NCBI GenBank assembly: GCA_963822445.1
Contig: CAWGHO010000001.1
Coordinates: forward strand, 192,001 to 256,000
Source: an uncultured Acidobacteriota bacterium
GTDB taxonomy: Bacteria > Acidobacteriota > Thermoanaerobaculia > Gp7-AA8
Length of the DNA stretch: 64,000 bases
Direction: 5' to 3'
Numbering within the stretch: the first letter of the stretch is position 1; every line of letters starts with the position of its first letter. This document shows positions 1 through 64,000 of this stretch, piece by piece. The position numbers were made by a program, and so were the translations under genes. The notes beneath the pieces were generated by a model, which saw nothing but the letters and a program-made list of their open reading frames with translations, searched no databases and was not told the origin of the DNA.

Positions 1-69
1 CGCGTAACGGCCTACGGATCGGTGATCGACGAGGTCACCCAGGATCCGACGTACGTGCCGGCGCAATAA
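1..69 (+). CDS. 3' end of a large secreted protein, paralog of the 167..8323 protein (partial)
   Basis: Frame 1 reads RVTAYGSVIDEVTQDPTYVPAQ*, identical to the last 22 aa of ORF 167..8323. Confidence 0.9.
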   Translation, partial: RVTAYGSVIDEVTQDPTYVPAQ

Positions 70-82
70 CCCGCCTTCTCCC

Positions 83-114
83 CGGGAGCGACGGCCGTCA
101 CGGCCGCCGCTCCC
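83..114. terminator. GC-rich hairpin after the upstream paralog (terminator or REP-like)
   Basis: GGGAGCGACGGCCG-TCA-CGGCCGCCGCTCCC inverted repeat with 1 mismatch just after the TAA at 67-69; no U-tract. Confidence 0.45.
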
Positions 115-166
115 CCCGGGGGCGTAAAATCGCCCATTCGCCGCCTGGTGCCTCGGAGGACTGTGT

Positions 167-3100
167 ATGGGCTCTCGTTTCCAGTGGTTCGTTGTGACTC
201 TGGTTCTCTGCGCGGCATCGGCAGCGCAGGCCGGTTCGTACACCGTGACGACTACGGCCGACAGCGGGGCCGGCTCGCTGCGCCAAGGCATCCTGGACGC
301 GAACTCGGCGACGTGCACGAGTCCGTGCACGATCCAGTTCGACGCCACGCTCTTCGCGACGACGCAGACCATCAACACGGCCTCGAATCTCTCCATCACC
401 GCGAGTAACGTCACCATCGACGGATTCGCGAACGGGGTCGGCTCGGCCAACAACAGCGCGTTCGGGAGCTCGGACAACTCCGTGCAGCGCGTGGTCGTCA
501 ACGGTCCGTCGACGACCTGTTGCCCGGTGATCACCATCTCCGGCTCGAACGTCACGATCCGCGGCCTGGTCATTCAGGACGGCCAGACGGGCATCACTGT
601 CAGTGGAACCGGGAGCGCGACGATCGCCGGCTGCAAGATCGGCACGAATGCCCTCGGTACGGCCGCGGTCCCGAACCTCATCGGAATCTCCGTGAGCGGA
701 ACCAGCCCCACGGCCACGATCGGCGGCTCCAATGCGGCCGACCGCAACCTCATCAGCGGCAACAGCGGTTCGGGCATCAGCCTGGCCTCTGCCGGCAACG
801 TCGTGATCGGCAATTACATCGGCACGACCGCGCTGGGCTCCGCCTTTCTCGCCAACGCCACCGGTGTGAGTGTCTCGAACAGCAATAACACCGTCGGCAA
901 CACGTCGATGGGCAACGTCATCAGCGGCAATACGGGCCGAGGCATCGACGTCCTGCTCGGCACCGGCACGGCCATGGGCAACAACCGCATCGGCACCAAC
1001 ATCAGCGGAACGGCCGCTGTGGCGAACAACGCCGGCATCTTCGTCGGCGGCGGGGGCACGCCCGGAAGTGTCAGCATCGGCGGCACAGGACAGCCCAACC
1101 TGATCTCCGGCAATACGACCAGCGGCATCGAGATCAACAACTCCAGCGGGTCGAACATCGTGTCGTTCAACTTCATCGGATTGAACGACGGGTCCAGCGC
1201 AACGATCCCCAACGGCGGTACGGGAATCGTCCTCACGGCGATCGGCTCTTCGAACACGATCACCAACAACCGCATCGGCGGCAACGCCTTCTACGGCATG
1301 ACCCTCAACGGCGGCGCCGACACCACCATCCAGAACAACTTCATCGGCTACGTCAGCGGCACGCCCCGCCCCAATGGCCTCGGCGGAGTCCGCATCACCG
1401 CGGCGACCGGCACCACGACCGTCTTCGCGAACTCCATCCGTAACAACGGCGGCGTGGGGGTGGACGTCGATGGTGTGATCATCGGCGTAGCCATCAAGCA
1501 GAACGAGATCGCGGACAACACGGGCATCGGCATCGATCTGAAAAACGGATCCGGATCGCTCGGCGCGACGGCCAACGACGCCGGTGACACCGACACCGGG
1601 GCCGGCAACCACCTCCAGAACTTCCCCGCCATCACGTCGGCGTCCGTGGACGGCCCGACCGGCTCGTCGACGCTGACCCTCAAGTTCAACGTGGACTCCG
1701 CCAACGTCGGAACGACCCTGGGGATTCGCGCCGAGGCGTTCAAGGCCGACACCGATCCGACCAATCCCGAGGGACTCACGTTCCTTCAGGGGCAGTGCTT
1801 CGCGAGCAACAACATCAGCAATGCCACGATGACCATCCCCACCGCGGGCGTCGCCCCCGGCGACAAGATCGTGATGACCGCGACCAGCTACACGAACACG
1901 ATCTGCTCCAGTGTCAACGAGGGAACCTCGGAGTTCTCGCCCGGTGCGACCGTCGCCGTGGCACCAGGCTTCGTCATCAACACGAACAACTCCGGCGCGG
2001 GGTCCCTGCGCCAGGCCATCACCGACGCGAACAGCGGCGCGTGCGCATCGCCCTGCGCGATCACCTTCAACATCCCGAACACCGATCCGAACTTCTCGGG
2101 CGGCGTTTACACCATCCGCCCGACCACGGCGCTCCCCGACATCCTGGCTTCGAACACCACCATCGATGGTGCGACGCAGACGGTGTTCGGCGGCGACACG
2201 AACCTGAGCGGCCCGGAGATCGTCATCAACGGCTCGCTCATCACCGGGGCCTCGGCCGGTCTGCAGATCGCCGCGCTAACCGCCGGCCAGGGCAACAACA
2301 TCGCCATTCGCAATGTCGTGGTGAACGGCTTCCCGAACGAGGGCATCTTCCTGGACGGATCGGCGCTGGCCTTGACGAACATCTCCATCACCGGGAACTA
2401 CGTCGGCACCGATCCGACCGGCACCAGCGCCGTCCCGAACGCCACCACCGGGATCTACGTGGGCGGTCTCGTGAGCGGTGCCTTCATCGGCACGCAGAGC
2501 AACGGCAATCTCATTTCAGGCAACACCCAGAACGGCATCATCCTCGACGGGGCGAGCGGCAACTTCGTCCAGAGCAACATCATCGGCCTCAATGCCTCCG
2601 GCACCGCCGCCCTTCCCAACGGCTTCGTAGGCATCCAGATCAGCGGCGCGGCGCAGAACAACACGATCGGCGGCGGCGTCGCCGGCACGGGCAATACCGT
2701 CTCCGGCAACCTGCGGCAAGGCATCGCCATCCTGGACAGCGGCACGAACGGCAACGTCGTTCAAGGGAACTACATCGGCACCGATACGTCCGCCGGCACT
2801 GCCATCGGCAACGGCTGGGCAGGCATCGGGATCTGGAACGGCGCGCAGAGCAACACCATCGGCGGCACGACCCTCGGCGAAGGCAACGTCATCTCCGGGA
2901 ACGGCGAGGACGGCGTCGCCATCCGCGATCTCAACACTTCTTCGAACATTCTCGCCGGCAACTACATCGGCACGAACGCCTCCGGTTTCCTCGCCGTCCC
3001 CAACGGCTGGTACGGCGTGGACATCTTCAGCGCCGCCACGAACAACACCGTGGGCGGCAGCGTCGTTTCGGCGATGAACGTCATCTCCGGCAACACTCTC

Positions 3101-6100
3101 GGAGGCGTGCTCCTCTCCGACTCCGGCACTACCGGAAACGTGATCAGCGCAAACCGCATCGGCCTCAATGGCGTCGGGAGCGGGGCGCTCGCGAACCTCG
3201 GCCCCGGTGTGCTCATCGCCGCCGGTGCATCCGGCAACACCCTCGGCGGCGGCACGGTGGCCGCCAACGCCATCGCTCACAACGGCGCGGCCGGCGTGGC
3301 CGTCACGGGCGCCTCGATCGAAAACAACATCCGCTACAACTCGATCTTCTCCAACACCGGCCTGGGCATCGACCTCGCGAACAACGGGGTCACGGCGAAC
3401 GACGCGGGCGACGGCGACAGCGGCCCGAACGCGCTGCAGAACTTCCCAATCCTCGCGATGGCCAGCTACAACAGCGTTTCGAACCAGACCACGATCAGCG
3501 GCACGCTCAACAGCCTTCCTAGCACGCAGTTCGACATCGACTGGTATTCGAACACGGCCCTCGACGGCAGCGGCCACGGCGAAGGCGAGGTCTACGAAAC
3601 GACATCGACCTTCACCACCGACGCACTCGGCAACGCCAACGTCAGCATCATCCTGCCCGGCAATCGCCGCACCTCGAACATCGTCGCAACAGCGAGCCGC
3701 GTCAACGGACCGGTGCGCGAGACATCGGAATTCAGCGCGACCGCGCCGAACAATCCTCCCGTGGCGAACAACGACACGCCGCCCGCGACGAACGAGGACA
3801 CGCCCACGACGTTCGATCCGCGCGCGAACGACAGCGATCCGGAAGGCGGAACGTTCACCATCACCTCGAACACGCAGCCTTCGCCGAGCGCTGGCTCGGT
3901 CACCTGCTCGGCGACTTCGTGCACTTTCACGCCGGTCGCGGATTACAACGGTCCGGCCTCGTTCAACTACACCATCACCGACGACCTCGGCGCGACCGCG
4001 ACCGCCACGGTGAACATCACCGTCAACGCCGTCAACGACCCGCCCGTCGCAAACACCGACGCGATCAACACCTCTGAAGACACGCAAGGCGCGGTGAACG
4101 TGCTGACCAATGACACCGACGTCGATGGGCCGTCCGCGCTCAGCGTCACCGGCAACACGAACGGCGCGAACGGAACGGCTGTTTGTTCTCCGATCGGCAA
4201 CTGCACCTACACGCCGAACCCGGACTTCAACGGCGCCGACTCGTTCACGTACACGGTCAGCGACAGCTCCGCTGCCTCAGTCGGCACGGTCAACGTCACT
4301 GTCAACGCCACGAACGATCCGCCGGTCGCCAACCCCGACGCGATCAACACCACCGAAGACACGCCGAACTCGGTGAACGTGCTCACGAACGACACCGACG
4401 TCGACGGACCGTCCGCCCTCACCGTCACCGGCAACACCAACGGCACCAAAGGCAACGTGGTCTGCACGGCCGCCGGAGGGTGCACGTACACGCCGAACCC
4501 CGATGAGAACGGCGCGGACTCGTTTACTTACACCGTCAGCGACGGCGTCGCGTCCACGGTCGGCACCGTCAACGTGAACATCAGTTCCGTGAACGATCCG
4601 CCGGTCGCGAACACCGACGGGCTGGGTACGACCGAAGACACGCCCAACAGCGTCAATGTGCTGGCCAACGACACCGACGTGGATGGACCGTCCGCCCTCA
4701 CCGTCACCGGCAACACCAACGGCACGAAGGGGACCGCGGTCTGCACCGCGGCCGGGTCATGCACGTACACGCCGAATCCCGATCAGACCGGGACGGACTC
4801 CTTTACGTACACGGTCAGCGACGGCCTCGGCTCGTCGGTGGGCACGGTCAACGTCAACATCACCGCCACCAACGATCCGCCGCTTGCCAACCCCGACACG
4901 ATCAACACGGCCGAAGACTCCCCGGGCTCGGTGAACGTGCTGACGAACGACACCGACGTGGATGGACCGTCCGCGCTCAGCGTCACCGGCAACACCAACG
5001 GCACGAAGGGCAGCGCGGTCTGCACGGCTGCCGGCAACTGCACCTACACGCCGAATCCCAATCAGAACGGCGCGGACTCGTTCACGTACACCGTCAGTGA
5101 CGGCAGCGCATCCTCCGTCGGCACCGTCAACGTCAACATCGGCTCCGTGAACGATCCGCCCGTCGCCAATGCGGATGCCCTCACCACGAACGCGAACACG
5201 CCTGGCTCGGTCAACGTGCTCACCAACGACACCGACATCGACGGACCGTCGCCGCTGACCGTGACCGGCAACACCAATGGCACAAAAGGCACGGCCACGT
5301 GCACGGCCGCCGGCAACTGCACCTACACCCCGAACCTCAACGAGAGCGGCGGCGACTCCTTCACGTACACGGTCTTCGATGGAGCGTCGAGCGCCACCGG
5401 AACGGTCAGCGTGACCATCGGCTCGCCCAATTCTCCGCCCAACGCCGTCGACGATTTCGCCGACACGGTTCAGAACACCGCGGTGACCATCAACGTTCTG
5501 GCCAACGACTCCGATCCGGAGAGTCAGCCGCTGACGCTCGTCGCCAACACGCAGCCGGCCAACGGCGGGGTTTCCTGCCAGCCCGACGGCAATTGCACGT
5601 ACACACCGAACAGCGGCTTCACCGGTGTCGACTCCTTCACCTACACCGTTCAGGACAGCGTCGGCGCAACCAGCAATGCCACGGTGGCCATCAACGTCAG
5701 CGGCTGCCCCGAGGCGCCGGCGTTCCTCAGTCCCGCTCCGAATGCGACCGGTGTTCGGACCACGGGAAGGCTCTCGTGGGACAACACCGGCGCGGACTCC
5801 TACAACGTTTACCTCGGCCGCGCCGACGGCGACGGTTGCGACCCGCTGATCGGCTCGACGCTCGGGACGTCCATCTCGTACGCGAACCTCGAGCCCAACA
5901 CCCGTTACCTCTGGCGCGTCGAAGCGGTCAGGCAGGGCTGCCAGCCCGCCTCTAGCGCATGCGTCGCATTCACGACCGGTCCGGCTTGCAACGTATCTCT
6001 GACGCTCGTGAAGCCGCTCGGCGGAACCGTGGCGTCGCCCATCGAGTTCGAATGGCAGGCCGTCAGCGGCGCCACGGCGTACACGGTCTTCGCGAAGATC

Positions 6101-8323
6101 GGCGGCGGCGACTTCACGGAGCTCGGAACGACGACGTCGACGAAGCTCACGGCATCACTCGGTTCCGACGGCTCTATGGAGTGGTTCGTCATCGCGACCA
6201 TTCCTGGCTGCGGCAACGTCCAGTCGCCTGTCGCCGCCTTCAACCTCTGCAACAGACCGGGCAGACCTCTGGCCCGCGTCGTCGGTGAAGCCACTTCCGG
6301 CCAGCTCTACCGCGTCGAGTGGGACGCCGTTCCCAACGCCGTACGCTATGAAGTCGACCAGGCCACCAACGCCGCTTTCACCGGCGCCACCACCATCTCC
6401 ACCACGGACCTTTTCGTTGCCTACCGGCACGAGCTGACCAACGGCGCTCAGCCGTTCCACTACCGCGTCCGCGCCTTCACGGCGTGCACGCCAACCGCCG
6501 GGGACTACTCCGTTCCCATCCGCATCGTCATCATCCCGATCCCGGATCCGAGCGAACCGAACCCGAGCACGAACGTCCCCGCCGGCAGCGAGGAAGTGGT
6601 CGTGCAGACGGTCTTCATTCCGGGCGAGCCGGGACAGAACCTGCTCTATACCGCCACGACGGACCGTCCGTGGCTGACGGTGCGCCCGCAGCAGGGCGTG
6701 ATCACGCCCGCCGGCATCAACCTCGAAGTCATCGCCGATCCGAAGACGCTGCCGAACGGCACGTTCACGGCGAGCATCATCGTCACCATCACCGACGGCA
6801 CCAGCGGCCGCATCGGCACGCACGGCACGACCGTGAAGACCACGCCGTTCTCCATCAACCTGGTCACTCCGGTCTCGCCGGTCGCGTCCAAGCCGGCGAC
6901 CTCGCAGTACGCGCTGATCATTCCCACCGCCGGTCACCTCGACGGCGTGAACTCGCACTGGCAGTCCGACATCCGCGTGACCAACGCCGGGTTCAGATCG
7001 GCGCGCTATCAGTTGACGTTCACGCCGTCGGGCGGCACGAATCAGGGCGTGAAGCAGACGAACATCAACGTCGATGCCGGAGCAACGACCGCGCTCGACG
7101 ACATTGTCCGCAACTGGTTCGGTCTGGGCACGCTCAACGACGGCGCGAACGGCATGCTGGAGATCCTGCCGCTCGATGACGCGGCCACGACCTCACTCAC
7201 CACCGTCGCGTCGAGCCGCACCTACAACGTCACCGGCAATGGAACCCTCGGCCAGTACATCCCGGCCGTGCCCTTCCCGAGCTTCATCGGCAGAGCCTTG
7301 CCGAACGCATTGCCGCAGGTTCTCAGCCTCCAGCAGATCGCGCAGTCCGCGCAGTACCGCACCAACGTCGGTCTCGCCGAAGCGGGTGGCGCGTCTGTCA
7401 ACGCCGTCCTGAGCGTCTTCAACTCGGGCGGCTCGAAGCTCGCCGAGATCCCCGTCGAGCTCGCGGCCGGCCAGCAGTTGCAGATGAACCAGCTCCTCGC
7501 GACGCGCGGGATCCAGCTGAACGACGGCCGCATCGAGGTGAAGGTCACCGGCGGCGACGGCAAGATCACCGCGTACGCCTCGGTCGTCGACAGTGCAACG
7601 CAGGATCCGCTGCTCGTCAGCGGCACGCCGCTTTCGGGCTCCGGCTCCACGAAGTTCGTCCTGCCCGGCGTCGCGAATCTCGACAATGCGGTCGCGCACT
7701 GGCGCACGGACATGCGCGTGTTCAACTACGGCACGAGCTCGCAATCGGCGACGCTGACCTTCTTCCCGTTCAACAACGGTCCCTCGAAGTCGGTCCAGGT
7801 GTCGCTGCCGGTCGGACAGGTGATGACCCTCGACAATGTTCTGACGACGCAGTTCGGGTCGGAGAACACCGGCGGCGTGGTGCATCTCACGACGGCGAAT
7901 CCGGCTTCGCTCGTCGTCACGGGCCGCACTTACAACCAGACCGCCAACGGTACGCTCGGCCAGTTCGTGCCGGCAGTCACCGTCGATCAGGCTGTCGGCG
8001 TGAACGAGCGCACGCTGCACATCCTGCAGGTCGAGGACTCGACGCGGTATCGCACGAACGTCGGCCTGGCCGAGGTGACTGGCAAGCCGGTGACGGTGGA
8101 GATGCAGGTCGTGCTGCCTGACTCGAAGATCACCCCGACGATCCAGATCCCGCTCGCGGCGAACGAGTTCAGACAGTTCAACGTGATCCGGGACCTCGGC
8201 GTCGGGAACGTCTACAACGCGCGCATCACCGTGCGCGTCATCGACGGTCAGGGCCGCGTCACGGCGTACGGCTCGGTGATCGACGAGGTGACGCAGGATC
8301 CGACGTACGTACCGGCACAGTAG
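167..8323 (+). CDS. Giant secreted/surface protein (2718 aa): two parallel beta-helix modules, 7 Big_9/tandem-95 Ig-like repeats, FN3-like and BACON-like domains, duplicated C-terminal beta-sandwich pair
   Basis: Signal peptide (…ASAAQA|GS). GAGSLRQ(G/A)I motif twice. Many GNxIG/NxISGN repeats. QNFP…TSEFS ends each helix module. NDPPVANxD…GxDSFTYTVSD repeats. C-terminal units end in VVDSATQDP and VIDEVTQDP. Confidence 0.93.
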   Translation: MGSRFQWFVVTLVLCAASAAQAGSYTVTTTADSGAGSLRQGILDANSATCTSPCTIQFDATLFATTQTINTASNLSITASNVTIDGFANGVGSANNSAFGSSDNSVQRVVVNGPSTTCCPVITISGSNVTIRGLVIQDGQTGITVSGTGSATIAGCKIGTNALGTAAVPNLIGISVSGTSPTATIGGSNAADRNLISGNSGSGISLASAGNVVIGNYIGTTALGSAFLANATGVSVSNSNNTVGNTSMGNVISGNTGRGIDVLLGTGTAMGNNRIGTNISGTAAVANNAGIFVGGGGTPGSVSIGGTGQPNLISGNTTSGIEINNSSGSNIVSFNFIGLNDGSSATIPNGGTGIVLTAIGSSNTITNNRIGGNAFYGMTLNGGADTTIQNNFIGYVSGTPRPNGLGGVRITAATGTTTVFANSIRNNGGVGVDVDGVIIGVAIKQNEIADNTGIGIDLKNGSGSLGATANDAGDTDTGAGNHLQNFPAITSASVDGPTGSSTLTLKFNVDSANVGTTLGIRAEAFKADTDPTNPEGLTFLQGQCFASNNISNATMTIPTAGVAPGDKIVMTATSYTNTICSSVNEGTSEFSPGATVAVAPGFVINTNNSGAGSLRQAITDANSGACASPCAITFNIPNTDPNFSGGVYTIRPTTALPDILASNTTIDGATQTVFGGDTNLSGPEIVINGSLITGASAGLQIAALTAGQGNNIAIRNVVVNGFPNEGIFLDGSALALTNISITGNYVGTDPTGTSAVPNATTGIYVGGLVSGAFIGTQSNGNLISGNTQNGIILDGASGNFVQSNIIGLNASGTAALPNGFVGIQISGAAQNNTIGGGVAGTGNTVSGNLRQGIAILDSGTNGNVVQGNYIGTDTSAGTAIGNGWAGIGIWNGAQSNTIGGTTLGEGNVISGNGEDGVAIRDLNTSSNILAGNYIGTNASGFLAVPNGWYGVDIFSAATNNTVGGSVVSAMNVISGNTLGGVLLSDSGTTGNVISANRIGLNGVGSGALANLGPGVLIAAGASGNTLGGGTVAANAIAHNGAAGVAVTGASIENNIRYNSIFSNTGLGIDLANNGVTANDAGDGDSGPNALQNFPILAMASYNSVSNQTTISGTLNSLPSTQFDIDWYSNTALDGSGHGEGEVYETTSTFTTDALGNANVSIILPGNRRTSNIVATASRVNGPVRETSEFSATAPNNPPVANNDTPPATNEDTPTTFDPRANDSDPEGGTFTITSNTQPSPSAGSVTCSATSCTFTPVADYNGPASFNYTITDDLGATATATVNITVNAVNDPPVANTDAINTSEDTQGAVNVLTNDTDVDGPSALSVTGNTNGANGTAVCSPIGNCTYTPNPDFNGADSFTYTVSDSSAASVGTVNVTVNATNDPPVANPDAINTTEDTPNSVNVLTNDTDVDGPSALTVTGNTNGTKGNVVCTAAGGCTYTPNPDENGADSFTYTVSDGVASTVGTVNVNISSVNDPPVANTDGLGTTEDTPNSVNVLANDTDVDGPSALTVTGNTNGTKGTAVCTAAGSCTYTPNPDQTGTDSFTYTVSDGLGSSVGTVNVNITATNDPPLANPDTINTAEDSPGSVNVLTNDTDVDGPSALSVTGNTNGTKGSAVCTAAGNCTYTPNPNQNGADSFTYTVSDGSASSVGTVNVNIGSVNDPPVANADALTTNANTPGSVNVLTNDTDIDGPSPLTVTGNTNGTKGTATCTAAGNCTYTPNLNESGGDSFTYTVFDGASSATGTVSVTIGSPNSPPNAVDDFADTVQNTAVTINVLANDSDPESQPLTLVANTQPANGGVSCQPDGNCTYTPNSGFTGVDSFTYTVQDSVGATSNATVAINVSGCPEAPAFLSPAPNATGVRTTGRLSWDNTGADSYNVYLGRADGDGCDPLIGSTLGTSISYANLEPNTRYLWRVEAVRQGCQPASSACVAFTTGPACNVSLTLVKPLGGTVASPIEFEWQAVSGATAYTVFAKIGGGDFTELGTTTSTKLTASLGSDGSMEWFVIATIPGCGNVQSPVAAFNLCNRPGRPLARVVGEATSGQLYRVEWDAVPNAVRYEVDQATNAAFTGATTISTTDLFVAYRHELTNGAQPFHYRVRAFTACTPTAGDYSVPIRIVIIPIPDPSEPNPSTNVPAGSEEVVVQTVFIPGEPGQNLLYTATTDRPWLTVRPQQGVITPAGINLEVIADPKTLPNGTFTASIIVTITDGTSGRIGTHGTTVKTTPFSINLVTPVSPVASKPATSQYALIIPTAGHLDGVNSHWQSDIRVTNAGFRSARYQLTFTPSGGTNQGVKQTNINVDAGATTALDDIVRNWFGLGTLNDGANGMLEILPLDDAATTSLTTVASSRTYNVTGNGTLGQYIPAVPFPSFIGRALPNALPQVLSLQQIAQSAQYRTNVGLAEAGGASVNAVLSVFNSGGSKLAEIPVELAAGQQLQMNQLLATRGIQLNDGRIEVKVTGGDGKITAYASVVDSATQDPLLVSGTPLSGSGSTKFVLPGVANLDNAVAHWRTDMRVFNYGTSSQSATLTFFPFNNGPSKSVQVSLPVGQVMTLDNVLTTQFGSENTGGVVHLTTANPASLVVTGRTYNQTANGTLGQFVPAVTVDQAVGVNERTLHILQVEDSTRYRTNVGLAEVTGKPVTVEMQVVLPDSKITPTIQIPLAANEFRQFNVIRDLGVGNVYNARITVRVIDGQGRVTAYGSVIDEVTQDPTYVPAQ
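3751..5706 (+). repeat. Seven intragenic ~279-bp (93-aa) Ig-like Big_9 tandem repeats
   Basis: Units start near 3751, 4030, 4310, 4590, 4870, 5150 and 5430. Each has a Cys pair (e.g. VCTAAGxCTYTP). Confidence 0.9.
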
Positions 8324-8326
8324 CTG

Positions 8327-8393
8327 CGTGTAGTGTGGGCGTCCCGCCTACCTTCGGTTCCCCCCGAGGTAGGCCAGAGGCCCACACTACACG
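8327..8393. repeat. GTAG-type REP doublet (REPIN-like)
   Basis: CGTGTAGTGTGGGC…GCCTACCT…AGGTAGGC…GCCCACACTACACG: two inverted REP-like units, each starting with GTAG. Confidence 0.7.
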
Positions 8394-8418
8394 GGGCCCG
8401 CTGCTATCGTTCGGCCGC

Positions 8419-8973
8419 ATGTTCAATCTCCTCGTGCTCGACCACTTCCTCGACCCCGAGGCGCGCGCGGCGCTTCTGCGCGAGCTCGAGTCAGCGAGCG
8501 GTGCCGAGGCGGAGGTGTACGGCGCGAGTGCGAGTGGCGCGGTCGACGCCCGTACGCGCAGTGCGAAAAAGCTCGTCGTCGCACCGGCGACGCGAGAGAT
8601 GGTGCGGACGGCGTTCGGCAACGTGCAGCAAAAGCTCGAGCAGCATTTCGCGATCCCACTCACCTCGTTCGAAGCACCGCAATTCCTTCGCTACCAGACC
8701 GGCGATTTCTTCGTCGCGCATCAGGACGGCAACACCCCGGTCATCCACGACGACGCCAGGCACCGCCGCGTGTCCGTGGTCGTGTTCCTCAGCGACGAGA
8801 GCGCGTACTCCGGCGGCTCGCTCGTGCTGCACGGCCGTTATCCCGACTTCGACAAGCGTCATCCCGTGCCCTCCGCGCCGGGCTCGCTGATCGCCTTCCC
8901 GTCCGAGACGACGCATGAAGTCACGCCGCTGACGGACGGCCATCGCTACACCATCGTTACCTGGTTCCGGTGA
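8419..8973 (+). CDS. 2OG-Fe(II) oxygenase (PKHD/prolyl hydroxylase-like)
   Basis: HQD…H(EVTP)…R(YTIVTW) metal and 2OG-binding motifs. ATG at 8419 follows a TATCGT -10 box. Confidence 0.88.
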   Translation: MFNLLVLDHFLDPEARAALLRELESASGAEAEVYGASASGAVDARTRSAKKLVVAPATREMVRTAFGNVQQKLEQHFAIPLTSFEAPQFLRYQTGDFFVAHQDGNTPVIHDDARHRRVSVVVFLSDESAYSGGSLVLHGRYPDFDKRHPVPSAPGSLIAFPSETTHEVTPLTDGHRYTIVTWFR

Positions 8974-9672
8974 TCAGCCGAGATCGAAGAGGAGCAACTC
9001 GGCGGCTTCGGTGGCTACGATGGCGAGCGTCGACTCGTTCTCGATCGCGGCGCCGTCGCCGGCGTTGACCGCAGTGCCGTTGACGGTCACGCTGCCGCGC
9101 GCGACCTGCAGCCAGGCGCCGCGGCCCTCCGCGAGTGAATGCTCGACGCGTTGTCCGTCATCGAGAATCGACGCGAACACCCGCGCGTCCTGATGAATCT
9201 TCAGCGCGCCCTCTTCGCCGCTCGGCGCGACGACCAGCCGCAGTTTCCCGCGACGCTCGTCATCGGGAAACATCTTCTGTTCGTATCCCGGCTCGATCCC
9301 GGCGCGCTCGGGCATGATCCAGATCTGGAAAAAGTGCACCGGCTCGGAATCCGATCCATTGAACTCGCTGTGCACCACGCCGGTTCCCGCGCTCATCCGC
9401 TGCACTTCGCCGCGGCGCAGCACGCCGTCGCCGCCGGTGCTGTCTTTGTGGGCAAGCGCGCCTTCCATGACGATGGAGATGATCTCCATGTTCTCGTGCT
9501 GGTGCGCGCCGAAGCCGCGCCCCGGTGCAACGGTGTCCTCGTTGATCACCCGCAACGTGCGGAAGCCCATGTGCCGCGGGTCGTAATAATTCGCGAAGGA
9601 AAAGGTGTGTTGCGACTTGAGCCAGCCGTGATCGCCCAGCCCCCGCGCCGCCGACTTCCGAACAGTGATCAT
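8974..9672 (-). CDS. Pirin family protein (YhhW-like)
   Basis: HTFSFANYYDP, LRVINED, HQHENMEI, MSAGTGVVHSE, QIWI motifs. Confidence 0.93.
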   Translation of the reverse strand: MITVRKSAARGLGDHGWLKSQHTFSFANYYDPRHMGFRTLRVINEDTVAPGRGFGAHQHENMEIISIVMEGALAHKDSTGGDGVLRRGEVQRMSAGTGVVHSEFNGSDSEPVHFFQIWIMPERAGIEPGYEQKMFPDDERRGKLRLVVAPSGEEGALKIHQDARVFASILDDGQRVEHSLAEGRGAWLQVARGSVTVNGTAVNAGDGAAIENESTLAIVATEAAELLLFDLG

Positions 9673-12305
9673 CGATCCTCCTCGACCTCGCGCATCCAGA
9701 CGTCCGCCTCGGTCGTGCGTTCCGAGAACAACAACGTTTGCGCATTCCCGGAGATGCTCATCGCCGCGATCGCGTACGGCGTCGACACATCACGAATCGC
9801 GCCCGTGTCGATGTTCACGATGCGCAGCCGAGACCCTTCGCTGAAGAGGATCTCGCGGCCGCCGGGGAGGAACAACGGCCGCGCGCCGGTCGACGTCACC
9901 GGCCGGTAAGTCCTTTCGGTCAGCGAATACAGCATGATGCCCGGTCTTCCGCGAAGCTCGCCGGCCAGCAGCGTGCCGTCGGGCGACCAGCTGTTCATCG
10001 CCGGCCGGCTTCCCTGCAGCGCCGCGGGCAGTTCCTCGACCACGGCATCGTCGCGCGTGAGATCGAGGAGGAACGTGTGCTCGTAGTTGAAGAACGCCAG
10101 CCGCTTGCCGTCGGGCGAAACGGACGGATACCAGCCGCTCTGTCCCGGCTTCGTCGCGCGCGCCAGTCCGCTGCCGTCGGCGTTGATGCGGAAGATCTCG
10201 TACTTTTCACCGTCGCGCTGCGAATAGAAGTAGATCTTCGTTCCGTCGGGCGACCAGGTCACGCCGCGATCGCGCGCGGCGTCGTTCGTGAGCTGGCGGA
10301 TCTCCCCCGTCGCCACTTCGACGACGAACACGTCTTCCTGCCCGCCGCGATTGGTGACGGCCAGAAACCTGCCGTTGGGCGAGATCGCCGAGCTGAACAC
10401 GAGGAACGATCCGGCCAGCACTGATTTCGCTTCGCCGCTGGTCGTGCCCGTCACCGGATCGAACGCAACCACACGCAACGACTCGGTGAGATCGATCGAC
10501 GCGAAGAGCATCCGGTGGCCGGCCTTCGACACGGTGTAGTGCCCGCTGTAGCGCGCGGGGGTCATGAGCGGCTCCGGCTCGCCGCGCGGCTTGCCGCTTT
10601 CCTCGTCGATGGCGATGCGCCAGAGGTTCATGGCGCCGTTGCGATCGCTGCCGAAGTAAATGTGCTTGACCGTCCGCCGACCAGATCGGGTTCCAGTCGA
10701 CAGCCGCGTCGCTGGTGACGCGCACTGCCGTCTCGCTCGGTTTTTCAGCGCGCGGATCGAGCGTCCAGATGTCGCGTTGCGCGGACTCGCTGGCGATGCC
10801 CCAGTAGACGATGCGATGGCCGTTCGGCGACCAGTTCGGCTGCACGCCGTCGCTCTGGAGAAGGATCTTGCGCGTTCCCGTCGCGGCGTCGACCACCCAG
10901 AGCTCGCTCATCGTTCCCCGCGACGTCGGCGTGAAGGTGACGCTTTCCGTCGCGCAGACGATCTGCTTGCCGTCCGGCGACCACGCGGGATTGAAGCAGC
11001 TCGGCGCGATGCGCCGCGCCGACTCACCCGTCGCTCCCATCACGAACACCCCGCCGCCATCGCACTCCGATCGATACGCGATCTGTGAGCCGTCCGGCGA
11101 GAAGGCCGGCTGCGAATCACCGGCCGTGCAGCGCTTCGTCAGATTGATCGCATTCCGGCCGTCGACGCGCTGCAGGTGAATGTCCGCCTCCGCGCCGATC
11201 CGCGAACGAACACGAACGTCGCGCCGTCGGGCGAAAGCGCGGGCGACATCTCCACGCCGTCTTCGTGCGTGACCTGGCGGAAGCGCGCGTTCTCCGCGGC
11301 TGCTGCGGCACGCGTGATGCGCGAGCGCAACAGCCATCCCGCCAACGCTCCGAGCACGACCAGCGCGATGGCACCGCCGACAGCGAACGCACGTCGCGTC
11401 GCGAACGGGCTCACCGTCTCGACGGTCGGCATCGTTCCCGATCCGCTCGAAAGGACGTCGAGCTGGAATGCGAGATCGCGCGCCGACTGGAAACGCTGCT
11501 CGGGATTCTTCTCCATGCAATGCCGGATGACGCGGCACAAGCCCGGCGACACGTTCGGATTGATCTCGGTGACCTCCACCGGGTCTTCGCGCAGGATCGA
11601 CGACATCGTGTCCGCCGGTGAGTCGCCGCGGAAGGGATGCTCGCCGGCGACCATCTCGTACATGAGCGTGCCGAGGGAGAAGATGTCGCTGCGTCCGTCG
11701 ACCGCTTGTCCCCGAACCTGTTCCGGCGACATGTACCCGACCGTGCCGATGACCGTCCCCGGCGACGTGTCCTGACTGAGCGTCTGCTCGTCGGACAACG
11801 CCGAGTCGTCGGGACTGCGCAACTTGGCCACGCCGAAGTCGAGGATCTTCACCCTTCCGTCGCGCGTGACGAAGATGTTCTCCGGCTTCAGATCGCGATG
11901 AACGATCCCCCGCTCGTGCGCGGCGGCCAGGCCGTTCGAGATCTGGATCGCGTAATCGACGGCCTTGCGGATCGGCAGCCTCGTCGCGGTTCCGTCGTGC
12001 CGCAGACATTCGCGAAGCGTCGAGCCTTCGAGGAGCTCGGTGACGATGTAGGGTTTTCCGTCAGCTGACCCGACGTCGAAGATCGTCAGCAGATTCGGAT
12101 GGTTGAGCGCGCCGATCGCGCGCGCCTCGATCTCGAAGCGGTGCATGCGATCGGCGTAGCGCGCGAACGTCGCCGGCAGGACTTTGACCGCGACCTCGCG
12201 CCGGATGCGAGGATCGAAGGCCCGCCAGACCTCGCTCATGCCGCCGGCTCCGAGGCGCGAGACAATCTCGTACGGACCCAGCTTCGTTCCCGCTTCGACC
12301 GACAT
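9669..12305 (-). CDS. Hanks-type Ser/Thr kinase with TM helix and TolB-like (PD40) beta-propeller; two apparent frameshifts (~11195, ~10665)
   Basis: GAGGM, VAVK, HRDLKPEN, DFG, GYMSPEQ in 11139..12305. WSPDG/FSPDG repeats continue in the 10207..12009 frame, then in 9669..10631. Confidence 0.88.
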
Positions 12306-12389
12306 GGACGGAGGTCATTCTCGCGGCTTCGTCAACAAACGGCAACGGCGTGAGCCTCCTCACGCAACCTCTTTCGCTCAGAACCGAAT

Positions 12390-12632
12390 ATGCACAACGT
12401 CATGAGCTACACGGATTGGCTACGCAAACAGGTTGCGAGACTCGAAGCGGAGATCGGCAGTCACTCGGTCTTCGACAGCGAGAACCCCGCATCGACCGCG
12501 CAATTGAAGGAACTGCGCTCGAAGGTCGTCATTCACACGTATCTGCGCCAGCAGTTGCTCCGCCGCGACACGCAGGTGTCGCTCGAGGAGTACGACACGC
12601 AGGAGTTCGTGCTGGTGCGCAAGCCGGCTTAG
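12390..12632 (+). CDS. Small hypothetical protein
   Basis: 80-aa ORF with normal codon bias; its stop overlaps the stop of the convergent gene. Confidence 0.55.
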   Translation: MHNVMSYTDWLRKQVARLEAEIGSHSVFDSENPASTAQLKELRSKVVIHTYLRQQLLRRDTQVSLEEYDTQEFVLVRKPA

Positions 12633-13012
12633 ATGGGTCGTTGCAGCGAGCCGGGATCCTCCCCGGCTCGCAACGAGATCTCCGCCCCTTCCTTCCCCAT
12701 CGCCAGACATTCGAAGAGATTGCGGACGTATTGGCCGAGGCGGTCGCCGCGGATGCCGGAGGCTTCGAGGGCGGTGACCAGTCGCCGGCCGAGCTCGGCG
12801 GCCGACTCACGCGCGGTCTCCGCCTCCGCCGGGTAGGGGTTTTCCTCTTCCTGCACGTACTGCGAGAGCAGCACATCGAGCCGCTCGGCGATCTCGAGCA
12901 ATTCCTCCCCTTCGATGCCGTGCTCCTCGCAGTGCCGCTCCAGCATCCGGACGATGCGCGAGGCCACGCGGCCGGCGTGCGGAAGGTCGAGCGGGATATC
13001 GAAATGAGGCAC
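12629..13012 (-). CDS. Hypothetical acidic helical protein
   Basis: Protein-like ORF. GTG at 13012 chosen because TAGACT lies 7 nt upstream. Confidence 0.65.
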   Translation of the reverse strand: MPHFDIPLDLPHAGRVASRIVRMLERHCEEHGIEGEELLEIAERLDVLLSQYVQEEENPYPAEAETARESAAELGRRLVTALEASGIRGDRLGQYVRNLFECLAMGKEGAEISLRAGEDPGSLQRPI

Positions 13013-13040
13013 CGCTCGAAGTCTATACTCCGCTCCCTTC

Positions 13041-14177
13041 ATGGCCATCCGCGCAATCCTCTTCTTCGCAATCGCCCTGGTGATCTTCGTTCCCTTCAAC
13101 TGGATTACGTACCGCCAACTCGTCCGCATTCACCCACGCCGCAAGCGCTGGATTCTCGGCGCACTCATCGCCGGCAACCTGATGTGGCCCTTTTTCCCGA
13201 TGCTGCGGACGTTCACGCCGTTCGCACGTGTGACCCGCGCGATTCTCGGCCCGATGTGGTTCGCCTGGACGTCCTTCGCGATCGTGTACGCCGCGGTGAT
13301 CTTCCTCGTGCTCATTGCGTGGCTGCCCTTCCGCCGGAAACGGTTTGCCGAATTCGCGCGCTGGCCTTCGCGTGTTTTTCTGACGCTTACGATCGTGGGA
13401 AGCGTCGTCGGCTTCTATCAGGCAGTCGTGCCGTTGCGGGTCGAGCACGTGCCGGTGCGCATCGCCGAATCTGCCGCCGTCGCTGCACGGCATGCGGCTC
13501 GCGCTGCTCGGCGATCTGCACGTCGGCCTCTTCACGCGCCCATCACGACTCGATCAGATCTTCACGACCACCGCGTCGCTGAATCCCGAGGTCGTGATGA
13601 TCGCCGGGGACATGATCGACGACGATCCGTACTTCGTGCCGAAGCTGCTGCGCGGCACGCGAACCCTTCCCGCGACGATCCCCATCCTCGCCGTCTTCGG
13701 CAATCACGAGATGTACGGCGCGCCGGAATGCGGTCATCGACCCGGTTGCGCGGCAGCCGCATCCGTCTGCTGGTCGAATGAGGGATTCCCGCTCCGCGAT
13801 CTCTGGATCGCCGGCGTGTCCGATCGCGCCGCCAGCCAGATGCCGAACCTGAAGCACTTCACTCCCGATCTCGCGAAGGCGTTGGCCGGGAAACCGCCGA
13901 ATGCGATTCCGATCGCGCTCTCCCATCAGCCGACGATCATCGCCGACGCACGAAAGCATGGCGTACCGCTCGCCCTCTGCGCGCACACGCACGGCGGGCA
14001 GCTCGGTTTCCGTCCGTTGCGCTGGTCGCTGGCCGGTGTATTTCTGCCGTACCACATGGGTCTTTACGACGTTCCGCCGACCCAGCTCTACGTCAACACC
14101 GGCACCGGCTACTGGCTGCTGCCGTTTCGCCTCGGGATGACGCCGGAGATCACGCTGATCGAATTGCAGGCCGGTGA
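13041..14177 (+). CDS. Membrane-anchored metallophosphoesterase (YkuE/YaeI-like), frameshifted; 3' end approximate
   Basis: N-terminal TM helices in 13041..13781. GDLHVG, GDMID, GNHE, SHQP, HTHGGQ and PEITLIEL in the 13492 frame. Confidence 0.85.
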
Positions 14178-14990
14178 GGACCTCGCCACAGCGCTCTTCG
14201 ATCTTCAGCGTCGCCAGTTCGTCCCCGCGGGTGGGGCCGATGTTGACGATGGCGATCGGCAGCCCGCGCTCCGATGCGCGCTTCACGAAGCGGAAGCCCG
14301 ACCAGACCGTGAGCGACGAGCCGACGACGAGCATCGCGTCGGCTTCGTCGACGCGCTGCATGGCGTAGCTGACTTTGTCGCCCGGCACCGACTCGCCGAA
14401 GAAGACGACCGCCGGCTTGAGTACGCCGCCGCAGCGATCGCATTCGGGGACGCGAAAGCCGCCGATCACGCTTTGCGCTACTTCCGAATCGCCGTCCGGC
14501 GCAAAGTCCGCTTCGTCGGCCTGCAGGCGGTCCCACTCGGCCGCGGCGAGCCATTCCGCGTTGAGCATCGCCAGCCGCTCCTGCATCTCCTCGCGCGGAA
14601 TCTCGCGCGCGGCAATCGAGGCAGACGACGACGCGGTTGCGTCCGTGAAGCTGCACGACGGCGCGGCTGCCGGCTTCCTGATGCAGATCGTCGACGTTCT
14701 GCGTGATGAGCTGATGCACGCGGCCGCTCGACTCGAGCTCCGCCAGCGCGCGATGGGCCGCGTTCGGCCGCGCGGCATCGAAGCGCGGCCAGCCGCGAAA
14801 GCTGCGCGCCCAGTAAAACCGCCGCACTTCCGCGCTGCGCACGAACGCGCTGAAGTAGATCGGCTTGTGCCGCGTCCACGCGCCGCCCGGGCTGCGATAG
14901 TCGGGAATGCCCGATTCCGTGCTGCAGCCGGCGCCGGTGAGGACGACCAGGCGGCGGGAGGATGCGAGGAAGGCGAGCGACGGGTCAGGG
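14160..14990 (-). CDS. NAD-dependent protein deacylase (sirtuin, SIRT4-like), frameshifted; ends approximate
   Basis: LTGAGCSTESGIPDYR, TQNVDDLH, LHG, CLDC…CDRC, LKPAVVFFGE, VGSSL across two frames. Confidence 0.87.
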
Positions 14991-16493
14991 CTTGAACGGC
15001 TCCGTCATCGTCTCCCCCGTGGCGATGTCCACCAGCGCGTGCACGAGCACGCGCGCGCCGCGCTGGAGGTCGTCGATGGAGATCTTCTCGTCGAGATCGT
15101 GGCCGGGATACGGCTTGCCCGGGAACCACATGCCGAAGGCGATCGCGTTCGGCAGCCGCTTCGCGTACGTCGCGCCGCCGGAGATCGCCGGCTTCGCCGT
15201 CTCGCCGGTGGCCCGCGAATACACAGTCATCAGCCGTTTCACGATCTTCGCGTTCGGATCGAATCCCAGAGGCTCGTCGAGGAAATACGACTTGTCTTCG
15301 ACGACGGCCAGCGACGAGCCCTGCTTCCGATTGAAGGCGTCGAGAACCGAAAGAAGATGCGCCTTCATCTGCGCGGCGGTGCGCGGCGGAATGCGGCGCA
15401 GGTTGATGTAGAGCATCCGGCGGTCATCCTCGTCCGACACGGGCTTGATCGTGCCGACGTTGACGCCGAATCGTGCCCAGATCGGATCGTTGTCGGTGAT
15501 GCCGAGGCCGGTGCCGTGCAGGTCCTTGCCCGCAAGGCGCGCGAAGGCCAGCAGATCGTCGGCGCCACCACTCGGCAGTTTGCCTTCGAGCACGCGCGCC
15601 AGCGCGACCAGCGCGTTGCGGCCACCGGTCAGGTTCACTCCCGAATGCGAGGACTTGCCGTACGCAACGATGTGAAGCATCGGGCCGTCCATGCCGATCA
15701 CGAGGCGCGTGTCGGGTGGAAGCTTAGTCTTCGCCTTCTCCATTTCCGCGATGAACGGATCCCAGTTCATCGACTCCGCCGTCCACCGCAGCTTCACCTC
15801 GGCACGATCGGGCACGATGCTCGGCGAGATCCCTGCGTCCATGAACGCGACCTCGAACGGCCGCTTCCTGCCGGGCCGCGACTTGAGCGCAGTTGCGACG
15901 CCGAATCCGTCCCAGGCCTTTTCGCCGACGACCACCGGGAACTCCGAGTCGAGCACCAGCGAGTAGTCGGGCGGCTGATGATCTTTGAGGTACTCCTCGA
16001 TCTCCGTGGCCGCCGATTCCTCTTCGCTGCCGACCAGCAAGCGGATGGTGTGTGTCCGTTCGATCCCGCTCTCCTGCAGCGCTTTCATCGCCAGCAGCGC
16101 CTGAATCAGCGGACCCTTGTCGTCGGCCGAGCCGCGACCGAGTACGTAGCCTTCTCGGACCTCGCCGGCGAATGGCGGAAAGGTCCAGGCCTCTTCTTCG
16201 ACCGGCTGCACGTCGCCATGAATCAGCAGGCCGAGAACCGGCGCGCCTTCCGGTCCCGGAAGCTCGATCTCGGTGATCTTTCCCGCGTCGCGCGCGACGA
16301 AGCCGAGGTCCGCCGCGGTTTTCATCAGCCACGCTTTCTGCTCCGCGTGCGCCTCGGGGTTGTGGGCGTACGTGCGGAACCGAATCACCTCGGTGAGCAT
16401 CGGCACGAGCTTCCCGGCCTGATGCTTTTCGTAGTGCTGCAGAACGCGATCGGTGTTCGCGGCCAGCGACGCCACGAGAATCAAGGCCAGCAT
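14985..16493 (-). CDS. M20 family metallopeptidase/dipeptidase (PepV/Sapep-like)
   Basis: HGDVQP, GRGSADDKG, EEES, GGATY, H…DE motifs; signal peptide. Confidence 0.9.
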   Translation of the reverse strand: MLALILVASLAANTDRVLQHYEKHQAGKLVPMLTEVIRFRTYAHNPEAHAEQKAWLMKTAADLGFVARDAGKITEIELPGPEGAPVLGLLIHGDVQPVEEEAWTFPPFAGEVREGYVLGRGSADDKGPLIQALLAMKALQESGIERTHTIRLLVGSEEESAATEIEEYLKDHQPPDYSLVLDSEFPVVVGEKAWDGFGVATALKSRPGRKRPFEVAFMDAGISPSIVPDRAEVKLRWTAESMNWDPFIAEMEKAKTKLPPDTRLVIGMDGPMLHIVAYGKSSHSGVNLTGGRNALVALARVLEGKLPSGGADDLLAFARLAGKDLHGTGLGITDNDPIWARFGVNVGTIKPVSDEDDRRMLYINLRRIPPRTAAQMKAHLLSVLDAFNRKQGSSLAVVEDKSYFLDEPLGFDPNAKIVKRLMTVYSRATGETAKPAISGGATYAKRLPNAIAFGMWFPGKPYPGHDLDEKISIDDLQRGARVLVHALVDIATGETMTEPFKP

Positions 16494-16942
16494 CAGAACA
16501 ACCTCCGTCCTTCATGTGCGAGGAGCCACTGCTTGCGCTCGATGCCGCCGCCGTAGCCGGTGAGCGTTCCGTCCGAGCCGATCACGCGATGACAGGGCAC
16601 GATGACCGGAATCGGATTCGCGCCATTCGCTGCGCCGACCGCACGAATCGCGGCGGGCCGGCCGATGCGCCGCGCGAGCTCGGCGTAAGTGATGGTGTCG
16701 CCGTACGGAACGCGCAGGAGCTCGTTCCAGACGGCGAGTTGGAACTCGGTGCCGTGAAGGGCCAGGGGAAGATCGAAGACGCGGCGTTGACCGGCGAAGT
16801 ATTCGGAAAGCTGATGCGCCACCCGGCCGACCGGGTCCCTCGACTCCGATCCGGATGACAGGGAACGGAAGGTCAATTGGGTGAGTTTGCCGTCGTCGTC
16901 GAGAACGGCGGTGAGCGGGCCGATCGGGGTCTCGATGATCAT
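16493..16942 (-). CDS. ogt: Methylated-DNA-protein-cysteine S-methyltransferase
   Basis: RAVGAANGANP…VPCHRV active-site motif. Confidence 0.93.
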   Translation of the reverse strand: MIIETPIGPLTAVLDDDGKLTQLTFRSLSSGSESRDPVGRVAHQLSEYFAGQRRVFDLPLALHGTEFQLAVWNELLRVPYGDTITYAELARRIGRPAAIRAVGAANGANPIPVIVPCHRVIGSDGTLTGYGGGIERKQWLLAHEGRRLF

Positions 16943-16994
16943 CGGATGGATATCGTAAAATACCGCGCACCGCCATTCATCCGAGGAGAATCAC

Positions 16995-17984
16995 TTGAAA
17001 ACCTTCTTCAAGGTCGTTGGGATCTTGTTGCTCGTCGTGGTCGCGCTGGCCGCGATCGGAGTCTCCTGGCTGGCGCTCCGCAAGCCCAATCAGCGGCCCG
17101 CCAGCGCGGAAAAAATCGAGGTCACGCCGGAACGGCTCGCCCGCGGCAAGTACCTCGTCAACAACGTCACCATCTGCTTCGACTGCCACGCCGAGCGGAC
17201 CATGGCCTATGGCCTTCCGATCAAACCCGGCCAGGAAGGCGTGAAGGGGTTCATCTGGGATCAGAAGATCGGATTCCCGGGCGTGCTCGCGGCGTCGAAC
17301 ATCACTCCCGACGCGGAAACAGGTCTCGGCAAATGGACCGACGGCGAGATCCTCCGCGCGATCCGCGAGGGCGTCGATCGCGAGGGGAAGGCTCTCTTCC
17401 CGATCATGCCCTACGGCCATCTCCGCAGCCTCAGCGATGAAGACGGCAAGGCCATCGTCGCGTACCTGCGCACGCTCGAGCCGCTGCGTTACGAGAAGCC
17501 GAAGAAGGCGCTGAACATGCCGCTGCCGCTCGTCGAGAAGTTCGGGCCGAAGCCGGTCGACGCGCCGATCGCCACGCCCGACAGAAGCGACACGCTGGCT
17601 TACGGCAAGTACCTGACCACCATCGCCACCTGCGCCGAGTGCCACACGCCGAAGGATGACAAGGGCAACACCCTCCCCGGAAAGGAATTCGCCGGCGGCT
17701 GGGAAATGCACACGCCGACGTTCCGCGTGGTCACCTCGAACATCACCCCACATCCGACGAACTGGATGGGCACCGCCACGAAGGAAGAGTTCATCGCCCG
17801 CTTCAAGGCCTTCGAGAACATCGATGCATCGAACGCACCGCCGGCGCAGCCGGGCAGGAACACGCTCATGCCCTGGCTCACCTACTCCGGCATGACCGAA
17901 GAAGACCTCGGCGCGATCTACACCTACCTGAAGACCCTTCCGCCGATCGAGAACAGGGTGAATCCGTTTCCGGACGCGAAGTAA
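16995..17984 (+). CDS. Membrane-anchored diheme cytochrome c
   Basis: Two CxxCH motifs (CFDCH, CAECH), NITP and MP motifs, N-terminal TM helix. Confidence 0.9.
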   Translation: MKTFFKVVGILLLVVVALAAIGVSWLALRKPNQRPASAEKIEVTPERLARGKYLVNNVTICFDCHAERTMAYGLPIKPGQEGVKGFIWDQKIGFPGVLAASNITPDAETGLGKWTDGEILRAIREGVDREGKALFPIMPYGHLRSLSDEDGKAIVAYLRTLEPLRYEKPKKALNMPLPLVEKFGPKPVDAPIATPDRSDTLAYGKYLTTIATCAECHTPKDDKGNTLPGKEFAGGWEMHTPTFRVVTSNITPHPTNWMGTATKEEFIARFKAFENIDASNAPPAQPGRNTLMPWLTYSGMTEEDLGAIYTYLKTLPPIENRVNPFPDAK

Positions 17985-18011
17985 GTCCTGACCCGTCAGC
18001 GCGGACGCGAG

Positions 18012-18740
18012 TCAGTGCACCTGTTCGAGCGCCCAGACCATCAGCGCCGCGGTAGCCAGTCCGCCGATGGTCGAGAAGATCAGCGCGAAGCGGGGACGCT
18101 CGTGGCCGTGCGGCAGAAGATCGCTTGCGCCGAGGTAGAGGAGGAAGCCGGCGAAGAACGCGAGCTGGTACGCGAGCATCGCCGGCTCGATGCGCAGCAC
18201 GTTCGCGAGCAGCGCGCCGGCGACCGGCGCGAGCGCGTCGACGACCAGCAGGGTGATCGTGCGCCACCGGCTGTTCCGCGTGGCGAGCATGAACGTCACC
18301 GTGTTCAGACCATCGGCGAAGTCGTGAGCGAGCACGGCCAGCAGCACGAGCAGACCCACGTCGCGTCCCGCCTGAAACGCGACACCGATCGCCAGGCCGT
18401 CGAGGAAGCTGTGAAAGGAGAGGCCGATCGCACCGACCAGACCGACGTGATGCTGGTGTCCGGGGCTGTCGTGCGATTTCTCGCTGTGGATGATGGTCAG
18501 CTTCTCGAGCAGAAAAATGGCCACGAAGCCGCCCATGACCGTGAGCATCAGCTTGTGGACGTCGAGGGAATTTGCGGTCGCCGATTCGAAGATCTCCGGA
18601 ATCAGATCGAGGAAGGCCACGCCGATGAGCAGGCCCGCGGAGTAGGCCATGATCGCGTGCAGCGACCGCTGGTAGCGGAAGGCGAAGGCCCCGCCGGCGA
18701 GCGTCATCACGAACGCGAGCAGCGCCCAGGCCGCACTCAT
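18012..18740 (-). CDS. ZIP family metal transporter
   Basis: HSFLDG and HDFADG TM motifs, His-rich loop, LYLGASDLLP. Confidence 0.9.
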   Translation of the reverse strand: MSAAWALLAFVMTLAGGAFAFRYQRSLHAIMAYSAGLLIGVAFLDLIPEIFESATANSLDVHKLMLTVMGGFVAIFLLEKLTIIHSEKSHDSPGHQHHVGLVGAIGLSFHSFLDGLAIGVAFQAGRDVGLLVLLAVLAHDFADGLNTVTFMLATRNSRWRTITLLVVDALAPVAGALLANVLRIEPAMLAYQLAFFAGFLLYLGASDLLPHGHERPRFALIFSTIGGLATAALMVWALEQVH

Positions 18741-18759
18741 AGGGGGCGGATTGTATGTG

Positions 18760-18791
18760 GGTTACGAGGTTGCGTGGTTACGAGGTTGCGG
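18760..18791. repeat. Octamer tandem repeat GGTTRCGN x4
   Basis: GGTTACGA GGTTGCGT GGTTACGA GGTTGCGG; same family as at 21331. Confidence 0.8.
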
Positions 18792-18801
18792 AGTCAGTCG
18801 A

Positions 18802-19041
18802 TCACGCCGCATAGACGCGCACGAGAAAAACGGTGTCTTCCTTCTTCATCGTGGCGATCGATTCCGTCCCGCGGGCCGGCCTGGTCAGGCTGACCAGTTG
18901 CGCGTCACTGTCCCGGACGAACTGGGAGATCGCCTCGTCGGCGTCGACCGCTTCGACGACCGTACGCTTCGACTCCACCTCGTACGTCGGCCGGTGGGTG
19001 TACTCGTTGGTCAACTCCCGCGCTTCTATCGTGTATTGCAA
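18802..19041 (-). CDS. Small hypothetical protein
   Basis: 79-aa ORF, TTG start preceded by GAGGGG. Confidence 0.65.
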   Translation of the reverse strand: MQYTIEARELTNEYTHRPTYEVESKRTVVEAVDADEAISQFVRDSDAQLVSLTRPARGTESIATMKKEDTVFLVRVYAA

Positions 19042-19110
19042 GCGTTCCCCCTCGGATTTTTCGCTTACAGCAAAAAAAGGAAAGGAGCAATCGCCGCGCC
19101 AGAGAGAACC

Positions 19111-19179
19111 AGTCGTTAGTGGTTAGTCGTTAGTCGTTAGTAGCCGGATCTAACGACCAACCACTAACGACTAACGACT
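19111..19179. repeat. Heptamer-repeat hairpin (AGTCGTT)x4 / (AACGACT)x4
   Basis: Four heptamers, a 9-nt loop, then four reverse-complement heptamers. Confidence 0.9.
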
Positions 19180-19190
19180 CAGCGAACGCG

Positions 19191-20822
19191 TCAGCGTTCG
19201 CGCAAGTAGTCATGAATGAGCTGCACCGCCATCGCGCCCTCGCCTACCGCGGACCCGACGCGCTTCACCGAGCCGTGGCGCACGTCGCCAGCGACGAAGA
19301 CGCCGGGCATGCTGCTCTCGAGATGGGCGGGCCAGCGGTCGTCCGGCCAGGCGGCGAGATGCTCGCGGCGTAAGTCGCGGCCGGTCAGAACGAAGCCCTG
19401 CTTGTCGCGCGCGACGGCGTCACCGAGCCAGTCCGTGCGTGGTCGCGCGCCGATCCAGATGAACAGCGCATCGGTCTCCAGCTCGCGTCGCGCCTTCGTT
19501 TCCGTCTCTTCGATCGTCACCGATTCCAGCCGCTCCTCCCCCTTTACCGCGAACACGCTCGTCTTCGTCATCAGCTCGACGTTCGGAAGTGAGTTGATCC
19601 GCTCGACGAGGTATTGCGACATGGTCGTCTCGAGCGCCTCGTCGATGGTGATGATGGTCAGCTTCCGCGCGTATCGCGCGAGGAGCAGCGCTGCCTGCGC
19701 CGCGGAGTTGCCGCTGCCGAGGAGACAGATGTCGCGGTCGCGGAAGCGGGCGGCTTCCGCGGCGGCGGCGCCGTAGTAGACGCCGGCGCCGGTGAGCTTG
19801 TCGGCGCCCTCAGCGCGCAGCTTGCGATAGGCCACGCCCACGGAAAGCAGCACCGTGTGACTGACCATCTCCGTTCCATCGTCGAGCGTGAGCAGGCGAT
19901 AGCCGCGATCGTCGCGCAACGACTTCGCGGTCTTCGTCAGCAGAATCTCCGTTCCGAATTTCTGGGCCTGCATGACCGCGCGCGAGGCGAGCTCCGCGCC
20001 GGAGAGGCCGTCGGGAAATCCGAGATAGTTCTCGATCAGCGCGCTCGATCCCGCTTGTCCGCCGGGAACGTCGCGCTCGACGATGACCGTTCGCAGCCCT
20101 TCCGAGCTCGCGTAGACCGCGGCCGCGAGTCCGGCCGGTCCGCCGCCGACGATCACCAGGTCGTAGAACGACGAGTCGGGTGACGTGCTGAAGCCGAGCT
20201 TCTGGGCGAGGTCCTCATCGCTCGGATCGACGAGCTCCGCGCCGTCGGGAAAGAGAATGCGCGTTCCGGAGTCGTGGCGATCGTCATCATCGTCCTCCGC
20301 ACCGGTATCGATCCAGCGGTAGGGAACGCGGTGCCGCGCGAGCAGATCGCGAACGTCATGACAGCGCGGATGCCACTGATCGCCGAAGACCTGGACGATG
20401 TCCGCCGCGGTCGCGGACGATTCCCACGCTCGCAGCGCTTCGCGCACGATTGGTTCGAGCGAGGTCTCCGGCGCTTCCCACGGCTCGGCGACGCTGTAAT
20501 CGACAAGACCTTCGCGCTTGCCGGCGACCGCGAAGCCGGGATCGAGCTCGTCGTCGTAGAGGATGACTTTCATCCCCGAGAACAGCTCTTTCCCGCGCTC
20601 GAGCAGGCCGCGCAGCTCTCCTTCGTCGAGAAGATGTCTGACCAGCATCAGGACGATGGGCTGCTTCTTCGCGTGCGCGTCGTCGATGACTTTTCGCGCT
20701 TCTTCGATGGTTGTCGTGGTGCCGATGTCGAACGTCTCCGCGCAATCGGCCTGCAGAAACTCGCGGCCGCGGGACAGATGTTCTTCATGGGGCTCGATCA
20801 GCAGGATCAGCGGACGACTCAC
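19191..20822 (-). CDS. Thioredoxin-reductase-like FAD oxidoreductase with N-terminal degenerate receiver and glutaredoxin-like domains
   Basis: GGGPAGLAAA, GGQAG..S.IENYLGFP, GVFVAGDVR, AVGEG. The CxxC position reads YYGAAAAE. Start approximate. Confidence 0.88.
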   Translation of the reverse strand: MSRPLILLIEPHEEHLSRGREFLQADCAETFDIGTTTTIEEARKVIDDAHAKKQPIVLMLVRHLLDEGELRGLLERGKELFSGMKVILYDDELDPGFAVAGKREGLVDYSVAEPWEAPETSLEPIVREALRAWESSATAADIVQVFGDQWHPRCHDVRDLLARHRVPYRWIDTGAEDDDDDRHDSGTRILFPDGAELVDPSDEDLAQKLGFSTSPDSSFYDLVIVGGGPAGLAAAVYASSEGLRTVIVERDVPGGQAGSSALIENYLGFPDGLSGAELASRAVMQAQKFGTEILLTKTAKSLRDDRGYRLLTLDDGTEMVSHTVLLSVGVAYRKLRAEGADKLTGAGVYYGAAAAEAARFRDRDICLLGSGNSAAQAALLLARYARKLTIITIDEALETTMSQYLVERINSLPNVELMTKTSVFAVKGEERLESVTIEETETKARRELETDALFIWIGARPRTDWLGDAVARDKQGFVLTGRDLRREHLAAWPDDRWPAHLESSMPGVFVAGDVRHGSVKRVGSAVGEGAMAVQLIHDYLRER

Positions 20823-20887
20823 GGAGCACGCTTTTGCGAACGGGGTGCCGCAGCCAGGGCACATTTATTGCTTGAGCCCGGCCCCGG

Positions 20888-21325
20888 ATGGGTCCCGAGC
20901 CAATCTCGATTCTGGTGGTGGATGACGAACCCGCGATTCGTGCGCTGGTCGCCAAGATCGTGGAGCGCGCCGGTTACCGGGTGGACGTCGCCCGCGACGG
21001 TGCGGACGCCATTGCCAAGCTCGAGCAGAACCACTACGCCGTGCTCATCGTCGATCTGATGATGCCCATCCTGGACGGCTACGCGGTCGTCGACTGGGTG
21101 AAGCACCACGCCGACCGCAAGCCCGCCATCATCGTCGTGAGCGCCGCCGACTCCGCCGCGCTCCGCCGCTTCGACGGCTCGATGGTCCATTCGATCATCC
21201 GCAAGCCGTTCGACGTCGATGTCCTGAGCGATCTCGTTTCGGCAGCCGCGAAGACCATCGGCGACGAGGAAGAGGCGGCCCGCGGCAACAACCTCCTCCC
21301 GTTCCCGCGCGAAAGCGCGTGCTGA
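20888..21325 (+). CDS. Single-domain response regulator
   Basis: ILVVDDE, DLMMP, VSA, KPF receiver motifs. Confidence 0.9.
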   Translation: MGPEPISILVVDDEPAIRALVAKIVERAGYRVDVARDGADAIAKLEQNHYAVLIVDLMMPILDGYAVVDWVKHHADRKPAIIVVSAADSAALRRFDGSMVHSIIRKPFDVDVLSDLVSAAAKTIGDEEEAARGNNLLPFPRESAC

Positions 21326-21484
21326 GCTGCGGGGTTACGAGGTTGCGGGGTTACGGGGTTTAGAAAACCTGACAACCCGACAACCTGACAACCCGGCTAC
21401 CCCGGAACCAAGTTACCCAGCACTAACCCCGCGACCCCGCGACCCCGTAACCTCGTAACCCCGCAACCCCGCAACCCCAAAACC
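21326..21484. repeat. Octamer-repeat inverted structure (GGGGTTRC / RACCCCGY) enclosing an AACCYGAC array
   Basis: The left arm GCGGGGTTACGAGGTTGCGGGGTTACGGGGTT pairs with CCCCGTAACCTCGTAACCCCGC in the right arm. Confidence 0.85.
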
Positions 21485-21516
21485 AGGCACGAAGTCCGCA
21501 AACCGCCCTGCTCGGC

Positions 21517-22797
21517 TTGGCTTTTTACGTTCGTAAGTCGCTCGCGCATGGCCGCATTCGATTCGGAGTCGCACCGAGAAAGCGTCTCGACGAAATCGAC
21601 TCCGATCCGGCGCTGTCGACAGGAGTCTCCGGCGAGTTCATCCGGCGCAAGACCTCCGGGTTCTATTTCGCCGAGAACCGTCTGCAGGCCGGGGGGCCGC
21701 AGTTCCCCACCGCGCAGACCGCGAGCTCCACTCCCTTCTGGCAATCCGTGTTCGACGGCACGACCCGCGGCTGGGTCTTCCTGGCCATGTGCATCCTCGG
21801 CCTGCTGCTCGTTCTTCTCGGTTTCGCCAACGTAGCCCAGGACAACAACGCCGGATGGGCGCTGGTCATCATCGGACTGATTCTCCTGGCCGTCCCCTTC
21901 GGCCTCACCGCCCAGGTTCGCCGCAGGCTTCGCGAAGAAGAAGAGCGCGAGAAAGCGAAGCGCGAAGAAGAAGAGCAGCGCAATCGCGCCGTCCTCGCCT
22001 CCTACATCGAAGCCCTCGAGAACCTGCGCAAGGATCCCAACGACGACACCCTCGACGTCACCGCCTCAGAGCGGCAGCAGCTCGACGTTCCGTACGAGAT
22101 CTGGAGCGGCTACGCGCGCACGACCGTCCTGCAGATCGCGTTCGAGATGCTCCACCGACTCGGCGCGTCGCGCACCGCGGAGATCAACGAACTGGTCAGC
22201 CGCGCCGCCCGTGCCGCCGGCCTGAAACCGGCCCACGAACTGGCCATCAAGCTCGAGATCTACAAGACCGTGATCTGGCATCTCCTCGCCGACGATCGCC
22301 TCGGCGAGGCGCAGGCCGAGGAGATGAAGCACATCCGGAAAGGCCTGGATATCTGGGATCGGGACGTTCCCGAAGAGCTCCAGGCCATGAACGAATTCGA
22401 CCGCCTCCGTGGTGTCGCCCGTACCAACCTGCCGAAGATCGACGACTGCCCGATCGCGATGAAGATCCACGAGTCCTGCATCCACATCAGCAAAGGCTCG
22501 GTGGTGAAGACAGTCAAGCAGCGCGTCGACGGCAAGCGCGTCGACACCCGCGTCCCCAGCGATCCCGCCACGATCTACATCACCAACCGCCGGGTCATCA
22601 TCGAAGGCAAGAAGACCCAGGAAATCCCGCTGACCAAGATCGACGACATCGAGCTGGACATGGACGAGTACGTGATGACCATCAAGGCCGCCCGCGACAT
22701 CGGACAGGTCAACCTGCAGGTCGAAGAGTCGATCTACACCGCCGCGATCCTGGACATGGCCACGACCATCGACGATCGCCCGCGCGCCTTCGCCTGA
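21517..22797 (+). CDS. Hypothetical membrane protein: DUF4236-like N-terminus, 2 TM, coiled coil, PH-like C-terminus
   Basis: MAFYVRKS…IRFG N-terminus, two hydrophobic helices, E/R-rich coil, IYITNRRVII…IPLTKI. Confidence 0.75.
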   Translation: MAFYVRKSLAHGRIRFGVAPRKRLDEIDSDPALSTGVSGEFIRRKTSGFYFAENRLQAGGPQFPTAQTASSTPFWQSVFDGTTRGWVFLAMCILGLLLVLLGFANVAQDNNAGWALVIIGLILLAVPFGLTAQVRRRLREEEEREKAKREEEEQRNRAVLASYIEALENLRKDPNDDTLDVTASERQQLDVPYEIWSGYARTTVLQIAFEMLHRLGASRTAEINELVSRAARAAGLKPAHELAIKLEIYKTVIWHLLADDRLGEAQAEEMKHIRKGLDIWDRDVPEELQAMNEFDRLRGVARTNLPKIDDCPIAMKIHESCIHISKGSVVKTVKQRVDGKRVDTRVPSDPATIYITNRRVIIEGKKTQEIPLTKIDDIELDMDEYVMTIKAARDIGQVNLQVEESIYTAAILDMATTIDDRPRAFA

Positions 22798-22985
22798 GCG
22801 TGAGCGACGGCTGGCTGCGAAAATAGTCGCTCGCGAACTCCCGCCTTCGGCTTAAACTGCCCGCCTCCGGCTCGTCACCGGTTCCCCCAACGAACACCTT
22901 CCCCGGTTCCCCGTTCGCGTGCGCCCGCAAGCCGCGCCCGTCATGTCCCCGCCTTATCTGATTTCAGAGGATTGGAGAGAGAGAG

Positions 22986-24407
22986 ATGAAAAAGAGACTG
23001 GTCCCCGTCTTTCTGGCCGTACTTTGCCTCACCGTTTCCGCAGTCGCAGGCCCCCACATGGTCAAGCCGCAGGCAGTCTTCGCGACGGGCGGCCCGAGCA
23101 CGACCAACAACGACGACACGTGCGACATCGCCGTGATGCCGGCCGCCACGTTGTTGCTTCCCTACTTCGAGGTCGACATCGCCAATCCGGCAGGCGAGAC
23201 CACAATCTTCACCATCACCAACACCACCCAGCTTCCCCAGATCGCCCACATCACGCTCTGGACTGACTTTTCGTTTCCGGTGGTCGACTTCAACATCTTC
23301 CTGACCGGCTACGACGTGCAGAGCATCAACCTGCGGGACGTCATCGTCCTCGGCCGCATCGCGCCTGACGCTGACGGCACCGGGTTCGATGTATCGAACG
23401 TCGGCGTGTTGTCCGGCGACGACGTCAACGACATCGTGTTCGACAATCCCGTGATCTCGGAAGCCACCTGCGTCAACCTTCCGGAAGAGTTCCCGGCGCC
23501 CTACGTCGTGCGCATGCAGTCCGCCTTCACCCAGGGCCGGGTCACGCCGGTAGGCCTGGGCGGTCCATGCAACACGGCCGGAGCCGTTCACACGAACGCG
23601 ATCGGTTACGTGACCATCGACGTGGCCGGCGCCTGCAGCACCTCGCTTCCGACCGACGCGGTGTACTTCAACTCCGAGATCCGTTTCGACAACGTGCTGA
23701 TCGGCGACTACATGCAGGTCAATTCCGATCAGAACTTCGCGCAGGGCAACCCGATGGTCCACATCAGGGCGATACCCGAGGGCGGCACGCCGGCCACGAG
23801 GATCGGACCGGCCTTCGTCGTCAACTTCCCGCGCACGTTCTACTCGCGTTACTCGCCGCTCCGGCAGGACGCGCGTCAACCGCTGCCGTCGCTTTTCGCG
23901 GCGCGGTGGATCGACGGCAGCGGCGCCGGATTCGCCACGACGTACAAGATCTGGCGCGAAGGAAACACCACTTCGACCACGACCTGCTCCGCGTACCCGA
24001 TTCTCGGCGGCGCGCTGGGGATCACCGAGCTCGTTCGATTCGATGAAGAAGAGAACCCGGAAACGTTCGCACCCGACATCGTGGTCTCGCCGCCGCCGAG
24101 CTTCGAGCCGCGTCTTCCGGAATCGTCCCGCACCAGCGTCGCCAATCAGTCGATTTATCCGCCGATCACGACGGGCGACGTCGCCGGCTGGATGTACATG
24201 AACCTCGACACGGCCAATGCCGCCGGGAATCCGCCGGCCAGCCAGAACTGGGTCATCGTCTCGATGGCTTCGGAAGGCCGGTTCTCCGTCGACTTCGATG
24301 CGGCCGCTCTCGGGAACGGCTGCACGCCGGAGACGGACCAGTCCGAGGCCGTGGGCGGCTCCGTGCCGATTGGTCCGGCCCCCAACGTCAATCCGTTCGT
24401 TCCTTAG
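22986..24407 (+). CDS. Secreted hypothetical protein (PAATLLLPYFEVD-type)
   Basis: Signal peptide, purine-rich RBS, strong codon bias, several Cys. Confidence 0.85.
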   Translation: MKKRLVPVFLAVLCLTVSAVAGPHMVKPQAVFATGGPSTTNNDDTCDIAVMPAATLLLPYFEVDIANPAGETTIFTITNTTQLPQIAHITLWTDFSFPVVDFNIFLTGYDVQSINLRDVIVLGRIAPDADGTGFDVSNVGVLSGDDVNDIVFDNPVISEATCVNLPEEFPAPYVVRMQSAFTQGRVTPVGLGGPCNTAGAVHTNAIGYVTIDVAGACSTSLPTDAVYFNSEIRFDNVLIGDYMQVNSDQNFAQGNPMVHIRAIPEGGTPATRIGPAFVVNFPRTFYSRYSPLRQDARQPLPSLFAARWIDGSGAGFATTYKIWREGNTTSTTTCSAYPILGGALGITELVRFDEEENPETFAPDIVVSPPPSFEPRLPESSRTSVANQSIYPPITTGDVAGWMYMNLDTANAAGNPPASQNWVIVSMASEGRFSVDFDAAALGNGCTPETDQSEAVGGSVPIGPAPNVNPFVP

Positions 24408-24421
24408 CTCGCGCCACTCGC

Positions 24422-24447
24422 GGTGCGGCGGCTCCGGCCGCCGCACC
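24422..24447. terminator. Hairpin between convergent genes
   Basis: GGTGCGGCGG-CTCCGG-CCGCCGCACC, perfect 10-bp stem. Confidence 0.55.
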
Positions 24448-24457
24448 CAACGTGCGC

Positions 24458-25396
24458 TTACGAGCTGACGCGATTGCGGCCGTCGCGCTTCGAGCGATAC
24501 AGCAACTCGTCGGCGCGGGCCAGCAGCGCTTCCGGCCTCTCCACCGCGCTGGTCGCCGTGGCGACGCCGAATGACGAAGTGAGATGGATGGCCGCTCCTT
24601 CGAATTCGAACAGGCGGTCCTCGAAGGTCGCCCGGATCTGCTGAGCGATCGCCACTGCCGCCTCGATCGATGTGTCCGGCAGAACGATCACGAACTCCTC
24701 GCCGCCCATCCGCGCGTACACATCCGTCTCGCGGACGAACGATGACTGCACGAGCTCCGACGTGACGCGGAGGATGTGATCACCGGCGGCGTGGCCGAAC
24801 TGATCGTTGACCTGCTTGAACTGATCGAAGTCGAAGGTGATCACACTCACCGGCCGCGCTTCCGACGCGGTGTCGAGGATGAACCCGAGCCGCGCCACGA
24901 GGTAGGACTTGTTGTACGCGCCGGTCAGCGCGTCGGTGATCCCTTTCGCATGCAGGGCCTCGGTGAACTCGACCTCGAGCAGCGAATCGACGTAGCGGAA
25001 GATGCAGTTGCCGACCTTCAGCAGACAGCCCTGCACCAGCGGGACGGGCTGCTTGATGCGCATGCCGTTGACGAGCGTGCCGTTCGTGCTGGCCAGGTCG
25101 TTGATGGTGACGGTGTCGCGGATGCGGATGACCTCCGCGTGAATGCCGCTGACGGCGCGCTCGCGAACGCGGATGTCGCACTCGGGGCGTCGGCCGATGA
25201 TCTGCCGTCCCGGACGCAGCCGGAAGACCTGCCCGGGAAGATCGCCCTCCAGGAGGACCAGAGCCGGCTCGTGGGTCTGGGCCCGCTCGACGGCGTCGGC
25301 GTTCGAATCAGCGGACTCGAGCCGGACTTCGGTCGTCTTCCGCGGAATGGGCTTCTCCTCCGCGGGGCGGATTGCATTCTTCAGACGTTCGAGCAT
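24458..25396 (-). CDS. FHA-domain diguanylate cyclase
   Basis: FHA (GR…S.IHA…DLASTNGT) plus GGEEF active site, with RETD I-site. Confidence 0.92.
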   Translation of the reverse strand: MLERLKNAIRPAEEKPIPRKTTEVRLESADSNADAVERAQTHEPALVLLEGDLPGQVFRLRPGRQIIGRRPECDIRVRERAVSGIHAEVIRIRDTVTINDLASTNGTLVNGMRIKQPVPLVQGCLLKVGNCIFRYVDSLLEVEFTEALHAKGITDALTGAYNKSYLVARLGFILDTASEARPVSVITFDFDQFKQVNDQFGHAAGDHILRVTSELVQSSFVRETDVYARMGGEEFVIVLPDTSIEAAVAIAQQIRATFEDRLFEFEGAAIHLTSSFGVATATSAVERPEALLARADELLYRSKRDGRNRVSS

Positions 25397-25484
25397 TCTC
25401 TTTCTGGGCGTGACGAGAGTTTAAAGCAGGACGCAGGTGATTCGGGTCACAACCCCGGCATAAACCCAGCAAACGCAACGGGTC

Positions 25485-26264
25485 GTGGACTTTCGCGTCA
25501 ACACCTGGCTCGAGCTCCAGGAAGCCCTCTTCGACAACGCGTGGCAGCCCACGCTGCAGCGGTTCCGATCGAACTACGTCTTCCGCGGCACGCCGCGGGC
25601 CTCGCATGGCCTGGAGACCAGTCTCCAGACCGGCGGGTTCGAGGCCCACGAGCGCCACCTGCTGACGAGCTTCCGCAAGTACGCACTCCGCAACGCGGTG
25701 CATGGGGACTGGGTCTGGAACTGGCTGTCGCTGGCCAAGCATCACGGCCTGCCGACGCGCCTCCTCGACTGGACGTACTCGCCATACGTGGCCATGCACT
25801 TCGCGACGCACAATCCGCTGCACTTCGCCGAGGATGGGGCGATCTGGTGCGTCGATTACCGGCGGACCAACGAGCTGCTGCCGAAAGAGCTGCGCAGAGT
25901 CAGCGACGCAGAAGACGTCAACATCCTGACGACGGAGATGCTGAACCGCGTGGCCACGACCCTGCAGGCCTTCGACGATCTGGCGAAACACGATTTCCTC
26001 GTCTTCTTCGAGCCGCCATCGCTCGACGAACGGATCGTCAACCAGTTCGCGCTCTTCTCCCTGCCCTCGAGCGCGACGATGTCCCTCGAAAATCTTCTAA
26101 AGCAACGCGAAGGCACGTACCGCCGGATCGTGATCCCCGCCGCCCTGAAGTGGGAGGTCCGCGACAAGCTCGATCAGGCCAACATCACCGAACGCGTGCT
26201 GTTCCCGGGCCTGGACGGTCTGTCGCAGTGGCTGAAGAGGTATTTCACGACGAGAAAGGAATGA
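25485..26264 (+). CDS. FRG domain protein
   Basis: YVFRG, HHGLPTRLLDWT, RIVNQ…F, LFPGLDG. Confidence 0.92.
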   Translation: MDFRVNTWLELQEALFDNAWQPTLQRFRSNYVFRGTPRASHGLETSLQTGGFEAHERHLLTSFRKYALRNAVHGDWVWNWLSLAKHHGLPTRLLDWTYSPYVAMHFATHNPLHFAEDGAIWCVDYRRTNELLPKELRRVSDAEDVNILTTEMLNRVATTLQAFDDLAKHDFLVFFEPPSLDERIVNQFALFSLPSSATMSLENLLKQREGTYRRIVIPAALKWEVRDKLDQANITERVLFPGLDGLSQWLKRYFTTRKE

Positions 26265-26373
26265 GGGATGAGGAATGAGGGATGAGTAAAAGCGAAGAGC
26301 GAAGCTACTCATCACTCATCACTCATCACTCATCACTCATACCTCATGCCTCATGCCTCGTCCCTCGTCCCTC
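26258..26373. repeat. Heptamer-repeat hairpin (GGRATGA)x4 / CTCATCA-type units
   Basis: The first unit supplies the FRG gene stop. The right arm degenerates ACTCATC > CCTCATG > CCTCGTC. Confidence 0.88.
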
Positions 26374-26411
26374 CCTGCAACCGTCTCGCGCCTGATTCGT
26401 AAGTCGATTCC

Positions 26412-27098
26412 GTGAACGCGATCGTCATCGACAGCGTCGTCAAACGCTACGGCCGCACGACCGCGCTGGCCGGCGTCTCGCTGACCATCAACCGTGGTGA
26501 GGCCATCGGCATCATCGGGCCGAACGGCGCGGGCAAGACCACGCTGATGGGCATTCTGCTGGGGCTCATCGATCCCGACTCCGGCTCGATCTCCATCGGC
26601 GGGCGTTCGCCGCATTCACTTGAAACGAAAAAACTCATCGGCTACGTGCCCGAGCGGATCGGGTTCAGCCGGTGGATGTCCGGCCGCGCGCTTGTCGATC
26701 TGCATGCACAGCTCTGCCGCACCTCCGGTACTGAAGCGATGCTCGAGCGCGTCGGACTCGATCGCGCGGCCTGGGACCGGCCGATGAAAAAGTACTCGCG
26801 GGGAATGCTGCAGCGGACGGCGCTCGCGCAGGCCCTGATCGGCAACCCGCAGTTCCTCTTCCTCGATGAGCCGACGTCCGGAATCGATCCGGCCGGTGCG
26901 ATCCGCTTCCGCGAGATCGTCGATGCCCTCAAAGCCGCCGGCGTGACCGTCGTCCTCAACTCCCATCAACTCGATCAGATGGAGCGCGTCTGCGACCGCG
27001 TTGCGTTTCTGCGCGCCGGCCGCATCGAGGCCATCGAAGACGTCGGCAACGAGCGGCTGGAGGACCTCTTCCTCAAACTCGATGGGAGCGTCGCGTGA
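26412..27098 (+). CDS. ABC transporter ATP-binding protein
   Basis: [22 protein letters not shown]. Confidence 0.93.
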
Positions 27099-27805
27099 AC
27101 CCCGCTCTCTTCGTCGCCACCATCCGCCAGCTCTTCTCGCAACCGGTGCGCACCGGCGCGCTCCTCGGCTGCGCGATCCTGCCGCTGCTCCAACTGGCTG
27201 TCGATCCCGATCCGCGACTCGGCTCGCCGAAGTGGGCTGTGTTCATCGCCGTCATCGCGGCTGCGGGAGTGATCGGCCTGGAAGTGTCGACCGGCTCGCT
27301 CGCGCTCTTTTTCACGCGGCCGATCACACGCGCGACGTACGTGTTCTCGCGATGGGCGGGTGCCACAGCAGTCGCCATGGCTCTCGTCATCGTCAGCCTG
27401 GCTGGCGAAGTCGCGCTGATCCTCGCCCGCGATGGTGAGCTGGGCACGACGCCGTTGCTGCTTGCGCTCGCCGATCGACTGAGCGTTGTCATCGGCATCG
27501 TCTCAGTCATGACCTGCTTCTCGGCGATGGTCTCCAGCCTCGGCGATCTCGTGATCTGGCTCTCCATCCACATCGTGGCCATGTCCCTCGGCGCATCCGG
27601 CGACGCCGCGTCGATGCCTCTTCTGACCGACATGAGCATCGCGCTTCGACGCATTGCCAATCCCGAGATCGACTCCTTCCGCGTCATCTCCTCGATGCGC
27701 CTCCCCTGGTCGCATCTCGCCTTCTACCTCGCCACCGTGTTGCTCGCCCTCGGCATGGCCACGTTCGTGCTCAACCGCAAGGAGCTCTCGTATGCGAGCG
27801 AGTGA
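27095..27805 (+). CDS. ABC-2 type permease
   Basis: About 6 TM helices, E..TGSL.L.FTRPITR motif, GTGA overlap with the ATPase. Confidence 0.87.
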   Translation: MNPALFVATIRQLFSQPVRTGALLGCAILPLLQLAVDPDPRLGSPKWAVFIAVIAAAGVIGLEVSTGSLALFFTRPITRATYVFSRWAGATAVAMALVIVSLAGEVALILARDGELGTTPLLLALADRLSVVIGIVSVMTCFSAMVSSLGDLVIWLSIHIVAMSLGASGDAASMPLLTDMSIALRRIANPEIDSFRVISSMRLPWSHLAFYLATVLLALGMATFVLNRKELSYASE

Positions 27806-29978
27806 CTCCGCGCGGCGCGATCCGCTGATCCTCCTCGCCCTCGGCGCGTTGTTCCTCGCGTTCGGCGCGGCCGCGGCGGTGCTCGAGCATCTCAATCCCA
27901 TCGCCATCCGCAATTACGTGGTCTGGCGAAACGCGAGCGACGCCCGCCGCATCGCCATCGAACAGCAACGGCCGATCCTCTACGCATTCCTCGAGCAGCG
28001 CGACGCGACGTCGATGCAGCTCGAGCGCGAGCTCTTCGGCGATCCGAAGACCGGTGCGGAGCTGAACCGGATGTTCGTGATGGTCCGCAGCGATCCGAAG
28101 ATCGCCGCGCAGTACGGCTTCCGGACCGGGGTCGTGGTCAGCGATGCCGAGGGGGCGCGGCAGACTTCTTTTGGCGGGTATCGGGGGCGGGTGCATGCGA
28201 TCGAATTTCTACGCGCCGCCGCAAAGGAAATGAGCGCGCCCGCGCCGGTCGAGAATGTGGCGAGACCGCTCGTCGAAGCGCTGAGCCGCGTCGGGCACGC
28301 GCACTCGCCGTCGTTTTCGCCGGATGACGCGCGCATCGCTTTCATCGCCGATCTCTCCGGCGAGCCGCAGCTCTGGATCACCGACCGCAACGGCTCGTAC
28401 CCGCAGCTCGTCGCATCGATGGAGCACGGCATCAATGCCGCGCAGTGGTCACGCGACGGAGAGTGGATCGCCTTCGCGTCGGATGGGCAGATCTATCTCG
28501 TGCATCCCGACGGCACCGGTCTTCGTCGCGTGAGTCCGACCGGATCCACCCGCAATCTGATGAGCGGGTGGACGCGCGACGACCTGCTGCCCATCAGCAG
28601 CGTGTTTCGGAACTCGCCGTCGATGGAAGCAGCGCTGTTCGATTCGAAGACCGGACAATCGCGGACGCTGGCGAAGAGTCCCGCATTCGGCGTGATCGTC
28701 GACGTTTCCTGCGACGGCCGCAGCGCGATCGTGCTTCGCCGCGAGGGTGCAATGCGCTCGACGGTGATGGTCGGCGAAGGTGCACGAGAGATCGCGCCGG
28801 CCGCGGGTGATGAGCAGACGATCGCGACGTTCGATTGCAACTCCCGCGACCTCTTCGCCGTCACCAATCACAAACGCGACCGCAGTGCCTTCATGCGCAT
28901 CCGCGGCGGCCAGTTCCAATCCCTCTGGGCACGCGACGACGCCGAGCTCTCCGCGGCCGCGATCGACGACGCTCGCACACTCGCCGCACTCGTCTGGAAC
29001 CGCCACGGCCAGCAGGAACTGGCACTCCTCAATCTACGCGACGGAACGCGCACGAACATCGACCTCCCGCTCAGCAGCATCGCCGACGTCCGTTTCAACC
29101 GCGATGGATCGCAGCTCGTATTCACCGGCAGTGACGCGCAGAAACCTGCAGACATCTGGCTCCTCGACATCAAAACCCGTGAAGCACGCCAGATCACGCG
29201 CAGCAGTCACCCCGGCGTCGATCTGGCGACGCTCGTCCGCCCCGAGCTCATTCACTTCAAAGGTGCGGACGGCTTGCTGCTTTCCGGATGGCTCTATCGC
29301 GCGGTGAAAAGCGACGCCGCCGTGATCAGCCTGCACGGCGGCCCGATGCAGCAGGAAACGGCGAGCATGGGCGCGACCTATCAGGCGCTCGTTGCCGCCG
29401 GCATCACCGTTTTCGCGCCGAACGTCCGCGGCTCGGCGGGATTCGGCAATCGCTTCATGACGCTCGACGACGGCCCGTTACGCGTGAACGCGATCGCCGA
29501 TGTGAAAGCCGCCGCGGAATGGCTCGCACTACATGGCGCAAAACGGCTCGGCGTCATGGGCGAGTCGTACGGCGGCTGGCTCGCGCTCGAAACCGCAACG
29601 CGCCATCCCGGTCTGTTCGCGGCCATCGTCGACTCCTACGGCATGACCGATCTCGACGCGATGATCGACGAGGCCTCACCCGAAGTCGCGCCGATGCTCG
29701 CCGCCGAATATGGGAGCGATCCCGACGAGCTCAGCGTCGACATCGAAGCGATCCGCACACCGACCCTCGTCCTGCACGGCGCGCGCGATCGCATCGTCCG
29801 CCAGGCCCATTCCGACGCGCTCGTTCGCGATCTGCGCCGCCGCCGCGTGCCAGTCGAGTACATCGTCTTCGAGAATGAGGGTCACGGCTTTCACGAAGAG
29901 CGCAATCGCGTGCGCGCGGCGACCGCCATCGTGAACTGGTTCACGAAGACCTCCTGTGACACCATCCGCCGATGTTGA
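27792..29978 (+). CDS. S9 (prolyl oligopeptidase family) peptidase with N-terminal TM and thioredoxin-like domain
   Basis: HGGP, PNVRGS.GFG, GESYGG nucleophile, HG.RD.IV, EGHGF; beta-propeller repeats. Confidence 0.88.
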   Translation: MRASDSARRDPLILLALGALFLAFGAAAAVLEHLNPIAIRNYVVWRNASDARRIAIEQQRPILYAFLEQRDATSMQLERELFGDPKTGAELNRMFVMVRSDPKIAAQYGFRTGVVVSDAEGARQTSFGGYRGRVHAIEFLRAAAKEMSAPAPVENVARPLVEALSRVGHAHSPSFSPDDARIAFIADLSGEPQLWITDRNGSYPQLVASMEHGINAAQWSRDGEWIAFASDGQIYLVHPDGTGLRRVSPTGSTRNLMSGWTRDDLLPISSVFRNSPSMEAALFDSKTGQSRTLAKSPAFGVIVDVSCDGRSAIVLRREGAMRSTVMVGEGAREIAPAAGDEQTIATFDCNSRDLFAVTNHKRDRSAFMRIRGGQFQSLWARDDAELSAAAIDDARTLAALVWNRHGQQELALLNLRDGTRTNIDLPLSSIADVRFNRDGSQLVFTGSDAQKPADIWLLDIKTREARQITRSSHPGVDLATLVRPELIHFKGADGLLLSGWLYRAVKSDAAVISLHGGPMQQETASMGATYQALVAAGITVFAPNVRGSAGFGNRFMTLDDGPLRVNAIADVKAAAEWLALHGAKRLGVMGESYGGWLALETATRHPGLFAAIVDSYGMTDLDAMIDEASPEVAPMLAAEYGSDPDELSVDIEAIRTPTLVLHGARDRIVRQAHSDALVRDLRRRRVPVEYIVFENEGHGFHEERNRVRAATAIVNWFTKTSCDTIRRC

Positions 29979-30562
29979 TTCCGACCGGGTCCGTTCATAA
30001 AGCGACAGCCACTGCCAGCACGATCAAGGAAGTGAAGTGCGCGTTCTGCCATCGCCCTTACTTCTACGTGATGACCCGCAGCGGCAGCGGCCGTGACAGC
30101 GCGCCACTCTGGATCGGGCAGACCGACGCGAAGAACAAGGCCGCGGCCGATGCTCATCGCCAGTTGATGTCGCATCTGACTTACGACGTCGATCCGGTGT
30201 CCTGCCCGAACTGCGGCCGCTATCAGCCAGGAATGGTCGCCGCGGCGCGCGATCTGAAGATGTCGATGAAGAAGATCCTGATCATCAGCGGCATCAGTTT
30301 CGCCGTTGCGTTCATCACCGCCGGCCTGACCTACGACGAGAAGAATCCGAGCAACATCGGCTGGCTCGCCTATCTCGTCCCGGTGATCGTCTTCGCGGCC
30401 CTCGCAATTTACCGCGGCAGGAGCGATCCCAATCGCGATGCCGGAACGCGCATCGGAATGAACCTGGCCGGCCCGGCGCGCTTCGACAGCCGCGCGCGGG
30501 CCGAGGCCGCGCTCAATTCACAACATCCGGCGTCCGCCCCTCCCGCTCGTTCCACGCCCTGA
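29972..30562 (+). CDS. Hypothetical membrane protein with two CxxC (Zn-ribbon-like) motifs
   Basis: CAFC and CPNC, two TM helices. Confidence 0.7.
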   Translation: MLIPTGSVHKATATASTIKEVKCAFCHRPYFYVMTRSGSGRDSAPLWIGQTDAKNKAAADAHRQLMSHLTYDVDPVSCPNCGRYQPGMVAAARDLKMSMKKILIISGISFAVAFITAGLTYDEKNPSNIGWLAYLVPVIVFAALAIYRGRSDPNRDAGTRIGMNLAGPARFDSRARAEAALNSQHPASAPPARSTP

Positions 30563-32824
30563 TCTCCGACACGTTCTGGAAGCCGCGCGGCAGTTTGAGG
30601 CCGCGCTGGGCGCGCTTGCCGAGGTATTGCTCGAGGTCGGCGCCCTTCAGATTGGTGAAGCGCTTGCCCGCGGTGACGATCAGCGTCCCGTTCTGGGGCA
30701 CGACCGCCATGCCGACCACCTTCTCCGGCGCGATCGGCGTGCGATGCAGTTTGATGGTCTGCACGCCCTTGCCTTTCGACAGCGGCGGCAGCTCCGCGAT
30801 CTCGAACACCAGCAGCTTCCCTTCCGTCGACGCCGCCGCGACGAGATCGGTCTCGTAGCTGTGAATCCGCTGCGGCCGCATGACCGTGGCCTTGCCGGAA
30901 ACGTTCACGATCGACTTGCCGGCCTTGCGGTCCGTGACCATGTCGTCGAAGCGGATCACGAATCCATAGCCGTCATCGGTCGACAGCAGCCACAGATCGT
31001 CCGGGCTCGCCCATCATCACGCCGACGAACGTCGCGCCGCCCGGCGGCTGGAGCGATGAGGTCAGCGGCTCGCCGTGGCCTTTCGCCGACGGCAGCTCGT
31101 GCGCGGGCAGCGCGTACGTGCGGCCGGTCGAGTCGATGAAGACCGCGAGTTGATTGCTGCGCCCCTTCGCCGCGGCCAGGAACTGATCGCCCGATTTGTA
31201 CTGCAGCGCGGTGGGATCGAGATCGTGCCCCTTGCCGGCGCGCACCCAGCCGCGCTCGGACAGCACGACCGTCACCGGCTCGGACGGAATCAGCGCGGTC
31301 GCATCGAGCGCGCGCGCGGCTTCGCGCTCGACGATCGGCGAGCGGCGTTTGTCGCCGAACTCCTCGCCGTCGCGGATCAGCTCATCGCGGACCTGCTTGC
31401 GCAGACGCGCCTTCGAGCCGAGGACCTTTTCCAGTTCCGTGCGCTCGTCCTGCAGCTTTTTCTGCTCGCCGCGGATCTCCATCTCCTCGAGGCGGTTCAG
31501 GTACCGCAGTCGCAGCTCGAGGATGTATTCGGCCTGAATCTCGGAGAGCTTGAAGCGCTTCATCAGCGCCGGTTTCGGCTCGTCTTCTTTCCTGATGATG
31601 CGAATGACCTCGTCGACGTTGAGGTACGCGACCATCAGACCGTCGAGGAGATGCAGTCGCGCGTTGACGTGGTCGTAGCGATGCTGCAGGCGGCGGCGGA
31701 CCGTCTCGATCCGGAACTCCAGCCACTCCGCGAGCAGGTCGCGCAGGTTGTACAAGCGCGGCCGGCCGTCGAGGCCGATCATGTTCATGTTGATGCGGTA
31801 GGTCCGCTCGAGATCGGTCGTCGCGAAGAGGTGCGTCATCAGCTCGTCGAGGTCGACGCGGTTCGATCGCGGCACGATCACGAGCGCGGTCGGGCTTTCC
31901 TGGTCCGACTTCGTCGCGGACGTCCTCGACCATCGGCAGCTTCTTGGCCTGCATCTGCTGCGCGATCTGCTGCTGCACCTTCGTGCCGGAGACCTGGAAC
32001 GGCAGCGCGCTGATCACGATCTCGCCGTCCTCGACTTCCCACTTGGCGCGCTGGCGGACGAGCCGTTGCCGGTCTTGTACATCTCCCGGATCTCCGCCGG
32101 CGGCGTGATGATCTCCGCGCTGGTCGGGAAGTCGGGGCCTTTGACGTGCTTGGTGAGCTGCGCGAGCGTGGCGTCGGGGTTGTCGAGCAGCTCCACGCAG
32201 GCCGTCGACGATCTCCCGCACGTTATGCGACGGGATGTCCGTGGCCATGCCCACCGCGATTCCCGACGCGCCGTTCAGCAGCACGTGCGGAAGGCGCGAC
32301 GGCAGGAGCTTCGGCTCGCGCATGGTGCCGTCGAAGTTCTGCCCCCAGTCGACGGTGCCCTGCTCCAGCTCGGACAAAAGCGACTGAGCGAACCTCGCCA
32401 GCTTCGCCTCGGTGTACCGCATCGCCGCGAACGACTTCGGGTCGTCCGGCGAGCCCCAGTTCCCCTGCCCCTCGACGAGCGGATAGCGCATCGAGAAGGG
32501 CTGGGCCATGAGGACCATCGCTTCGTAGCAGGCCGAGTCGCCGTGGGGATGGAACTTGCCGATCACGTCGCCGACCGTGCGCGCCGATTTCTTCGGCTTC
32601 GAGTTCGGCCCCAGGCCGAGCTCCGACATCGCGTAAACGATGCGCCGCTGAACGGGCTTCAGACCGTCAGCAAGGTGCGGCAGGGCCCGGTCCAGGATGA
32701 CGTACATCGAGTAGTCGAGGTACGCCTTGCGCGCGAAATCGCCGACGGGGAGGTTCTCGATGTCGGGGAGCGTGGGCGGGGGTGGGTTGAAGGAGAGCTG
32801 TTGTTTGGATTTACGGGTCGGCAT
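30513..32824 (-). CDS. parC: DNA topoisomerase IV subunit A (about four apparent frameshifts)
   Basis: [51 protein letters not shown]-terminal [10 protein letters not shown]. Confidence 0.95.
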
Positions 32825-32998
32825 CGGTTCTCAAAGACGCGCATAAGGTACTTGATTCGCTCCCGTCGCGCGACAGCAAAGAATCGGGCCACGTCGATAC
32901 CCAAACGGGCTTCGCCGAGGTACTTTGTTACCGTGAGCGGGATCGCCGCGATGGAGTGCTTCTTTCCACGAACGCCAGTATTGCGACTCGTGGTCGAA

Positions 32999-33637
32999 GT
33001 GAACTGGCTGGAGCGGCTGCGCCTCGCCGTCGATCGGAGCGGGAAGAAACACAGTGTCGTCGCCCGCGACGCTGGCGTCGCGCCGACGACGCTAAGCCGC
33101 ATCCTGAACGCGCGGATGAATCCGACCTTCACCACCGTCGTGCGCATCACCCGCGCGGTCAATGAGAACGTCGGCTGGCTGCTCGACGAACGCCCTTTCG
33201 CTCTGTCCGCGGATGAGCAGAAGCAACTGCGCAAGGTGGTGCGCTTCCTCGATGACACCTTGCTGTCCTCTTCATCGTCGCGGCGCGAGCGGCCGGAGCC
33301 GAACGCCGACCATGCCGGCGGCGTGGAAGTACCGCGCGCGTACGCCGTCCGCGGCGCAAGACTGGTCTACGAGGCCTCGGGCGACTCGATGATCGGCGCC
33401 GGCATCGCCGACCGCGATCTCCTCTTCGTCAAACCGACGAAAAGCACGCGCGAAGCAGCCGGTCGCGTCGTCGTCTGCCGCGTCGACAATGCCGTGTACG
33501 CGCGTGTGCTCGATGTGCGCGCCGGCCGCATCCGCCTCCTGACCCGCAATGAACGGCATCCATCGATCGACGTCGATGCCTCGAGCCAGTTCGAGTTGAT
33601 CGGCATCGTGGTCGGCCGGAGCGGTCCGATCACGTAG
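32999..33637 (+). CDS. XRE-HTH / S24 (LexA/CI-like) transcriptional regulator
   Basis: HTH (VARDAGVAPTTLSRILN) plus GDSM..AGI.D.D S24 domain; Arg at the catalytic Lys position. Confidence 0.87.
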   Translation: MNWLERLRLAVDRSGKKHSVVARDAGVAPTTLSRILNARMNPTFTTVVRITRAVNENVGWLLDERPFALSADEQKQLRKVVRFLDDTLLSSSSSRRERPEPNADHAGGVEVPRAYAVRGARLVYEASGDSMIGAGIADRDLLFVKPTKSTREAAGRVVVCRVDNAVYARVLDVRAGRIRLLTRNERHPSIDVDASSQFELIGIVVGRSGPIT

Positions 33638-33656
33638 CAGACGTAAGATGGCGGCG

Positions 33657-34754
33657 ATGCGGAACGCCTTGAACGCCGTCGCGCTGTGTGTTGGCCTCGC
33701 GTGTGGGCCGCTGCTGCAAGGCTCGACGCCCGAGATTGTCTGGCAGTTCGACACAGCCGGTTGAGTGTTCTCTCCGCCCGCGGTCGCGGGCGATCTGGTT
33801 TACATAGGTTCGTGCTCGGGAACGTTCTACGCGCTCGACCACGATACGGGAGAGGAACTCTGGTCTTATGACATCCGTCGCGATGGAAAGCAGTCCAGTT
33901 TCCATGGGGACGTTGTTGTCGATGAGGGCGCGGTTCTGTTCGGCACAGATATGGTTTGTGCGCCCGAGGCAATCGGCCACGTCTACGCCGCGCATCCGAC
34001 GACCGGCAAAATCCTCTGGAAATATCGCTCGCCGGTCAGTGTGTCGGCGAATCTTCTGCGTATCGGCTCGTCTGTCTGTTTCGGCACGACCTTCGCGGAG
34101 TGGGGTTGTCTCGATCGAACGAGCGGACGCCTTCAGTGGAAGGCGCCGCTGACGACTACAGAGGCGACGTGCGAGCTGCCGATGTGGGGCGCTGCCGACA
34201 GCAAAAGACTGTTCGCAATCGCCCCGGATGGAACGCTTACCGCACTACGATCACAAGACGGCCGTGTACTGTGGAAGCGTCGGCTCGGTGCTCGCGCGAC
34301 GACGTCACCTCTTATCGCGAAAGGAGTTCTGCACATCGGTGCGGCGGACAACCGCGTCTATTCGCTGAACGCCGCAACAGGTCGAGTCCTGCGCGCCGTG
34401 CCTGTGCGCGGCCAGCCGGTCGGCCGGCCCACGCTTACGCGGGACGCACTGTTCATTGTGCTGAAGAATCCCAGTGACCCAAAAGGCCTGCTCGTAGCGC
34501 TCGATCCAGCAGGCAAACGCGTCAAGTGGTACCGGGAGCACCCGCGAACCTTCGCATCAGAACAACCGCATGTCTGGCGCGATATCGTCATCGTTGGCGA
34601 TTGCACCGGTGAGGTGAATGCATTTTCTAGTTCCGACGGGACGCCGCAGTGGCAGGTCAACGTCGGTGGTTGTGTAAGGAGCATTGCCAGTTCGGACGAG
34701 TATCTTTTGGTGGGGACGGAAGAGGGTGTCGTGTCGGCTGTGCGTCCATTCTGA
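33657..34754 (+). CDS. Secreted PQQ/BamB-like beta-propeller with in-frame UGA at codon 36 (candidate selenoprotein)
   Basis: ATG 33657 encodes a signal-like peptide and WQFDTAG, then TGA 33762-33764, then VFSPPAVAGDLVYIGSC in the same frame; repeated ALD..TG..LW blades. Confidence 0.8.
33775..33792 (+). promoter_or_regulatory. Candidate bacterial SECIS stem-loop
   Basis: CGCCCGC-GGTC-GCGGGCG starting 10 nt after the UGA; loop G at +21/+22. Confidence 0.55.
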
Positions 34755-35071
34755 TACGTCGATGATCGTGGCCGACATGCTCGCAAGCGTCTTCGGCTAC
34801 AGCAAAGTACAACGAGATTACCCGTGAGTTGTGTGTGTGTGTGCGCGGCATGTACTGCGACCTCGCCGTGAAACTCTGGTCGATGCGTACCGCCATCTCC
34901 CGGAACGTTCTCAAACGAGAGGCGATCGAAGACGAGCCGGCGACCCAAGTGCGCAAAAGAAGCCATCGCGAGCCGGCGAACCGCAAGCTGCAAGTACTGA
35001 AGTCAGAAAACACTGCAGACGAACCCGCGGCTGGCAGTCCGTCGGCAGAAAGGTCGCATGGCCAACGGTAA
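34750..35071 (+). pseudogene. Remnant of an HsdR_N-like restriction endonuclease gene (5' truncated, frameshifted, internally deleted)
   Basis: SDTSMIVADMLASVFGYS / KYNEITRE..RGMYCDLAVKL joined to a C-terminal-like NVLKREAIEDE. Family recognised from memory. Confidence 0.6.
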
Positions 35072-35518
35072 CGTCGTAGCCGACCGGCTGACTGGTCCGC
35101 CCGTGCCGGGCCGACCCGCGACGGTCGACAGAGCGTTTTCGCGTTGGGGCCTAAGTGATAGCTAGGCCGACGAATGACGATTCTCGCGGGGACACCTCTC
35201 CACGAAGCTCCGCGTACCTGCACGATCGTGCGTCTCAGGCACCGGGCGGCGGCCGGGGAACCCTTAACCCCACGCCGTTCGGCGCCGATCAGAAAACGGC
35301 CACCGCGATACGCGGGTCAATAGCAACCAACTGAGGGCTGCCAAGCTTTGTTATTTGTTGCTCCACTTCACACGTGTGCTGAGTGACCTGGATGAGAAAA
35401 TCGCAACTGGGGCGTTCCGCGCTTCAGGCTAGGCACAGCCTCAGACAGAGGTAGGGTTTTCGCTTCCGCTGACACTCCTAGAACAGAGCGGCTACTTAGC
35501 GGCACACGGGAGGTTTCC

Positions 35519-36385
35519 ATGCGCACACGATTTCGAGCGTCGATGCACACAGCAATCGACGTCATCCTCGTGCTCATCGGCTTCATCGTGCTTCTTCTGA
35601 TTGGTTATGTCCAAACGCAAACAGCCAAGGAGCAGATCGCCGCTCTGGCGACGAGTTTGATCGCCGCCGGCCTCATCGATTTTCTAGTTCGTTCGCTTCA
35701 TGACGAACCGACAGCACAAACTATTGAAATGGCGTCCGACACGCGCGCCAAGCTTGACCGTTCCTATCGCAAGCGAAAGTATGAGGCGGCGGAGACAGAT
35801 ATCGTCAGCGTCGCGTTGATGAATGTACTTGAAGAGATAGCGCATGACGAGGACGATAAGTTCTTGAAGCACATTGTCTTCGACGGAGCGAAGGTGAGGC
35901 TAGCCTTTCTTTCACCATCCGCATCATACGTTCGACAACGGGCAACGGAGGACGGAGTTCCAGAGGAAGACCTGAAGGCCACGTTGCAAGACTCGGTGCG
36001 GTCATGCATGCGTGTGTTTGAGCGCTTGCAGGCAGTTTATGAAGCGGCCGCCGATAGGCGCGCGCATGAGCCTCACGGTGCCGGGATGTTTGTCATTAGG
36101 GCGGTAGACCTTTGCCCGTATTTTTCGATCAATAGGACGGACGACGAAATGTTATGGGGGCTATACACCTCAAATCACAGAGGTGTCTACGCACCGGTCT
36201 TTCATGTCAAGCGCACCTCCGCGGTGTTCGAAAAACTTACGACACACTTTGAGCGGCTATGGACTTTGTCCGATCAGCGCGATGTTGTCAGGTACTACCA
36301 TCCGAGCCGGCCGACAATAAACCGCCCTCTTGTGGCGCAGTTGCTGGGAGAGAGAGCGCCGACAGACGGCCTAACTTTGGTGTGA
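35519..36385 (+). CDS. 2TM + DUF5919-like hypothetical protein, probable integron gene cassette
   Basis: GGAGG RBS, two N-terminal TM helices, VRLAFLSP…RQRA and F..HFE.LW motifs, atypical codon usage, 3' end overlaps attC. Confidence 0.75.
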   Translation: MRTRFRASMHTAIDVILVLIGFIVLLLIGYVQTQTAKEQIAALATSLIAAGLIDFLVRSLHDEPTAQTIEMASDTRAKLDRSYRKRKYEAAETDIVSVALMNVLEEIAHDEDDKFLKHIVFDGAKVRLAFLSPSASYVRQRATEDGVPEEDLKATLQDSVRSCMRVFERLQAVYEAAADRRAHEPHGAGMFVIRAVDLCPYFSINRTDDEMLWGLYTSNHRGVYAPVFHVKRTSAVFEKLTTHFERLWTLSDQRDVVRYYHPSRPTINRPLVAQLLGERAPTDGLTLV

Positions 36386-36560
36386 AGCTGGCACGGCCCG
36401 GCTTCGGCCCGGCAGCCGAGCCGCCTACGTTGTCGCCAGCGTGACGGCGTCACAGCGGTTGCAGTTCGCCACTCGGTGCTACGCACGTCATTGGCGGCAA
36501 CCGCCGCTCCGGCTTCGGCACGCGGAACCGGCCGTGCAGCTTACACCAAGGACGTTAGCC
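36369..36560 (+). mobile_element. Integron attC-like recombination site (solo, 192 bp)
   Basis: GCCTAAC (R'') …TTGGTGTgAAGCTGgCACGGCC pairs with GGCCGTGCAGCTTACACCAA… GTTAGCC (R'), leaving two extrahelical G. Confidence 0.78.
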
Positions 36561-36804
36561 GGACGTAAGAAAGCCCGCCTCGCTATCTCAGCGCGGCGCG
36601 AGTTTCCAGCGCTGGCGGCCGGAACATCGTCAGCTCTCCAAAGATGCACTCTCAACGACGTTAGCCCCCGGCCGAGGACCGGATGGTGGCCACCCACTCA
36701 ATACCGTCGTCGATGGCGTTTGAGTATCGATACGACAAATACGGAAACCCTGGTGAAGTGCAGGTAAACCACGGCGAATCACGGATTACGGTTATACTTT
36801 CTTC

Positions 36805-37410
36805 ATGCGGAAAATACTTATTGTCGTCGCGATTCTCTCGTATGCCGTCGTCGGGTATGCACAGACCACCGAGTCCTTGTGGGCTGATCTGACCGCTGGA
36901 AACGCCCGATTCGTCGGGGGAAGCCTGGACTACTGCGCCTTGCAGCAGTTGAGGAATGCGACGGCGGGCGGCCAGTCACCGCCGACATCGATTCTCTCCT
37001 GCGCTGACAGTCGCGTTCCTGCAGAGCTGGTGTTCGATCGCAGCATTGGAGAACTGTTCGTCGTCCGAGTGGCCGGCAACGTTGACGAGACCTTCGGTGT
37101 GGCCAGCCTCGAATACGCTGTCCTGAACGGCTGGTCCAAAACGATTGTCGTGATGGGCCACAGCGAGTGCGGCGCGGTGCAAGCGTCGCTGACCGAGCCG
37201 AAGCCGGGTGAGCCCACGCCGGCCCTCTATCAGCTCATCCTGCGCATCCGAAAGTCGTTCAAGACGCCGCCGCGTGATCTTCGCGAGGCGACGATCATGA
37301 ACATCAAGTACACCGCCGAGCAACTGGCGCTGAACCCCAAGCTCAAGGGCGTACCGATCGTGAGAGCGTACTACGACGTCGCGAGCGGGAAGGTCGAACG
37401 GATTCCGTAA
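36805..37410 (+). CDS. Secreted beta-class carbonic anhydrase
   Basis: GNARF, SCADSRV, RVAGN, SLEYAV, GHSECGAV; signal peptide. Confidence 0.93.
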   Translation: MRKILIVVAILSYAVVGYAQTTESLWADLTAGNARFVGGSLDYCALQQLRNATAGGQSPPTSILSCADSRVPAELVFDRSIGELFVVRVAGNVDETFGVASLEYAVLNGWSKTIVVMGHSECGAVQASLTEPKPGEPTPALYQLILRIRKSFKTPPRDLREATIMNIKYTAEQLALNPKLKGVPIVRAYYDVASGKVERIP

Positions 37411-37497
37411 TCCCCATCTCGTCGGCCTGCTCGACGCATGAAGTGAAGTCGTTTACCGGGCAGGTTTCTGTTACCTTCCCCTCCCGGAGGGCTCCTC

Positions 37498-37974
37498 ATG
37501 CAACGCTGCTTCGTCCTCGCCGCTTTCGCTCTTCTGGGGATGGCGTGTGCCACCTCCTTCGTTCCGACGACGAACTCCTCGGCTGAGCTGACCCGGTACG
37601 TCGACGAAGCGGCGCGGCTCGTTCAGACTCGAGGGGCTGCCGCGTGCGGCGCGCTTCACGGACCGAAGTGGAAGTCGGGCCAGTACTACGTCTTCGTCAC
37701 GAGCGCGGAGACGAACGTCACCGTCTGCCATCCGGTTCGCGACGATCTGGTTGGGCAGGACCAGACCAACCTTCAGGATGCCAACGGGAAATACTTCATT
37801 AGGGAAATGCTGGCCGTTGCAAGCAAGCCCGAAGGAAGGAGTTGGGTCGATTACATATGGCCTCGGCCGGGCGAAACGACGCCTGCGCAGAAGGCCGCCT
37901 ATGTCGTAAGCGTCGCCGGCCCTGACGGGAAACGGTACGTCGTTGGAAGCGGCGCTTACGGAGTCGTGCACTAG
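37498..37974 (+). CDS. Single Cache domain lipoprotein
   Basis: Lipobox-like GMAC; YVFV…HP…LQDANGKYFIREM…WVDYIWPRP…K. Confidence 0.88.
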   Translation: MQRCFVLAAFALLGMACATSFVPTTNSSAELTRYVDEAARLVQTRGAAACGALHGPKWKSGQYYVFVTSAETNVTVCHPVRDDLVGQDQTNLQDANGKYFIREMLAVASKPEGRSWVDYIWPRPGETTPAQKAAYVVSVAGPDGKRYVVGSGAYGVVH

Positions 37975-37978
37975 CACC

Positions 37979-38602
37979 GTGGTCGAATTCGCATACACCT
38001 CCCCTGACCCGACGTGGTCCAACGCATACCTCTGGCCGGAGTTGTTGCGCATCCTGGCTCGGGAAGCGCCCGCGCCACACGCGGTTTTCGAGCTCGGTTG
38101 CGGGAACGGTGCAACAGCACGCCTGCTCGCTCAACGTGGGTATTCAGTGACCGGCGTCGATCCCTCGACGTCGGGGATCGCGATCGCAAAAGAACACGCA
38201 TCCGAACGCCTTCAGTTCGAAGTCGGGTCGACGTCGCATGATCTGGCGGACCGCTTCGGCACGTTTCCGGTCGTCGTCAGCCTCGAGGTCATCGAGCATT
38301 GCCCTTCGGCTCGCGATTTCATGCGCACCTTCAACTCGCTCCTCGCGCCTGGCGGCCTTGGAATCATCTCCACTCCCTACCACGGCTACGTCAAGAACCT
38401 CGCGGTGATCGCGCTCGGCGGTTTCGATCATCACTTCAATCCATTGTGGGAGGGCGGGCATCTCAAATTCTTTACGATCCGAAAGCTGCGGGAACTCTTC
38501 GGCGAATTCGGATTCATGACGCCTGAATTTCATCGTGTAGGCCGTGTGCCGATCGTTGCGAAATCTGTAATCGCAGTCATTCGCCGCGATCCGGCGGCGT
38601 GA
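37979..38602 (+). CDS. Class I SAM-dependent methyltransferase
   Basis: FELGCGNG, GVDPS, SLEVIEH, STPYHGY. Confidence 0.9.
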   Translation: MVEFAYTSPDPTWSNAYLWPELLRILAREAPAPHAVFELGCGNGATARLLAQRGYSVTGVDPSTSGIAIAKEHASERLQFEVGSTSHDLADRFGTFPVVVSLEVIEHCPSARDFMRTFNSLLAPGGLGIISTPYHGYVKNLAVIALGGFDHHFNPLWEGGHLKFFTIRKLRELFGEFGFMTPEFHRVGRVPIVAKSVIAVIRRDPAA

Positions 38603-38633
38603 CCGGCATTCGGGACCCGGCTATAGTTTCCCG

Positions 38634-39416
38634 ATGGCCGACAACCTTGAACTCACCCCTCCGCGCGACGAGAAGCTCGGACCGTTCCAGCTGGTCATGC
38701 TCGTCCTTTCGATTTACGTCCTCATCGCACTCTTCGTCGAGGCGGCTGTCGATCTGCCGGCCGAGGTGAAGACTCTGCTTCAGCAGATCGACAACGCGAT
38801 CTGCGTCATCTTTCTGATCGATTTCTGCATTCGCCTTGCGAGATCGCGGGACCGCTGGCGCTTCATGCGCTGGGGTTGGATCGACGCTGTGTCGAGCATC
38901 CCCATGGTCGATGCGTTCCGTTGGGGACGGCTGGTGCGGATCATCCGCATTCTGCGCATGCTTCGCGCGTTCCGCTCCACGCGCGTGCTGGTGAAGTACT
39001 TCTTCAGGAACCGGGCCCTGGGAACATTCGCCACGGTCGCGCTGATCTCGGTGACGCTCACCATCTTCTCGTCGATTGCCGTGTTGAATTTCGAGGACGT
39101 GCCCGAAGCGAACATCAAGTCGGCGTCCGATGCGCTCTGGTGGTCGTTCGTGACCATCACCACCGTCGGCTATGGCGACAAGTTCCCGGTCACACCCGAA
39201 GGACGTGTCATTGCAGTATTTCTGATGACCGCTGGCGTCGGGCTGTTCGGCACATTTACAGGGCTTCTGGCCAGCTTCTTCGTCGAGGCCGAACAGGAAA
39301 AGGACGAGGCGGAGGACGACGCGGAAGCCGACGCGGTTCTCGTCGAGCTCAGGGCGATTCGCGAGGAGCTGGCCGCACTCAGAATGGCAACCGCGTCGCG
39401 AACGATCGAGCCGTGA
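38634..39416 (+). CDS. Voltage-gated-type potassium channel
   Basis: TTVGYGD selectivity filter; S4 RLVRIIRILRMLR. Confidence 0.93.
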   Translation: MADNLELTPPRDEKLGPFQLVMLVLSIYVLIALFVEAAVDLPAEVKTLLQQIDNAICVIFLIDFCIRLARSRDRWRFMRWGWIDAVSSIPMVDAFRWGRLVRIIRILRMLRAFRSTRVLVKYFFRNRALGTFATVALISVTLTIFSSIAVLNFEDVPEANIKSASDALWWSFVTITTVGYGDKFPVTPEGRVIAVFLMTAGVGLFGTFTGLLASFFVEAEQEKDEAEDDAEADAVLVELRAIREELAALRMATASRTIEP

Positions 39417-39420
39417 CCCG

Positions 39421-39795
39421 TCACTTCGACGTTCGAATCGTGACGATGTAATCGGCCTTCTTTGTCTCGCCTGACCCGACAGGCTCAGGCTTCACCTCGA
39501 CTAGCGTAATCGTCAGGCCCGCGAGTTTCCCCACGGACGCTCCAGCGCTCGCGTTCGTGTGCAGCACGACGGACTCGCCGCCGGCCTCCAGGCGCACAGC
39601 CGCGTCGCCGGCCCAGACGCAGGTCACGTCTTTCGGGCATCGGCTCTCGGTGACGTCTGTGAACAAGATCCGCTTGCCCGCAATCGTCACCGTGCCGCCG
39701 TATCGCACCGTGTGCGTCCCGTCCGCAGAGACGGGCTCCGACGGCGACGAGGTGCAGCCGACAGTCCAGAGCAGAACGGCGATGAGCAATCTCAT
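39421..39795 (-). CDS. Lipoprotein with SRCP..xCVWAG motif
   Basis: Lipobox VGC; ESRCPKDVTCVWAG. Confidence 0.8.
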   Translation of the reverse strand: MRLLIAVLLWTVGCTSSPSEPVSADGTHTVRYGGTVTIAGKRILFTDVTESRCPKDVTCVWAGDAAVRLEAGGESVVLHTNASAGASVGKLAGLTITLVEVKPEPVGSGETKKADYIVTIRTSK

Positions 39796-39863
39796 GCAAC
39801 ATGTATAGCACTTCGGGCGGTGGCGGTAGACGCGTGTTCTCGCCGACGCGTATCACGGCTCGG

Positions 39864-40631
39864 ATGCGAACTCTCCTTCTCTCATTGTTCGTCTCTCTCG
39901 CCGTTCACGCTCACGGCCAACAACTGGACGGCTTCGAACGCGTCTTCATCCCGTTCAAGAACGCAAACATCACAGGAATCGGAGGATCGCGTTTCAGTAC
40001 AGTGGGTACATCGATCCACCGCGCCGCTTACACCTACTGGCCGCATTGCGATTTTTCCTCGACGACGCCGGTGTTCGGACGTCTCGAAGCAATCGGCGGC
40101 ATCGGCGTACCGCTGATCTGTGAGGGCGGGACGCGCGGGCGATTGTTCTTCGTCGAAGATGGCGCCGCGGACCAGATTTCGTTCGGATACACGATCGTCA
40201 GTTCTTCTGCCGAGGAAACTGCGGCCACCCATCGCGTGTCCATTCCTGTCGCGCGGGAACGGGATTTCAAGCGATCGCGATTTCATGTGGTCGTTCCTTA
40301 TGCGACCGGCCGCGTCACTCTCCGCGTTTACGAGATGAACGGACGCACCGAGGCGGCGGTCCGCGTCTCCGCGCGGGTCAGCATTCTCAGCTGGGCCGGT
40401 ATGGGGAGGGACACCGTGGTCACGTTGACGGGGCGCGAAGGAACGGATCCAAGCTATCCGTCATTCGCCGAAGTACCGCTCAACCTCGGATGCTTCGTCA
40501 CCTCTCCGCGCATCTGCTCGGAGTGGGATGCGGCCATCGAGATCACGCCACTGGTCGATGGCGAGTACTGGGCCGTGATCAGCCGAACGGACGACAGAAC
40601 GCAGCAGATCACGCTGTACTGGCCGCAATAG
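39864..40631 (+). CDS. Secreted hypothetical protein
   Basis: Signal peptide MRTLLLSL…AHG; FERVFIP, IPVARE, TQQIT motifs. Confidence 0.75.
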   Translation: MRTLLLSLFVSLAVHAHGQQLDGFERVFIPFKNANITGIGGSRFSTVGTSIHRAAYTYWPHCDFSSTTPVFGRLEAIGGIGVPLICEGGTRGRLFFVEDGAADQISFGYTIVSSSAEETAATHRVSIPVARERDFKRSRFHVVVPYATGRVTLRVYEMNGRTEAAVRVSARVSILSWAGMGRDTVVTLTGREGTDPSYPSFAEVPLNLGCFVTSPRICSEWDAAIEITPLVDGEYWAVISRTDDRTQQITLYWPQ

Positions 40632-40636
40632 CGCGG

Positions 40637-43045
40637 CTAGGTGACGGGCTGCAAAGCGCCCTCTTCCAGCCAGCGTCCGACCAGGCGGCGGATGCGGTAG
40701 GAATCGACGGCGATGGTCGGCTCGAACTCGCCGACGGGCGTACCCGACGACGCCTTCACCCACACTTCGCGAATCAACGCCGCCTCGGTCTCTTCCGGAT
40801 CGGCGGACGGCTTCGAGGCGCCCGCGCGTAGGGTGAGATCGTCCGGAACGAAGATCAGCATCTGCCGCAGCTCGTCATGCCGGCGGATTCCTTCGAACAG
40901 CAGCGGCATGATCTCGTGCAGGTCCTTCGCTTTCGGAGGGGCCGTGCTCGGGACGAACGAAAAGGTTCCAGTGACCGGCTTCTCCAGCAGTTGATAAATC
41001 GCCTCGGCCGACCGCAGATGGCTGGCCTGCGCGTCGACGAACTTCCCGTTCACGAACAGAAGCTTCCCCGCGGTCTGTCCGGTTGCTCGGGCGACTAGCG
41101 TGACGATGCCCGTGGCCTGCTGATCCGCGAGCGACTGCATGAGCGACGGCAATCCGAAGAAATCCAGATCGCCCGTGAGAGTCGCACCTGGTTTTGCTGC
41201 CGCGGTCGCGCCGGTACCGCCGGCCTTGGCCAGCACGGCCGCCGCGGCCCGCCCGATCTCGTGATCGCCGAATTTCTCGGCGATCTCGCTGAAGAGCACA
41301 TCGACCCGTTCCGCGCGCGTTCCGGAGAGCGCCTCGATCAACTTCAGCGGCGGCTGCTTCGACGAGATGATGCGGCCGAGGACCTTCGTGGGAAGGTCAT
41401 CGCGGATCGCGCCGACGAGCACGTCGACGGTCTTCTCGTCGAAAGAAAGATCGTGTTGCGCGAGCGTGGCCAGCCGGCCGCGGGTGTCGCCGAGAAGCGG
41501 ATTCGGCTTCATGCCGTGGCGGGCGATCGTCAGCAGTGCCGAAGGAGTGGCGATGCGGCCGAGCGAAGCGCAGATGCGGTCGAGGACTTTCTGCAGCTCG
41601 TCAGCGGGATAGAGCGAGGTGTCTTTGCGCAGCAGGAGGGCCTCGAACTCCGCGAGGCGCGTGGTCAGCACGCGCGCGGCGGCATCGCTCTTGAGGTGCC
41701 CGAGTGGCACGACCGCTTCCTTGATGACGTAGATGTTCTGCCCGCGCGCCACGGCTTTGGTCAGCAGCTCCAGCTCTTTGTCGCTGTTCTCCTCAAGCTC
41801 ACGCGGGATGCGATGGAGGAGATAGATGACGTTGCGAAGGTAGTAGGTATCAACTTCGTTCGGCTCGCGCGCGAGCTCCTTCTCCAGCTCGACCAGCGCG
41901 TAATTTCGCGCGTCGGGTCCGTACGCCTCCAGGAGGCTGAGAAGGGCGCGGCGGCGCTCGGGACGCTGCTCGCCGCGGAGCTGATCGAACAGACTCTCGC
42001 GCGTCAGCGTCGGGAAAAAGCTCAAGGCCCGCCGCAGCATGCTGTGCTTGGCCTTGTTCTCGGTGTACTTCCGCAGCTGCTCGGCGCTGATCGATTCGAC
42101 GGCGTCGTGATGAATGCGATCGCTGGTCGAGGGATCGATCTTTTTCTCGCGCAACATCTGCGCGGCCAGCTCCAGCATCGAGACGGCCGCGCCGAGACCG
42201 CCGTTGTTGAAGTGGGCCACGGCTTCGCTCATGAGCTCGCGCAAGCGCCGCGCACTCTCCTGCGCGTCGGAGGTCAGGGCGATGATCTTGCGCATCGCCT
42301 CGATCGCCGCGGGCTGCTTCGCTTCGGACGGGACGGAGATCTCCCACTGCGGAACGGCAGCGGCCAGCACGTTCATCAGCTTTTCGGGATCGGTCTCACC
42401 GGTGTAGCTGCCGAGGCTTTTCAGATACGTCTTCAGCTCTTCCTCAGACGTCGAGCTCGCGGCGGCCATCGAGACCAGCTGCGCGGCCGGCTGCGGATCG
42501 ATCTTCGTGGAACCAGCTCCGCCGGACCCGAACGGAAGATGCTTCGTCAAACGCTCGACGATCATCGACAGCCGCCGCGTGCTTCGAGACACCGCTTCGG
42601 TGACGGCACCTTTCGGCGCGGCCTTCGGGGTGCTCTCGGTGCGACCGATGGGCACGACCGTCGTCGGTGTCTCGACAGTCGTCGTCTCGCGGAGGGCAGC
42701 GAGGCTTCGGCCGAGAAGCTCGCGCTCCTCCGGGGGGCAGGCCTGCAGCGCCAGCGGATAAACATTTTCGAGGTACTGCTCCAGCGCCGAGCGGTCGATC
42801 AGCCGCAGCATGCTGACCACGTGGATCTTCCGGATCGCGTGGAAGAGCAGGTCGCCCTGCGAGGCATCCTGATGGCGGGCCTGCTCGAGCGACCAGTTCT
42901 GGACCTGCCGCATCACCAGCTCAGGTGGAGCGGACATGAGTGTCTCCACCGCGTCGCTTGCGGTGAGCGGCGGGATCTGGTCCAGCAGGTATCGGTGCAG
43001 ATCGAAGAGAGCGATCTGAAATTCGGGGCTCGGATGCGGTTCCAC
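40637..43045 (-). CDS. Helical-repeat protein with C-terminal DUF4388 (PatA_N-like) domain
   Basis: LTGDLDFFGLPSLMQSL…TG..L…G.F.F…LLFEGIRRHDE. GTG start with GAGGA RBS. Confidence 0.85.
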   Translation of the reverse strand: MEPHPSPEFQIALFDLHRYLLDQIPPLTASDAVETLMSAPPELVMRQVQNWSLEQARHQDASQGDLLFHAIRKIHVVSMLRLIDRSALEQYLENVYPLALQACPPEERELLGRSLAALRETTTVETPTTVVPIGRTESTPKAAPKGAVTEAVSRSTRRLSMIVERLTKHLPFGSGGAGSTKIDPQPAAQLVSMAAASSTSEEELKTYLKSLGSYTGETDPEKLMNVLAAAVPQWEISVPSEAKQPAAIEAMRKIIALTSDAQESARRLRELMSEAVAHFNNGGLGAAVSMLELAAQMLREKKIDPSTSDRIHHDAVESISAEQLRKYTENKAKHSMLRRALSFFPTLTRESLFDQLRGEQRPERRRALLSLLEAYGPDARNYALVELEKELAREPNEVDTYYLRNVIYLLHRIPRELEENSDKELELLTKAVARGQNIYVIKEAVVPLGHLKSDAAARVLTTRLAEFEALLLRKDTSLYPADELQKVLDRICASLGRIATPSALLTIARHGMKPNPLLGDTRGRLATLAQHDLSFDEKTVDVLVGAIRDDLPTKVLGRIISSKQPPLKLIEALSGTRAERVDVLFSEIAEKFGDHEIGRAAAAVLAKAGGTGATAAAKPGATLTGDLDFFGLPSLMQSLADQQATGIVTLVARATGQTAGKLLFVNGKFVDAQASHLRSAEAIYQLLEKPVTGTFSFVPSTAPPKAKDLHEIMPLLFEGIRRHDELRQMLIFVPDDLTLRAGASKPSADPEETEAALIREVWVKASSGTPVGEFEPTIAVDSYRIRRLVGRWLEEGALQPVT

Positions 43046-43147
43046 GTGTCCTCGACGAGAAGAGCCGCATTGTAGACGACGGCTCGCGTCGTTTCCGTTA
43101 TTGCCGCCTGCCGCAACATGGCCGCAGCCGTCCCGTAAACTGAAATT

Positions 43148-44479
43148 CTGAGCGACCGCTACACCGCCGACGAGCTGGCCCGCCTCACCGACGCGGACGT
43201 GATCCGCCGCGAGATCGACTCGCGCAACCGCAAGTGGCTTGCGGCGCTGCTGATCACGTTTGCGGTTTTCGCCATCGCCAACCTCATCCGGCACGCATTC
43301 AGTGGACCTGTTCCGGCGCTCATCTGGCGGACGGTGGTCGCGAACATGATCCTGAACATCGTCGCGGTGATCGCGCTGAGCCGCATGCGGCGCAACGTCA
43401 CCGCATGGGTGCTGGTCTTCTGCGTGCTGCAGTACTTCGTCGCGATTCACGACGGACCCAACTGGGTCTTCGGCGGGGTCAACGCCCTGCTCTTCTCGCG
43501 ATTCCGGCTGTCGCTGCCGCAGTCGATGACGCTGCACGCGATGATGGCCGCGGCGATGTTCGGCTTCGCCAGTGTCCATCCGGTACCTTCCACGAATCCT
43601 CACTTCAGCGAGGCGCACCTGACCCTGCTGCTGCTCGTGGTCAATGTGCTGTTCATGATTTGCGCGTTCGCGCTGCAGAACGTGGGCACACGGCGCGTCC
43701 GGCGCGAAATTCTCGAAACCTGGCGCGATCCTCTGCAGAACGCGCGCGAACAGGTGCGGATGCGCGACGAGCTGCACTACGCGCGGCAGTTGCAGCTTTC
43801 GATGCTGCCCGAGGCTCCGCCGCGGATCGATTGGCTGGAGATTGCGGCGATCTCGATTCCCGCCGCGGAAGTCGGCGGCGATTACTACGACTTCTTCGTC
43901 GAGCAGGATCGAGTTGCCATCGTGGCCTGCGACGTCGCCGGACATGGGATGCAGAGCGGCCTGGTGCTCGCCGCGATCCGCGGAGGGTTGATCACGACAC
44001 TGCGCCGTTCGATGACCACGCCCTCGGCCGTACTCAATCAGCTGCACGACCTGGTCATGCACACCAGCCGGCGGCGAATGCTGACCACGGCGGTCGTGGT
44101 TCTGCTCGATCGTGAAACGCGGCGGATGACCATCGCCAGCGCGGCCCATCCGCCGCTGGTCGTGCGTCGCGGAGAGTCCACCGAGGTCATCAACGTCTTC
44201 GCGCCACCCCTCGGCGTCCGCCTCCCCTTCGCACCGGCGGAGCGGACTCTCGACTTCGAAAGCGGCGACGTGGTGGTGATCCACAGCGATGGGGTTTACG
44301 AGTCGCGCAACACGGCGGGCGAGGAGTACGGCATGGACCGAATCCGGAACGTTGTCGCGGCCCAGCCGGCCGACGCCACGGCCGAATCGATCCGCGACGC
44401 GATCGTGCGCGAGGCGGAACAGTTCCGCGGACGCCCGCAGGACGATGACGCCACCGTGGTCGTAGTCCGGATCCGCTGA
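43148..44479 (+). CDS. Membrane PP2C/SpoIIE-family phosphatase
   Basis: VGGDYYD, DVAGHG, AHP, HSDGV.E, QDDDAT. CTG start inferred from TAAACT 6 nt upstream and from the paralog alignment. Confidence 0.9.
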   Translation: MSDRYTADELARLTDADVIRREIDSRNRKWLAALLITFAVFAIANLIRHAFSGPVPALIWRTVVANMILNIVAVIALSRMRRNVTAWVLVFCVLQYFVAIHDGPNWVFGGVNALLFSRFRLSLPQSMTLHAMMAAAMFGFASVHPVPSTNPHFSEAHLTLLLLVVNVLFMICAFALQNVGTRRVRREILETWRDPLQNAREQVRMRDELHYARQLQLSMLPEAPPRIDWLEIAAISIPAAEVGGDYYDFFVEQDRVAIVACDVAGHGMQSGLVLAAIRGGLITTLRRSMTTPSAVLNQLHDLVMHTSRRRMLTTAVVVLLDRETRRMTIASAAHPPLVVRRGESTEVINVFAPPLGVRLPFAPAERTLDFESGDVVVIHSDGVYESRNTAGEEYGMDRIRNVVAAQPADATAESIRDAIVREAEQFRGRPQDDDATVVVVRIR

Positions 44480-44516
44480 AAACCTTCTTCGCTGAAATCC
44501 GAACTACCATCGGCCT

Positions 44517-45856
44517 ATGGCTTTGCCGTACTCGCTCGATGAGATCGTGCGCACGTCCGATGAATCCGCGGTGCTCACGTTTTTCGACGAGCGCACCACG
44601 GCCGCGCTGCGCATTCTCTCGCTCGTTTTCCTGATCATCGCCGTGCCGTTCTTCATCGCCTCGGCGGTGCATGCGGAGGTGTTTCGCACGAACCTGTCCG
44701 CGGTCGCCATGTTGACCTCCGCCACGCTCTTCCTCGGCCTCCGCCGGAAGAAAGCGCGGCCGCGGCTCGCCAACTTCATCCGCCCCCGCGTGCGCGGCGT
44801 GGCCATGACCTTCGCCATCATCCAGACGACGATCCTGCTGATGGTGAACGCACCGAGCGAGGGCGTCGTCGCGCTGGCGGTCCTGATCCCGTTCGCGTTC
44901 GTCAGCTTCCGGCTTCTGCCGGCGGAACATGTCCTCCTGCACGCGACCCAGGCCGGGATCTCGGCCGTGCTCGTCGCCTTCTTCCTGGTCTCGAACGAAC
45001 CAAAACCGGGGCTGGTCATCCCCGTCCTCATGACCAACGGCCTGGCCATGACCCTGGCGCTGCTCATTTCGCGGCGGGTGCGGCGGAACATCACCGCGCA
45101 ATGGACGGAGCGCCGCCTGAGTGCGCGCGAGCAGATCCGCATGCGCGACGAGCTTCGGTACGCGCGCGAGCTGCAACTCTCGATGCTTCCCGAATGCGCG
45201 CCGCGGATCCCCTGGGCCGACCTTTGCGCGATCTCGATTCCGGCGACGGAGGTGGGCGGCGATTACTACGACTACTTCGTCGACGGCGATTGCGTCGCGC
45301 TGGTCTGCGGCGATGTGGCCGGACACGGCATGGCCAGCGGCCTGGTGCTCGCGTCGATGCGCAGCGGATTCACGTTGCTGAAGGAGTCGCTGTCGAATCC
45401 CGCCGTAGTCCTGCGCCGTCTGCACGATCTGATCGCCGAGACGAGCCGCCGCCGGATGCTCGTGACGGTGGCGGTGGTGCTGCTCGATCAGAAGAATCGC
45501 CGCGCCACGATCGCCAGTGCCGGCCATCCGCCGGTGCTCGTCGCCCACGCCGACGGCACGCTCGACACGCTCAACCTCTACGCACCGCCCCTCGGCGTCC
45601 GCCTGCCGGTTGCCATCCCCCAGCAGACCATCGACCTCCGCCCCGGCGACGTCTTCGTCCTCCACAGCGACGGCATCTACGAAACGCGCAACGAACAGGA
45701 TGAAACGTACGGACTGGAGCGTCTCGGACAGGTCGTGTTGGCCAACGCCGCGGAAAACGCGGAGACGCTACGGAACGCGATCATCGCGGATGTGGAGCGG
45801 TTTCGCGGGGGTGTGGCGCAGGATGACGACGTGACGGTGGTGGTGGCGAAGATTGG

Positions 45857-45860
<4 letters not shown>
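44517..45860 (+). CDS. Membrane PP2C/SpoIIE-family phosphatase (tandem paralog)
   Basis: VGGDYYD, GDVAGHG, AGHPP, HSDGI.E, QDDDVT. Confidence 0.92.
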
Positions 45861-47754
<1,894 letters not shown>

Positions 47755-47798
47755 GAAGGCGGCGGGATTCTAGCGTGCCTGCTCGCGACGCGTTTGCT

Positions 47799-49307
47799 TC
47801 ATCGCGGCCTCATCCATCCGTGCATGTGCCACAGCGTCTCCAGGCGCAGGGCGCGCTGCTCCGCGGGCGAGAGCTCGCGAACGTTTCCCTGGCGGTCGAC
47901 GAAGCACTTGCGGCCGGGCAATGCCGCGAGCCGCAGCGACTCGACCATCCGCCGGTTCACGCTTCGGTGAGGGATGAATGCGACCACGGGATCACTGAGC
48001 CACTCCATCTTGTGAGCGATCCAGACATCGGCGTAGCAGACGCGATAACCACCCGCCGCGAGGGCTCGAAGCGTGCCTCTTGGATCGAAACCGCCCCAAT
48101 GTTCGAACTGCTCGCGTTTCGCGGCGGCGACCTCGCGCGCGTCGTGCGCTCGCGGAACGTAAAGCGCGAGCGTGATCACCACCGCAACGGCGGCGGCAAG
48201 CACACGGGACTGAACCTGTGGCCGATTCCACAACGCCACGATCTCCCTCGCCGCGAACGCGTACAGAATCGGCAACGCGATCACGATGTAGCGCACTGCG
48301 CCGTGATACGCGACGGTCGAGAGGACCCAGAAAGCAAACGCGGTTGCGACGATTCCCGCGGCGAAGAGCGTCTCCCTGCGCAGATCGAACCGGCGAGTGG
48401 CCATGAGCAGCAGGACGACGACGGCGGCGCCGAGGAGGATTCCAAGGAGGGAGCCGCTCGCGCCGATCAGCTGCCAGAAGTCCCACTGCGCCGTGTCCGT
48501 CAGCCGATCCAGCACGCGGCGAAATGCCCATCCCGGAGTGACCGGTGCGTAGAGCCTCTGATCGACTTCGAGCCGTCCGATGATCGCAGGCACGTAGCCG
48601 AGAGCGATCCCGCTCGCGAATACGAGCACGCCGGCGAGGAGGTCGCGTCGCGGCAGCCCGCGCGCGTCGAACCAGAAGATCACCGCCAGCGCCGGAAGCA
48701 CCACGAACGTGACTCCGCGATGAATCCACCAGCCGCTGCCCGCCAGCAGGCCGAGCACGAGCCAGTGCTGCAGACGTACGAACCGGAAACGGCAGACGTA
48801 CCAGAAGACCACCGCTCCAAGGAAAAAATACTGCTCGGCGCTGAGCGGCGCGTACGTCAGCTTGAAGAGGAACGCCGGACCGGCAGCCATCCACAACAGC
48901 ATGAGCAACGAAGCCCGCCGGCCGACCACGCTCCGCAAGCCGGCGTGAAAAAACAGCAATGCAGCGAGGACCTCGATCGCCACACCCAGCCGCAGCGCGA
49001 GCGGTCCGATCTCGTCGAGAAAGACCGTTCCGGCGATGACGGCGAATGCGGACGTCAGCGGCGCGAGGTAATCGCTCGCCCAGAAGATCAGCGGCACGTC
49101 GCCGGCCGCCATCGCCCGAGCCATGAGGCCGAGGAGCGCGGCGTCGCTGTGCCATCCGAGAAGCAGGCCGGGACGCACATACAGCGGGAATCGCAACGCG
49201 AAGAAGGCAAACACCGCGGCGGCGATCCCGGTGCACTCCCACCACGTCACCGGCCGGAAGCGGTCGCTGTCGGACGTTCGACTCATCACGATTCCTGGAC
49301 GGCTCAT
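47799..49307 (-). CDS. Polytopic membrane protein, probable GT-C glycosyltransferase
   Basis: SDAALLGLMA…P..FW…Y N-terminal motif, about 11 TM helices, RY motif. Confidence 0.75.
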   Translation of the reverse strand: MSRPGIVMSRTSDSDRFRPVTWWECTGIAAAVFAFFALRFPLYVRPGLLLGWHSDAALLGLMARAMAAGDVPLIFWASDYLAPLTSAFAVIAGTVFLDEIGPLALRLGVAIEVLAALLFFHAGLRSVVGRRASLLMLLWMAAGPAFLFKLTYAPLSAEQYFFLGAVVFWYVCRFRFVRLQHWLVLGLLAGSGWWIHRGVTFVVLPALAVIFWFDARGLPRRDLLAGVLVFASGIALGYVPAIIGRLEVDQRLYAPVTPGWAFRRVLDRLTDTAQWDFWQLIGASGSLLGILLGAAVVVLLLMATRRFDLRRETLFAAGIVATAFAFWVLSTVAYHGAVRYIVIALPILYAFAAREIVALWNRPQVQSRVLAAAVAVVITLALYVPRAHDAREVAAAKREQFEHWGGFDPRGTLRALAAGGYRVCYADVWIAHKMEWLSDPVVAFIPHRSVNRRMVESLRLAALPGRKCFVDRQGNVRELSPAEQRALRLETLWHMHGWMRPR

Positions 49308-49334
49308 GGTAACCGCCCGCTAAGATTCGCCCTC

Positions 49335-51016
49335 ATGAAGCGAATCGCCGCATTCGTCCTCTCGCTCACCCTCTCGTTCACGCTCGCCGCACAAAAGAAA
49401 TCCTTCAGCGTGGTCGAGGCGTCGATCCCCGACATGCAGGCCGCCCTGCGCGACAAACGCATCACCTCGCGCGAGCTCGTCCTGCAGTACCTGGTGCGCA
49501 TTGCCACCTACGAGGACAAGCTCAACGCCATCATCACCGTCAATCCGAAGGCGCTCGAGGAAGCGGAGATGCTCGATCGCGAGCGCGCCGCGGGCAAACT
49601 TCGCGGTCCGCTTCACGGAATCCCCATCGCCCTCAAGGACAACATCCACACGACCGACATGCCCACCACCGGCGGCGCGCTGGCGTTCGCGGAGCTCGTT
49701 CCGCCGTACGAGGCCACGCTCACCACGAATCTGAAGAAGGCCGGCGCGATCATCATCGCCAAGACCCAGCTGACCGAGCTCGCGAACTGGGTGGCCGGCA
49801 CGCCCTCGATGCCGACGAACTACAACTCGCTGAACGGCTACGGCTTCAATCCCTACGACGCTCGCCGCGATCCGCGCGAGGCCACCGGCGACGGCCGTCC
49901 CGCGCTCGCCACGGGCGGCTCGAGCTCCGGCACGGGCACTGCCGCGAACTTCTGGGCGGCGAACGTCGGCACCGAGACCTCGGGATCGATCCTCAGCCCG
50001 GCCAACGCGAACATGCTCGCCGCGATCAAGCCCACCGTCGGCCGCATCAGCCGCTACGGCGTCATTCCCATCACCGCCGACCAGGACACGCCCGGCCCCA
50101 TGGCCCGGTTCGTCGTCGACACGGCGATCCTCCTCGGCGTGATGGAAGGCGAAGACCCGAACGACGCTGCGACCAAGACGTGTCCGCCTCCGCCGAACCG
50201 CGACTACACGCAGTTCCTGAAGAGAGACGGATTGAAAGGCGCGCGCATCGGCATTCCCCGCGCGCTGTACTACGACAAGACCACGCCTCCCGGCGCGAAG
50301 ACGACGCGCGGCGGCCTCAATGACGATCAGAAGAAAGTGATGGACGAAGCCATCGCCGTCCTCAAAGCGCAAGGTGCGGTGGTCGTCGATCCGGCGGACA
50401 TCCCCAGCGTCGTCGACACCGATGCGAAGAACAATCTGCTGAACTGGGGTATCTGCACGGAGATGGACGTGCTGAAGAAGAAGGAGTGCTCGATCGACTT
50501 CGCTTACGGCATGGAGCGCGACTTCAACGCCTGGCTCACCTCCCTCGGCGACAAGGCCCCGGTGAAGACGCTCGACAGAGCTGCGCGCGTGGAACCGGTC
50601 GCACGAGAAGCTGGGCGCGCTGAGGTACGGCCAGTCGCTGCTCGACTTCTCGGACGCGATGGACCTCGAGCTGTTCAAGCGCGCGCTACGAAGCCGATCG
50701 CGCGAACGACATCCGCCTCACCGGACCGCAGGGCATCGACGCGGCGATGAAGAATCACAAACTCGACGCGCTGCTCTTCCCCGGACCGAGCGGCGCCGCG
50801 CTGGCTGCGCGCCCGGGATATCCGACGGTGATGGTGCCGTTCGCGTTCGTGCCGAATGCGCCGACGACTGCTTTCCCCGAGGGGTTCAACGCGAAGCCGG
50901 CGCCGTACGGGGTGAGCTTCACCGGCGGCGCATGCAGCGAGCCGACGCTGTTGCGGCTCGCGTATGCGTTCGAGCAGGCCACGAAGCGGCGCGTGCAGCC
51001 GCCGGCATTTCCGTGA
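49335..51016 (+). CDS. Amidase signature family protein (two apparent frameshifts near 50575 and 50680)
   Basis: Signal peptide, PLHGIPIALKDN, GGSSSG, GTETSGSI, KPTVG; C-terminal AYAFEQAT in 50747..51016. Confidence 0.9.
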
Positions 51017-51201
51017 CCGAGTTCGTCGGAGTGACGTGTCCCTACTGCGGCGAGCCGGCGGAGCTCGACGTCGAGGAGGGCGGCGCGAGCCGGCAGTCAT
51101 ACGTGCAGGACTGCCCGGTGTGCTGCCAGCCGTGGCAGGTGGAAGTGACGCGCGATCGCGATGGGGATTGGAGCGCGACGTTGCGGACGAGCGACGAATA
51201 G
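51013..51201 (+). CDS. CPXCG-motif cysteine-rich small protein
   Basis: CPYCGE…YVQDCPVCCQP; GTGA overlap with the amidase stop. Confidence 0.88.
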   Translation: MTEFVGVTCPYCGEPAELDVEEGGASRQSYVQDCPVCCQPWQVEVTRDRDGDWSATLRTSDE

Positions 51202-51231
51202 CTTGCTACCATCCCCCGTCCCCTCCCAACC

Positions 51232-53865
51232 ATGCCTCTCGAACATGGCGCGCGTCTCGGACCGTACCTCATCGATGCCGAGATCGGCGCCGGTGGAATG
51301 GGCCATGTGTTTCGCGCGACGGACACGCGTCTCGATCGCGCGGTGGCGATCAAGGTTCTTCCCGAGCATCGCTGGAGCGATCCGCAACTCCGCCTGCGAT
51401 TCGAGCGCGAGGCGCGAGCGCTTTCGTCGGTGAGCCATCCCAATCTGTGCGCGCTCTACGACGTCGGTGAGCTCGAGCAGGGCGCGCCATACCTGGTGAT
51501 GGAACTGCTCAAAGGCGAAACGCTGCGAGACCGCCTCGACGCGGGAACGCTCCCCATCCGTAAGGCCCTGGCCTTCGCGTCGCAGATCGCCGCCGGACTG
51601 GCCGCCGCGCACGCGCAGGGCGTGATTCATCGCGACCTGAAGCCGGAGAACATCTTCATCACCAAAGGCGACCTGCTGAAGATCCTCGATTTCGGCCTGG
51701 CCACGCGCGCCACCGGTGCCACCACGCAGCTCATGACCGAGCCGGGCATGGTCATGGGCACGGCGTACTACATGTCGCCGGAGCAGATCCGCGGCACAAC
51801 TCTCGACACCCGCGCCGACATCTTCTCCCTCGGCGTCGTGCTCTTCGAAATGCTCACCGGCGAGGTGCCGTTCGCGCACCGCTCGCCGGTCGAGACGATG
51901 AACGCGGTTCTCACCGAGGAGGCGCCGGATCTGTTACCTGAATCGGTCGACGCATTGGTGCGCCGCTGTCTCGAAAAAGATCCGGAGCAGCGCTTCTCGA
52001 CCGCGCGCGATTTGATGTTCGCGCTCGACGCGGCGGCAAAATCCGTCCCCGCAACCGCCACGCCTACGCCGGCGCGACGATCCCTGCCGCCGGCTTCGGC
52101 AGCCGCGCCGAAGCGCACGCGATTGGTCGTGCTCGCACTGATCCTGGCGAGCATCCTCGCCGCCGCGGTCTTATCGCGAGGCTCGTTCGAGCGCGATGAG
52201 CCCGAGCCGCCGCGACTGCGAACACTCACCTCGTCCGGTCGCGACAGCGCGCCGGCGGCATCACCCGACGGACGCCTGATCGCCTTCATTTCCACGCGCG
52301 ACGGCCGGCCGCGCGTCTGGCTGAAGCAACTCGCCGACGGCACCGAAGCCGCGCTGACCGCAGGTCCGAACGATTCGTCGCCGCGATTCAGCCCCGACGG
52401 ATCAGTCCTGCTCTTCACCCGCGTCGAAAACCTCGCCAGCGCGATCTACCGCATCCCCATCCTCGGCGGCGAGCCGCGCAAACTGGTCGACAACGCGTTC
52501 GACGGCGACTGGTCTCCTGACGCACAACAGATCGCGTTCATCCGCAATCGAGCGGCGAATCAACGCCTGTCCACGCTTTGCCTCGCTTCCGTCAACGGCG
52601 GCGCGGTGCGCGAGATCTACGCGACCGTCGATGACGAGCTCGAAGCGCCGCGCTGGTCGCCCGACGGAAAGTGGATCGCTGTCACAAGCAATCCGCGCGG
52701 CACGAAGCCCGGCGCGATCATGCTCATCGACCCGAGCTCGCGCGAGACGCGCCTGCTTTCGCGCGCGAATCCGCACGGCCTGCTGTCCGGCGCAGCCTGG
52801 GCGAATCGCGGGAAGTCGCTGGTCTACGTCGAGATGGACACGCTCGCCGCCGGGCTGCCCCGCGTGCGCGGAGCGAGTGCCGTCATCCTTCACGACATCT
52901 CCAGCGATCGCGCCCGCGTGCTCCTGCGCAATCCGCACAGCGCCGCGGACACGATCGACGTGGCCGGTGAAGGCCGTCTCGTTTTTTCCGAGGATGTGAC
53001 GCGGCAGAGTCTGCAGGAGGTGCGGCTCGACGGGAGCGCGGGACGCTGGCTGTCGCGCGGCATGAGCGTCGATCGCCAGCCCGCATACGCTCGCGGCGGA
53101 CGAAGCGTGGTCTTCGCGTCGGATCGCGGCGGGAACGTCGATCTGTGGGAGCTGATGCTGGACAGCGGCAGCGTGCGGCGCCTGACGGATCACGCCGCCG
53201 TGGATTGGGATCCACGTCCATCGCCCGATGGAACGTCGCTGCTGTGGAGCTCGAACCGCGGCGGCCACTTCGAGATCTGGACGTCGGCGATCGACGGCTC
53301 GAATCCGCAACAGGTGACGCGCGACGGCGTCGACGCGGAGAACCCCACCCTGCCCGCGGCCAGCGACTGGATTTTCTACGACTCGAGCAATCCGAAGAGC
53401 GAAGGTCTGTGGCGCATCCCCCGCCGCGGCGGTGAAGCGCAACTGGTCGTCGCCGCGGAAACGATTCATCCGGAGGTGTCCGCGGACGGCGCATTCGTGG
53501 TGTATCAGCGCCCCGAAGCCGGCGGGACGTCGGCGCTCGACGTAGTCCGCGTCAGCGATCGGAAGGTGTTCGTGCTCGCATCAGGCTTCACCGGCGTGAC
53601 CACGCTGCGCCCACACTGGATCGGCGCAACACACACGATCGCATTCCGCGCACTCGCACCAAACGGCGGCGTCGCGCTGTTTGCGCAGGAGTTCAAACCA
53701 GGCGAGGACACGAGCGCGACGCGGCGGCAACTGACATCGCCCGAATCGGACTCAGTTGCGGAGACGTTCACGATCTCGCCGGATGGCACTCACGCGATTC
53801 TGTCGGTGATCGAAGAGGCGTCCGGCGTGATGCTCGCCGAGGGCGTGATTGGCGTTGGCCGGTGA
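51232..53865 (+). CDS. Hanks-type Ser/Thr kinase with TM helix and TolB-like beta-propeller
   Basis: GAGGMG, HRDLKPEN, DFGLA, YMSPEQ; SPDG repeats. Confidence 0.93.
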   Translation: MPLEHGARLGPYLIDAEIGAGGMGHVFRATDTRLDRAVAIKVLPEHRWSDPQLRLRFEREARALSSVSHPNLCALYDVGELEQGAPYLVMELLKGETLRDRLDAGTLPIRKALAFASQIAAGLAAAHAQGVIHRDLKPENIFITKGDLLKILDFGLATRATGATTQLMTEPGMVMGTAYYMSPEQIRGTTLDTRADIFSLGVVLFEMLTGEVPFAHRSPVETMNAVLTEEAPDLLPESVDALVRRCLEKDPEQRFSTARDLMFALDAAAKSVPATATPTPARRSLPPASAAAPKRTRLVVLALILASILAAAVLSRGSFERDEPEPPRLRTLTSSGRDSAPAASPDGRLIAFISTRDGRPRVWLKQLADGTEAALTAGPNDSSPRFSPDGSVLLFTRVENLASAIYRIPILGGEPRKLVDNAFDGDWSPDAQQIAFIRNRAANQRLSTLCLASVNGGAVREIYATVDDELEAPRWSPDGKWIAVTSNPRGTKPGAIMLIDPSSRETRLLSRANPHGLLSGAAWANRGKSLVYVEMDTLAAGLPRVRGASAVILHDISSDRARVLLRNPHSAADTIDVAGEGRLVFSEDVTRQSLQEVRLDGSAGRWLSRGMSVDRQPAYARGGRSVVFASDRGGNVDLWELMLDSGSVRRLTDHAAVDWDPRPSPDGTSLLWSSNRGGHFEIWTSAIDGSNPQQVTRDGVDAENPTLPAASDWIFYDSSNPKSEGLWRIPRRGGEAQLVVAAETIHPEVSADGAFVVYQRPEAGGTSALDVVRVSDRKVFVLASGFTGVTTLRPHWIGATHTIAFRALAPNGGVALFAQEFKPGEDTSATRRQLTSPESDSVAETFTISPDGTHAILSVIEEASGVMLAEGVIGVGR

Positions 53866-53868
53866 GGC

Positions 53869-54012
53869 GACCGGGAGGCCTCCGGCGGGCCGGCCACGGG
53901 CCGGCAGGCGCTGGTTGTGCCTTCTGCGGAACTCGCAGTAGCTAGCGCGGATCGCGTTCACGCCAACATCAGCGCTGCCGGCCCGTGGCCGGCCCGCCGG
54001 AGGCCCCTGGTC
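53869..54012. repeat. 144-bp palindromic REPIN/MITE-like element, copy 1
   Basis: Long terminal inverted arms GGCCTCCGGCGGGCCGGCCACGGGCCGGCAG…; near-identical copy at 55933. Confidence 0.88.
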
Positions 54013-54015
54013 AGC

Positions 54016-55245
54016 TCACGGCTCGAGCGCAGCCCGCACCGTCGTCGCAGACGCGGGAGCGATCGAGCGGACGTAAGCGACCTTGCCGTCAGCGAGAAGC
54101 GAGTCGGGATTTTCGACGCGCGACGGCGTCGCCGTGATCCACGCCTCGATTTGCTGCGGCGAGAGATCGGGGCGGTCGGACAGAAGGCGGGCGGCGATCC
54201 CGGCGATGATCGGCGCAGCGAATGACGTGCCGTTCCGCTGATACGGACGGCGGCCGCGGTAGTGATCCGGTGCGGTGATGCTGGCGCTGAAGATCCCCTG
54301 TGCCGGTGCGAGCACTTCCACTCCGCCGCGGCATGTGCCCGTCCAGGCCGTGTTCTGTTGGGTCATGCCGCCGACGGTGATCATCCCTTCCGTCGTGCGC
54401 CCGAGGAGGGCGGGGAAACGGTCGATTACACCGGAGCTGCCGCAGCCGCCGTCCACGTTGTTCGCGGCGACCACGAACAGAAAGCGGCGGCCGTGCGGAT
54501 CAGGGCGGCCGGTCGCGTCCACGCCGGCGATCATGTCGCGGATCTTCTTTTCCACGGCCGCGTACGGGACCACGGCGCGCGTGTCACCGCTCGCGGAGCT
54601 CAGGCGCTCCAGCACCCAGCCGCTGATGTTCACGATGGCCGTGCGGAACAGCGGCGCGCCCGGCGCGTGCGCGTGGCGGATGATCGCGTCGAGACCGTCG
54701 AGGTACGTGCGGGTCGTGGCCAGGCCGCGCTCGTTCATCACGCGGATGCTGACGACCATTGCGCCTGGTGCGACGCCGATGTTGCGTCCGGCGGCGATCG
54801 AGGCCACGCTCGTGCCGTGCGATGCCGCAGCGAGCTCTTCGTAGCTGTCGAAACAGGGGGCGAGCGATTTGTCGTCGCTCGTGCAGCGGGAGTGTCCGAT
54901 CTCGACCGCGGGCGTGGCGTCGAATCCGCCGATCACGCGCGTGCCGCCGGTAGTGGCGAACTCGGAGTGACCGGCCATGATCCCGGTGTCCATCACATAG
55001 ATCACGCTGCCGGTGCCGCTGCCCTGCCGGTTGTACCAGCCGTCCAGCTCGGCGCCGACCTGGTCGACGCGGTCGAGGTGCCACAGCAGCGAGCTCTCCA
55101 CGTCGTCCCCGCAGCGCTCCAGGCGGGCCACGGTGTGGCTGTCAGTCAGGGCCACTTCCGTCTCGGCGCAGTGAGTGGAGACCACCTGCGCTTCCACCAC
55201 GAGCGGGCAGACGACGAACAGTACGGCAACCGCGAACCGCTGCAC
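54016..55245 (-). CDS. S8 (subtilisin-like) serine peptidase
   Basis: VMDTG, HGTSVAS, AANN, GTSFAAP; signal peptide. Start approximate. Confidence 0.9.
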   Translation of the reverse strand: MQRFAVAVLFVVCPLVVEAQVVSTHCAETEVALTDSHTVARLERCGDDVESSLLWHLDRVDQVGAELDGWYNRQGSGTGSVIYVMDTGIMAGHSEFATTGGTRVIGGFDATPAVEIGHSRCTSDDKSLAPCFDSYEELAAASHGTSVASIAAGRNIGVAPGAMVVSIRVMNERGLATTRTYLDGLDAIIRHAHAPGAPLFRTAIVNISGWVLERLSSASGDTRAVVPYAAVEKKIRDMIAGVDATGRPDPHGRRFLFVVAANNVDGGCGSSGVIDRFPALLGRTTEGMITVGGMTQQNTAWTGTCRGGVEVLAPAQGIFSASITAPDHYRGRRPYQRNGTSFAAPIIAGIAARLLSDRPDLSPQQIEAWITATPSRVENPDSLLADGKVAYVRSIAPASATTVRAALEP

Positions 55246-55361
55246 GCTCGAACGTGGCAACAGATGCTCCCTGACGGCTTGAATTTTTGGACGTCTTTGG
55301 ACGAGACGCTTGCTTACGATGCAGGAAGCGGAAGGCGAACGCAAGAAAATTTATTCGCACC

Positions 55362-55928
55362 ATGAACCATCTCGCGCATTTGTTTCTGGCCGGCCCGACG
55401 GCGGAGTCGCTGATCGGAAATCTGTCCGGCGATTTCGTGAAAGGAGCGATCGGCGATCGTTTCCCGCCGGGCATCGCCGCGGGCATCGCCCAGCACCGAA
55501 GGATCGATGCGTTCACCGATGCGCACCCGAGCGTGGCCGCGTTCCGCCGCGTGCTCACGCCGGAGCATGGGCACTACGCGCGGGTGATCTCGGACATCTT
55601 CTTCGATCACTTCCTCGCGTCCCGCTTCGACGAGCTCGGCGGGGAGCCGCTGGATGCCTTTCTCGCGCGGACGTTCGCAATGATCGACCCGCACGCCGAT
55701 TCACTGCCGGGGATGCTGCGCTTCATTTACCCGCGCATCCGCGACGAGCGCTGGCTGCAGTCGTATCGCGAGCTCGCCGGGATTCACGGCGCGCTGGCCA
55801 ACATCTCCCGCCGTTTTTCTCGGCGGCCGCGGCTGGAGACGGCGACGCGGCATCTCGTCGATTCGCGGGCCGAGCTGGAGGGGCATTTCGACAGGTTTTT
55901 TCCTGACGTGATTTCGCTAGGACGATAG
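55362..55928 (+). CDS. acpH: Acyl carrier protein phosphodiesterase
   Basis: MNHLAHL, GN..GDFVKG, HRRIDAFTD, D.FFDHFLA. Confidence 0.9.
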   Translation: MNHLAHLFLAGPTAESLIGNLSGDFVKGAIGDRFPPGIAAGIAQHRRIDAFTDAHPSVAAFRRVLTPEHGHYARVISDIFFDHFLASRFDELGGEPLDAFLARTFAMIDPHADSLPGMLRFIYPRIRDERWLQSYRELAGIHGALANISRRFSRRPRLETATRHLVDSRAELEGHFDRFFPDVISLGR

Positions 55929-55932
55929 GACC

Positions 55933-56076
55933 GACCGGGGGCCTCCGGTGGGCCGGCCACGGGCCGGCAGGCGCTGGTTGTGCCTTCTGCCGAGCTCGCG
56001 GTAGCTAGAGCGGATCGCGTTCACGCCAACATCAGCGCCTGCCGGCCCGTGGCCGGCCCGCCGGAGGCCCCTCGTC
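55933..56076. repeat. 144-bp palindromic REPIN/MITE-like element, copy 2
   Basis: Same arms and same spacer as 53869..54012, same orientation, few substitutions. Confidence 0.88.
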
Positions 56077-56100
56077 GTCCCCTCGCGTTAGCATCACGGA

Positions 56101-56559
56101 GTGAAAAGCCTGCAGGAAACCTACGCTCCGAACAACCGCTGCTTCGGCTGCGGTCCGGCCAACGACAAAGGCCTGCGCATCCGCAGCTTCGAAGAAGGCG
56201 ACGAGCTCGTGTGCGACTGGACGCCCGAGCCGCACCACGTCGCCTTCGAAGGCATCGTCAACGGCGGGATCATCGGCTCGCTCCTCGATTGCCATTCCAA
56301 CTGGACCGCGGCGAGACATCTGATGAAGAAACGCGAGGCCGCGGAGCTGCCGGCCACGGTCACGCTCGACTTTCACGTCACCCTCAAACGGCCCACACCG
56401 ATGGGCACGCCGCTGCATCTCCGGGCCAGAGTGGTCGAGTCCGGTGAGGATCGTGCGGTGATCGAGGCGACGCTCGAGGCGAACGGCAAAGTGACCGCGA
56501 CCTGCCGCGGCACATTCGTGGCCGTGAAGGAAGGCCATCCCGCCTATTTTCGTTGGTAG
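56101..56559 (+). CDS. PaaI family thioesterase
   Basis: CFGCG..N..GL, NGGII..LLD hotdog motif. Confidence 0.9.
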   Translation: MKSLQETYAPNNRCFGCGPANDKGLRIRSFEEGDELVCDWTPEPHHVAFEGIVNGGIIGSLLDCHSNWTAARHLMKKREAAELPATVTLDFHVTLKRPTPMGTPLHLRARVVESGEDRAVIEATLEANGKVTATCRGTFVAVKEGHPAYFRW

Positions 56560-56564
56560 CCGGG

Positions 56565-57779
56565 ATGACCCACCGGGCCGGTGCCCTTCTCCTGATCCTC
56601 CTCTCCATGTTTCCCCTTGGCGCACGCGTGCGTTCCGTCCGTTCGGGCGAGAGCGAGACGCCGGCGCAGTGGCTGCGCGCGAGGGCGGTCAGCGATGCTC
56701 AGTTCGCCGATCTGACGCGAAACGCGCGCGTGGTCGCGCTCGGCGATGCTACGCACGGAACGCATGAGACCTACACCGCAAAACAACGGCTGATTCCTCT
56801 CCTGGTCGCGAATGGCTTTCGCACGATCGCTTTCGAGGCACCGTTCGCGGAATGGGCGAAGCTCGATGAATACGTGCTGCACGGCACGGGGGATCCCGGC
56901 GCGGCGCTGCAGTTTGCGCAGTACTGGTTCTGGGACACGAACGAGGTCCTGGCCATCATCGAGTGGGCCCGCGAGCAGAACGAGGCCGGGCTCACGCCGC
57001 CGATCCGCATCACCGGCGTCGACTCCACGGAGCCCGCCAGCGCCGCGAGACTGGTGGTCGACTATCTCCGCCGCGACGACCCGACCTTCGCGACGGAAGT
57101 CGAGCAGAGTTACGCCTGCCTCTCGCAGATCTCTGCCGGCAACAACTGGTGCCGGAACCTGATGGGATCGGTGCTCGCAGCGCTCCAGGCGAAGGGCGTT
57201 CCCGATGAGATTCTCCACATCGCCCGCGTGGTCGAGCAGGGCGAGCAGGTCATCGCCACGAACAACCGCGCGCGCGATGAGTTCATGGCCGAGAACATCC
57301 TCTGGCACCTCGACCGCGGCGAGAAAATCATCATCCTCGGACACAACGAGCACTGGGGCCAGACGCCGTACCGCCTCGTGCGTCCCACGCTGATCAAGAG
57401 CGCCGGCGGCTATCTCTCGGACTCTCTGGGCGACGCGTACTTTTCGCTCGGATCCGTCCTCCTCGACGGAACGTTCCTGGCCATCGACTACGAACGCGGC
57501 TACGGCGAGATCCGCCCGCAGATCATGACGCCCCCCTCCCTCGACGACTTCGGCACGCTCTTCGACCAGGCCGGCCGCGACTCGATGATCGTCCCTCTGC
57601 GCGGCGCTCTCCCGCACTGGCTCGCCGGCACGCACCGCATGCGCATCGCAGGATCTTCGGTCCAGTCGCGCGCGAAGACGACGCTCGATCTCGAAGCGGA
57701 TTTCGGGAAGAAGTTCGATGCCGTGCTGTACGTGAGGACGTCGACGCCGACGCGGTTGCGGCACTGGCCGTTGTTCTAG
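56565..57779 (+). CDS. Erythromycin esterase family protein
   Basis: VVALGDATHGTHE, IAFE, RDEFMAENI, GHNEH, FDAVLYV. Confidence 0.87.
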   Translation: MTHRAGALLLILLSMFPLGARVRSVRSGESETPAQWLRARAVSDAQFADLTRNARVVALGDATHGTHETYTAKQRLIPLLVANGFRTIAFEAPFAEWAKLDEYVLHGTGDPGAALQFAQYWFWDTNEVLAIIEWAREQNEAGLTPPIRITGVDSTEPASAARLVVDYLRRDDPTFATEVEQSYACLSQISAGNNWCRNLMGSVLAALQAKGVPDEILHIARVVEQGEQVIATNNRARDEFMAENILWHLDRGEKIIILGHNEHWGQTPYRLVRPTLIKSAGGYLSDSLGDAYFSLGSVLLDGTFLAIDYERGYGEIRPQIMTPPSLDDFGTLFDQAGRDSMIVPLRGALPHWLAGTHRMRIAGSSVQSRAKTTLDLEADFGKKFDAVLYVRTSTPTRLRHWPLF

Positions 57780-57838
57780 GAATCTCACCGGCCTGGATTC
57801 CCGTTGACCTATCCGCCAATGGCGCATAGCCTTGAAGC

Positions 57839-58040
57839 ATGCTCGAGTTCCGTGAGACCGCCATCTTCACGCGGGACATTACGGTCCTCCTCTCCGAAGA
57901 CGTGTACGCGGAGCTGCAAGGTGCATTGGTCGTACAGCCCGACTTACATGTTGCTGGCGTACTCCAAAGACGAGCAGGACGATCTCTCCGCAAGACAGAA
58001 ACGTGCTCTCGCCCAGCTTGTGAAGGAGGAGTTCAAATGA
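57839..58040 (+). pseudogene. RelE/HigB-2-type toxin with internal deletion and frameshift
   Basis: MLEFRETAIFTR…ELQ..L..QPD joined out of frame to YMLLAYSKDEQDDLS…LVKEEFK*; the central RKxR/GKRGG.RVIY segment is absent. Confidence 0.8.
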
Positions 58041-58345
58041 AGAAGGAACTGTTCGAGGACCTCGTCACAAGCGTCAAACAGGCAGGAAAGATCCATCGAG
58101 GACAAACGGCGCCGTCACGCGCGTTTGTCTTTCAGCCGGAAGACGTCCGGCAGATCCGCGAAAAGCTGAAGAAATCCCAATCCGAATTCGCTCGGATGAT
58201 TGGCGTCAGCGTATCGACACTCCAAAACTGGGAACAGGGCAGACGGCAGCCGGAAGGCCCAGCGCGAGCGCTGCTGGTCGTCGCCTCCAAGGCACCTCGA
58301 GTCGTCGCAAAGGCTTTGGCCGAAGCAACTCGCCGCGCTTCCTGA
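58037..58345 (+). CDS. HigA-type XRE antitoxin
   Basis: SQSEFARMIGVSVSTLQNWEQGRRQP; GGAGG RBS and ATGA overlap with the toxin remnant. Confidence 0.88.
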   Translation: MKKELFEDLVTSVKQAGKIHRGQTAPSRAFVFQPEDVRQIREKLKKSQSEFARMIGVSVSTLQNWEQGRRQPEGPARALLVVASKAPRVVAKALAEATRRAS

Positions 58346-58429
58346 TCCATGCCCGTCGTCCGCCGCTCAGCCGCGCGAAGCGCCGGCTGCTGCGCGGACA
58401 GATATCCCGGCGCGAAGCGTCACGGGATG

Positions 58430-59335
58430 TCACCCGTTCGCTTGTAACTCGAACAGGATCTCGTCGATCGCGTCGGCGGCACGTTCCAGCGGCAGGATGC
58501 ACGTGCCCGCCCCTTTGTGCCCGCCGCCGCCGTACTTCGACATCAGGTCGCCCACAGACGTGTTGCACGTGCGGTTGAAGATGCTGTGGCCCACCGCGGC
58601 CACGACCGTGTCGTGGCGCGGGCCCCAGTGCACGCGCAGCGAGACGTTCGCATCGGGGAAGAGCGTGTAGACCAGGAAGCGGTTGCCGGCCGGCAGGCGC
58701 TCGATCTCGCGCAGGTCGGTCACCACCACATTGTTGATCTGGAAACTGTTGCGGCTCAGGAGGTGCTTGAACGACGCCTGGTCCGCGCGGATCCGCTCGA
58801 TGCGCTCGCGCACCACCGGCTGCTGCAGCACTTCCTCGATCGACATCGTCTTCAGCCACTCCACGAGCTGCCTGAAGTAATCGTCGAAACCGCCGAGGCC
58901 CGTGCGGCTGTCGATCGTGTAGCCGAGGAGGATGTAGTCGTTCGGATTCTCGACGTCGTCGGGCGTCAGTTGCGCGGCGTCGAGACGGTCCGTTTCGTCG
59001 ACCAGACGCGCGAGTCGCAGCAGCTTCTCGTCGGTCGGGTCCTTCTCCAGGTAGTACTCGTAAACCAGCCGCGCGGCCGACGGCGCGAGCCGGTACCGGC
59101 CGCGGAAATCCTCGGGCGGTTTCTGATTGCTCTCCGTCAAAAGGTGATGGTCGAACCACATCGCCGCGCGGGGGTCGTACGGCAGATTGGCGAGGATGTC
59201 GTCCGGACGCAGATCGACCGCCTTGTCGGTGATGTCCTGCGGATGTACGAGCAGGATGTCGTCGACCGGCTCCTTCATCGTGATGATGACGGCGCTAGTC
59301 AGTCCATCGAGGTCACCACGCGTGACCAGGCGCAT
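58430..59335 (-). CDS. DHH-family phosphoesterase (exopolyphosphatase/nanoRNase-like)
   Basis: DLDG, FDHH, GGGGHKGAGTC. Confidence 0.9.
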   Translation of the reverse strand: MRLVTRGDLDGLTSAVIITMKEPVDDILLVHPQDITDKAVDLRPDDILANLPYDPRAAMWFDHHLLTESNQKPPEDFRGRYRLAPSAARLVYEYYLEKDPTDEKLLRLARLVDETDRLDAAQLTPDDVENPNDYILLGYTIDSRTGLGGFDDYFRQLVEWLKTMSIEEVLQQPVVRERIERIRADQASFKHLLSRNSFQINNVVVTDLREIERLPAGNRFLVYTLFPDANVSLRVHWGPRHDTVVAAVGHSIFNRTCNTSVGDLMSKYGGGGHKGAGTCILPLERAADAIDEILFELQANG

Positions 59336-59359
59336 CGCGGTAACGGTCCTCCGAAGAAC

Positions 59360-59950
59360 CTACTTTTTACCTCTGCGGCGACGCGGGCGCAAGGGCGGCG
59401 CGGCCGCGTCAGGTCCGCGGAACGCCCACCACAGCGCGAAGGCAATGGCATACATAAACACCAATCGATAGAAGTGGCTGCCCACGCCCCAGACGTTCCG
59501 CTCGAAGTCGCTGTAGTTGACCGTGCTCCACATTCCCAGCTTCGCCACGTAGATCGACATTACTTCCGTCACCGCGCCGAGAACGTGTGTGATCGACAGA
59601 ATCAGCGCGGCCACGAGGAACCCGCCGATGTTGCGATCGGAGAACGTCTGTTTGCTCGCCGCGAAGAGCGCGGTCAGCAGAACGAAGTTGAAAGTCAGGT
59701 CGCGCAGAGGCATGCCGGGGCGCTTCGACTTCGGATCGAAGTCGCGGCGATCGACGGTGATGTTCCCGTCCGCCGCGCGGCTCAGTCGCGTCACGTCGGG
59801 ACTCTCGAATGCATTGAGAGTCTTCTGCGCGAGCGCGGCGATGCCGCGGTCGTAGAGCGGGGTGAGCGCGACGTAGATGGCCAGGCCGGCGGCGAAGCCC
59901 GCCAGCGCCTTAAGCGCTGTTCGCCACGCGAGCGGGGGCAACGCGCGCAC
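59360..59950 (-). CDS. Exosortase H-associated membrane protein
   Basis: Multi-TM ORF overlapping and co-oriented with the exosortase. Confidence 0.7.
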   Translation of the reverse strand: MRALPPLAWRTALKALAGFAAGLAIYVALTPLYDRGIAALAQKTLNAFESPDVTRLSRAADGNITVDRRDFDPKSKRPGMPLRDLTFNFVLLTALFAASKQTFSDRNIGGFLVAALILSITHVLGAVTEVMSIYVAKLGMWSTVNYSDFERNVWGVGSHFYRLVFMYAIAFALWWAFRGPDAAAPPLRPRRRRGKK

Positions 59951-60413
59951 TCCAGGCCAGGAAGAATCCGATGGCGGCCATGATGATCACGATCTGCCAG
60001 ACGGCTGTGTGAAAGAGGTCGAAGAGCTTCGGCTGATACGCGCCGAGGAGGTAGAGGGTGATGATGCGGATGGCGTTGAGGGCCTGCACGGCGAGCGCGC
60101 CGAGGGCCAGGCCGATCGCCCGCGCCTTCAGCGAGGCCGGGAAGGCCACGATCGACGCGAGCAGGATCAGCATCGCTTCGACACCGTTGCAGCCGTTGTT
60201 GATGTTGACCGCGAAGCGGGACGAGCGGATCACCGTGCCGGTGACCGTCACGTCCTCGCCGATCAGCTTCAGCAGCGCGCCGGAAGTTCTGGCGATGCCG
60301 GCCGTGAAGGGCACGATCACGTTGTCGTTCACCGGACTCCAGGCGATGAGCAGGTACGCGGCGATGAGAACGGCGAAGAATTTGACGAGGAAGAGGACCT
60401 GAGGCTTTTTCAT
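59910..60413 (-). CDS. xrtH: Exosortase H
   Basis: NGCNGVEA catalytic Cys, N.IRIITL Arg, H..VWQ His. Confidence 0.87.
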   Translation of the reverse strand: MKKPQVLFLVKFFAVLIAAYLLIAWSPVNDNVIVPFTAGIARTSGALLKLIGEDVTVTGTVIRSSRFAVNINNGCNGVEAMLILLASIVAFPASLKARAIGLALGALAVQALNAIRIITLYLLGAYQPKLFDLFHTAVWQIVIIMAAIGFFLAWSARVAPARVANSA

Positions 60414-61123
60414 GAACCGCCGCGCATGGTACCAGCCAACGCAACCGCAACCGCCGTCTCCACCCGCAGAATGCGCTCGCCGAGGGAGACCGTGACAAAG
60501 CCGATCCGCTCCAGCGACGCAATCTCCTCGGCGATGAACCCGCCCTCCGGTCCGATGGCGATCGTCAGCGGCTGCCCGGGGACGATGTGACCCGTTCCGC
60601 CGGGATGGGCGACCAGCGCCGTGCTGCCGTCGATGATCGACGGGAGCTCATCCTCGACGAAGGTCCGGAAGAAACGGCGCAACTCGATTGAGGGAAGGAT
60701 CGTGTCCCTGGCCTGCTCCAGCCCCAGCACCCGCTGCATCATCAGGTTCTCCGCGGAGAGCCGCGGCGATTTCCAGTAACTCTTCTCCACCCGCCAGGCG
60801 TTGATGAGGAAGATCCGCTTCACGCCGAGCGAGGTGGCGCTGGCGATCACGCGATTGAGGACTTTCGGACGCGGTAACGCGAGGACGAGCGTGGCCTCGA
60901 GTGCCTTCGGCGGATCGCGATCGATGGTCAGCCGCATTTCCAGCGCCTCAGCGTCGATGCGGGTCACTTCTCCCCTGCCCATCCGGCCTCCGGCGATCCC
61001 GACGGCGAGCGTGTCGCCGACCATTGCCCGATGCACGCTGGTGACATGCGCGAGACGCCGGCCGGTGAGGCGGACGTGGTCTTCGGAGAGGAAGTCTTCG
61101 GGGAAGAGGAGGATCAGATTCAA
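60410..61123 (-). CDS. rsmE: 16S rRNA m3U1498 methyltransferase
   Basis: IGPEGGF…SLGERILRVETA. Confidence 0.93.
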   Translation of the reverse strand: MNLILLFPEDFLSEDHVRLTGRRLAHVTSVHRAMVGDTLAVGIAGGRMGRGEVTRIDAEALEMRLTIDRDPPKALEATLVLALPRPKVLNRVIASATSLGVKRIFLINAWRVEKSYWKSPRLSAENLMMQRVLGLEQARDTILPSIELRRFFRTFVEDELPSIIDGSTALVAHPGGTGHIVPGQPLTIAIGPEGGFIAEEIASLERIGFVTVSLGERILRVETAVAVALAGTMRGGS

Positions 61124-62400
61124 CGCGCGGATCGTAGCGTGAACACAAACGTCGACGCCCCTTCCAGCCGGATCGTGCCGCCGTGCAATTCCACCAGCTC
61201 TTTGGCGATCGCCAGTCCGAGACCCGCGCCGCCCGTGGTGCGCGATCGGGACGCATCGGCACGATGAAAGCGATCGAAGATCCGTTCGCGATGCTCCGGG
61301 GGGACGCCCGGGCCATCGTCGCTGACGCGGATCTCGACCATCGATCCCACTCGCGCCGCGCGAACCTCGATCGTGTTCTGCGCATGTGCCGACGCATTCA
61401 CGAGGAGGTTGCGCAGCACCTGCACGACGCGCCGCGGATCGGCGTGAACGATCAGATCCGCGGGGACATCCGTCGTAACGGGATGCGCGATCGCCGCGCG
61501 CGCAACGAGATCGCGCACCGGCACTTCCTCCAGTTCCAGCTTCAAAACCCCCGCGTCGGCCAGTGACAACTGCTGCAGATCGTCGACGAGCCGCGACAGA
61601 TTCGCGACCTCCTCCTCGATCGATCCCAGGAACTTCGCATCCGCCGCGATCACGCCGTCTTGCGCGGCCTCGACCTGCACGCGGATGTTCGTCAGCGGCG
61701 TGCGGAGTTCGTGAGCGACGTCGGTGACCATGTTCCGCCGCGCACGCTCGTTGCGCTCCAGCGATTCGGCCATCTGATTGAACGCCTGGGCCAGTTCGCC
61801 GACTTCATCGCGGCCGCGCACCGGAACGCGCACGTCGAGCTGGCCCGCCGCCAGTGCCTGCGCGCCTCTCGTCAGCGCATCGACCGGGGCGAACACGCGA
61901 CGAAAGACAGTCAGCATCACCATGACCGCCAGCAACGCCGCCGCGGCGAGGCCAAACATCAGGTGTCGATCAACCGACAGCCGAAACGCGCCCTGGCTTC
62001 GCTCCTCGACCGGCGGCAGAAAGTACACCGTCCCCACGCCCTCGATGCGACGGGCGTTGCCGCGCATACGGAACGTCTCCGTCTTGCTACGCAGAATCAT
62101 TCCGTCGGCGGTGAGCTCTACGTTGAATCGCTCGAGATCGGCCGGATACCTCGCGACGACCTTCTTCGCGTCATCGACCACGATCGTGCGAATCCCGAAT
62201 CGCTCGTGAACCCGCGACAGCGATTCACCGGCGGCGATCATCGTCGCGGCGGCGCGCAGGTCGTTCATCCGCTCGCCGATGAGATAGCGCTCGAACTCCC
62301 GCTTCACGGTCACGATGGAGAAGAACCCCGCGGCCAGCGCCAGCGCCGCGATGATCAGCGACGTCGCCAGAACCAGTCGCCAGCGCAGGGAACGGATCAT
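61120..62400 (-). CDS. HAMP sensor histidine kinase (BaeS-like)
   Basis: HELRTPL, NLLVNA, DDGPG, GAGLGL; 2 TM plus HAMP. Confidence 0.93.
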   Translation of the reverse strand: MIRSLRWRLVLATSLIIAALALAAGFFSIVTVKREFERYLIGERMNDLRAAATMIAAGESLSRVHERFGIRTIVVDDAKKVVARYPADLERFNVELTADGMILRSKTETFRMRGNARRIEGVGTVYFLPPVEERSQGAFRLSVDRHLMFGLAAAALLAVMVMLTVFRRVFAPVDALTRGAQALAAGQLDVRVPVRGRDEVGELAQAFNQMAESLERNERARRNMVTDVAHELRTPLTNIRVQVEAAQDGVIAADAKFLGSIEEEVANLSRLVDDLQQLSLADAGVLKLELEEVPVRDLVARAAIAHPVTTDVPADLIVHADPRRVVQVLRNLLVNASAHAQNTIEVRAARVGSMVEIRVSDDGPGVPPEHRERIFDRFHRADASRSRTTGGAGLGLAIAKELVELHGGTIRLEGASTFVFTLRSAR

Positions 62401-63056
62401 CGCGCGAACTTGTAGCCGACGCCGAACACGGTGACGATGGCCTTCCCCGGCTCGCCGAGCTTCTTCCGAAGATTCATCACGTGAACATCCACAGTTCGGT
62501 CGAGCCCGTCGTAGTCATCGCCGAGCGCGCGCTCGACGAGCTCCTGCCGCGTGAATGTGCGTCCCGCGGCGCGCGCGAGCGTTTCGAGCAACCGGTACTC
62601 GGTCGGCGTAACCATGACCGCGGTCTCGCCGAGTCGCACCTCCCGCTTCGAGCGATCGATGGTGATGCCATTCGCCTCCAGAACATCTTCCTCGCTCGAC
62701 CGCCGCAGCACGGCCCGAATCCGAGCCAGCAACTCGCGGGGACTGAAGGGCTTGGTCACGTAATCATCCGCGCCGAGGTCGAGTCCCTTCAGCTTGTCCT
62801 CCTCGGTCGACCGAGCCGTGACCATCACGATCGCCGTCCCGCTCGTTTCGCGCAAGGCGCGGCAAACCGCCAGTCCATCGAGGCGCGGGAGCATCAGATC
62901 GAGCACGACCAGCTGCGGGTCGAAGACCCTCGCGACCTCCAGCGCCTGCACGCCGTCGGCGGCGAGCTCGACCGCGTAGCCCTCGCGGCGGAGGTACAAA
63001 GCAACCGTCTCCCGCGTCTTCGGATCGTCCTCGACGAGGAGAATTCGGCGTCTCAT
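62397..63056 (-). CDS. OmpR-family response regulator
   Basis: LVEDD, DLMLP, GADDYVTKPFS, winged helix RTVDVHV…GVGY. Confidence 0.94.
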   Translation of the reverse strand: MRRRILLVEDDPKTRETVALYLRREGYAVELAADGVQALEVARVFDPQLVVLDLMLPRLDGLAVCRALRETSGTAIVMVTARSTEEDKLKGLDLGADDYVTKPFSPRELLARIRAVLRRSSEEDVLEANGITIDRSKREVRLGETAVMVTPTEYRLLETLARAAGRTFTRQELVERALGDDYDGLDRTVDVHVMNLRKKLGEPGKAIVTVFGVGYKFAR

Positions 63057-63115
63057 GTTGCGATGGTAGCGAGGGTGATGAAGAAGTTGTGAAGTCGGGC
63101 TATGATCCGCGCCGC

Positions 63116-63460
63116 ATGGACATCGCGGTGCGCAGAAACGGTGACGTAACGGTAGTCGACTTCAAGGGGCGCCTGGCCATCGGCGTCAGCGATTCTCTCC
63201 TTCCCGGCGTGATCTCGGACATCCTCAAGGACGGCAGCAAGAAGATCCTGCTGAACCTCTCCGAGATGGATTACATCGACAGCAACGGGCTCGGCGAGCT
63301 GGTGCAGGCCTTCCGCGAGTCACAGCGCAAAGGCGCGTCGCTCCGGCTGCTCAAGCCTCAGGACCGCGTCGCCAAGACGCTGCGGCTGACCAATCTGCTG
63401 CCGATGTTCTCGGTCTACGAGTCCGAGGACGACGCGCTGCAGGCCTTCGGCACGTCGTAA
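63116..63460 (+). CDS. STAS-domain anti-sigma-factor antagonist
   Basis: YIDSNGLGELV motif. Confidence 0.9.
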   Translation: MDIAVRRNGDVTVVDFKGRLAIGVSDSLLPGVISDILKDGSKKILLNLSEMDYIDSNGLGELVQAFRESQRKGASLRLLKPQDRVAKTLRLTNLLPMFSVYESEDDALQAFGTS

Positions 63461-63466
63461 TCCGCC

Positions 63467-64000
63467 ATGGCGGACTCGTGGAGCTCATTCGCCGCGCGCG
63501 AGCCGTACTTCGCGGTCCTCACCCAGCATCGTTACCTGCGGGCGAACTTCGATCGCGACGCTGAGAACGAGTTCTTCGAGACCGGCGAAGCACTGGTTGC
63601 GCGGATCTTCAGCGTGATCCGCGCTCACGTGGCGGCGCGGGATGCGCTGACCGTGCTCGAGTACGGATGTGGTCCGGGGCGGCTGCTCATCCCTTTCTCG
63701 CGTCGGGCGACGGTGACCGGCGTCGACATCGCACCGGGGATGCTCGAGACCGCGCAGAAGCATGCGCCGAACGCCGAGCTCCTGACCGTCGAGCAATTCG
63801 ATGCGGATCCGCAGCGGCAGTTCGACATCGTCAACTGCTATCTCCTCCTGCAGCGTCTCTCACCGGATGACGGCCTCGCTCTCGTTCGGCGACTGGCGAG
63901 CCGCGTTCGCGCGGGCGGCGCAGGAGTCTTTCAATTTCCGTGGCGCTCCTCTTCTTCGCGCGTGGTGTCGGCATTGCGAACGGCACGATCGCGCGTGCCG
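63467..64000 (+). CDS. Class I SAM-dependent methyltransferase (runs off the window)
   Basis: MADSWSSFAAREPYFAVLT…LEYGCGPGRL…GVDIA; no stop before the window end. Confidence 0.85.
   Translation, partial: MADSWSSFAAREPYFAVLTQHRYLRANFDRDAENEFFETGEALVARIFSVIRAHVAARDALTVLEYGCGPGRLLIPFSRRATVTGVDIAPGMLETAQKHAPNAELLTVEQFDADPQRQFDIVNCYLLLQRLSPDDGLALVRRLASRVRAGGAGVFQFPWRSSSSRVVSALRTARSRVP

Follow-up and report, generated by a model that had tools for sequence, protein, structure and literature searches.

A BamB-like propeller gene with an in-frame UGA from an uncultured Acidobacteriota bacterium very probably encodes a selenoprotein

The apical loop of the E. coli fdhF SECIS element is GGUC, and its G23 and U24 contact SelB. 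In the bacterial SECIS (bSECIS) model set out in the Fig. 2 legend of PMC13188914, the loop has 3-9 nt with a G in its first two positions, the upper stem has 4-16 bp, the distance from the UGA to the loop is 16-37 nt and the minimum free energy (MFE) is at most -7.5 kcal/mol. Exported thiol/selenol oxidoreductases among the selenoproteins in Table 1 of the same source include DsbA-like, DsbG-like, thiol:disulfide interchange and Prx-like proteins. No PQQ- or propeller-type family is present among the 119 families of a 2026 selenoprotein inventory, in agreement with the original prediction on this DNA, which knew of no PQQ/BamB-like propellers as established selenoproteins. Likewise, no propeller, PQQ or BamB selenoprotein was found among the papers listed in literature searches, nor in the portions consulted of PMC13188914, PMC12013277 and PMC13326102, a body of sources that perhaps leaves the BSepDB family table uncovered. 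The propeller family described here is very probably absent from current selenoprotein lists.

The window, i.e., the whole stretch of 64,000 nucleotides that was analyzed (assembly GCA_963822445.1, contig CAWGHO010000001.1), carries a gene whose product matches Pfam PQQ_2 (PF13360) with 116.6 bits against a gathering threshold of 27.6 (Table 1). The anatomy originally predicted is all there: a start codon, an in-frame TGA followed by 329 further codons, a hairpin 3' of the TGA, the additional GSCSG and GDCTG cysteine motifs, and a cysteine (TGT, in WQVNVGG-C-VRS) at the repeat position equivalent to the TGA. A TAAGAT -10 box, on the other hand, had been proposed from resemblance only, and a promoter scan of 33300-35100 gave zero sigma-70-like sites. 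A second ATG in the same frame is found at 33648, and the propeller gene starts 11-20 nt past the TAG (33635-33637) of an upstream HTH/peptidase-S24 (repressor-like) gene. Downstream are genes for a DUF5919 protein, a beta-carbonic anhydrase and a methyltransferase. At 1-3 kb upstream, a gyrA/parC-like gene is broken in two by a frameshift.

Table 1. Positions of the features of the propeller gene in the window (position 1 is its first letter).
Feature	Position	Strand	Remarks
Full gene of the proposed selenoprotein	33657..34754	+	365 codons including 1 probable Sec codon, then TGA stop
Predicted N-terminal export signal	33657..33731	+	Hydrophobic segment ending ...VGLAC-G; possibly lipoprotein Cys; upstream of TGA
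Beta-strand, residues 26-32 (EIVWQFD)	33732..33752	+	DSSP strand E26-32 in the model; upstream of TGA
Probable Sec codon UGA, residue 36	33762..33764	+	TGA at this column in 84/86 homologous loci
Candidate bacterial SECIS hairpin	33775..33792	+	7-bp stem, apical loop GGUC, 17 nt past UGA
Cys53 (GSCSG)	33813..33815	+	Proposed resolving partner of Sec36; Cys in 61/61 Sec forms
His83, in conserved DGxQxSFHG loop	33903..33905	+	His in 61/61 Sec forms vs 4/8 non-Sec
Asp98, in GTDxxC loop	33948..33950	+	Asp in 61/61 Sec forms vs 3/8 non-Sec
Cys316 (GDCTG)	34602..34604	+	Cys in 47/61 Sec forms
Cys339 (GG-C-VRS)	34671..34673	+	Repeat position equivalent to Sec36; Cys in 47/61 Sec forms
True stop TGA	34752..34754	+	No SECIS-like hairpin after it (basis includes the L014 sequence after aa 446)

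From the comparison of homologous loci, we found the TGA at the same alignment column in nearly all those that cover it, in Acidobacteriota and four other lineages; the exceptions are L077, which reads TGGA, and L133, which reads GCC (Ala). The column is kept in all six homologues found among 41 relatives, in 72 of 74 GTDB loci (L079 has no N-terminus and the other is L077), and in six further loci from a sample of 401 genomes of the phylum. The TGA-bearing homologues share only 28-45% identity with the query; the loci are nevertheless phylogenetically related, and therefore these counts overstate independence. Such recurrence bears directly on the possibility of a nonsense mutation or a sequencing error in a decaying gene. 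Decay does occur nearby and in the family, as seen from the frameshifted gyrA/parC-like gene in the window and from real lesions in some homologous loci (L077, L129/L076, L096, L101). However, the same TGA in 84 independent assemblies effectively refutes this reading, 61 of these assemblies keep the downstream frame open over 310-350 codons, and the active-site residues are invariant, which makes decay or error exceedingly improbable. The stop is clean and in frame, as originally described, and not a lesion. Regarding the lesions themselves, L096 and L101 are frameshifted, and L129/L076 carry a second TGA which replaces a conserved Trp.

In a search of 5.8 billion proteins, all 120 matches listed (40-100% identity, 295-342 aa) start at or after residue 37. 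Public gene calls of the propeller family are truncated at the TGA, and thus the nearest 120 public records are devoid of the predicted signal peptide. A rival reading, the one that public gene callers assume, is that of two separate frames, in which a 35-codon ORF stops at the TGA and the propeller starts at GTG 33765, with the hairpin as a by-product of coding or a regulatory/terminator element. A GTG does follow the TGA directly, and many database calls start there. The upstream frame, however, encodes a conserved putative signal peptide and an invariant W-x-[FY]-[DE]-T-G-G strand that is modelled with high confidence (pLDDT 87 for residues 21-30 and 97 for residues 31-40), and a product starting at Val37 would have neither the export signal nor the closing strand. 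All 69 sequences compared have W29. Of the homologous N-termini, 75 have a start codon; 67 of these contain a hydrophobic 10-mer (mean Kyte-Doolittle >= 1.8), and 42 contain a relaxed xx[GASN]C motif. Moreover, many loci have ATC, ATT, CTG or CTC directly 3' of the TGA, none of which is a start codon.

The hairpin also has to be weighed between these two readings. The predicted 7-bp stem with a GGUC loop is present, with CGCCCGC/GCGGGCG at 33775-33781 and 33786-33792 and the loop (GGTC in the DNA) at 33782-33785, i.e., +21 to +24 when the T of the TGA is +1. Its 4-nt loop, 7-bp stem and 17-nt spacing agree with the published bSECIS model, and its MFE is -16.3 to -18.2 kcal/mol. Across the family, the MFE is -7.5 kcal/mol or lower in 77 of 78 hairpins and the loop falls at +21 to +24 in 66 of the 78 MFE folds. 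The loop reads GGTC in 67 sequences, AGTT in nine and GGTT in two, so that its positions 2-3 (G, U) are invariant. Val43, whose codon supplies the loop G-U, is found in 84 of 84 Sec forms vs 7 of 15 non-Sec forms.

The MFE of the real sequences averages -12.24 vs -9.03 kcal/mol for synonymous-codon nulls, which is indicative that the P-[AT]-V-[AV]-G motif alone yields much of the hairpin; no more than 19 of the 78 sequences are more stable than 95% of their own synonymous nulls, and five do not improve on the median null. Coding alone thus gives a stable hairpin, a point in favor of two frames, and the hairpin was flagged as terminator-like in a scan; the T-run past it is weak and not conserved. 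The covariation score is 0.323, a value that none of 500 shuffles attains (0.156 in shuffles); sliding the partner gives 0.145 or less. Across the family, 78.9% of cells are paired. Pair 27-36, in which both bases are codon wobble positions, is CG in 53 sequences, UA in nine, UG in six, GC in four and unpaired in five; pair 24-39, also wobble-wobble, has 23 double changes. Pair 28-35 is mismatched (A-C or other) in 13 of 77 distinct sequences. In the single non-Sec homologue with DNA, a 4-bp stem remnant persists. Covariation at synonymous sites implies selection at the RNA level, and it speaks against two separate frames, to which we accord only a very small probability.

If the UGA encodes Sec, the host should be able to supply it. 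Profile searches of the genome gave selD, selA and selB at 371, 488.6 and 368.6 bits, all above cut-off, and a tRNA-SeC gene (selC) is located at C3:112948-113045, which completes the Sec machinery. All 10 further carrier genomes that were tested had selA above cut-off; the gene was also found in 40 of 41 relatives with or without the propeller gene, and its co-occurrence is therefore uninformative. The genome provides its own positive controls with an in-frame TGA, namely fdhA (TIGR01553, 830 bits vs a cut-off of 814), a PrxQ-like peroxiredoxin gene and selD. Their hairpins have loops that start with GG, 16-18 nt 3' of the TGA, and the propeller hairpin shares both this spacing and the GG-loop. 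A genome-wide scan for a TGA plus hairpin in an open frame gave 263 candidates, mostly spurious at 64.5% GC, and it served only to pick fdhA, the peroxiredoxin gene and a rhodanese-like gene, each of which was then checked.

These data also bear on selenium-free programmed read-through, in which either the lineage would read UGA as sense or a near-cognate tRNA would supply Trp, Cys or Arg. In silico data cannot tell the inserted residue, and Cys would be chemically adequate, given the Cys homologues described below. Against a sense UGA, TGA is a normal stop here, ending the propeller gene itself and 26 of 60 other complete aligned homologues, and selA and selB of this genome have no internal TGA. 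The full Sec machinery and a hairpin built like the SECIS elements of fdhA, Prx and selD argue against the selenium-free variants in general, and we consider them very improbable. The best explanation, which we hold with high confidence on comparative sequence grounds, would be that 33657-34754 encodes a genuine selenoprotein in which the UGA at codon 36 is recoded as Sec. The original prediction had proposed Sec recoding, and it is supported by the conserved TGA (84/86 homologous loci), the covarying 3' hairpin, Cys homologues and the host sel genes.

The AF2 model of the protein (pLDDT 93.6, pTM 0.88) matches BamB chains in Foldseek (E = 1e-23, TM about 0.80), and the predicted fold is a BamB-like eight-bladed propeller. 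Residues 3-15 are modelled as a helix at low pLDDT (the signal segment), and strand 26-32 would, from the DSSP strand order, be the closing strand of the last blade. At column 36, nine distant homologues of 28-34% identity have Cys (P0162, P0272, P0273, P0274, P0183, P0240, P0241, P0263, and P0258), which is what the original prediction expected of a Sec position. Cys53 is present in eight of the nine non-Sec homologues with Cys36 and in none of the six with Ala or Pro there. This linkage of Sec/Cys36 with Cys53 points to a selenenylsulfide redox pair; of the "redox or metal-binding" role originally proposed, the redox half thereby gains support. In each of the 16 sequences compared, Cys316 and Cys339 either occur together or are both missing, and they are likely to form a disulfide pair.

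We infer Sec insertion, export, a short distance between residues 36 and 53, and redox chemistry along the following lines. SelB and tRNA-Sec of the host would recode the UGA at codon 36, directed by the SECIS hairpin that the P-A-V-A-G codons form within the coding sequence 17 nt downstream. The product would be an exported, possibly lipid-anchored, eight-bladed propeller of the BamB/PQQ_2 type, with about 340 residues after removal of the signal. Sec36 would be placed in the loop leading into blade 1 and Cys53 in the B-C loop of the same blade, both loops on one face of the propeller, where the two residues may form a redox-active selenenylsulfide pair, with His83 and Asp98 (both invariant) and D76, Q79 and H108 (all conserved) around it. 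Such a protein could act as an extracytoplasmic oxidoreductase. Overall, it is very probable that the TGA genuinely encodes selenocysteine, within an eight-bladed propeller that is exported, and that the window protein is the founding example of a widespread selenoprotein family of soil bacteria.

In 14 of 74 GTDB loci, the selenoneine biosynthesis genes senA and/or senB (NF041186, TIGR04348) are above cut-off within 4 kb of the propeller gene; all 14 belong to one Pyrinomonadaceae subclade, in at least four gene arrangements. No senA or senB was above cut-off in the genome of the window, and among the 25 senA-positive genomes of the 401, the propeller is found in only two and adjoins in only one. 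A general functional link to selenoneine was rejected on these grounds, i.e., the missing sen genes here and the single adjoining case in 25. In the portion of a 2022 selenoneine preprint that was searched, "propeller", "PQQ" and "neighbor" occur zero times, and the propeller is not a described cluster member there. The ORFs in 20-48 kb of the window have no neighbors in common with the conserved neighbor clusters of other loci, and the context of the window is thus unrelated to the methyltransferase/cupin/THAP4-like/sen module. Conceivably, the protein could be a lipid-anchored extracytoplasmic Sec/Cys oxidoreductase for selenium/chalcogen species, the first beta-propeller selenoenzyme, which in Pyrinomonadaceae would work with the methyltransferase/cupin/THAP4-like module and senA/senB; we regard this fuller scenario as speculative and rather unlikely. 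If true, it would connect selenoprotein and small-molecule selenium metabolism in soil Acidobacteriota, and the senA/senB adjacency in one clade is a concrete lead on what accompanies selenoneine biosynthesis.

A propeller selenoprotein, if confirmed, would add a beta-propeller fold class and a U-x16-C motif to the prokaryotic selenoproteome, which is mostly of thioredoxin-like folds. A Sec-dominated family common in abundant soil Acidobacteriota (Pyrinomonadaceae) points to an unrecognized selenium-dependent extracytoplasmic activity in soils. The truncation of all 120 nearest listed public records at the probable Sec codon also exposes a systematic annotation error.

Among known propellers, PQQ-dependent alcohol/glucose dehydrogenases were rejected as an identity (TIGR03075, 80.1 vs 480.05; TIGR03074, 26.7 vs 832.65), and so was membership of the BamB family (TIGR03300, 121.3 vs a cut-off of 285.2; NF008351, 88.6 vs 423). 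BamB (YfgL) is similar in its eight-bladed PQQ_2-type propeller, its size and its N-terminal signal with a possibly lipidated Cys, and Foldseek gave TM 0.77-0.82 to BamB of E. coli, Klebsiella and Moraxella; however, the identity is only about 19%, and Sec, a Sec/Cys pair and the DGxQxSFHG loop are all missing from BamB. Of the 401 genomes of the phylum that were sampled, only 11 had the gene, a patchy occurrence that is at odds with a core BAM subunit and argues against a core BAM role. The tetrathionate hydrolase of Acidithiobacillus ferrooxidans (PDB 6l8a, 7cqy) is also an eight-bladed propeller (TM 0.73-0.77), a PQQ-free enzyme with an extracytoplasmic chalcogen substrate; it has a longer chain (445-457 residues) and no Sec, and at 16-17% identity the likeness is at the level of the fold and says nothing on shared chemistry.

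With respect to recoding, the hairpin resembles the E. coli fdhF-type SECIS and that of the host fdhA in lying inside the ORF directly 3' of the UGA, and the apical loop starts with GGU, 17-18 nt past the UGA, both here (GGUC) and in the host fdhA (GGUCU). It differs from these in its short stem of 7-8 bp, formed from P-[AT]-V-[AV]-G codons, which showed neither a lower stem nor a bulged U. The exported thiol/selenol oxidoreductases would share with this protein a single Sec, export and a nearby resolving Cys (all three predicted here), Cys homologues and a canonical in-frame bSECIS. Theirs is, however, a thioredoxin-like fold with UxxC/CxxU, whereas here the pair would be set in a beta-propeller as U-x16-C, 17 residues apart, and Sec forms dominate the family, with 120 of the 120 nearest listed clusters against about nine Cys and six Ala/Pro forms.

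As the original prediction had it, the ATG at 33657 opens a frame with a hydrophobic N-terminus, MRNALNAVALCVGLACGPLLQG, in which a TGA follows directly after EIVWQFDTAG; past it, the frame stays open as VFSPPAVAGDLVYIGSCSG... and reaches its TGA stop after 329 codons. The hairpin behind the first TGA, Cys339 and the GSCSG and GDCTG motifs were all found as claimed. By its PF13360 score of 116.6 bits (cut-off 27.6), the ORF after the TGA is a propeller of the PQQ_2/BamB type. From sequence comparison, we assign the gene to a widespread, so far unlisted family of putative exported propeller selenoproteins. The proposed -10 box found no support, as a promoter scan of 33300-35100 returned 0 sigma-70-like sites. 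The gene starts 11-20 nt past the stop of an HTH/peptidase-S24 gene, with which co-transcription is possible; the ORF called for this LexA/CI-like repressor is far longer than its domain-bearing part. A gyrA/parC-like gene elsewhere in the window is broken into two overlapping ORFs, which points to a frameshift, whether in a pseudogene or through an assembly indel.

Positions of features in the window and, where prefixed C1 to C3, on the contigs of the host genome
Feature	Position	Strand	Remark
2718-codon ORF	167-8323	+	at window start
gyrA/parC-like gene	30973-32824	-	Pfam DNA_topoisoIV
gyrA/parC-like ORF part 1	31382-32824	-	profile positions 1-256
gyrA/parC-like ORF part 2	30973-31881	-	profile positions 271-431
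ORF called for HTH/S24 gene	32066-33637		domains in residues 316-516
HTH/S24 gene	~33000-33637	+	HTH_3/HTH_31 + peptidase S24
Second ATG, same frame	33648	+
ATG	33657	+
In-frame TGA (residue 36)	33762-33764	+
Stem, 5' arm	33775-33781	+	CGCCCGC
Loop	33782-33785	+	GGTC
Stem, 3' arm	33786-33792	+	GCGGGCG
Cys339 codon	34671-34673	+	TGT
Stop codon	34752-34754	+	TGA
Host selD	C2:1710860		GGUACK; hairpin loop GGA, 17 nt past UGA
Host fdhA	C3:472183		hairpin loop GGUCU, 18 nt past UGA
Host PrxQ-like peroxiredoxin	C1:1065032	-	TPGUT; hairpin loop GGUUC, 16 nt past UGA
Host rhodanese-related gene	C3:885789		YCTUP

The conservation of the TGA in homologues, which the original prediction named as support, was seen in 84 of the 86 loci covering the column. 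Two of these 84 come from unpublished genomes (L015 in G030 and L018 in G002, both also rows of the hairpin-region DNA alignment and of the protein alignment), and our conclusions hold without sole reliance on such loci. The homologues from 41 relatives searched, of which four are full-length (31-36% identity) and one is partial, share a single TGA column in the context W-x-[FH]-D-[TA]-x-G-U-[VL]. With GTDB sampled at one genome per species, a pattern scan placed TGA there in 72/74 loci, the exceptions being L079, without the N-terminal part, and L077, which reads TGGA through a 1-nt insertion. When 401 genomes from the phylum were searched with a Cys-form query, 11 of them (11/401, a sparse distribution) yielded 12 matches in all; 11 of the matches have TGA, and six of those are new to the set. 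By record titles, most carriers are Pyrinomonadaceae, others being Blastocatellia, Terriglobia, Bryobacteraceae, Ca. Sulfotelmatobacter, Ca. Acidiferrales and Ca. Angelobacter and, beyond the phylum, Gemmatimonadaceae, Ca. Eisenbacteria, Ca. Krumholzibacteriota and one 'Deferribacteres' MAG. That the TGA is a lesion was rejected because the same column is kept across homologous loci. TGA is a normal stop in the carrier genomes, ending the window gene and 26 of 60 other complete aligned homologues. Among the matches listed from a collection of 5.8 billion proteins, the first residue lies at or just past residue 37 in 120/120, all under the NCBI name 'PQQ-binding-like beta-propeller repeat protein'; a start just past the Sec codon is the usual mark of a selenoprotein gene cut by gene callers.

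Several loci show irregularities of their own. The insertion in L077 (3990-4000) shifts the frame, and the hairpin is retained there with a compensatory T-A pair; L129/L076 has a second TGA in place of a conserved Trp, with no hairpin behind it, and L096 and L101 are frameshifted soon after the hairpin. Either decay or faulty assembly may lie behind these lesions. In L049, the W...G-U motif occurs twice, at 2899 and 3923 (about 1 kb apart), at the end of a 4.2-kb contig, which could reflect tandem duplication or an artefact of assembly. The 519 codons past the Sec codon in a Blastocatellia MAG (L091), against the usual ~330, suggest a C-terminal extension or fusion, and in a Terriglobia MAG (L084) the Sec gene is preceded, without a separating stop, by 580 codons of open frame.

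The hairpin alignment comprises 78 sequences (77 distinct), with an apical loop of GGTC in 67, AGTT in nine and GGTT in two, the central G and T being invariant; 78.9% of the cells in the 8-pair stem are paired. The covariation that the original prediction had called for is present, at 0.323 against 0.156 ± 0.012 in column shuffles (reached by 0/500), and slid controls of the stem partner gave 0.145 at most. The stem consists of the codons of P-[AT]-V-[AV]-G, and coding is therefore a confound; covariation persists in pairs 27-36 (CG 53, UA 9, UG 6, GC 4, unpaired 5) and 24-39 (23 double changes), of which both ends are codon wobble positions. When codons were re-drawn per gene from its own usage, the mean MFE was -12.24 kcal/mol for the real sequences against -9.03 for the synonymous nulls (mean z -1.19), with 19/78 sequences below the 5% null tail and 5/78 no better than the null median. 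From this comparison, the hairpin owes much to the protein motif and about a further 3 kcal/mol to codon choice. Val43, whose codon supplies the invariant G-U, occurs in 84/84 Sec forms against 7/15 non-Sec forms (Cys, Ala or Pro at column 36). The published bSECIS model (PMC13188914, Fig. 2 legend) has a loop of 3-9 nt with G in its first two positions, a stem of 4-16 bp, a spacing of 16-37 nt and an MFE of at most -7.5 kcal/mol. The window hairpin lies inside every one of these limits (loop 4 nt, stem 7 bp, spacing 17 nt, MFE about -16 to -18 kcal/mol), and we identify it as a predicted SECIS.

Full-length relatives without the TGA are few (28-36% identity) among 1.84 billion representatives and in a second, word-index search. 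Nine have the Cys anticipated at the Sec column, eight of them together with Cys53, which is in none of the five proteins with Ala or Pro there. The sole non-TGA genomic locus, L133 of the unpublished genome G190, has Ala36 and Ala53; it alone shows a non-Sec homologue at the level of DNA. Invariant in 61/61 aligned Sec forms are Cys53, His83, Asp98, Phe82 and Val43, followed by D76 (59), Q79 (54) and H108 (53); His83 and His108 are poorly retained in non-Sec forms. Cys316 and Cys339 are jointly present or absent in 16/16 sequences, as are Cys101 and Cys172 with one exception (P0263), and both pairs probably serve the exported protein as structural disulfides.

The AlphaFold2 model (69-sequence alignment) reached a pLDDT of 93.6 and a pTM of 0.88. 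Strand 26-32, whose codons precede the TGA, is modelled with high confidence and, from strand order, should close the last blade. Sec36 sits in loop 33-41 before strand A of blade 1, and Cys53 in the B-C loop (52-55) of the same blade; the D-A and B-C loops of propellers share one face. Upstream, 67 of 75 in-frame N-termini with a start codon hold a strongly hydrophobic 10-mer and 42 a relaxed xx[GASN]C motif, which in Pyrinomonadaceae typically reads ...SLSC-AQ. A predicted export signal 5' of the TGA is sensible only with read-through. Of the functions one might guess at, that of an extracytoplasmic Sec36/Cys53 oxidoreductase has the most support.

In the window genome, the neighbours of the propeller gene are unrelated to those at other loci. 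Elsewhere, GTDB loci place beside it a UbiE/ArsM-like SAM methyltransferase (24 loci; best NCBIfam matches ArsM/UbiE-type, all below cut-off), a ChrR-like cupin (23), a THAP4-like beta-barrel (16; 22.6 bits, below the Pfam cut-off of 25), a divergent LysR regulator (13), senB (11; TIGR04348, 355-374 bits against 300) and senA (10; NF041186, 468-505 against 420). One or both sen genes lie within 4 kb in 14/74 GTDB loci, in arrangements that include methyltransferase-senA-senB-cupin-propeller, divergent and downstream. The first is tight and same-strand in L036, L040, L045, L056, L076 and other Pyrinomonadaceae MAGs; another subclade has divergent LysR, THAP4-like barrel, methyltransferase, Sec-propeller and cupin. 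We take the sen neighbourhood as a lead and not a general property because the linkage is restricted to one Pyrinomonadaceae subclade, no senA or senB over cut-off was found in the window genome, and the 401-genome sample has 25 senA-positive members (one, G092, unpublished), of which only two have the propeller, adjacent in one. A SenA-family match in the phylum sample (G153:C1:1207006-1208166; 421 bits, barely over cut-off) contains one in-frame TGA and could be a Sec-containing or broken senA paralogue.

The window spans C1:192001-256000 of the host genome (6.0 Mb, three contigs, 64.5% GC), which has the Sec machinery that recoding presupposes, namely selA (488.6 bits), selB (368.6) and selD (371), each above its curated cut-off, and tRNA-SeC(tca). 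We place the host in the Acidobacteriota, since two genomes assigned to its phylum match named Pyrinomonadaceae records exactly in stretches around the TGA. In-frame TGAs also occur in selD itself, in a Sec-type fdhA (TIGR01553, 830.4 bits against 814.2), at the peroxidatic position of a PrxQ-like peroxiredoxin (below NCBIfam cut-offs) and in a rhodanese-related gene (88.6 bits against 115, below cut-off). The feature is real, with the TGA very probably a Sec codon.

Consistent with the original view that propellers are not an established selenoprotein family, Table 1 of a 2026 review (PMC13188914) lists 119 prokaryotic families/subfamilies with no PQQ, BamB or propeller entry. No propeller selenoprotein was found in searched passages of the same review, in the available text and supplement of deep-Sep (PMC12013277), in the text and part of the supplement of BSepDB (PMC13326102) or in a full-text literature search, and the protein passed no NCBIfam release 20 model, scoring 121.3 against 285.2 and 88.6 against 423 with BamB family models and likewise failing those of PQQ-dehydrogenases. 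Recoding by this mechanism is textbook knowledge; the novelty lies in the family, its fold and its U-x16-C arrangement. By Foldseek, the model resembles the eight-bladed propellers of BamB (TM 0.77-0.82, ~19% identity) and also tetrathionate hydrolase (TM 0.73-0.77), and the propeller hairpin is like those of the host fdhA, peroxiredoxin and selD, with a loop that begins GG and a spacing of 16-18 nt.
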